The notes beneath the pieces were generated by a model. It did not search any database. It had not been told where the DNA came from and was given only the letters and a program-made list of their open reading frames with translations. Shown here one piece after another: positions 1 to 64,000 of a DNA stretch of 64,000 nt; position 1 is the first letter of the stretch, and every line of letters starts with the position of its first letter. The DNA is taken from assembly GCA_024679065.1 (NCBI GenBank), contig JAGIQG010000019.1, forward strand, positions 7,316,001 to 7,380,000, in the 5' to 3' direction. This DNA is from Sphyrna mokarran (Eukaryota). A program made the position numbers and the translations under genes.

Positions 1-327
1 TGTAACAAGAGTTTAGAACAGAGTAAGCAGGAGATATACTAAAATTTATGGAGAAAATTCTAAAGGTTTGGGCCCAAGTAGCTGCAATAACATGATGGAA
101 TTCAGGGACACATAAGGCATTAGATTTGGGGAAGCACAATTATCAGAAAGCCATTTCCAAGAAGATTAGAGATAGCACTGATGCACACTGTTTCTCAATT
201 GCCACATAAAAAGTCACATTCTGCTCATTGAAGACATCCATGGAAGCAGTCTTCAGATTACCAAACTTAGGTTATTTACATAGTGTAATACTGATTACAA
301 AACAGAACGTGAGTGAATAAATTGTAC

Positions 328-468
328 CTTGCATGCAAGACTTCATCTTCAAACTCCGTGGGAAGAAGAGTGAAATATTTTTCCAGCTTTAACCATAGAT
401 TTGGCTTGGGAATCCAACCATTATGAGCATGAATTGAATGAATCTTTGCCAACTGTCTACTTATAAGC
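328..468 (-). CDS. ETNK1: Ethanolamine kinase 1, coding exon 3 (141 nt); gene continues beyond the left edge
   Basis: Minus strand reads ctctcag|G CTT ATA AGT AGA CAG... = (R)LISRQLAKIHSIHAHNGWIPKPNLWLKLEKYFTLLPTEFEDEVLHA(R), ending AG|gtacaa. Matches recalled vertebrate ETNK1 (LIARQLAKIHAIHAHNGWIPK). Phase fits exon 2. Confidence 0.95.
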
Positions 469-1638
469 CTGAGAGACAGAACACAATGACATGTTAAATG
501 GAATCAAATTAAACCAATAAATAACATTGCACAATTTTGCAGCCTAAAAATGCATTCACTCACTATTGTCAACATTAAAATGATTTCTAAAGATAAATGG
601 CTAAGTCAGTGCCATTTTCAACAAAATAAAAAGCTCTTCAATCTCTTCCAGTTTAACTTGGCGAAGACATAAAAAGAAATTTGAGATCAGAATGAACTGT
701 TTCATTTGAAGAGTTAAATTTCCATGTCATTATAGAACCAGAATAATGCAATGTATCTAGATACCTTTGCAATAGATGTCTTATCAAACTAACTTCTGTG
801 AAATGTGACTGTGTGGCTTTTAAAAGAGGTCAACACAAAATTCCAGAATAAAATTGCAAGATAGTCAGTAGATTGTATTCACTTTTTAATTGTTTACAGA
901 AATATTTAGAAGAGCAGTGTAATCCATACTGACTATATTTAAGAGTTTAAAAACTCAGTTTTTACACTTAAGAGGGCCTTAGAGTCAGCAGAAACATTCC
1001 TGAGATATATGTTTCTTCTACTCAAATTACAGGGATACAGTAATAGCTCTTCACAGCTAAAACTTCAATGCACCTCTCAACACTTTAGTTACTTTTTTTT
1101 CCTACATATCTAAATAAATCCATAAGTGAAGATCTGACCTTTTAAAAAAGAAAAATATCCTGTAAGATTATTTTCTTCAGTTAAAAAGGGAAGGGGGGGC
1201 CTGCCACTGAACATTCCTTGCAATTTTAAAAAACAGCTGCATTTGTCTACATAATTATTAGTTTAACTGTAAATGGGAAAAATTGACTAAATTTGCACAG
1301 TTTAAATAATGACTCACTTCCAGTTCAAGGCATAACTGATATTTAGCACTTCAAAGAATTAAATGGGATCTTACAGTATTCAAGCATCTCATAACAATGA
1401 CAAAAATCAGAAAACGCATCTTGCCCACTAGGTAAGAACACACCACAATATGCACACAAATAAGCATCTTGCTTAGTTTAACTACAGCTTCAACCAATAA
1501 AAAACTGAACTCTGAAATGTTCCAAGTTAAGTAAACCAACTGCCTATCAAATTAAACCATAAATACAGCGAAAAAATAAAATTGTACATTTATTTTCTTT
1601 ATTTTGCTTAAGGAAGAGAAAAAAAGAAATGCAAGTAC

Positions 1639-1898
1639 CTGAAAATAGATGGATTCCTGACATGTTCTGGATCCAAGGCACAGCCTTGCATAAATTTATA
1701 GCAGAACCCATTCTGAAAGGTGCAATAAAGTTGTGGTGCACAGCCATGAGCATGCAGTACATGAAAGCTCTTCAGCTCATTTTCACGATCAACAAACAAC
1801 TCTGTCTTGTTACCATAGACTCTCACTAAGACAGCATCGTCTAACGAATCATCAACATAACAAGCAACAAGCTTGTTTGTAATACCATCGGTGAATAC
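1639..1898 (-). CDS. ETNK1: Ethanolamine kinase 1, coding exon 2 (260 nt)
   Basis: Within ORF 1608-1910: VFTDGITNKLVACYVDDSLDDAVLVRVYGNKTELFVDRENELKSFHVLHAHGCAPQLYCTFQNGFCYKFMQGCALDPEHVRNPSIF(R). Choline/ethanolamine kinase N-lobe (GITN, LVRVYG). Acceptor ttgcacag|, donor AG|gtactt. Confidence 0.96.
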
Positions 1899-2040
1899 CT
1901 GTGCAATCAAAATAAAGATTTACAAAAGAAAAACTTTTGTTAACCTGTTAGATAACTCATAAGCTACTGCTGTTAATATGCTCCATTTAGATCATATTCT
2001 AGTATTCCACTGTTAAAAGTGGAGACAAATACAATTAATT

Positions 2041-2316
2041 CCAAGATGGCGCAGTATGGTGACCTCTTGCAATTTGTGCCCAACTTACGTTATATGCTTC
2101 TAAAACTTTATTCTAACTCTTTTCAACTCTAACAATGCTCTAATTCAATCTCTTACATTAAGCTAACCTTTTGCTATACCCTAGCTATGACTGTAATGCT
2201 ACATTCTGCACTTACTCTTTTCCTTCTGCGTATGGTATGTTTTGTCTGTAAACATGCAAGAAACAATACTTTCCACTGTATGCCAATACATGTGACAGTA
2301 ATAAGTTAAATCAAAC
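2041..2316 (+). mobile_element. Short Rex/Babar-type element: 3' tail, preceded by a CAAGATGGCG (YY1-like) head
   Basis: 2155-2316 (ccctagctatgactgtaa...acatgtgaca...aatcaaa) matches the tails at 14050-14210 and 53121-53228. Confidence 0.55.
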
Positions 2317-2442
2317 ATGCAGCTTTCGACTGAGTTATCAGGCCTACAGAAACTCTTCCAGTAACTACTGTTCATATTCAATGGCTGACAGAAGTTAAAT
2401 GCTTCAGTCTAATTCCAATTTTTTTTTCTAAATTTTTTTCAC

Positions 2443-4822
2443 GGATTAGAGAACCGTGGCTTACCAGGGATATTGAGGACTTGATCAGGAAGAAGCGAGA
2501 GGCTTACATTAGACCTAGGCAACTGGGGACTGAGACAGCGCTGGAAGCTTATAGAGAGTGTAGACGGGATCTTAAAAGGGGTGTTAGAAAGGCAAAAAGG
2601 GGCCACGAAGTGGGTCTGGCAGGTAGGATTAAGGAAAATCCTAAAGCATTTTACACCTATGTAAGGAGCAAAAGGATGGTTAGAGGCAAGATTGGACCTC
2701 TCAGGGACAGAGGAGGGGATCTATGCTTAGAGCCTGAGGGAACGGGGGAGATCCTGAATGAATACTTTGCGTCGGTATTCACTCAGGAGACTGGCCAGAT
2801 GTCTGTTGCTGATGTTGACAAAGTTGAAGATCGGTTGAGGGAAATAAAGATTACAAGGAAAGAGGTGTTGGGGCTGTTAGGCAGCTTAAAGACATATAAA
2901 GCTCCGGGGCCTGATGGCATTTACCCCAGGCTGCTAAGGGAGTTGAGGGAAGACCTAGCTGGGCCTCTGACGCAAATCTTGGTCTCTTCCTTGGACACAG
3001 GTGAGGTCCCAGAGGACTGGAGGATAGCAAATGTAGTACCGTTGTTTAAAAAAGGTCAGAGGGATAACCCAGGGAACTATAGGCCGGTGAGCTTGACTTC
3101 AGTTATAGGTAAGCTAATGGAGAGGATCCTTAGGGACAGGATGTACGAGCATCTGGAGCGCTGCGATCTGATCAGGGATACGCAGCATGGCTTCGTCAAG
3201 GGGAAGTCTTGTCTTACAAATCTAGTGGAATTTTTTCAAGAAGTGACAAAAACAGTTGATGAAGGACATGCTGTTGATGTTGTCTACATGGATTTCAGTA
3301 AGGCGTTTGACAAGGTTCCTCAAGGTAGACTGATAGAGAAGGTGAAGGCGCATGGGATACAGGGCCAGGTATGTAGATGGATCGAGAACTGGCTCGGGAG
3401 GAGGAGACAGAGGGTAGTAGTGGAAGGCTCTTTTTCCGACTGGAGGCCTGTCACTAGTGGAGTGCCACAAGGCTCAGTACTAGGTCCTCTTCTATTTGTG
3501 GTTTACATAAACGACTTGGAAGAGGGGGTAGGTGGTAAGATCAGCAAATTTACTGATGACACTAAGATGCTTGGATTGGCGGGTACAGAGGAGCAGTGCC
3601 AGGCAATACATTGGACGTAGATAGGTTGGTAGACTGGGCAGATAGATGGCAAATGGAATTTAATCCGGATAAATGCGAGGTGATGCATTTTGGCCGGAAA
3701 AATGTAAAAGAGAGTTATAGGATAAAAGGTAAAACTATACGGAGCATAGAGACGCAGAGAGACTTGGGGGTGCAGGTTCACAAGTCTCTGAAGGGGTCCT
3801 CACAGGTGGAGAAGGTGATAAAGAAGGCGTATAGTATGTTAGCTTTCATAGAAAAGGGTATAGAATACAAGAGTAGGAGTTTGATGTTGCAATTGTATAG
3901 AACGTTGGTTAGGCTCACTTGGAATACTGCGTCCAGTTCTGGTCGCCGTACTATCGGAAGGATGTGGAGTCCTTGGAGAGAGTGCAGAGGAGGTTTACCA
4001 GGATGCTGCCTGGTACGGAAGGACTGTCTTATGAGGAACGATTAGATAGACTGGGGTTGTTTTCCCTTGAAAGACGTCGGCTTAGAGGGGATCTCATAGA
4101 GGTGTATAAGATTATAAGGGGTATAGATAGAGTAAATGGAGGTAAACTTTTTCCACCTTCAGAAATGAATAGGACGAGGGGTCATGGCCTTAGGGTGAGG
4201 GGGGCTATGTATAAGACGAATATTAGAGGGCAGTTTTTCACACAAAGGGTAGGGGGGGTGTGGAATGCACTGCCGAGTAAGGTGGTGGGAGCAGGCACGC
4301 TAGGGCTGTTTAAGGGTCTCTTGGACAGCCACGTGAGCGTTATGCAGATAGAGGGATATAGTAGGACTGTTTAACTATGGCTTTTTTTCCCACAGGTAAT
4401 TCGGTCCAACTTGACCAACAAGGAGCATGCATTCGGCAGGTGGTGCGAGGACAGCTCTTGGATGTTGATTCATGGGTTGCCTGGTGCTTCATGTCATAAA
4501 TGAGTGCTTTATCTGGACCATCTGAAGGGCACCATGACAGGTCAGTGACTATCGCTGTAGCTGTGCAGACACTTGGAATTGGGCCGGTGTCTGCGGGATT
4601 TTGCGCGTTCTCCCCGTGGTTGCGTGGGTTTCCTCCCACATCCCAAAAAATTCGCTCTTAGGCTGATTGGGAAACAAATTGTCCCTACATTGAGACTCTT
4701 CCATATTAGGAATAACCTAAAATTAGAATAGGATAATGGAATTGTTACTATATAGTTATGACGGCAGCGCGGGCTCGTTGGGCCGAAGGGCCTGTTTCCC
4801 ATGCTGAGTTGCTCTCTCTCTC
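2443..4822 (+). mobile_element. 5'-truncated CR1-clade LINE (ORF2 reverse transcriptase, two frameshifts) with an unusually long composite 3' UTR; in ETNK1 intron 1, antisense to the gene
   Basis: ORFs 2481-3620, 3596-4045 and 3919-4374 give KAPGPDG, NYRPVSLTSV, QHGF, YMDFSKAFDKV, SGVPQGSVLGPLLF, KFTDDTK, EYCVQFWSP, LERRRLRGDLIE. Tail gggccgaagggcctgttt followed by (ct)n. Confidence 0.95.
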
Positions 4823-4999
4823 TCAACCTGTGAGCACACAATTTCTAAAGTTTAAGTTTGAAATCCTTTGATGAAAACCAGGCATTTATCCAAGCCAAGA
4901 AATCCTAAAACAAGCTGCATTTGGACTGCAAGTGATTACATTCAGTACTTTTAACAAAATGGCATGAGAATGGATATTAAGGAAACAAAGTGGAGCTCA

Positions 5000-5355
5000 G
5001 AAGCGACCTGATAGAGGTTTATAAAATGTTGAGGGGAATAGATAGGGTTGACTCTCAGAGACTATTTCCCCGAGCTGAAATGGTCACTACGAGAGGACAC
5101 AGATTTAAGGTGCAGGGAAGCAAATACAGAGGAGATGTTAGGGGTAAGTTTTTCACGAGAGGGTGGTGAGTGAATGAAATCTGCTGCCATCGGAGGTTGT
5201 TGAGGCAAACTCGTTGGGGTCTTTTAAAAGACTTCTGGATGAGTATATGAAAATGAATAGGATAGGGGGTTATAGATAGGTCTGTGGATTGGTAGATGTG
5301 ATCAGCGCAACTTGTGGGCCGAAGGGCCTGTTTGTGCTGTATTGTTCTATGTTCA
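5000..5355 (+). mobile_element. CR1 LINE 3' fragment
   Basis: DLIEVYKMLRGIDRV...TRGH-like sequence and tail gggccgaagggcctgtttgtgctgtattgttctatgttc. Confidence 0.85.
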
Positions 5356-7489
5356 AGTATAGATGACTTCCAAAGTCTACTCTGTTTTAGCAACTAGTAT
5401 CCACTCTGTTGTTACAAATTACTGGATAGTTTGTGGCAAAATCCTCAATTTAAAACAATGATTCAAATACTTTGTTCTTATACAAATTTGCCTAAAGAAA
5501 TCCATCCTAGCAGGTTCATAGCCAGGCATCAGAACTCAACTAGATGGATTTGTCAACCATGATCCACTTATTTAGAAAATCTGTATAGATGCTAAAGATC
5601 CAAAAAGTCAAACGGACTCAATGTTTTCTCTCCCTCCAGATACAGCCAGACTTACTGATTTTTTCCAGTTCTGTTTTGTTAAAGATTATGGTGGGTATCC
5701 TCTGCTGGACCAGGACTGAGAAGACAATCAATAATTTTGCAACCAAGATATTATACAATTATATGTCTTAGTTCTATTGGCTCCTCCATACTCAGTTATC
5801 ACAACTTGCAAGTAGCATCTTTCAGATGTTAAAAAAAATTCCAAGGCACTTCTCAAAAGGTTAAAGAAATGTAACTGTGTAGGATTAAAGATATATTAAA
5901 TAACCAGAAGCTTGGTCAAAAAGTTAGGAGGAAAGTGAGACAGAGAGCAGGAGAAACTGAATACTCAAGGCTAGAACTGGAGGAGTACAGAAAGGTTGTA
6001 TGGGTTGAGGGGGTCAGAGATAAAGAGGTGCAAGGCCGCTGAGGTATTTTAAAACAAGGAAGAGATTTATAAGATTGAAATGTTGCTAAACCAAGAGCCA
6101 ATGCAGGCCAGTGAGTACAGAACTGATGTCTGAGACCAAGGCTCGATGCAACATGCACTGACTTGTAAGTGCCCCTGAAATGGACTAGCAATTCATCAAT
6201 TCGACAGCAATTAGGGACAGGCAACAAATGCATGCTTTGTCAGCAACACTCACTACCCGTAAAATAAAAATGTTAGAACGTGAGCAGCAGAATCTCATTG
6301 AGCTCAAGCTTTGATAGGGTAAAACATGGGAGACTGGCCAGGTATGGGACAGACAAGTCTATGGTAACAGAGGGACAGACAAGGGTTTCATCAAATGAAC
6401 AAAGATGTGTAATGTCAAAGAGCTAGAAATAGATACTGTTAGTGATACTGTAGATAAACTTTTAATGTTGTTAACAGTCTGATTCAACCTCAGAGACATG
6501 CCAGGGAGAGGGAATCAATGACAAGGGATCAGAGTTTGCATGCAGACCAGAGACAGGTGCTTCAGTCTTCACAATATTTAGTTAGGGGAAATTTCTGTTA
6601 ATCCAGTTTGCATATCAGGTGAGCAGTTTGACAATTTAGAGTACAGCTGATTGCAGATGACTCCGGTTCATTTCAACAGAATACAACAATTATTACACAT
6701 TAGTCGGAATTCTGCAGTTCACAGGGAAGCAGGTACTTGAAAGACTAAGAAAGCTCTGGATTCAGCCTAGACAGAATATGGAGTTCAGCCTCAGAATGAA
6801 GTTCTAATTAATACGTACATAAACAAAAAGTATTTAGATGCTGTCTTTAACATTACAATACCCCAAGTCAGCCCACCAAAACATAATTAAAAATTGGACA
6901 GCAAGCCATGAGAGGAAGCAAGGATGCAAATCAACGTCAATGGTACAGAAAATTAACTTTAGAAAACTGTTACCTATTTAAAGAAAGTGGAGGAAACACA
7001 AGCGGTGGTAGAAAGATTACGCTGGGTTACATAAAGGTGAATGGGGAGCTGACGACCATTTCTACAGATGACGATGCAAAAAAAAATCACCACACGGTAC
7101 TATAAGGATGCTGAGCCTAGACTGTTGGGGGACCGCAGAAGTAATAGTTTGGAGACAAGAAAAGCTGTAGCAACAATGGTACAGATAGGAATGGTGGCAA
7201 AAAGTTTCATCCATGACCCTGAACAACATTCCTTCTTCACCCTCTTCCCCTAACCATCACTACCTTGTTTCACCACCACGTATCAACCCAGTCCAATCCA
7301 ATCCCATATCATTTCACACCAGCCTCACACCCAATCCAGCTCTACCCGAAACCTAACCCAACCCTCTACCCAACCAAAAACCACCTCAGACCCCACACAA
7401 TACCCTCCCCAGATCCAGACCTCAAAACCATATTCACTACTCCAGATTCTGATCCCATACCCCCATCCTAATTTCCATTCCCTCACCAC

Positions 7490-7762
7490 ACAGCTTAGCC
7501 CTGCTTTCCATACCCTCATCCTACAACTTGGCCCCAGTTTCCATACCCTTGCCCCAATTTCCATACCCTCGCCCCACACCGTAGCCCCAGTTTCCATACC
7601 CTTACACATTATCACACATTAGTCGGAATTCTGCAGTTCACATACCCTTGCCCCAATTTCCATACCCTCATCCCACACCGTAGCCCCAGTTTCCGTACCC
7701 CTGTCCCAATTTCCATATCCTCACCCCACACCGTAGCCCCAATTTCTATACCCCCGCCCCCT
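7490..7762. repeat. C-rich imperfect minisatellite (CCCCA(A/G)TTTCCATACCCT core) in ETNK1 intron 1
   Basis: Repeated ccccagtttccataccc / gccccaatttccataccc / ccccacaccgtag units. The transcribed (-) strand is G-rich. Confidence 0.85.
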
Positions 7763-7949
7763 AGTCTAGCAGCTCCAGGATGTGGATGACGCAGTTATGT
7801 GCTGAGTGTTGGAGAGTAAGAAGCAGAAATGAAGCCTCTGGGCCCGTCCTGCTGAGGCCCAGCCCAGTCCTGCCTCAGTACAGTGGAGGGGGGGGGAACG
7901 GGCCTGGTACTGGAGCCTCCACCGGCGCAGACACGCCCCCCACCCTTAC

Positions 7950-8096
7950 CTTCATCTTAACCTGAGCTGGATCCCAGTGAGGCCTCAGTTCTCTCATCAG
8001 GCGCCGGGAGCCCGCTTCCATGTCCTGCTGCTGGACAGTGACGGGCAGCTTGGCGACAGCGGGCACCGGGGCCGGGAGGTGGATGTAACTGGCCAT
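7950..8096 (-). CDS. ETNK1: Ethanolamine kinase 1, coding exon 1 (49 codons)
   Basis: gttgcgATGG start; MASYIHLPAPVPAVAKLPVTVQQQDMEAGSRRLMRELRPHWDPAQVKMK resembles ETNK1 MANYIHVP...LRPHWDP. Donor AAG|gtaagg, phase 0, joins exon 2 in frame. Lies in a CpG island. Confidence 0.94.
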
Positions 8097-8159
8097 CGCA
8101 ACGACGCCGTCCCCGCCGCCGCAGCCACTCGACAACCGGCTCCTCGAAGCTTCCAAGCG

Positions 8160-8286
8160 CGGCGCATGCGCGTTTCCGGTGGTGGCGGTGGCGGCGGCGG
8201 CGTCCTGACGTCACTCGGAGCATCCTGACGTCACTCTGAGCGTCCTGCCCACGTGACGCCGAGAGGTGTCAGAGGAGTCACGTGGC
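8160..8286 (-). promoter_or_regulatory. ETNK1 proximal promoter: NRF1-type GCGCATGCGC, ETS-like site, two full CREs, two GTCACGTGG E-boxes
   Basis: GCGCATGCGC 8162-8171; TTTCCGGT 8173-8180; TGACGTCA 8206-8213 and 8226-8233; CCACGTGAC 8249-8257; GTCACGTGG 8277-8285. CpG-rich, just upstream of the ETNK1 ATG. Confidence 0.75.
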
Positions 8287-8424
8287 CCTGGGACATGTGG
8301 CAGCTTTTGGGAGCTGCCCTTGGTATGCAATGCAGCTGAATTAACTGGGAGAGATATGTACAACAATAACAACATGCACTCATGAAATTAATACCTCATA
8401 GGAGCCAAAATTCTACTAAATGCC

Positions 8425-8535
8425 AATTACCACGGATGCTGGAATCTGAAAACAGAAAATGTTGGAAAATCTCAGCATCATCTGTGCAACAAGAATAGAA
8501 CCAAGTTTCGAGTCTACATGACTCTTCGTCAGAGG
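8425..8535 (-). mobile_element. Short Penelope-type terminal repeat with a hammerhead-like core
   Basis: Minus strand: CTGACGA a GAGTC atgta GACTC GAAAC, then ...cacagatg..gctgagattttccaacattttctgttttcagattccagcatc. Related copies at ~9110-9235, ~5590-5680 and ~60720-60920. Confidence 0.6.
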
Positions 8536-9037
8536 CTGTGTGGTGGCACAGTGGTTGGCATTGCTGCCTCACAGCACCAGAGTTCAATTCCAGCCTGAGG
8601 TCGCTGTCTGTGTGAAGTTTGCAAATTCTCCTCGTGTCTGCCTGGGTTTCCTCCAGGTAGTCATGATGTAGAGATGCTGGCGTTGGGCTGGTGTAAACTC
8701 AGTAAGAATCTGGCAACACCAATTTTAAATCCAACTGATTTATTTGATAGTAAATCTGCAAGCTTTTGGTCTTTGTAGCCTTCGTCAGGCGAATGAGATG
8801 TTCTGGTCTCCAAAAGCACACATATCAGCACAGACAGTTTACAGATTGCAGTTTCCCTCCCATAACAGTCTGGCCATGCTAATTTGCCCCTCAATTTTCA
8901 AAAACGTGTAGTTAGATTAATTGACCATGGTAAATTGGTGTGCATTAGGATGGGGGAGAAGGTCTGGGTAAGATTTAGTCAGAGACTTGATGAGCCTAAA
9001 GACCTCCTTCTGCACTGTAGGGATTCCAGGATTCTAT
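8534..9037 (+). mobile_element. V-domain tRNA-SINE (HE1-like, CR1-type tail), interrupted by a Penelope-like insert
   Basis: A-box tggcacagtgg, B-box gagttcaattcc, V-domain ctgtctgtgtgaagtttgc..ttctcctcgtgtctgc, tail cctccttctgcactgtagggattc. Confidence 0.8.
8660..8850 (-). mobile_element. Penelope-like element 3' terminal fragment with decayed minimal hammerhead (8757-8792)
   Basis: Same terminus (gatgtagagatgc(c/t)ggcgttgg) as copies at 21588, 42669, 48005 and 52024. Minus strand CTGACGA...AAAAGCTT. Confidence 0.75.
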
Positions 9038-9245
9038 GACAACAACACATATTCATATAGTCACTTCAATTAAATACCTCACAGGAGCCAAAATCCTGCT
9101 AAAAACAAATTACTGCAGATGCTGGAATCTGAAACAAAAATACAAAGTGCTGGAAAATCTCAGCAGGTCTGATTGCATCTATGGAGATAAAATAAAGCTA
9201 ACGTTTCAAGTGTGGATGACTTCATTAAAACCTGAATCTCTCAAG

Positions 9246-9553
9246 GGCTGCATGATGGCACAATGGTTAGCACTGCTGCCTCACAACGCCAGACACCTGG
9301 TTTCGATTCCTGGGGGTGATACAGTCTATATGGAGTCTGCACATTCTCTCCATATCTGCCTGAGTTTTCTCCAGAAGCTCTGGTTTCCTCTCACAGTCTG
9401 AAAGACGTACTGGTTAGGTGCGCTGGCCATGCCAAATTCTCAGTGTACCTGAACAGGTGCCAGCGTGGCAACTGAGGGCTTTTCACTGTAACTTCATTGC
9501 GTTGTTAATGAAAGCCTACTTGTGACACTAATCAATAATAAGTAAACTTAAAA
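9246..9553 (+). mobile_element. V-domain tRNA-SINE with second tail type
   Basis: Same head and V-domain, but tail ...ttttcactgtaacttcattgc...gcctacttgtgacactaat...aaacttaaa. Confidence 0.8.
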
Positions 9554-10689
9554 CCGCTTTGTAACAGCACTATGTGTGTTCCTATAACACATGAACCACA
9601 ATAGCAGTCCAAGAAGGCAGCTCACTACCACCTTCTCAAGGGCATTTAGGGTTGGGCAATAAATGCTGGACTAGCCAGTGACACCAATATTCCATTAAGG
9701 AATTAAAACATAAAATAAAGCAAGACACTAAGTCACAAGGAAGATATTAGAGATAGGTTTTAAAGGAGGAAAATACAATACAGATGCATAGGGAGAGAAT
9801 TCCAGAATTTTGGACTGAAAGGCACAATTCCAATGGTGGATCAATTATGATTGGAAATACCTAAGATGTATGTGAATAAAACTTCCAACAGAATGCTGCC
9901 ATGTTAAATATTTCCTTCTTTCCTGATTTTATTGCATTTAAATTAGAATGTTCCAAAGCACCTTCACAGCCAATCATTCATATTTAAAACTTGCAAAATC
10001 CTCCATTGTCTGCTCCCAAAAATAGCTTCCTGACATGAGATGCTCAACAGATGGTAACTCTGTTAAAAGCAAATAGCTGGGACAATATCAATCCTGAAAT
10101 CACAGCAAGTCCCAGCCACTAGACTTTTGAAAGCATGGTGGAAGAAGAAGGTCCTTCATGTCTTCCAGGGGACACGATTGAGAAGATCATTTTGAAATTT
10201 TTTTATTCATCTGCAAACTGAAAAATCCTCACTTTTGCTAATTTCACACAACCAGAAAGAACTCATCAGATCGCCTCACTCAACAAGCAGCTAGCTATCA
10301 TTGCTCAAATCCTTGAAGCCTGTTTAATTTTTAAAAGTCTCTAATCACCACATGCCAAACACAGAAATTTCATCATGCTGCATCATCATTTGTTTGAAGA
10401 ACTTCCTTGCTGCTGTTTCTGCCTGAAGGAAGCATCATCACTACTTTGCATTTCTGGACCCTGAAGTGTGAACTAATTTTTATTTATTGTGCTGGCGTTA
10501 TCCTTTGTTGTAAAAACTCCCTCTCTTCTATCTCCCTTACTGTATTTCTGCAATGCACCCACCCACTATAGTGACCCTCTAAACACCCTAGTGATTTTTA
10601 TGACTTGTGGTTTTCTAACTAAACAATATATTGTTATGGCATTGCTGTACTTTGGGTCTGCAATTTTTCTCACTTTTTTTGAAATTCAT

Positions 10690-11090
10690 TTCGATTTGAT
10701 TTGATTTATCAATATCACATGTATTAGTACACAGTGAAAAGTATTGTTTCTTGCGCACTGTGCAGAGGAAGCATATCGTTCAGAGAGCAGGAAACGAGAG
10801 AACACGGAATGTCGTGTTACAGTCATCGCTAGGGTGTAGAGAAATATCAACTTAATACAAAGTAGGTCTCTTCAAAAGTCTGACAGCAGCAGGGAAGAAG
10901 CTGTTCTTGAGTTAGTTCATACGTGACCTCAGACTTCTGTATCTTTAATCCGACAGAAGGTGGAACAGAAAATGTCAGGGGTGCACGGGTCCTCAATTAT
11001 GCTGGCTGCTTTGTCGAGGCAGCAGAAAGTATGGACTTAGTTATGCTTGGGAGACTGGTTTGTGGATAAATCCGCGATCTTTTGCAGTTG
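10690..11090 (-). mobile_element. Rex/Babar-type LINE 3' fragment
   Basis: Reverse complement of the 13790-14210 sequence (gatttgatttgatttat..tcacatgtattag..cagtgaaaagtattgtttcttg). Confidence 0.75.
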
Positions 11091-11354
11091 CTTGTTCATT
11101 TATTTATTGTGCCAAACCTCATTTTTCTCAAATTTGCTTATCGTCCTCTTAAATAGAAAAAATTACGAAAAAATTAGACCAGCCTGATGTAGAAAGTCAC
11201 ATGGGAGAAGTAGAGTAAGTTTGATAGGAGTCAGCATGAAGATACCACCTAGTCAGCACTGTATCCTATATACATATATATAAATTATGTGTTATTAACG
11301 AAGTTATATTTCACCCATACAAGTCTCGAAACTTCTTCCAACATATCTTCCAAC

Positions 11355-11915
11355 ATGGGCACATGAACAGAATGGGAATGGAGGGGTGTAGAAAACTGAT
11401 TTAAAATAGGGATCATGAGCCTTGGGAGTCCCTGGGAAGTGTGTAAATAGATGATGATATTGATGTACTTGTTTTTATCCTACAGGTGCTTTGGTCCACC
11501 TTGTTGTCTAATGAGGGGCATACACGCGATGGGTCGTGAGAGGGCTGCCCTTGGATCTTTTTTGAGAGTATCCTACTGCTTCACGTCGTTAGTGCACGCT
11601 TGACCTGGACCATTTGATGGGCAACACGACAGCTCAGTGACTATCGCTGTGCTGTGCAGATACATGGATTTGGGCCTGTGTCTGTGGGAGTTTGCGCATT
11701 CTCCCCGTGCTTGCATGGGTACATCCCAAAGATGTGCTCTTAGGCTAATTGGCAAAACAAATTCTCCCTAAATTGTCTCAAATTTGGTTTTTAATCCATA
11801 GATCTATAAACATGGACAGGGATCGCGGGTTGAAGTGGGAGCATCAGGGTGGCAGCGCGGGCTCGTTGGGCCAAAGGGCCTGCTTCCCGTGCTGTTTTGT
11901 TCTTTGTTCTATGTA
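11355..11915 (+). mobile_element. CR1 3' end with the same composite 3' UTR as 4375-4822
   Basis: Starts with the CR1 ORF2 C-terminus (cacatgaacagaatgggaatggagggg, HMNRMGMEG). Shares the ctggaccat.tga.gggca.ca.gacag.tcagtgactatcgctgt block and the ggcagcgcgggctcgttgggcc tail. Confidence 0.8.
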
Positions 11916-12439
11916 TGTCATGTCCCATTGACAGCACAGACTCAGAAGTGGTGATACATTCACGTACAATGAGAAGCGAGTGGTTCTACAAGTCCTCAAC
12001 CTCAATACTGGATCCCATGAAGTCTCATGCGTCAGGTCAGACGTAGACCAAAGATGTGCAGGTTAGGTGGATTGGTCATGCTAAGTTGTCCCTTTAATGT
12101 TACAAGATATATAGTTGAAGGGACTCGCAAGCTAAATAAGTTACAGAGTAAGCCTAGGTAAGAGTCAGTGCAGACTCAATGAGCCAAATGGCCTCCTTCT
12201 GCACTCTAGGCATTCTATGATAGATAAGGAAAACTCTTGCCAATGACAACCTATCACCTTACGTATTTATGAATTATGTTGAGAACCATTTGGACAAAGT
12301 ATCAGGTGTAGCAAGGACACAGAACGTACACTAGATAGGACATTTCAATGCTCATTAGAAAGTGTGACTATCAAGCAGCCTTTACTTAACAATAACTTCT
12401 CATCTTGGCCAGGACCATTCAACTCTGAACTTATTATAG

Positions 12440-13320
12440 TCTTAATCCAAATATGAGCAATGAGCTGAATTCTGGTGGTGTGGCAAAAGTAACTAACCTT
12501 CAAATCAAGGCAGCAATTGATTAAATGTAGCATCAAAGAGCCCAAGCAAAATCGAAGTCAATGAGAATCAGAGGAAAGCTCTCTACTGGCTAGAGTCATG
12601 CCTAGCACAAAAGAAAGCAGTTGTGACAATTGGATTCCAATCATCTTAGCCTCAGGAGTTCATTGTGGGAGTATCTTAGAGATGTGTCCCAAGCCAAACC
12701 ATGCTTCATCAACGACTTTTGCTCGATCAGGCAGTCTGAAATGGTAATGTTTGCTATTTGCACTGATCATTTTCATTCTGACTCTTCAAATTATGAAGAA
12801 GTCTGTGCCCGTATGTACTTGTTTAACATTCAGGTTTGGGCTGATAAGTAGCAAGTCACATTTGCACCAGACAAGCACCAAGCAATGGCCATTTTCAACA
12901 AGAAATGGTGAAACCATCTCCTTTGGACATTCAACAGCATTACCAACATCAAATCTCTCACTATCAACATATTGGATACTCAACATTGATCAGAAACTGA
13001 ACAGGGTTAGCCAAATAAATGCTGTGGCTACAAGAGCAGAGCAGCGACTGGATATTCTGTGGCAAGTGATTCACTCCTTGACTGCCTAAAAATCTGTCCA
13101 TCATCTACAAGGCACACATCAAGAATGCAATGCAATACTTTCCATTTGCCTGGATGAGTGCAGCTCCATCAAAATTTAAGAAATTCAGTGCTATTCACAA
13201 AAAAACAAATTGCTCAATTGGCAATCCATCCAACACTAAAACATTTACCTATTCCAGTACTGGCAGAATGTGGGTGCAGTATGCACCAGCGACAGGACGC
13301 ACTGCAGCAACTCATCAATC
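12440..13320 (+). mobile_element. Decayed CR1/L2-group LINE RT fragment
   Basis: Degenerate DIKAAFD-like, FIND and FADD-like segments, NIDQKLN, and MQYFPFAWMSAA (ORF 13130). Confidence 0.6.
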
Positions 13321-13789
13321 TGAGTGACACCAACATCTCATGACCACACTTTTAGAAATTCTAAAGCATGTTGCTTGTGTTGTTAGAAAACAATAGCAAA
13401 GTTTTTAAAAACTACATAAACATAAATCTAAACTTTAAGCCTTTGTTTAAGAAATACTGATCCAGTCTTTTCCAGCTTTGTCAACTATAGCTGGTTAAAT
13501 CTTCCCTTCCGAGTCACAACACTACGGTAATGATTCGGAATCCTTTTTCTCTGCTGACTGAGATTGTCATTTTTGTCATGATGATGCAGTTTTATTGTAT
13601 AAGTCACTCTACGATACCTATCAGAACTAGCATTGACTCATTTTGTCTGTTCATTGGACTGGCATTAGTGAAAACCCAGAACGTAAGAATTGCTTCCATC
13701 TGAAAATCAAAAATTGAGAAATTCGCAAAGCAGTTCCTCAATACTCTGGTCTTGGCAGGGCTTGTCTGCTCTATTGTTGGCTTGGAGGA

Positions 13790-14210
13790 TGATATGCATC
13801 CAACTACAAAAGTTCGTGAATGTAGCCCAATCCATCACGCAAACCAGCCTCCCATCCATTGACTCTGTCTACACTTCCTGCTGCCAAAGCATAGCAGCCA
13901 GTATAATTAAGGACCTCATGTGCCCTGGGCATTCTCTCTTCTGCCTTCTTCCATTGGGAAAAAGATACAAAATTCTGAGGTCACATACCAATCAACTCAA
14001 GAACAGCTTCTTCCCTGCTGCCATCAGACATTTGAATAGATCTACCTTGCATTAAGTTGATCTTTCTCTATGCCCTAGCTATGACTACATTCTGCACTCT
14101 CTCCTTTTCTTCTCTATGAACGGTATGCTCTGTCTGTATAGCACGTAAGAAACAATACTTTTCACTGTATGTTAATACATGTGACAATAATAAATAAAAT
14201 CAAAATCAAA
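13790..14210 (+). mobile_element. Rex/Babar-type LINE 3' fragment
   Basis: ORF 13690 contains LQKFVNVAQSITQTSLPSIDSVY...IIKD..HSLF..LP.GKRY...LKNSFFPAAIRHLN. Tail gtgacaataataaataaaatcaaaatcaaa. Confidence 0.8.
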
Positions 14211-14244
14211 GGGTAACAGTCCCAGCCCATGTCAACCAATCATT

Positions 14245-14822
14245 GGAATGTTACAGGGAGAAAGGAGGCCATACAGCCCATTGAGTCTGCAATGACAATA
14301 ATTCCATCAAGGCTCTATTCCTGTAACCCCACATATTTGCTCTGTTAATCCCTCTAATTTTCACCTCTTGGGACATTAAAGGCCAATTTAGCATAGCTAA
14401 TCAACCTAACCCGCATGTCTGTGGACAGTGGGAGGAAACCAGGGCACCCGGAGGAAACCCACGCAGACCCGGGGAGAAAGTGCAAACTCTGCACAGACAG
14501 TGACCCCCCCCCACAAGCCGGGAATCGAACCTGAGTCCCCAGCGCTGCGAGGCAGCAGTGCTAACCACTGCGCCACCCAGGTGAAATCACATCAATGAAC
14601 CCAAGCATCAACACAACAGCACCACTTAGAATCCTCTGGGACGAGGTCCTCCCGGGCCATTGAGGGGCAATTTAGCACGGCTCATCGACCTAACTCGCAC
14701 ATCTTTGGACTGTGGGAGGAAACCGGGGCATCCGGAGGAAACTTACGCAGACACGGGGAGAACGTGCAAACTCCAGACAGACCCCACCCCCCCAAGCCAG
14801 GAATCGAACCACTGTGCCACCC
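14245..14822 (-). mobile_element. V-SINE (14245-14578) plus a duplicated partial copy (14660-14822)
   Basis: gggaggaaacc..gcacccggaggaaacccacgcagac.cggggagaa.gtgcaaactc (reverse V-domain) occurs twice; reverse tRNA head at 14520-14578. Confidence 0.85.
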
Positions 14823-14979
14823 AGGTGAAGTGACACCAATAAACTCAACCATCAACATAACAGCATTACTTTAGGCCCTGTGGGGAGAGGTCAATGGGAT
14901 GGCCATGTTCAACCAGCACACACTCTCATTGTCCCTGACCATGCTGGAGGGGGAAGGTCAGACATGGGTCACTGGCTGG

Positions 14980-15300
14980 GTCTGACCCGGAAGTGAAAGT
15001 GTAGCTGGCACCGGAAGTAAACCCGCCAGCACACCGAGCGTTGGAGACGTCGGAGCTCCGGGGAAATTAATTTGTGTTTGAGCGGGAGGGAGAGGGAGAG
15101 AAGGGAAAGGAGTTCAGTCTGAGGGAGGGGAAGGGGGGAGGACTGTGAGGAGCCCCGGGCCGGTGGTAGTGGTTGTCCATGAGGCGCGGGGCCTGGCGCC
15201 TGTCGAGGCCCCGGCCCCGGTTATGGGTGAAGAGGCGGAAGGCGGGCCTCTGAGCTGTGCCGGGGGCCGCGGCCCGGATCCCGAGGCCTGGTTCGTACTC
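14980..15300 (+). promoter_or_regulatory. C2CD5 promoter / CpG island with probable non-coding first exon
   Basis: Tandem ETS/GABPA motifs CCGGAAGTG (14987-14995) and CCGGAAGTA (15011-15019), then a GC/CpG-rich stretch. It is the only such island between ETNK1 and the C2CD5 ATG exon, which begins with a splice acceptor. Exon 1 donor not determined. Confidence 0.7.
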
Positions 15301-15999
15301 ATTCTCCTGCTGCCATTGTAGGGGGGTAGGCTTAACGGTTCAGCTAGACAAAGGCAGGGCTTTCCTTCTCGTCCCTTCAGTCTGTGGGCAGGAACCTTAA
15401 TCTGACAATGCTTATTTATTAGCGTCACAAGTAGGCCGTGAAGTTACTGTGAAAAATCCTCTGGATGATCTACTCAAAGCAGCCAGCAGGTCAGGCCGAG
15501 AGAAGCGAGAGTTAATGGCCCAAGTCCCACATGACTTAGAATCACAGACTCCCCATAGTGCAGAAGCAGGCCATTTGGCCCATCGTGTCTGCACTGATCA
15601 ATCCTACCCAAGCCCTATTCCTGTAACCGTCCCCCTCCCCACCAATATTTACCCTGCTAATCCCTCTGACACACAGGGGCAATTTAGTATAGCCAGTCAA
15701 CCTAACCTGCGCATCTTTAGACTGTGGGAGGAAACTGGTGCAAATTCCACACTTCCTTAGAAATGTGATGGGCTTCGTACTGTTGGGAAAAGAGGAGGTC
15801 CAATTTATTCACATTGCTGCTGCTTGGCTGGTTTTTTAAATCACTAAACACTGTAATGTTCCTTCCCTGCATTGCAAAGTCTTGACTTTTCCTACATTGT
15901 TCGGATTACTTTCGCTTCATTTCTTTCCCCTTCCTCTTTTAGGTCTCAGGAACACCCTGTTTGCACTTTAATTTCATGGTACTACCTTGAGAATCATAG

Positions 16000-16156
16000 C
16001 CCCTTTGCAATGTCCAAGCCAATATTTATCCCTCTTTCAGCACTAAAATAAGTTGTCTGGTCATTTGTCACAATGCTCTTTGTGGCAGCATGTTATGTGC
16101 AAATTTGTTGTCACTGTTACAATAGTGACCAGACTTCAAAGGTATTTCACTGGCTG
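16000..16156 (+). mobile_element. Deu-domain SINE fragment (SacSINE1/AmnSINE1-like)
   Basis: tctggtcatttgtcacaatgctctttgtggcagcatgttatgtgcaaatt...ttacaatagtgac..acttcaaa resembles the recalled Deu-SINE core. A more decayed copy lies at ~24200-24397. Confidence 0.55.
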
Positions 16157-16684
16157 AATTACCACAGTAAATTTCACAGTAACTTCATTGCAGTGGTAAC
16201 GTAAGTCTTACTTGTGATTAATAAATAAACTGTAACATGTTTTTGGAACAAGCAGTGGTTGTGAAAGACATTTATATGAAGGAATATTATTTCTAAAGAT
16301 TGTATGAGTTGAGTGACAAAAAGCCTGGACAATAATAGGTCTGAGGAGCAGGAGAAAGCCATTCATATTTTCTTGAGCCTACTGCATCATTCAATTGAGT
16401 CATGAATGCTGTTTGATCTCCTTTAACAACCTAACCAAAACTATTATAATAATTCATTAACTTTTTAGTGGAGGCAGATTCTAAATTTCAGTTACTCTTT
16501 CTGTAGGAGAATACTTCCTGATTTCACTCCTGAATGAATTGGATCTAATTTTAAGATTCTGCCCCCTTAGAGATTCCTAGGCAAGCCTGTGTTGCATGTT
16601 TTGTGAGAGGTGATTGACTAGTTTGGTGTTCTGCGGAAAGCAACCATTAGAATATAAGAAAAACTAACCAGTTTCCTGCCATTC

Positions 16685-17825
16685 TTGATTTATTATTGTC
16701 ACGCATATAAGCAGAGAACGAAAAGCATTGTTTCTTGTACACTATACAGACAAAGCATACCGTTTGTAGAGAAGGAAACGAGAGTGCAGAAGGTAGTACA
16801 ATACTCATTGCTACGGTGTGGATAAAGATCAAATTAATACAAGAAGGGACCATTGAAAAGTCTAGCAGCAGGGAAGAAGCTGTTATTGAGTTGATTGGTA
16901 CATGACCTCAGACTTTTATATATTTTTCCCAATGGAAGAAGGTGGAAGAGAGAATGTTGTGGGTGTGTGGGTCCTTAATTACGAATGGCTGCTTTGCTGA
17001 GACAGTGAGAAGTGTAGACAGTCAATGGCTGGGATGCTGGTTTGCGTGATGGATCGGCCTACATTCATGATCTTTTGTAGTTTCTTGTGACCTTGGGCAG
17101 AGCAGGAGCAATACCAAGCTGTGATACAACCAGAAACAATGCTTTGTACGATGTATCTGTAAAAGTTGGTGAAAGTCATAGCTGACATGCTAAATTTCCT
17201 TCGTCTTCTGAGAAACTAGAGGCGTTGGTGGGCTTTCTTAACTATAGTGTCGGCATGGGAAGGGATTCACCAGTTCATCAGATTCTCTATCTCATTCCTG
17301 TACTCTTGTCTCGTTATTGTTTGAGATCCGACCCACTACGGTGGTGTCATCAGCTAACTTGATAATTGAATTGGAGAGAATTTGGCCACACAGTCATTGG
17401 GGAAGAGTATATAGGGGGTTGAGAACACAGGCTTATAAGACACTAGAGTTGAGGATGAACATGGAGGAGGTGTTGTTGTCTGTCTTTACTGATTGTGGTC
17501 TGAGAGTTAGGAAATTCGTGATCTAGTCACAGAGGGAGGAGCTGAGTCCTAGGCCTCAGAGTTTGGACATGTGTTTCATGAGAGTAATGATGTTGAAGGC
17601 TGAACTGTAGTCAATAAATAGGAGTCTGACATAGTGTCTTTGTTATCTCCATGTTCCAGGGTTGAGTGCAGAGCCAGGGAGATGGCATCTGTTGTGGCAG
17701 TAGGCAAACAGTAGTGGATGCAGTACTCCAGGAAGCTGGAATTGATTCATGCCACGACTAACCTTTCAAAGTACTTCATAATGATGGATGTGAGAGCCAA
17801 CGGCCGATAGTCATTAAGTAACACT
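16685..17825 (-). mobile_element. Rex/Babar-type LINE, RT and 3' end, decayed
   Basis: Reverse strand LLFIDYSSAFN, K(L)ADDTTVVG, FYRYIVQSIVSGCITAWY (ORF 16979). Tail gatttattattgtcac. Confidence 0.8.
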
Positions 17826-18544
17826 CATTCTAGTAACGTTGTTGGAGTATAATTGAGAGGGTTCATGGTCTCGTGGGGGCTGGTTGCCCTCAGAAATCAC
17901 AGTTCAGCAGATTTTAAAGGTTTTAATTGTTTAGCCTGTGATATGTCGTGGGGGGGTATGAAGAGCATTCCATATGGGACTCACCTTTGCTCTGTACGTT
18001 AGCTTTTTAGAATTTTTTTGATATTGATTAATGATGAGGTCCCTCAACTTTTTTTTCTCAGTAGCCTGGGACGACTACTGCCAATTTCAACACAACCATG
18101 AGATCTTAGTTGGTCCGCTGCTATTTTCTTTAGAACTAGAATCAAATGCAGGAAGTGTTTGGCTTCATTCTGTATGTTTGGTTTAAAGGATCTGTCTTTG
18201 TCTTTGTTCTTCCTTTAAAGTTCTCATTCATGTTTATGCAATAATAATGATTGGTGCTGAAATATGTCAGAGTGGTTTGAAGTAGATTGAACCCAATTTC
18301 AAAGCAGATTAAGCAGACTGCACATTTGCAGTGCTAGCTATACTGGTACAGGGCAGAATATTCATGAAAGTTTTTGGTGAATGAAGTTAAAGTATTTATG
18401 TATATCTGCTTTGCAACTTCAATCAAATAAGGGGCTGGAGTGGAAGAGGTTGATTGGAAGTCTGTAAGATTGAAAGTGTGGACAGTGATTCATGCGCATT
18501 ACAAGAGTCCTTTTGCTCCATATTGCTGGAGCTAGAAAGAATGA

Positions 18545-18868
18545 TCATAGAACCCCTACAGTACAGAAAGAGGCCATTTGGTCCATCGAGTCTGCACCGA
18601 TCACAATCCCACCTAGGCCCCATATGTCTACATATTTATCCCTTAATCCCTTTAACCTACACATTTTGGAACACTAAGGGCAATTTTAACATGGCAAATC
18701 AACATAACCTGCACATTCTTGGACTTTGGGAAGAAACCGGAGCATGTGGAAGAAACCCACAGATTCACAAGAGAATGTGCAAACTCCACACAGACAGTGA
18801 CCCAAGCCACTGGAATTGAACCCAGGTCCCTGAAGCTGTGAAGCAGCAGTGCTAACCACGCCACCCAT
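18545..18868 (-). mobile_element. V-SINE (CR1-type tail)
   Basis: Reverse head, V-domain and tail (catagaacccctacagtacagaaagaggccatttgg). Confidence 0.85.
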
Positions 18869-20989
18869 GATGATGGTTCATCATTGATGTAGACTCAATA
18901 GGCCGAATAACCTCTGTCCGCACTATGGGGATCCTGTATAAATTTTATGATTTAGTAAAGGAGTTGAAAATAGAGGATTGTTGAAACTTCAGATTTGTTT
19001 GTGGTCACAAGCCATGGTCACTCTTAATAAAAGTCTAGCAATATTGTATATCAGCTGTCAATTTGCAGTTATGTAGTGTCCTTAATATAGGCTATTTAGA
19101 GACATCACAATTAAACTGCCATTAAACCAGCAATGGAAAGGCCTCACATTCAGAGAAGTAGTTATTTAGTATCTTTAAATAATTGAAGTGTGAACATTTT
19201 TGATTTTTGTAATGTGTGTAACCTTGAGATTTACAGCTTATCAACTTGCAACCACTAAAGTTTCTGTGAGCTATTAATATAGTGCATCCAACTCCCATAT
19301 CTGTCAGAACAGTAAATCATTCATGTGACCCCTCCCATATCGAATCAAAGCAGGATCAAGCAGCAATAAAATACATAGTATTTTCTTGAGCTATTTCATA
19401 AATGGATAACAATTTGGACAGGTGCAGAAAATAAGCTACCTTTCCAGCTGAAGTAACTCAGTGCACCTGTAACTTGTGTGTCTGGTTTGTTTGCTAAATA
19501 CTTGGCAAGCACATCAGAATTCTAGTCTCTTCAGAAAACTCACATTTGGTCAACCTTTGGTATTGTTTACTATTATAAATTGCTTTGTTGACATGCCCCT
19601 TCTGAGGTTGCTTCTGTGGAATGAGTTGAATTATCCAATTATACTATTATGTTGCATTTTTAAAAAATTTAGTAATGCATGAGACAATTTTTTTCAAGTT
19701 TTATACAATTGTTTTCCAGATTTATCCAATTTTTCTCTGTTCATTTGCCTATCCCATATAAGCAGTGTTCAAAAGCTACAGTGATGTATCAAATATTTCA
19801 CAATAATTTTATGTATTAATGTTAATTTTTATTCAGAGCAAAAAAACCAAGTACATGTGCTTAACTCCCAACGTGAAAGCTGCTAACTCCATGTCACCCA
19901 TTTAATAATGATTGCATGAAAGCTTGCTTATAAATCTTTAGCGTGCAGCTCTGTAGAAATTTTTATCTACCTGGCTCAAAATCAATCTCAGAACTGTCAA
20001 ATTCTGCAGCATCTCTCAGACACTTCTCTGCATTTTTTCCTCCAAGTCTTATTCATCTCTATCAGAAAAAGATGCAAGTATAGTATAATGCAAAATGCTC
20101 AGATTTATAACAATTTTAACACTGTCATAAAAACTCTTATGCTTCCAACAAATTAATTAGTAATGAATAGAAAACAAATCTATTCTACACTATTTTTATG
20201 ATATCAGCAATTTCAGGGATCTTCCCTTACTGCCCGTCTTGGCAAGCCAATGAATATAAAGGCTGGCTTATTTGTACATAACTTACATGAATGAAGTGAT
20301 ATATTTAGTGTCCCACTAAATGTTCAAGTTATTTAAAAAGATTTAGTCATTATAAAGATAATGTAAAATAAGTCTGTTTTTTATTGTTGTAAGCATAATA
20401 TCTTACATGATTGATAGTGTTAAAATAGTTACAAATCTATATATTTCATGTATATACTATACTTGCATTTTTGTCTTAATGTGCTGTCCTTAAGCAACAA
20501 GTGGAAACATGGGATCAGCTGCAGTATATTTTTGAGGAATCCAGGTGAACCCTTGCTATCATTCTCGATCCTAGCATATCATCTCGCAGTCTGATACAAA
20601 GCCCAGGAAAAACATCATTGTAGCTCTTTGAGAAAATAAAAGCCATTTTCTTTGGTTGCCATCTGAAATTTTGACTTTGGCCATTAGTTCCACTTCTCTC
20701 TTCAGCTGCTCACCTAAACTGAAACAGGAAATACCAGATAGCCTGACGTCTCTTCATTATTGGGAGTTAGAGTAATTGACCTCATTCTGTGCAGTGGTTG
20801 TGTGTGTGTATGTTTGTGAACTGTCTGTTGGTTTAATACCAGGTATAAGATTGAGGTTTTCTAAATTTATGCTTTAGTGCCCTGATTACATTGCATCTCT
20901 TGGAAGTTTTGAAGTTAGGCATGCACTCGATGGGGAATTGTTCAGATATGGCTAACTAATCTGCCTTTATTTTCTAGCAAAGACTAACG

Positions 20990-21079
20990 ATGCCAGGGAA
21001 GCTGAAAGTCAGGATTGTGGCTGGCCGGCATCTGCCGGTTATGGACAGGGCCAGTGACCTAACTGATGCATTTGTAGAG
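20990..21079 (+). CDS. C2CD5: C2 domain-containing protein 5, first coding exon (exon starts 20978)
   Basis: ttttctag| at 20977, ATG at 20990; MPGKLKVRIVAGRHLPVMDRASDLTDAFVE is the recalled C2CD5 N-terminus. Donor GAG|gtttgt. Confidence 0.96.
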
Positions 21080-21301
21080 GTTTGTACAAATTACATAAAG
21101 TTTCTTATTGTGTTTAGTGTTTATCAATGTACCAAACAGTGCAGATGTGAGCCTTGATGTGGTACGTTTGCTGTCTTCGCTGTCTTCAGATACATGAGAT
21201 GCCAATAGATAAGCATCAGTTGCAAGAAGTGTAGAGAACAAAATTGAGGAGAAGAAGAAAAGCAAAGTTATCAAGAGGCTGCTTGATAAGAGAACAAGTC
21301 A

Positions 21302-21571
21302 AGGTGACACAGTGGCTAGTTGTCTCACTGCACCAGGGACCTGATTCCAGCCTTGGGTGACTGTGTGGAGTTTGTATGTTCCCCCAGTGTCTGTCGGTTT
21401 TCTCTGGCTGCTCTGGTTTGCTCCCACAGTCCAAAGATATGTGTGTTAGGTTGATTAGCCATTGTAAATGCGTAGGGTTATGGGGATAGGATGGAGTGGC
21501 AAACTTGGGTGACGTTCTTTCAGAGAGTCAGTGCAGATCCAGTGGGCTAAATGGCCTCTTCTTGCACTGTT
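21302..21571 (+). mobile_element. V-SINE (CR1-type tail)
   Basis: gtgactgtgtggagtttgtatgttccccc...cccacagtccaaagat...gtcagtgcaga..tgggctaaatggcctc. Confidence 0.8.
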
Positions 21572-21587
21572 CTAAGAATGTTGTTCT

Positions 21588-22068
21588 GATGCCGGCGTTG
21601 GACTGGGGAAGTCTCACGATGCCAGGTTAAAGTCCAACAAGTTTATTTGGTAGCACAAGCCACTAGCTTTCGGAGCACTGCCCCTTTATCAGGTAAGTGG
21701 CAGTTCTGTTCACAAACAGGGCATATGAAGACGCAAACTCAATTTACAAAATAATGGTTGGAATGCAAGTCTTTACAGATAATCAAGTCTTAAAGGTACA
21801 GACAATGTGAGTGCAGGGAGGGCTAAGTACAGGTTAAAGAGATGTGCACTGTCTCCAGTCAGGACAGTTAATGAGATTTTGCAAGCCCAGGCAAGTAATG
21901 GCGGTTACAAATAGTGTGATATGAACCCAGGATCCTAGTTGAGGTCATCCTCATGTGCAAAACTTGACTATCAGTCTCTGCTCAGTGACTGTGTTATCAT
22001 GTGTTATGAACGTCACTTTGGCGAATGCTTACCTGAAGATCAGAGGCCGAATGCCCTTGACAGCTGAA
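21588..22068 (-). mobile_element. Penelope-like element 3' end: GIY-YIG-region C-terminus, 3' UTR, hammerhead motif (21661-21696) and terminus
   Basis: Minus strand 22068-21906 reads, with frameshifts, [15 protein letters not shown]...EQRLIVKF..EDDLN.DPGFISHYL*, the typical PLE endonuclease C-terminus (H...E...GLN). Followed by CTGATAA.GGGGCAGTGCTCC.GAAAGCTAGTG. Confidence 0.78.
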
Positions 22069-22917
22069 GAGCGTATCCTTACTGATTGTGGTCTTTGGAT
22101 TAAGTTGTTCAGGATCCAGTCACAGAGGGAGGAGCCAAGGCCCAGGCTATGGAGTTTGGAGATGAGTTTCACAGGAATAATGGTGTTGAAGGCTAAGCTG
22201 TAGAAATGGGTATAAATATGTGTAAATAAAATTAGTTCTCATTGATAAGTGAAGCAAAAAGGTCAAGTTACACTAAAACAACAAAATAATGATTTTTTTT
22301 CCCGCTGTGACCAAATTGTTCTGAATATTTAGAGATTGAGTAAGTACTTAATAATACGTTCATGTTTTGAGAGTTTGGCCAGACCAGTGTTGTGGGAAAA
22401 TCTTTCAGCCAATGGTTTAATGGATGGTAGTTCAAAGGTCACAGAGTTGGGCACTTGTAGTTGCACATGCATCTACTTGCATGCAAAGTTCCGTTTGTAC
22501 TCGTCATGTTATCTGGGTGGATAACACTTGTATGGCTTCAAAGATCATGAATTTTGAGTCCAAGTGATTTCTACCGAGGTTACTTGCAATGACGCCCCCC
22601 CCTTTTTAAAAAAAAATTCCTCGAACTTTCTGACTTGCAAATTACAGCCCCAGTATATGCACCCTTTTTTCTCCAACATCCTTGAATGTACTGGTTCCTC
22701 CCATGTCCATGTCCACTTTCTTGAAACCCTGATTATCCCAATCCGGTTTCCAACTAGCCAAAGTATTAGAATGGCCCTGATCAAAACAACAAACTAAATC
22801 CTATGTAACTATGTTAAACTTTTCTTTTTGTTTGTCTTGACCCGCTTGCCTCTTTGACCTCTTCTTGCCTCTCCTATCAAAGCAGAGATGACCTCCAAAG
22901 TCTTATCTACCCATTTC

Positions 22918-23222
22918 AGGGGCAGCACAGTGACATAGTGGTTAGCACTGCTGCCACACAGCACCAGGGACTCGCATTTGATTCCTCGCTTGGGTCACTG
23001 TCTGTGTGGAGTTTGCACGTTCTCCCTGTGTCTCCGTGGGCTTCATCCAGATTTCTTCCTTCCACATTTCCAAAAATATATGATTAAGTAAATTGGCTGT
23101 GCTAAATTCTCCCTCAGTGTAGTCAAACAGTTGTCGGAATGTGGCAACTAGGGGTTTTCACAATAACTTCACTGCAGTGTGAAGTAAACTGACTTGTAAC
23201 TAACAAATAAATTTTAATTCAA
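22918..23222 (+). mobile_element. V-SINE, second tail type
   Basis: ggggcagcacagtgacatagtggttagcactgctgcc head, V-domain, then aaattctccctcagtgta...ttttcacaataacttcactgcagtgt tail. Confidence 0.85.
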
Positions 23223-23327
23223 CTCTGGACTCTCAAGGATCTATTCCTAGAACCTTCCCATTTCTCATTTGCATGCAGGCCTCAGTGACTTCTTCTAAAA
23301 GTATACCATTTATTTCTGCAAGTTCTC

Positions 23328-23492
23328 TAGCTGAAAGAAATAGCTGGATGTCAGACAAGCAGTCAACTTAGAGTGTGGAAGGATTGAGAGAGATGATAGT
23401 GGAGCCAGTTTGACTCCACTATCATCTCTCTCAATCCTTCCACACTCTGTAAGTTGACTGCTTGTCTGACATCCAGCTATTTCTTTCAGCTA
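23328..23492. repeat. Near-perfect inverted repeat (77-bp arms, 9-nt spacer)
   Basis: 23328-23404 is the reverse complement of 23414-23492 except for one 2-nt indel. Confidence 0.95.
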
Positions 23493-24563
23493 CATAGAGG
23501 GGAAGGCATTTGCTTTGATCCTTGCTGTAAATCTTAGCCACTGATTCCAATTACGAATCTGCTGATGACCTTGAAACAATTGTCAATTGTCAGAAAAACC
23601 CATCTGGTTCATTAATGTCCTTTTAGGGATGAAAATGTGTCATCTTTACCTAGTATGGCCTACATGTGACTCCAAAGTCACAGCACTGTGGTTGATTTTC
23701 AACCTTTCCCACCCTCTATAAACTTGAGCTCATCCAAAACTTTGCTGCCCTTATCCTTCATTCCCTTTATTGTTACCTATCTGTGCACTGATCTGCGTTG
23801 GCTTCTGCTCTGACAACACCTCAATTCTAAAATTCTCATTCTCATTTTCAAATCCCACTTTTGCTCCTCCCCATCTATATCTCAAGCCTTCTCACTCTGA
23901 GATTTCTATACTCTTCCAATTGTAGTCACTTGCATATGTATTAATTATTCCATCTTTGGTGGTCTTCCCTTCAGTTACTGGGGCCATTAACTTGGGTGTC
24001 CCATGCTAAATCTTTCCTACTTCCAAGGTGTCCTTGAAACCATCATTCTTGACTAAACGTTTGGCCTTAATACCTGTGTCTGTGGCTCAGCTTCACATTT
24101 TGTTTGATCGTGGTTTTTGTGAAGCACGTGGGATGTTTCAAGTGCAATAAAGCACGAGATGAAGGCAAATGTCATCTTTGGCTCCTGGCGCACACAATGG
24201 AAGAAGTGCTGAGAGCAGAGTTCTTCCATTGTCCTTTGCGAGGAAAGGCAAATTTTTTGGTTTCCTTTTGTTTGTGGGCAGATTGAGGACTGCATTTCCT
24301 GCTTTCCAACGTTTGCTGCACTTCTGAAGTGTTTATTGACAAGGAAACTTTTCAGGCCATTTTGAAGTTGTGTAAAATTGTATATAAATGTACAAGTAGG
24401 TCATTTGTAAGTTGTTTCTGCCTGCAAACAAATGCAAAATTAATGCTGAGGGAAAAGACTATTCTCCAAATCTTCCTTTGCTCTGATTAAAGGAGGAGGA
24501 AATGTAAGAGAGCCGGGATTAAAAAGAAATGTATAAACCTCTCTGTAACCTTTGTCTTTGCAG

Positions 24564-24650
24564 GTAAAATTTGGTACTACAACATTTAAGACTGATGTGT
24601 TCCCTAAATCTCTCAACCCCCAGTGGAATTCAGAATGGTTTAAATTTGAG
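24564..24650 (+). CDS. C2CD5: C2CD5 coding exon 2 (87 nt, C2 domain)
   Basis: ctttgcag|VKFGTTTFKTDVFPKSLNPQWNSEWFKFE|gtaaga; C2 domain LNPxWN motif. Confidence 0.96.
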
Positions 24651-24969
24651 GTAAGATTCATAACAATTTAAACCATACCATAAGGTGAAGCAAGGTAACA
24701 TTTGACTGGAAGGATGAATATGCATTGTGTCAAACTTTGTGTGCCATGGCTATGGGAACAAAGAAATGAATTGCATTTTATTACCGTTACTGATTGATTC
24801 CAAGTTGAGGGAACATAGGCACTGGGGGAATGGAGGGAAATGTATTTTATATTCCTGGAAGCAAAGTGACATTTTATCCACTATGACTGTGACAAATACC
24901 GAGAACTTGGAATTTGATCTACCATTTCAAACATGGCAAAGTCAGCAGCTTATTTTTGTTACATAACTA

Positions 24970-25750
24970 CGAACATAGGATTTAGGAGGAGGAGGCATTC
25001 AGCCCTTTGAGCTTGCTCTGCCATTTGATAAGGTTTTGGCTAATCTGGTTGTGGTCTCAACTCCATTCTCTTATCTGCCCCCGATAAAATTAACATCTTT
25101 GTCCGTCAAAAATCTCCCTCATTCTGCCTTGGTATAAACTGAAAAGACCCAGCCTCTCCTGCTTTCTGGGGAAGAGAGTTTCACAGACAAAGGACTTCTG
25201 AGAGAAAAAGAATGTAATTTCTGTCAAAAAGTGAGGTTTCTAATTTTTAAGCGGTGTACCCTAGTTCTAATCTCCCCAACATCCTCCAGGTATCTACCCC
25301 ATTAGGTCCCCTCAAAATCTTCATGTTTTAGTAAGATCACCTCTCATTCTTCTAAACTCCAATGGATACAGGCCCAACATGTTCAACCTATCCTCATAAG
25401 ATAAGTCCCTCATCAAGGAATTAATTGATTAAACCTTCTCTGAAATGTTTCTAGTGGAATTGTATCCTTTTTCAAATAACAAGATCAAAGCTGTACATGA
25501 TTCCATATGTGCTCTCACCAAGGACCTGTATAACTGCAGAAAATGGTCCTTAACTTTTTATTCCGTTCCCCTTGCAATAAATGTCAATTCAATTCGCCTT
25601 CGTATAACAGGACTTCCCAATTCCTCTACTACTAAGTTTTGCAATCTCCCTGCGTTTCAAGAATATATTGCTTTTCTATTCTTCCTGCCAAAGTGGATAA
25701 GTTAGCATTTCTCCGCTTTGTACTCCATCTGCCAAATTGCCCACTTTTTG
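24970..25750 (-). mobile_element. Decayed CR1 LINE 3' region
   Basis: gaacataggatttaggaggaggaggcattcagccc tail; agatcacctctcattcttctaaactcc (reverse of EFRRMRGDL). Confidence 0.75.
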
Positions 25751-26713
25751 CTTTATTCTTCAAGTTCTGTACATAAGAGCACAATTCTTCCTTTTATTGT
25801 GTTACTTGTGAAGTTGCACAGCAATTAAACTGATTCGAATATCTTAATCAAATACATATCTTTGCCCAAGTTATGGGGCATTTTGGCAGAATAGAGGAAG
25901 CATTTTCATTTAGCTGTCCTGTACTATTTGATCTGGCAAATCTTGATGATAAAACTGGATTCCTGATGATAATATTCATGAGCCAGTTATATGTATGTTT
26001 CATGGCATCATCATTAATATTGGACAGGAAATCTGTCCAATCAAGCCTTTTGCACTCCTCGTCCTGCAACTACCATTTTATTCTTGTCCCTGTTGTCCCT
26101 GCCTACCGCTGCTTGAGTCTTTTCAATTCCGTTTTGCTGATCCACGGTTGCTGAATCTATCACAAAGCCAAATTACTACATTTCTTGACCATGCTTCACT
26201 TTTAGAAGTAGCATTAAATATTCCTTGGACCGTACATATTAAAATGGCCCAATTGTGCACTGTTTACATATAATAATGAGATGCTGTGCTTCTCCAAGAC
26301 TCTGCACACTTCTCTAGATGTTTACATGTTGGGTTGGGGAAGATTGTAGGTTTTTTAGGGTTTACCCATCCATCTCCCCGATTCCCTTGCATCCATCTAG
26401 TTACCTTGTGGCTTTGAAGATGTGTAGCTTCATCATAGTAACAGAACAAAACATTGCATGGTGTAATGCTCCTATCTTTACAACAAGACCTAGATTTCTG
26501 GTGAGTAATGTCATAGAAGCACTACTAAATGTGCACTTATGAGAACAAAAACAATTAGTGTCATTATCCTCTCATAAATTTAACTAAAATCTCAATTCCT
26601 CATGAATATTGCACAGAACAAAATTTACAGCCTGTAAAAACTGAGTTTAATTACAGGAAACAGTAAAATGCCTGTTCACTGGTCAATTCAATTAACTGGA
26701 AATATGCTTGCAG

Positions 26714-26885
26714 GTTGATGATGAAGACTTGCAAGATGAGCCACTACAGATCACAGTACTGGATCATGACACGTACAGTGCTAATGATGCTATTGGAAAA
26801 GTATACATTGATATTGATCCTTTGTTATCCAATGAAGCTGCAGCCATTCTATCTGGCTGGTTTCCAATCTATGACACTATTCATG
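26714..26885 (+). CDS. C2CD5: C2CD5 coding exon 3 (172 nt, C2 domain)
   Basis: cttgcag|VDDEDLQDEPLQITVLDHDTYSANDAIGKVYIDIDPLLSNEAAAILSGWFPIYDTIH G|gtgagt; DxD...D loop residues typical of Ca-binding C2 domains. Confidence 0.96.
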
Positions 26886-29569
26886 GTGAGTATGGTTTTT
26901 GACAAGTGATGACCTTATTTCTATTGATAGTCTGCTGTTCTGGTAAGGGCTACTTTAACCCTGTCTATCACAGGCTAACCTTTTCTCAGCAGAAGCTGCT
27001 ATACATATGGTACGTAGTGCAGTACTACTTAAATACACTAAGTTCTGAATATAATCTCAGGAGTTGAAAATCTGGTTCCGTAAATGGTATTTGTTACCAG
27101 GCGTAGTCACTGTGTTCTGTTTTAAATCATATTTGCATGCAAATATATTCAGCATCATAGTAATTTCAAAATTATAATGCAGATAAAAGGAGAAATGAGC
27201 CAGCTGGTATCGATCTACTGCAATGCTAAAACAGAGCTTTAAAGGAATATTGCAGGACAAAGTCCATGTATCTTTGTAATATTTACAATAAACTCATTTT
27301 TTTCTTTAATTAGTTGAGACTGAAATATAAAAGCTCACTGGTAGAGGAATTTCTATGATGTTTCGTTCCCTGGCTAATAGTAACCACCTGATGGATGAGA
27401 GGTAGCCACAAAATGTGGGGTCAAATCCTAAATATGATGAATATGTCTTCAAACTGTCTTTTCTAGGAATCAGTTTTGAGTCATGAGAGTGCCTTGGCGA
27501 TGCAGGGCATTATTAACATTCAAATCCAGCTTCCATGGTGCAGTTGGAACTTGATTTAAAATTAACAGCAGCTGTGTGGGTTCTGAGAACTTGGGGAAAC
27601 CCAGAGCAAAAAGCAGCAGGAGTTGCCAGTTCCAACAGATAGATAAATACCTTTTACAGTACTCCTTTGATCATGAAGAAGCAGGAATGATATCCAACTC
27701 ATCCACCACTCGTCAAGCGAAGCTTCACCTTCCTTCTGCCTAACATGGCCTTGCCCATCAATGTTTCAGTCAATGACTTCCCCAACTTGTAGCTATTTAA
27801 CTGATTTGATTTTTATTCTCTTTGTTCTGCTTATTTCCTGCCCAGGGTTTATCCTCAAGGATTCCTCCAGCTGTAGCTGCTTTGTTTTCTCACCCGGCAA
27901 ATTTAACTGGTTTCCGAACGTCTAGCAAAAGAGAAAAAAAAAGCATGAAGTTTCCCAGTTAAATTCAGCAAGATCTTTGTGCCCCTGGTGTGAATAAGTT
28001 TCCCCAAGTTCCTTTGCACTCTTCCTGTCTCCCTGTAAACATAGAGGCCATGATGTTTGAATGTGTTGAGATTGTTCTCCATCACAGAGATAATTTGCAT
28101 TTATATTGCACTCTGACATAAGATAAATGTTCAGTATTTCATATTTAGTGGAAAGGAATGGAAGAGAAAGTGATTAAAGGGAATTACTGAAGACCTGAAT
28201 AAGAACACATCAGTAAGCGTCCAGGAGTGTCATTTCACTTTAAGCTTTGGCCATTTAAGTTGTTGCTATTGTAATGTTTTAAAGCTTGGAATGTGTGATG
28301 TAAAGTACATTTCATCTATTTGGCATAACATAACTGGTATTAGTACAGCAACGAAGGTGACCTTGTTGTCTGTGAATCCATAAATCAGAAAAAATTCTGG
28401 TAGAAGAATGGAAGAATGCTACAAGCACTGATTTATATTAAGCTGTTTTACCACTTACAAGTGCAGCATTGTGAGGGTTTCTGTGTCAAACAAATGTAGT
28501 TCAAGTCGATTCCTGAAATCTTGCACATGAAATGCACAAGGCCAAAGAAACATTTATCTAATTTCAATCATTGGAAAGTCATCAATTTTTTTTTTATTAA
28601 CTGGACCTAAAATCAATAGTCAGTGATACCAGTGTTAATCAATGCATTAGGCACAGCAAGAATTTAAGTGTGATTTGTATCTCAGCCCAGTGAATACATC
28701 ATTTACATTATAACTATAAAATCACATCCTGAACTCCCCAACTCGCACAACAAATAAAGCAGGCCCCAGAACTGAGCTTCAAAGCTATTTTTTGACCCAG
28801 GAACTGTTCTTATATTTTTTGCTGGAAGTGGTTACTGAAAAAGAATCCAGATCAATAAGGCCAGATCAGATTTGAAGGATGGGGACAGCGGGGTAGAAAA
28901 TAGGTGGTTGCCTGGAACCAAATTGAGTTAGCCAATTAAAAGCATCTTACCATCTTTACTGGCATTTCCCAACTCCTGGGAGCCCCTCTGCCGCAAGAAG
29001 AGACCATCCTAATAACCCTTAGTAACCTTCTTCATCAAAAGTCTGACCAATTTCAGTTTTGAAATATTCAGTTGATCTTCAGTTTTTGCAGCTTCTTAGG
29101 GGATGGAGTTTCTGACTTCCTGTGTATGAAGATGTGCTTGGTTGACATAATCTTAAAATTAGAGCTGGGCTGTTCAGGAGTGAAATTCAGTTGATTTGGA
29201 CTGCACCACCAGAGCCAACGTGTGTTTTCTAACTATCCCATTGAGGCCTTTAATGATCTTGCACACCTCAATTATCCCATAATATTGAGTACAAACTTGG
29301 CCTATGCTTCTTGTGTTATTATTTAACTCTTTTAGCCCCTGCATTATAGGAATGAAGATCTATTGTGTTATTATCAAAAGCTCCAAGGTGTTTTGTGAAG
29401 TTGGCCTAGACCATAAGTTTGGCAACTTGAATTTGGTTAGGGTAAGCATGAGTTGTTTTACTTCAGATATGATTCAAATAACCTACTAGTGAACTTGTAT
29501 CAAACAAAGTTTATTTAAGAATGCAATAACGTATTACCAATTACAAACGAAAAAATGATATTGTATGAA

Positions 29570-30348
29570 TCTTAGAAATAATAGCAGGAGGGATTATTAT
29601 TTAAAGGGTGAAAAGCTGCAGCATGCTACAATGCAGAGGGACCTGGGGCTACTTGTGCACGAATTGCAAAAACCCAGTCTGCAGGTGCAACAGGTGATCA
29701 AGGCGAATGGAATGTTGGTCTTTATAGCGAGCGGGATAGAATATAAAAGCAGGGAGGTCTTGCTGCAACTGTACAGGGCACTGTGAAGCCACAATTGAAG
29801 TATGAGTGCAGTTTTGGTCCCCACATTTGCGAAAGGATATATTGGCCTTGGAGGGAGTACAGAAAAGGTTCACCAGCCTGATACCGGAGATGAGGGGATT
29901 AGCTTATGAAGAAGAGATTGAATAGACTGGGTCTGTACTCATTAGAGTTTAGAGGGGAGGATCTCATAGAGACTTAAAGATATGGGGCTAGATAGAGTAG
30001 AGATAGAGAGATTCTTTCTGCTTAGAAAGGATAGCAGAACTAGAGGGCCTGGCCTCAAAATAAGGAGGAGAGGGTGCTGTTTCGAACAGAATTGAGGAGG
30101 AACTTCTTCACTCAAAGGATGGTGGATCTCTGGAATTCTCTGCCCATTGAAGTGGTGGAGGCTACCTTTTTGAATATATTTAAGTCATGGGTAGATAGAT
30201 TTCTGATAGACAAGGGAATTAAGGGTTATTGGGGGAAAGTGGGAAAGTGGAATTGATCCACTTCAGATCAGCTATGATCGTATTTAATGGCGGGGCAGGT
30301 TTGAAGGGTTAGAAGGCCTACTCCTGCTCCTATTTCTTATGTTCTTAA
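29570..30348 (+). mobile_element. CR1 LINE 3' region
   Basis: QRDLGLLVH, ANGMLVFIASGIEYKSREVLLQLY, RRNFFTQRMVDLWNSLP; tail ggcctactcctgctcctatttcttatgttc. Confidence 0.9.
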
Positions 30349-31370
30349 CAACTAAATGTACAGTTCCAATACTACAAACCTCCTTATAAACATACACCTG
30401 CCCCAGTGTTAGCACAGAAAATAAGAATAATCACATGATTTTGCAGCTTAGCAATATCTGCTGTGAATTAGTCCTTTGAATAGAATTGAAGTGCTAACTT
30501 CACAGCCTTGTAATTTTCAGCACATCTTGAGGTAGAGATATGGCCACTGCTGGCCTCTAACTTTTAAGCACAAACCAGTTGTAGCAGAAGTTTCATTCGA
30601 GGAAGACCAGCAAAATTGCTTCCAGTATGGCAGAATTTGTAATAACAGGGAGAAAGGGGGACACACACTGCCTTAGCCAGGAGTTCAGATATCTTCTAAC
30701 TAAAAAAAAGCAGCAAGCAGCCAAACCTGACCAATCATTCTTCCTCCTAACATTTAAAAAGTGTCATCAACTCATAAAACTCCAGGGCATTAGGCCCAGG
30801 TTAACAATAAATAAAACCTCATTTAAGCAGCAATGAAAGGACATCTAAACAGGTTGGCAACAATGAAATAAAAGCTGCTTACAAACAGCAGATAATATGA
30901 TTTTAAAAATACATTTCTTAAAGGCAGTGTAGCATCACAATTGTTCTGTGATGTGCCATATGTAACAGAACAACAGATTTCCGACATCACCAATATGCAG
31001 TTGAAGGCCATATTGCAATAATGTATGCTGCTTATCATTTAATCAATGAATGATAATGTGCACATCTTATCTTTTGGAGAGCATTGTCTTGCATCAGCTC
31101 CAAGGAGTAAAGTGGCCTTTTTTCGATGCAGTTCGGCTGGTGAAAAATAAATGACCTGAAAGCTGAATAAAATTAATATGTACACTACAGTAAAATGAGA
31201 CTTTAAGATCGAAACGGAGGTTTAGAGAAAATTTGAGCTTTGTTGTTGTGGTTCATCTCACTCACTTGTGTACATGTTAACCGGAAAGCCATTTGTAAAA
31301 GTAAGTTTGTTTTTGATTCCATGTCTGGCTCTATAACTTCATCATATTCAAATAGTATTTCTTCAAACAG

Positions 31371-31466
31371 GTATCAGAGGGGAAATTAATGTCATGGTGA
31401 AAGTAGATCTCTTCAATGATTTAAACCGCTTCAGACAATCTTCATGTGGAGTGAAGTTCTTCTGTA
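31371..31466 (+). CDS. C2CD5: C2CD5 coding exon 4 (96 nt)
   Basis: aaacag|(G)IRGEINVMVKVDLFNDLNRFRQSSCGVKFFC A|gtaagt; phase 1-1. Confidence 0.95.
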
Positions 31467-32086
31467 GTAAGTTTTGTCCTAAGTTGTGAATGTTTTTTAA
31501 AATTTTGAGTACATATTATGCATTAGCTGTTCACGAATTATCTGCTTAGTAAAGCATACATGGTCTTGGGATACCTTTATATTTCATTTTAAAAATTTTG
31601 TTGAGTATTTGATTGTACAAAGGTGATATGTCTCTGCTGGTGAATAAAACACATCTCTGCTTCCTGCTCTCATTTTAGCATTGTGTGTTTTCAGGTTGGG
31701 TATCCTCCCACTTCTTTCTCTCTCAATATTGTACAACTTGAGTTTATTCTGTATTCTTCATATTTTCATTTCTCACACAATGCTGTTATTGAAGGTGTTC
31801 ACTGTCAAGCTGTCAAACGATTAACCTTGTCTCAATAGACAATAGCCACTAAGGTTGAGTTTAAAATGGCCAGAATATATTTTCCATAGGACCCCCACAC
31901 ATTCAGCAGAGAAAAGAAACTCATAAAATCACAATGGTTATAGCACATTCTGGATTTAAACCTCAGGCAGGAAAATTAAGTTTTTAGATTACAGTGTCAC
32001 TACGGTCTGAATTTTTAAACTTGCTTTTTAATCATTTTGCTGCTTTTTTTTGCAGAGTAAGCTGAGGTTTTTTTTTCTCTCCACAG

Positions 32087-32242
32087 CTACTTCCATTCCC
32101 AAGTGCTATAAAGCAGTGACAATCCACGGCTTTGTTGAAGAATTGGTAGTAAATGAGGACCCAGAGTACCAGTGGATCGATAGAATACGAACACCAAGAG
32201 CATCAAATGAAGCCAGACAGAGGCTAATATCACTGATGTCAG
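32087..32242 (+). CDS. C2CD5: C2CD5 coding exon 5 (156 nt)
   Basis: ctccacag|(T)TSIPKCYKAVTIHGFVEELVVNEDPEYQWIDRIRTPRASNEARQRLISLMS G|gtgaaa. Confidence 0.95.
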
Positions 32243-32656
32243 GTGAAAAAAAAGTTAGATAGCTTTTGACTATGTTTGATAATGTAGGTGTCAATTGTTC
32301 AGAAATTAGATTGCACTGTGCTGCATGCATCATGTTCAGAGATTTTTAGCATGGGAGATGTTTTGTATTGGGTATAGAAGCTATGATCCAGAATAGATAT
32401 AGATTGAAGTAGCCAGTGGTTTGAAATGTCACGAATCTAAGCTGGTTTTTCAGTATATTCCAATGCAGAACTACGTTGTGAGTTTATATTTCACCAAATC
32501 CTGTAAGTGGAGCTTAGGGCATCTATCGACATTATCAGTAATACAATTAAGTGGAATATCCAATTAGCTAATTTTTAATTGAGAAGTTTGTAAATTTTCA
32601 TACAGATTTAATAGTGTCCTTTGAGAAGCCAGAAAGAAGAGCTTTTTAATGATAAT

Positions 32657-32935
32657 GAGGTAGCATGGTGGTTAACACTAGTGCTTCACAGCACCAGGCA
32701 CACAGGTTTGATTCCCAGCTTGGGTTCTGTCTGTGTGGAGTCTGCACGTTCTCCCCGGGTCTGCATGGGTTTCCTCCAGGTGTTCCGGTTTCCTTCCAGT
32801 TTGAAAGATGTGCTGATTAGGTGCATTGACCATGTTAAATTCATCCTTGGTATATCCAAACAGGTGCTGGAGTGTGCGACTAGGAAATTTTCATAATAAC
32901 TTTGTTGCAGTGTTAATGTAAGCCGACTAATAAAT
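32657..32935 (+). mobile_element. V-SINE, second tail type
   Basis: tRNA head, V-domain, tail caggtgctggagtgtgcgactaggaaattttcataataacttt. Confidence 0.8.
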
Positions 32936-33225
32936 ATTTGAATTGTACTCATCGTTTCTCATCCCAACTGCTGAGTAATTTCAGCGTTGTGTGTTTTAAT
33001 TTGAATTTTTCTAGAATTTGAAGTTTATTTTTAATTGTGGCTGACTCGTTTACATATTCACTTAATCATTTTACCCTGCAGCAATGTATCTTCTGTTCAC
33101 TGAGCATCAAGCGTATGAGCATTTCAAACAGTTTCAAATGCTAAAATTACAATTGCTGTTATGTTGATCACTGTGCCCTGCCTTCACCAGTAAATCAATG
33201 TGCTGCATTTGTTACATCAAATGTG

Positions 33226-33530
33226 TGACACGGTGGCACAGTGCTTTTATTAGCACTGCTGCCTCTCAGTGCCAGGGACCTGGTTTCGATTCCTGGCTTG
33301 GATCACTGTCTGTGTGGACTCTGCACATTCTCTCCGTGGCTGTGAGAGTTTACTCCGGGTGCTCTGGTCTCCTCCCACAATTTGAAAAATGGGCTGGTTA
33401 GGTTTATTGGCCAAGCTAAATTCTCCCTCAGTGTTCCCAGATAGGTGCCAGTGAGTGGAGACTAGGAAATTTTCATAGTAACTTCATTTCAGTATTAATG
33501 TAAGCCCACTTATGACGCGCAAATTTTAAT
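33226..33530 (+). mobile_element. V-SINE, second tail type
   Basis: cacggtggcacagtg..ttagcactgctgcctc..ggtttcgattcc, V-domain, tail tttcatagtaacttcatt..taatgtaagcc. Confidence 0.85.
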
Positions 33531-33619
33531 TTCAATGACTGGTATTTCTTGTGGTAAAATGTTGATTCACAATATGTGTTCATGTTCAAATAAATCTTCA
33601 GCTGTTATCATGTTAGTTG

Positions 33620-34445
33620 GACCAGTGGGCTGACGAATGGCAAATGGAGTTTAATTTAGATAAATGTGAGGTGATGCATTTTGGTCAATCGAACCAGGGC
33701 AGGACTTACTCAGTCAATGGTAAGGTATTGAGGAGAGTAAAGCAATCTATGTGTACAGGTTCATAGCTCCTTGAAAGTGGAATCACAGTTGGAGTAGTGA
33801 AGAAGGCATTTAGCATACCTGGTTTCATTGGTCAGAACATTGAATACAGGAGTTGGGGCATCTTGTTGAAGTTGTTTAAGACATTGGTAAGGCCACGTTT
33901 GGAATACTGCATATAGTTCTGTCACCCTATTATAGAAAGAATATTATTAAACTAGAAAGGGTGCAGAAAAGATTTACTAGAATGCTATCAGGACTTGATG
34001 GTTTGAGTTATAAGGAAAGGGTGGATAGACTGGGACATTTCTCTCTGGAACGTAGGGGCTTAAGGGTGATCATGTGGAGGCCTATAAAATAATGAGGGGC
34101 ACAGATCAACTTGATTGTCAATATCTTTTTCAAAAAGTAGAGAAGCCTATAACTAGAATTCATAGGTTTAAGGTGAGAAGGGAGAGATAAAAAGTCCAGT
34201 GGGACAAATTTTTTACACAGAGAGTGGCGAGTGTCTGGAACAAGCTGCCAGAGGTAGTAGTAGAGGTGGGTACAACTTTGTCTTTTAAAAAGCATTGAAA
34301 CAGTTACATGGATAAAATGGGTATAGAGGGATATAAGCCAAATGCTGGCAATTAGGACTAGCTTGGGGGTTTAAAAAAAAAATGGGTAGTGTGGACAGTT
34401 TGGGTTGAAGGGTGTGTTCCCATGCCGTAAACCTTTATGACTCTG
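33620..34445 (+). mobile_element. CR1 LINE 3' region
   Basis: WADEWQMEFNLDKCEVMHFG, LVRPRLEYC, KLERVQKRFTRML. Confidence 0.9.
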
Positions 34446-34529
34446 TGGCTCTGGTTTTATAACCCACATTGCAACTTACCTCAAAACAGTGAATTGGCCA
34501 TTATAAATGTTGGATCACAGTAACTGTAA

Positions 34530-34797
34530 TCATTGAATCCATCCAGTGCAGAAACAGTCTTTGAGCCTGCCCTGACTGCAATTCCACCCAGGGCCCTTGC
34601 CCTGTAACCACTTGTATTTAACCTACTAATCCCTGATACTAAAGAGCAATTGAGAATGGCTGATTAACTTAACCATTTGGACTGTGGGAGGAAACCCATC
34701 GACTCACCGGTAGCATCTATAACTCCACATAGTCATACAAGGCTGGATTGAACCTGGGTCCCTCGTGCTGTGAGGCAGCAGTGCTTGCCACTGTGCC
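34530..34797 (-). mobile_element. Decayed V-SINE
   Basis: ttggactgtgggaggaaaccc...gaacctgggtccct.gtgctgtgaggcagcagtgct..ccactgtgcc. Confidence 0.75.
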
Positions 34798-35217
34798 GGC
34801 CCCAAGTGTGCCCTGTAGTTCATCAGATAATCTAATGTGCTTAGATGAAAATTTATTTTAACATCAGAGGTTTGTCTTAAATGTTTGGAACAGGGTGGCT
34901 AACGTTGTTGAGAAAGCATGCTTGGATTTGAGAAAGTTGGCTCTGTAATTTTGTCAAAACTGCATGTATTCACTAATTGGACAAATTCTGAACAAAAATG
35001 ATGATCTAATTTAGCGCATCCCTGCAGCAAATTGAACTTAAAAAAATGATTTGTTTTTAGTCTGTTTCTCAAAATTACTCTGTTTAAAGTGTAATCTCGT
35101 GTTTTGTTTTGTTCTTTGTTCATTTTGGTCTATGTGCTGTGATCCTTGGCCACACAGTAAAGTTTGTGCATTTGATATAAATCATGTTAAGTGACCATGA
35201 CTATTTGATTTTAACAG

Positions 35218-35419
35218 GGGAACTGCAGCGAAAAATTGGCCTAAAGGTACTTGAGATGGGAGGCAATGCTGTGGTGGGTTACCTACAATGTTTTGACTTA
35301 GAAGGTGAATCTGGGCTGGTGGTACGTGCTATTGGGACTGCATGTACGCTTGATAAGTTGAGTAACCCAGCAACATCGCTCCTACCTCCATGTGGCTCCC
35401 CATCCAAAGACCTGAAAGA
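35218..35419 (+). CDS. C2CD5: C2CD5 coding exon 6 (202 nt)
   Basis: ttaacag|(G)ELQRKIGLKVLEMGGNAVVGYLQCFDLEGESGLVVRAIGTACTLDKLSNPATSLLPPCGSPSKDLK GA|gtaagt; ends in phase 2. Confidence 0.95.
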
Positions 35420-48982: not shown

Positions 48983-50214
48983 TGGATATACAATCTACCA
49001 TTTTCATCACTGGATATTATTTGACCACCTTCCATGTTATCTAAATCATCCACAAGGTTCCACAAATCATGTACACTCTAACAATCATTTGTGTCTCACC
49101 TTACTGCATTTTTGGAGAAACTACTCCTTGTTCCTTCCACTGTCTGAGATTGCTTGTCTGCATTGGATGAGCGGAAATGTCTTCCAGCTGACTTTTGGGA
49201 AGACTGAAGCCATTGCTTTTCATCCCTAATGACCAAAATTCTGAGTCTCTCTTCATATGGTGCACGTATCATCTATTTGGGTCCTGATTCCACAATCAGT
49301 AAGGATAGGCATCAACAGCTCCTTCACAATCATCCTCAACACCGGTGCTTCACAAGGCTGTTTCTCAGCCCCCTACTATACTCTTTATACAGCTATAATT
49401 GTGTGGCCAAATTCCCCTCCAATTTGATTTTAAGTTTGTTGACGACTCCACTGTAGTGGGTCGGAGCTTAAACAGTGATGAGACAGAGTACAGGAATGAG
49501 ATAGAGAATCTAGTGAACTGGTGCAGCGACAATAATCTCTCCCTCAGTGTCAACAAAACAAAGGAGATTGTCATTGCCTTCAGGAAGCATAAAGGAGAAT
49601 ATGCTCCTGTCTGCATCAATGGGGATGAAGTAAAAAGGGTCGAGAACTTCAAGTTTTTGGGTGTCCAGATCATTATCAACCTGTTCTGATTTTCCCCTGC
49701 CCCCGCCCCATTCTAATACAGGTAAGAAAGCCCAGCAATGCTTCTACTTTCTCAGAAGACTAAGGAAACTTAGTATGTTGGCTAATACTCTCACTAACCT
49801 TTACAGATGTGTGATAGAAAGCATTCTTTTCTATCACAGCTTGGTATAGCTCCTGCTCTGCCCACGACTGCAAGAAACTACAAAATGTTGTGAATGTAGC
49901 CCAATCCATCATGCAAACCAGCCTCCCACCCATTGACTCTGTCTACGCTTGTCGCTGCTTTTGTAAAAAAGTCAGCATAATTAAGGACCCGATACACTCT
50001 GGGCATACTCTCTTCTACCTTCCACCGGGAAAAGACACAAAAATCTGAGGTCACGTACCAATCGACTCAAAAACAGCTTCTTCCCTGCTGCCGTCAGACT
50101 TTTGAATGGACTTAACTCGCATTAAGTTGACCTTTCTCTGCACCCTAGCTTTGACTGTAACACTACATTTTGCACCCTCTCCTTTCCTTCTGTATGAACG
50201 GTATGCTTTGTATA

Positions 50215-53120
50215 ACGTAATTGCTTGGCGATTTCAATGCAAGAGTAGGGTGTGACTCTGCAACCTGGCAGGGAGTCATTGGGAGGCATGGAGTGGGCAA
50301 ATGTAACATTAATGGCCTACTCTTAATGAAGACCTGTGCAGCACACGACCTCCTTATCACCGACACAAACTTCCATCGGCCTACCCGTAACAAGACCTCC
50401 TGGATGCACCCCCACTCCAAGCATTGGCGTCTTATAAACTGTTATTGTCATGAGAAAAGACGGGCAGGATGTCAGACTTACCAGGGCCATGTGTGTTGCT
50501 GACTGCTGGACAGATCACAGGCTCATTGTTTCCAAAATGAGGCTCTGCATCAAGCTCAAGAGGCGACCACAAGGAAGCAAGGTTATGAAAAGAATCAATG
50601 CGGCCAAGCTAAAGAACCCCAGCAAAGTTTCAGCACCTGCTGAAGACTTAGAAATCAAACTTGCTGACCTACACCTCGCAGGCAGTGCTGAGGATGACTG
50701 GAAACGCTTCGGGGATGCTATCCATATATCTGCGCTGAAGATGCTCAGGCCCACTACCCGCAAGCAGCATGATTGTTTGATGAGAATGATGAGGAGATAC
50801 AGGCTGCACTTGTTGAAAAGCACCATCTTCATGGGGCCTGTCAGAATGACCCATCTTCAACTGCCAAGAAAAATGCTTTTACCAGTGCTCGCAGGACAGT
50901 CCAGAATAAACTGCGTAAAATGCAGGATGCCTGGCTGAGCACCAAGGCAGATGAACTACAGGGATATGCTGACAGAAATGACTTGAAATGGTTCTATGAA
51001 GCCCTCAACGCTCTCTACGGACCTCAGTCTCTCGGGCATACACCCCTTCTGAGCACAATGGTCAAACTCTCATTACAGAAGAGGCTCAAGATCCTGCAGA
51101 GATGGGCTGAACACTTTTTGAAGCTGTCCTCAACGGATCATCAACTATTAACGATGAGGCAATAGACAGGATTCCCCAAGTTGATATCAACAGTGCCACT
51201 GATGGTCCACTGATAGCTGAAGTCACGAAAGCTGTTCAGCCAGCTACCCAGTGGCAAAGCGCCTGGGGGAGATGCCATATCCACAGAGATTTATAAAGCT
51301 GCTGGTCCTGCACTTATCGAGAAGCTTACTGAGTTGTTCCAGATGTTTTGGAAGCAAGGATCCATTCCTCAGGAACTTAAAGATGCTTCCATCGTACACC
51401 TCTACAAGAGGAAGGGCAATCAGCAAGTATGCAACAACCGCCGAGGAATCTTGCTACTCTCCACCACAAGAAAAACCCTTGCAAGAGGCCTGCTAAATTA
51501 TCTGGTCACTCTTCTGGAGCTGGGCCTGCTTCCAGAGTCACACTGTGGCTTCCGCAAAGGTAGTGGAACTACTGACGTGATTTTTGCTGCATGCCAACTC
51601 CAGGAAAAGTGTCAGGAGCAGAATCACGAGCTCTACACAACCTTTGTTGGCCTCGCGAAAGCCTTCAATGCTGAAAGCCGACAAGGTCTATGGAGGATCA
51701 TGTCAAAATTCGGCTGCCTTCCCACATTCGTTCAGGTAGTACGCTGGTTCCATGATGGCTAGAGTACTGGATGGCGGAGAATCCTCTGAGGCATTCCAGT
51801 CACCAGTGGCATCAAACAGGGCTTGCACCCACCCTGTTCAGCATGATGTTTACTGCCATGCTGAATGATGTCTTCCAGGACAGTGTTGCTGGAATCAGTC
51901 TCAAATACAGAGTGGATGAGAAGCTCTTCAACCTGAGGAGACTTCAAGCTATTACCAAAGTGAAAGAGACTGTTCTGAGAGATTTCCTGTTTGCCGATAA
52001 CTGCCCTCTGTATGCTGGCTCAGATGTGGAGATGCCGGTGTTGGACTGGGGTAAACACATTAAGAAGTCTCACAACACCAGATTAAAGTCCAACCAGTTT
52101 ATTTGATAGTAAACCCACAAGCTTTCCAGATTTGACCCTTCGTCAGGTGAGTGGAGAGTTCTGGCTCAGAGCCAGAATTGCAAGTCAGTATGGACGAATT
52201 ATCCACGGCTTGTGACAACTTTGGACTCACCATCAACATTAAAAGGACCAAAGTCATGCATCAGCCTGCTCCTCGTGCACCGTACCCAGAACCCATAATC
52301 AAAGGGCAGAAACTACAGGCAGTGGACCAGTTCACTTATCTCAGCAGCATCCTCTCCCAAGCAGTGACCATTGATATAGAAGTTAACTGCAAAAGAGCAA
52401 AGGCAAGTTCTGCTTTCAGTAGACTGCGCTCCACTATATGCGAACGTTGAGGAATCAGCTCAGCAACAAAACCGAAAGTCGACAGCACTACGGTACTCAC
52501 TACCTTCCTGTGTGCCTGTGAAATGTGGACTGCATATCGAAGGCATGCAAGCCAACTCAATCATTTCTACGTGACTTGTTCTTCGCATCCGTTTGCAAGA
52601 CAAAAAGTACCAGACACTGAAGCTCTCTCTAGAGCAAGTCTACCATCAATCCACACATTGCTGATGAGAGCTCAGACCCGATGGACAGTCATGTCACCTG
52701 CATGTCAAACGAGCACATATCCAAGTAGCTCCTTATGGGGGAACTCTCTGCTGGAAGACGCTCACATGGAGGTCAGAAGAAATGTTTCAGAGACATACTT
52801 GAGGCCTCCCTGAAGTCACTTGACAATGACACACCACCTGGGAAATGCTGGCACAAAACCGCCCCACCTGGTGCTGCCTCATCCACAAAGGCTGTCAAGC
52901 TCATGAAGCAAGGTGTATTGCTGAAGCACAACTTAAGTACGAGCTGCGCAAGTCCAGAGCCACTAGCGCAACAACTACAGTGTCTACACAAATCTGTCCA
53001 ACGTGTGCCAGTACATTCCGTGCCTAAATTGGCTTGATCAGTCATCTTTGGACACACCGCAACCAGCCTCAAAATGACTAATGATGTCGAGGTCCTCATC
53101 GATGACTGTGGACAAACGAC
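50215..53120 (+). mobile_element. RTE-clade (BovB-like) LINE, 5'-truncated within the APE domain, multiple frameshifts
   Basis: LGDFNARVG, TSWMHPHSKHW, CWTDHRL (APE); PQELKDASIVHLYKRKG, LPESHCGFR, QEKCQEQN, SGIKQG, LFADN, QFTYLSS (RT); C-terminal CPTC..C2H2-like motif. Flanked by a 50-bp direct duplication. Confidence 0.92.
52024..52160 (-). mobile_element. Penelope-like terminal fragment with minimal hammerhead core, inserted into the RTE RT
   Basis: TSD ctggctcag(a) at 52015-52024 and 52161-52170. Minus strand CTCAC CTGACGA agggtcaaatctg GAAA GC TT GTGGG. Confidence 0.85.
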
Positions 53121-54377
53121 ACATTTTGCACCCTCTCCCTTCCTTCTGTATGAACGGTATGCTTTGTATAGCACACAAGAAACAATACTTTTCACTGTGC
53201 TAATACATGTGACAATAAATCAAAATCACATACATGAGTAAACCCAGACGACGTTGTCTAGAGATTCAAGAAGGTGTCTCATCACCACCTTGTTAAGGGC
53301 AATTACGGATGGACAATGAACACTGGCCTAGCCAGCAATGCCCACATCCAGTGACAAAATAGAAACAAAGGTGGATTTTGCAGACTGGACTGTGCACATA
53401 TCATCTTCTGGGTCCTGATTCCATTATCAGGGTTACAGCGGTCTGGTTTTATCTTTTAAGGATGCTGCACCACTGGTCGAAAGTACACGGAGCTGATGTT
53501 TTTCTTCCTTGAATGTAGGATTAACATAGAAGCTGAATTATCACAAGCAAATTTTTAATTTTTTTAGCCTTTTAAAAATTGTGTTTTTGTTGCAATGGAG
53601 ACATTGATATTCTGCAAACATAAAATTGATTCTCAATTCAGCAGTAGTTACAAACTTAGTAAACTGTTAACTTTGTTACATCTCATTCAGCAAGGTAATT
53701 TTTCAAAGATTTTTGCACTGGAGCAAATAGCATAGAAGTTGAGGTTTGTGCCAATTCAGCTGATATTCTAATGATGTCTGTTTGCGGAAACTTCATCACA
53801 CAATGGTGAGGAGCAGGAAATCTCTCTCAGCAGCTTCTGGTTTCCATGTTCAACTCTGCATGTGTGGCTGTCAAGAGTTGCTGTAAGTTTTACAGTTGTA
53901 ATGAGGACAAACACTGACAATTTCACTGTTACTGCAATGGCAAAATCTGGGCCTGTCTATTTCTACTTTAACCAGAGCCTTTCTTCCCTCAGTGAGAAAA
54001 GACCCTTTTCCTGAAAGGAAGACTTGTGAACCAAACTTAATTTATGCCTTTCCTTGTTTTTGTACTGTATTTTGAAACAATTTTGTTTTAAGTATCTACG
54101 CATTTGTTAGAGTATGAAGAGGCAGCTGTAGTAAATTGTGAATGAGGTAGTCGTGTAGTTTTAACTAAGCTGCAAGCCTGTTTATGGCCATGTATTTTTT
54201 AAAAAATGATTAGTTAAATAAATGCCGTAGTTAGGCTGTGAATAAGAAAGTAGGCTTTTAATTTTAAACTTAATGCTAAACACTCAAGTACGACCCAACT
54301 TCTGAAAACAGAGTTGACAAGTATTTCTCAGGGCAAAGCTGAGGGAAATGTGCAGGAGAAAGATGGTTCATTTTGTG

Positions 54378-54396
54378 TACCCACTAGGGGGCAATG
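54378..54396 (+). promoter_or_regulatory. Candidate CTCF site
   Basis: CCACTAGGGGGCA at 54381-54393 matches the CTCF core consensus. Motif only. Confidence 0.45.
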
Positions 54397-54928
54397 TCAT
54401 CATTGCATATGGGTAGGTGTATTATGCAAGTATCTAATTGAGAGGTGGTGTCCAGTTCACATCAGTTTGCTTTCTCAATACTGCTAGGAAGCCTTTCTGC
54501 CAGTGTTACCTTTGATCAACAGTATGTTGCTTGAAATAAGCTGAAACACCCAAAGTAGTAACCATTTTTGATAAATAGAAAATGCCACCCACTACCTTTC
54601 TGCTGATATTTCCTTCGATAGGCAGTTTCTTGCCAGCAATTAGTTGAAACATCCAAAGGACTAAGTTTTTTTTTTAATTAAATGGGAAATGCTCAGTGCC
54701 TTATTTTAAGTCAGTACGTAGAAAGGTGTTTTTTAATTGATTGCATCAGCTTCTGAAAGTTTTCATTGATTATTTGTGTATTTTGTGTATGTGTTCATTT
54801 TGCCAAATGTATATCTAATTTGTTTTGCTTTCATATGACTTTCCATGCAGCATTCTCTTCACCTTCTGTACGTGATCTTCTGAATCTCCAACTTCTTTTT
54901 CATCTATTTTTCTGCTACCTTTCTACAG

Positions 54929-55132
54929 CTGCACCTTCCCCCGAGAGGCCTAGGATTTTCCTCTTCCCCAGTTCCCCTCCTTTCTCCTCCAGTTCCCCCC
55001 GTCATAAAAGTACACAACTCCTTCGTTCGGCGGCTCTGCACAGCCTTACCCCTCCTCACTCTGGCCATGTGAGCCCAGTCTGTCTGAGGAAGTCTGTGTC
55101 TTTCAATGAAGAGTTGCTTCTAACTGCCTCTG
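54929..55132 (+). CDS. C2CD5: Candidate C2CD5 cassette exon (204 nt, symmetric phase 1), Ser/Pro-rich
   Basis: tttctacag|(A)APSPERPRIFLFPSSPPFSSSSPRHKSTQLLRSAALHSLTPPHSGHVSPVCLRKSVSFNEELLLTAS G|gtagga. Open in the required frame, length a multiple of 3, strong acceptor. Confidence 0.7.
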
Positions 55133-57174
55133 GTAGGATTGATTAACGTAAACAAAAGTACTAATTTTTACAAAATCTGTTTGCTCAGAACCTAAAACTT
55201 TTGTGCTTGCATTGCATTAAAGCAAACAGTAAGACTGCACTGTGCCTGAACTAAGGAAAAAAAATGCAAAAATGGAAATTGTTCTGACTTTAATTGGCAA
55301 ATGAGTGAGACATTATTCAAGAAAAACAAATCAAACTAATGTACATTTCTGTAAATGACAAATTTAAACTTTTTTTTTGCTCTGCACTTAACAGTTTCTA
55401 GTGATCCATAAATTCACAACTTACCTACAATATTGCCCTAGTTAAATGTTTTGTATCATTGAAATTGCCAATGGGGATGAAATGGCGTTGGGGGGAGTAA
55501 GTTATGAAGAAGAGAATCGTGGTTACTGGGAACCGCCTCATTCATTCATCACATTTACATAGTTCATAAAATATCTGTGTTGTTGAGTGTTCTGGGTTGC
55601 TGTGTGCGGTCTAGTGCTTACTTTACTCATTTGTGAATTGTTAATTTGATTATGCACTTTCTGTTGATCCAGTTCTGCCTGATCGTCTGAAAACTATGTT
55701 TCCTTTCGTGACTTTTAAGTAATGTGTTTTAATTCTGTATTGTCCTTTCTTCAGTACAACCTCGCATGAGCTCATTTTTCTCTTGTGAAAAGGAGTTATA
55801 AAATTGTGTGCACTGTTGCTTTGTACTGTTTATTCCTTTAAAGAAAATTAGCTTATGTGAATCAAAGGCCCATACAGAAGTATTGGTAAGTCTGCACTGT
55901 TTCCTTATCAAAGGCATAACTAAAACATTTAGAGCTAGGCTTTTCTTTTAAATTCTATTTATCTTTATAATATAAAAATTACTTTATGAAAGTGGATATT
56001 ACAGAAAATAATTTCAGTACAATAAAATCATTTCAAAAATAACAGCACACAAAAGCACAGATTTTGCATAAAGTTTGTCAGGACCAAGTCTAATTTTGAG
56101 TGAAACAGGGTTAGAGGGACTGTTGGACCAGAATCCACAGCTCTCATTTTAAAGAGTCCATGTTTTTATATTTCCATTTAAATTCCCATGGCCGTAGTTG
56201 CAGCGGAAACTAGATTTATGAAATTGTTACACCATAATTACATCTTCCTACCAGTAATGCCATACGCTGGGATTGAATGTAGTTGCAGTGTGCCAAATTT
56301 ACATAAACAGTTTCCACTATAAATGTATGTAGGGACTCAGGAAGATTTTGCGGGTGTATTTTAATATTCAGGCAGACAACCTCACATATAGAAGCAGAAT
56401 GTAGGTAATACATTGGGTTGTAAATTTATTATAATGAGAGTTATTTGAAGTGATTCTAAGTAAGCACTTCTGTGAGTGTGGTTCTTAATTCAGTTTAAGT
56501 ATTGAGTAAGAATCCAAATATAACAGACTAATAGCGAACGTTTTATGTTTGGAGCTCTTTAAATATACTTGTCTCCACTCTTGAGTGACAGGGAGTTAGA
56601 AGCAAAAACATAACAAAGTTTGAATTTGCCACTCCTTTCATAATTCAACTGCACGACTGTTTTTCCCATTTTCTGGACGCTCGCTACCGGTTTGTTGCAG
56701 TCGTGAGTAATGAGTCTGAGAGGTGTGGGGGCTGGGACTTCTGTCATTTCTAGATTTTGGAGCTCTGAACTGGAGAGGTTACGATGTAATTGGTATGCAG
56801 TTGAAAGTGTATTTTGATGTTTTAGATTACATAAAACTTAACAGTTAAAAAGAGAAGGCAGAACATACTGAGCCAATGAAGTTAGTGAATGAAGAAATAG
56901 TAAAATAGTGGAAAAAAAACCCTGAAAAATGATTGGTAATCTGAGATATTTAAAAAAAAAAATCAAAAGGTATAGAAGGTAGAATACAGAAAAGATAGAT
57001 GTATTGTTTTGAGAGCCAGCCCCTGTTCAAGCAAGATAAACATCTGGTCAATTTTCTTGATAATCACTTTGACGCTTTGGTGTTGGAAAGTATGGCTTTG
57101 TGATGATTCATTTTCTTGATTTACTGCTGTGTATTGTGTTCCATTCATAACGCACCTGCCTGATAATCTCTTAG

Positions 57175-57260
57175 GTATGGGAAGTGGGAGCGGTGGGAAA
57201 GATGGAGGTCCACTGAAAACACTCTATCGGCAGCAAACACAATCTGCTTTTGAGCACAGG
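57175..57260 (+). CDS. C2CD5: C2CD5 coding exon (86 nt)
   Basis: ctcttag|(G)MGSGSGGKDGGPLKTLYRQQTQSAFEHR|gtaagc; similar to recalled GMGSGSAGKEGGPFKALLRQQTQSALEQR. Confidence 0.93.
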
Positions 57261-57384
57261 GTAAGCATTCAGAGTGGCTTTTACTGTCTGTAATTGGTTA
57301 CTGTGTAGACTTCATTTTTGAAGAATCATGGCATTTTTCATACACCTTTCTCAAGATTCAGAGATATAACTTTTCTGTCTTTTT

Positions 57385-60240
57385 AAATAGAAATGGAATG
57401 CCAAATCTGTGCATCAAACTTTATCTGCCACTTGTCCACCCATTTCACCAATCTCAGTTCTTTTGAAGTTTTACACTGTCCTCACAGTTCACAATACTTC
57501 TAAGTTTCATGTCATTTGCAGATTTTAAAATTGGGCCCAACACATGAAAGTCTAGGTCATTAATATATATCAGGAAGAGCCAGAGTCCTAATACCAACTC
57601 ACTATAAGACCATAATCACCACCCTCTGGCTGAAGAAACTCCTCACCTCAGTTTTAAAGGAGCACCCCTTCATTCTGAGGTTGTGCCCTCAAGTTCTAAT
57701 CTCTGAAAGTAATGAAAGCATCCTCTCCATGTCCACTCTATCTAAGCCTCTCAATATTCTGTAAGTTTCAATTAGATCCCCCTGATCCTTCTAAACTCCA
57801 TCGAGTATAGACCCAAATTCCTTAATCATTCCTTATATGACAAACCCTCCATTCCTGGGATCACTCTTGTGAAGTGCCTTCGAAAAAATGATCATTTCCT
57901 GTCACTCAGTCAATTTTGTATTCAAGTTGCTGTTGTCCTTTTTAATTCCATGAGCTCTAATTTTGCTTTCAAGTCTGTTGTATGATTCTTTATCGAATGC
58001 TTTTTGGAGTTCATATGCACCAGCATTGCCCTCATAAACTCTCTCTATTGCTTCATCAAAAAACTATGATTTATCCATAACATTTTTTGTTGGTGTTCTT
58101 GAATTAATCTGCATTTGCTCAAGAGACCATTAATTTACTTCCAGATTATTGAGCCAGATGATGAGCCTGTGATCTTGGACCACACCGGTTTCATATGTGA
58201 CCTGGCAATTGTCCTTTTGCTTTGCTAATAGTTTGCCTTTGTATACTAATTGAGAGGAGAGAATTGACAATCATAGGGTGCTCTTTCTTGGAGAGATTTG
58301 AATTATTTTTTAACTCCTCCAATTTAGACCTCTAATTTTTATCCCTCACCTCATGTTACTTTGCTGCTAACTGATAATAAATCCCCTTATTCTGGAGTGA
58401 AAACGTATCGAGCAGTTGCTCGACCATCAAAACATATGCATTGTGTGTGTGGGAGATAGTGATGAATGACCTGCCACACCATTCTTGGGAACAGCTGGTG
58501 ATATCTCGTTGTGCATCACTTTTTCCCTTTTCAACTGGTGTAGAGTATGTTCTGCTGTAGTCTATTTGCTAATACCAATTTTTTTTCAGTCCAGGTAATT
58601 TGAATTGCTTGAACAGATATATTTAAATAAATATGATGTAATTTTATTTCCTATTGGATTCTGTTTGAAAAGGACTAAACTAATAGGTGTACATATTCTA
58701 AAATCCTAATGAGTGGTTGATTGCTAAAGGATTCTAACTTGCTTTGTACAATTGAAGTATTAGGAATTGCTATCGCTAAGTTTATTTCAGCGCATTAGAT
58801 ATTTTGTAATGGTTACTTCATGTAACCATAGTGGCTCAAATTTAAAATTATTGTATGAATATCTAATGTAACCACTTTTTAACCATCACGTGTCATGCCG
58901 GTTTCGTTTGAACATACAGACAAGGAATAGGCCATTCAACTCTTCCAGCTTGCTCTGCCATTTAATATGTTGATGGATGATCTGATAGTAACCTCAATCC
59001 TGTGTATGCCAGATAACTTATCAAGTTATTCTTGTGCTTATCAAGAATCAGTCTATTTTGGCTTAAAAAATACTCAGAGACCCTGCTTCTATTGCTTTTT
59101 CAGGAAGAGTTCCAAAGACTCGTGAACCTCTGAATGAAAAAGAAAGGCCTCATCTCCATTTTAAATGGATCATCCCTTATTCTTAACAAGTGATCCAGTT
59201 CTCGATTCTACTACAAGAGAATATCCTCTCACACATCCACCCTGTTAAGATCCTTCAGGATCTTGTATGCTTCAATCCAGTTGGCTCTTACTCTGATAAA
59301 CTCCAGTGGATGCAAGCTTAGCCTGTCCAAATGGAGGGGTCATCCATAAGATGACCCCTCCATTCTAGATATTAATCTGGTAAAGCTTCTTTATACTGAC
59401 TTCACATTTACATCTTTCTGCAAATAAGGTGACCAATACTGTACTCTGTACTCCAGATGTGGTCAAACAAGTGCCCAGTTCAGCTGAAGCATAATCTGCA
59501 GTTCAATTCTCAAATTTGTTTTGCACTGCTAAATTTTGATTTGTAGATGGACATAATTGCATAGTATAGAAACAGTCATGCTGCCCAATTAGTTCATGCT
59601 AATAGTTATATTACCAAAGAAGGCACTCCATGTGTTCCATTCTATCTCGTCTTTTCAGCATTTATATCTATTTGTTTCTACCCTCAGCTACTCACCATTT
59701 TTTTAATGAAAGCATTCAAGCTATTCCCATCAACCATTTTCTGTTGGAGCAAATTTCACATGTTGACCAGAGTCTGAGCAAGAATATTCCTCTTTACTTC
59801 GCTATTGGTTGTATTAGTAGTTGCCTTCAACTTGTGGCCCCAATTTTTGGATTTTCCCACAAGTAGAAACATTCCCTTCACACCTACTCTATCCCACCTG
59901 TTCATAATTTTAAAACTCTCTTTAAGATCATGTCCAAGTCTTCTCTTTGCAAAGAATGATTTTTTTTTTAAACTTGTTCAATCTTTCCTGATAACTCTAA
60001 TCTTTCACTTTTGGTACTATCCAAGTAATTTTTTTGCAGTTCTTTTTCAGCATTTCTAAATCATTTTTGTAGGTGACCAGAACTGCACATAATACTTCTT
60101 AAGTGTGACTTGACCAGGGTCGTCTGTGGGTCCAACAAAACTTCACTACTTTTTAATTCTACGCTGCTAGAAACAAATCCCAGAAGTTTGTTAGAATTGT
60201 TAATTGCTTTGACTTGTTTGTATGTACCAGGTTTTGCATG
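57385..60240 (-). mobile_element. Several decayed CR1 fragments (~57385-58160, ~58915-59510, ~59560-60240)
   Basis: Reverse CR1 signatures: agatcccc..atccttctaaactcca, gaccaatactgtac..tactccagatgtggtc, gaccagaactgcaca, ggaataggccattcaac. Confidence 0.7.
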
Positions 60241-60306
60241 GAAGTGTGATGATTATATTTCATTTTGCAAGTAGGTTTACTATTTCAACTTTTTCTCTCT
60301 GCATAG

Positions 60307-60415
60307 GAATTCCCCTTCTTCACCCTTACAACTTTCCCACCTGGGTTTCTTGTTCATGTTGGTGGTGTAGTCAGTGCAAGATCTGTGAAGCTGTTGGACC
60401 GAATCCACAACCCTG
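60307..60415 (+). CDS. C2CD5: C2CD5 coding exon (109 nt)
   Basis: ctgcatag|EFPFFTLTTFPPGFLVHVGGVVSARSVKLLDRIHNP G|gtaagt. Confidence 0.95.

Positions 60416-64000: not shown

What the first reader, a model, noticed from the sequence alone, without database searches (positions are those of the whole stretch)
4375..4822. CR1 LINE lineage that appears to have captured a whole V-SINE in its 3' UTR and re-amplified it
Seen: after the ORF2 stop (4374) the LINE does not end in a short tail. It has ~150 nt of unique sequence, then gggcaccatgacaggtcagtgactatcgctgtagctgtgcag (from 4527), which aligns without gaps to the tRNA head of the free SINEs here (gggc.gcacggt.gcacagtggttagcactgctgcctcacag). A V-domain (4585-4690) follows, then the CR1 tail. 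A separate insertion at 11355-11915 has the same order: ORF2 end, spacer, decayed head from 11619, V-domain, tail. Both share the same derived substitutions (GACTATCGCTG for GGTTAGCACTG; B-box lost) although their spacers and tails have diverged. A third tail copy lies at 48832-48982. Established: elasmobranch HE1 SINEs borrow the 3' tail of a CR1-type LINE. Inference: flow here ran the other way; a LINE absorbed its SINE once, retained the V-domain and diversified into at least two subfamilies.
Basis: partly seen in the sequence, partly recalled or inferred. Interest (0 to 1): 0.72.

Follow-up and report, generated by a model that had tools for sequence, protein, structure and literature searches.

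The report
Shark LINE keeps captured SINE fold
An abundant self-copying DNA element in this shark-like genome carries the front half of a small parasitic element inside its untranslated tail; the parasite's promoter has decayed but its predicted RNA fold is kept, which suggests that this long-unexplained piece likely does a job in the RNA.

Summary
Confirmed, with corrections. One CR1 LINE lineage (27,298 exact hits of a head motif) carries a ~620-nt insert between the ORF2 stop and its own tail. The derived head is not free-standing: 30 of 30 sampled copies have the spacer directly upstream. An older subfamily keeps the full tRNA head, so the direction is SINE to LINE. Corrections: the capture is head plus V domain (~200 nt), not the whole SINE; the tail is the LINE's own; the spacers are homologous (76%) and predicted to fold. 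Between subfamilies the V domain differs at 10/116 sites against 51% of ORF2 synonymous sites, and 47 of 49 predicted SINE base pairs survive 30 substitutions (null 39.1). Seven loci are SINE-head/LINE-tail hybrids joined inside the V domain. Function and splicing at an acceptor-like motif are untested. The scan noted this lineage before in other windows of this genome. Nine literature searches found no description; Repbase and Dfam could not be checked.

The parts
2443..4374 (+). 5'-truncated CR1 ORF2 remnant (subfamily A), in three frame pieces; stop TAA 4372-4374
   Evidence: RVT_1 E=3e-27
4375..4395 (+). splice-acceptor-like motif (pyrimidine run, CAG|G) directly after the stop; use in splicing untested
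   Evidence: present in the consensus of subfamilies A2, B, C, E, F and in this copy
4396..4526 (+). spacer of unknown origin, predicted to fold; closing stem 4403-4408 with 4514-4519
   Evidence: z -3.4 to -4.6 for A, B, C, -2.4 for F; pair counts; no Rfam family
4527..4587 (+). decayed tRNA-derived V-SINE head: A-box mutated, B-box arm shortened by about 19 nt
4588..4685 (+). V domain; this copy has a private 19-nt deletion between direct repeats
4686..4762 (+). post-V linker, fast-evolving, unrelated to the linkers of the free SINEs
4763..4824 (+). the LINE's own CR1 3' tail and terminal microsatellite
   Evidence: subfamily F tail matches the short-UTR sister LINE far better than the free SINE tail
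11355..11915 (+). 5'-truncated subfamily B copy: ORF2 end to 11404, acceptor-like AG 11484-11485, spacer 11486-11618, head 11619-11678, V 11679-11768, linker, tail from 11851
48832..48982 (-). 5'-truncated subfamily B copy: end of V, linker and tail only

Best explanation
One CR1 LINE lineage carries a ~620-nt block between its ORF2 stop and its own tail, including the head and V domain of an HE1-type V-SINE, likely taken up once, and the predicted RNA fold of that piece has likely been kept by selection because it helps the LINE RNA get copied. Shown: the insert's position, its high copy number, one clade for both the SINE piece and ORF2, stepwise decay of the Pol III boxes (F keeps the whole head; E, B, C, A lose the B-box arm tip), and slow change of head and V. 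Inferred: uptake by a template switch or recombination in a master copy; selection on RNA structure; a cis role in RNA stability or RNP assembly rather than in transcription. The shared V sequence also appears to let incoming LINE cDNA join resident free SINEs in register, which yields SINE-head/LINE-tail hybrids.
For: 30/30 head-motif loci have the spacer directly upstream and 26/30 run into ORF2. Of 334 V hits with a head, 213 are derived (210 with spacer by profile, 3 at a locus edge or truncated inside the spacer) and 0 of 108 canonical heads have a spacer (sample enriched for carriers). F head 52-54/79 identical to free SINE heads with one gap. Head+V tree: 40 carriers against 27 free SINEs, 100/100. 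ORF2 tree: 36 carriers in one clade, 100/99, next to a short-UTR CR1. That sister aligns without gaps to F up to the stop (86/116) and again over the tail (54/59), leaving 633 nt against 11 between. A-B: synonymous sites 0.51 (dS 0.87), V 10/116 (Fisher p=7e-12), 5' head 2/42, linker 27/68. 47/49 SINE pairs still pair after 30 substitutions; null 39.1+/-1.9, p=0.0005. V-hairpin deletion: 45 copies against 6,895 intact, on several backgrounds, no amplified subfamily seen. Hybrids.
Against: No experiment. Folds are predictions from consensus sequences. Spacer covariation is modest: 5 pairs with two-sided change, not above shuffles (190/500). Few master lineages, so the failure of deletions to amplify is weak evidence. 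The short-UTR CR1 families do well without the module (68 of 192 ORF2 ends). With my automatic labels the one-clade test on ORF2 was rejected (p=4e-5 and 5e-8); inspection traced this to nested or mislabelled rows and one true exception, L185. The origin of the non-SINE parts of the block is unknown.
Confidence: 0.7

Rival explanations
1. Neutral passenger: the insert hitch-hiked on a successful master, and V looks conserved because of gene conversion among subfamilies or from the many free V-SINEs.
For: V core of F differs from the free SINE at only 3/72 sites. Seven hybrids show that V sequences do exchange. Other CR1 families thrive without the module.
Against: Lineage-specific V changes are shared by all four subfamily consensuses, so free SINEs have not reset them. 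The derived 5' head has no free donor yet is just as conserved (1-4 of 42). Head+V and ORF2 trees give a similar order (F, E, then B and C+A). Substitutions spare base pairs, while flanking linkers decay.
Confidence: 0.17
2. The selected unit is a terminal exon: the acceptor after the ORF2 stop is used to splice LINE or host transcripts onto the spacer-SINE-tail module.
For: The pyrimidine-CAG|G motif survives in all subfamilies while the stretch from stop to acceptor shrank from 167 nt (F) to 81 (B) and 21 (A).
Against: Only 78 B-type copies have other sequence at the junction, and the 30 examined share no spliced upstream exon. No reading frame is conserved behind the acceptor.
Confidence: 0.15
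3. One reading: a whole V-SINE with its tail was absorbed, from a now extinct SINE subfamily that shared the sister LINE's tail.
For: A SINE partnered with the sister LINE would carry the same tail. Seven loci have a canonical head followed by the carrier-type 3' end.
Against: Those loci are single copies with different junctions, and in five of them the resident SINE resumes after the LINE tail, so they read as later insertions, not a donor family. Of 30 loci sampled by the post-V motif alone, 24 have the derived head, 5 are truncated and 1 is such a hybrid.
Confidence: 0.1
4. Opposite direction or independent events: the V-SINE arose from this LINE's UTR, or the loci are separate SINE insertions.
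For: LINE parts do give rise to SINE bodies in RTE and Vingi clades (PMC5786205, abstract and passages).
Against: V-SINEs range from vertebrates to cnidarians (PMC4824008, passages). The carrier lineage is nested among short-UTR CR1s. The Pol III boxes are intact in the SINE and decay stepwise in the LINE. The junction is the same in all carriers.
Confidence: 0.02

Closest known systems
HE1 V-SINE and its partner LINE HER1 of sharks and rays (table row in PMC3747384; the Ogiwara 1999 and 2002 originals were not held; assigning the name HE1 to the free family here is my inference)
   Same: tRNA head, V domain and CR1-type tail occur in the free SINEs of this genome; the captured piece is 66-68% (head) and 82-86% (V) identical to them
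   Different: here head+V sit inside an autonomous LINE's 3' UTR, without working Pol III boxes and without the SINE tail
MER6/MER6A, a mammalian Tc1/Mariner MITE carrying a V-SINE fragment (PMC6887750, parts 1-3 of 5 read)
   Same: a V-SINE piece captured by another mobile element and spread by it
   Different: MER6 is a non-autonomous DNA element holding body and tail without the head, and the authors report no sign of selection on the copies; here the carrier is an autonomous RNA-copied LINE that holds head and V, with signs of selection on the fold
Ceph-domain-like sequence in the 5' UTR of Ingi-3_AC and R4-1_ADi (PMC5786205, passage)
   Same: SINE-body-like sequence in a LINE UTR; recombination with a SINE was suggested for Ingi-3_AC
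   Different: 5' UTR, a short RTE-derived piece, no tRNA head, direction not established
U6/L1 and Alu/L1 chimeric insertions (PMC13174262, passages); BovB LINEs with incorporated SINEs (recalled, not found)
   Same: small-RNA or SINE sequence fused to a LINE during retrotransposition
   Different: the U6/L1 chimeras are 5' fusions that usually do not propagate; this one is internal to the 3' UTR and founded a family of tens of thousands of copies

Membership tests
CR1 LINE (vertebrate, esterase ORF1) | ORF2 with APE endonuclease and reverse transcriptase | tested here: met
   Exo_endo_phos_2 E=5e-12 and RVT_1 E=1e-33 in subfamily A copies L180 and L175
CR1 LINE (vertebrate, esterase ORF1) | esterase-type ORF1 (PMC13343379, passage) | tested here: met
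   Lipase_GDSL_2 E=2e-8 in L180; three copies share about 4.6 kb
CR1 LINE (vertebrate, esterase ORF1) | 3' stem-loop tail ending in a microsatellite; frequent 5' truncation | tested here: met
CR1 LINE (vertebrate, esterase ORF1) | RT phylogeny with named CR1 reference elements | not testable with these tools
   no Repbase or Dfam sequences held; tree built only from this genome's copies
V-SINE (captured piece) | V domain | tested here: met
   F differs from the free SINE consensus at 17/118 sites, core 3/72; 'V domain' for the free SINE body is a recalled label, no reference sequence was held
V-SINE (captured piece) | tRNA-derived head with intact A and B boxes | tested here: not met
   head homologous but boxes mutated in F, B-box arm deleted in E, B, C, A
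V-SINE (captured piece) | free-standing insertions starting at the head | tested here: not met
   0 of 30; 0 of 213
V-SINE (captured piece) | SINE's own linker and LINE-derived tail | tested here: not met
5S rRNA-derived (SINE3-type) head for the spacer | similarity to 5S rRNA | tested here: not met
   p=0.4-0.9 against this genome's 5S
Functional 3' splice site | spliced RNA or spliced genomic copies joined at CAG|G | tested here: inconclusive
   no spliced family among 30 of 78 junction copies; contig-level RNA data cannot resolve it

The most novel reading that the evidence does not exclude
The V domain with its tRNA-derived arms is a portable cis-acting RNA structure that improves retrotransposition of any RNA carrying it. 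An autonomous LINE has domesticated it without its promoter, and because LINE and SINE now share it, it also bridges tail exchange between them, as seven hybrid loci suggest.
Probability: 0.4. Interest if true: 0.8.

Novelty: new variant of a known kind. Interest (0 to 1): 0.6.

Why it matters
Why SINE central domains stay conserved over hundreds of millions of years is open. [quoted passage not shown] Here a V domain sits in an autonomous LINE, separated from Pol III transcription, and is still conserved in sequence and predicted fold. That points to a role in the RNA and makes it testable in a standard cis retrotransposition assay. The hybrids are candidate snapshots of tail exchange. In practice, tens of thousands of these copies could be mis-annotated as free SINEs.

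Tried and rejected
5S rRNA origin of the spacer: rejected. Rfam family for the spacer or UTR: none. Post-stop stretch as a decayed first LINE tail (read-through or 3' transduction): not significant, p=0.27 and 0.44; the planned comparison of the post-V linker with ORF2 ends failed in that script and was not repeated. Copies of the post-stop or post-V segments outside the element: none among 44 and 47 hits in about 1 Mb of loci. A spliced non-autonomous family: not seen in 30 of 78 loci. A conserved frame after the acceptor: none. A subfamily with a more SINE-like 5' head than F: the 100 listed of 275 hits look almost all like single-base variants of known subfamilies. RNA: contigs of a run guessed to be RNA from the same organism code cover all 30 bins of a full-length copy; none of the 15 joints shown (35 not shown) ends at the acceptor; contigs cannot show splicing or absence. 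One other-organism run covered ORF bins but not the UTR and one gave nothing; neither shows absence. Two pattern searches for further hybrids gave 2 unrelated hits and 0 hits. Target-site duplications at the window copies: none evident by eye.

Full report
What is there. The window holds a 5'-truncated CR1 ORF2 remnant (2443-4374, RVT_1 E=3e-27). After the stop come an acceptor-like motif (4375-4395), a 131-nt spacer, a decayed tRNA head (4527-4587), a V domain (4588-4685), a linker and a CR1 tail (4763-4824). The copy at 11355-11915 has the same order, and the two align at 76% over 315 nt from the pyrimidine run onward, so the spacers are homologous. The copy at 48832-48982 is only the 3' end of the second type. 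I call the host shark-like because its free SINEs fit the description of HE1; that label is my inference.

Abundance and context. A 17-nt motif of the derived head has 27,298 exact hits (control 0) and a 13-nt spacer motif 37,393 (control 27). In the first 30 head-motif loci, all have the spacer directly upstream, 26 run on into ORF2 and 4 are truncated inside the UTR. Across about 1 Mb of loci, enriched for carriers by how they were fetched, 334 of 361 V hits included a head: 213 derived, 108 canonical, 13 unclear. 210 derived heads had the spacer by profile, the other 3 were at a locus edge or truncated inside the spacer, and no canonical head had it. Three subfamily A copies share about 4.6 kb with an esterase ORF1 and an endonuclease-RT ORF2, so the carrier is an autonomous-type CR1; the longest open ORF2 piece seen was 758 codons.

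Direction and order of events. An older subfamily, F (30 loci), keeps the whole head: 52-54 of 79 sites match the two free SINE families with one gap, including a decayed B-box and the linker into V. Later subfamilies (E, B, C, A) lack the tip of the B-box arm. Head+V of 40 carriers form one side of a branch against 27 free SINEs (100/100; carriers subsampled to 8 per label). In a tree of ORF2 3' ends, 36 of 40 rows labelled as carriers form a clade (100/99) next to a short-UTR CR1; the one-clade test on all 40 was rejected. Inspection showed one label error, two separate upstream LINEs with their own tails, and one true exception, L185, where another CR1's ORF2 joins the F UTR. A second labelling dropped 31 unclassifiable rows and used 45 of 108 carriers; 44 of them plus two carriers mislabelled as non-carriers form a clade (86/92), again without L185, and the test was again rejected with those labels.

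How much was captured. The sister family (25 loci) aligns to F without gaps up to the stop (86/116) and again over the tail (54/59), with 633 nt in F against 11 in the sister between them. The F tail scores 103 against the sister and 43 against the free SINE tail. Homology to the free SINEs stops at about position 204 and the post-V linker matches neither family. So a ~620-nt block lies inside the LINE's own UTR, and about 200 nt of it is SINE. The origin of the rest is unknown: not 5S, no Rfam family, not a recognisable first tail. A template switch or recombination in a master copy is my inference.

Signs of selection. I ran this test after earlier scan notes mentioned it. Over 126 ORF2 codons, subfamilies A and B differ at 51% of synonymous sites (dS 0.87, dN 0.19), but at 10/116 V sites (Fisher p=7e-12), 2/42 in the 5' head and 7/58 in the tail; the spacer differs at 37/131 and the linker at 27/68. 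F-B and F-A behave alike. The predicted head+V fold is shared by F and the free SINEs (43 of 49 pairs in both minimum-energy structures), and 47 of 49 SINE pairs can still form after 30 substitutions, against 39.1+/-1.9 when the same substitutions are placed at random (p=0.0005). The captured version is predicted to be more stable (z -5.4 against -1.9 and -2.3). The spacer folds with z -2.4 to -4.6; 98% of cells pair across 24 copies, but pairs with two-sided change (5) do not exceed shuffles. A deletion of the V hairpin recurs on several backgrounds but stays rare: 45 copies against 6,895 intact. All folds are predictions.

The acceptor-like motif. It survives while the stretch from stop to acceptor shrinks from 167 to 81 to 21 nt. 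No spliced family appeared among 30 of 78 B-type copies with other sequence at the junction, no frame is conserved behind it, and contig-level RNA data could not decide. It may simply be the 5' edge of the structured module.

Hybrids. Seven loci have a canonical SINE head followed by the carrier's 3' V, linker and (in six) tail: L294, L295, L296, L297, L298, L324, L353. In five, the resident SINE resumes right after the LINE tail, at different V positions, and the switch from SINE to LINE states falls at different places. They read as LINE insertions into free SINEs whose 5' junction was resolved in register through the shared V sequence. Five of the seven came from searches that favour such hybrids; in the one search blind to the 5' side, 2 of 5 insertions at one V site were in register. 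None has close copies among the hits, so none is shown to have founded a family.

Literature. Nine searches found no description of a V-SINE piece in a CR1 UTR. Seen: PMC3747384 (table row, references), PMC5786205 (abstract, passages), PMC4824008 (passages), PMC6887750 (parts 1-3 of 5), PMC5804259 (passages), PMC13343379 (passages; no mention of such a UTR among the hits), PMC13174262 (passages), PMC9252281 (one passage, nothing relevant), PMC4176376 (abstract: stringent LINEs recognise their own tail). The Ogiwara papers, Repbase, Dfam and all supplements were not seen; a curated consensus may already contain this UTR. The closest precedent is MER6.

Verdict. A real, abundant LINE-SINE composite, a new variant of a known kind. 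History about 0.9 likely, selection on the fold about 0.75, a direct benefit to retrotransposition about 0.5. The scan has noted the lineage before in other windows of this genome (8 notes shown of 48 that fit); those notes are not independent support.

Noticed in passing
L113, L114, L115 (G000:C794, about 43.70-43.72 Mb): A 5'-truncated subfamily B copy is part of the ~3.3-kb repeat unit of a 5S rDNA array, ending about 230 nt upstream of each 5S gene, so it has been amplified with the array.
   Followed up: partly
L295, L296, L297, L298, L324 (also L294, L353): SINE-head/LINE-tail hybrids joined inside the V domain, with the resident SINE resuming after the LINE tail in five.
   Followed up: yes
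window 9256-9550, 22930-23220, 32660-32940, 33230-33530: A second free V-SINE family with the same head and V but a different linker and tail (I recall it as L2-like; PMC13343379 reports full-length L2 missing in galeomorph sharks, so the label is uncertain).
   Followed up: partly
window 1639-1902, minus strand: An exon whose translation resembles ethanolamine kinase 1 (recalled label); the LINE at the finding lies antisense, probably in an intron of this gene.
   Followed up: no
window 14360-14900, minus strand: Two V-SINE units in tandem that share about 86 nt of upstream flank (79% identical), a local duplication.
   Followed up: no
window 50438-53219: A decayed LINE ORF2 of another clade (RTE-like by eye).
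   Followed up: no
L185:1024-1500: ORF2 of a different CR1 family joined directly to the subfamily F 3' UTR; a single case of possible UTR exchange.
   Followed up: partly
L123, L125, L126, L127, L130, L131 (subfamily A2): This branch has lost the short hairpin of the spacer while keeping its closing stem and long arm.
   Followed up: partly
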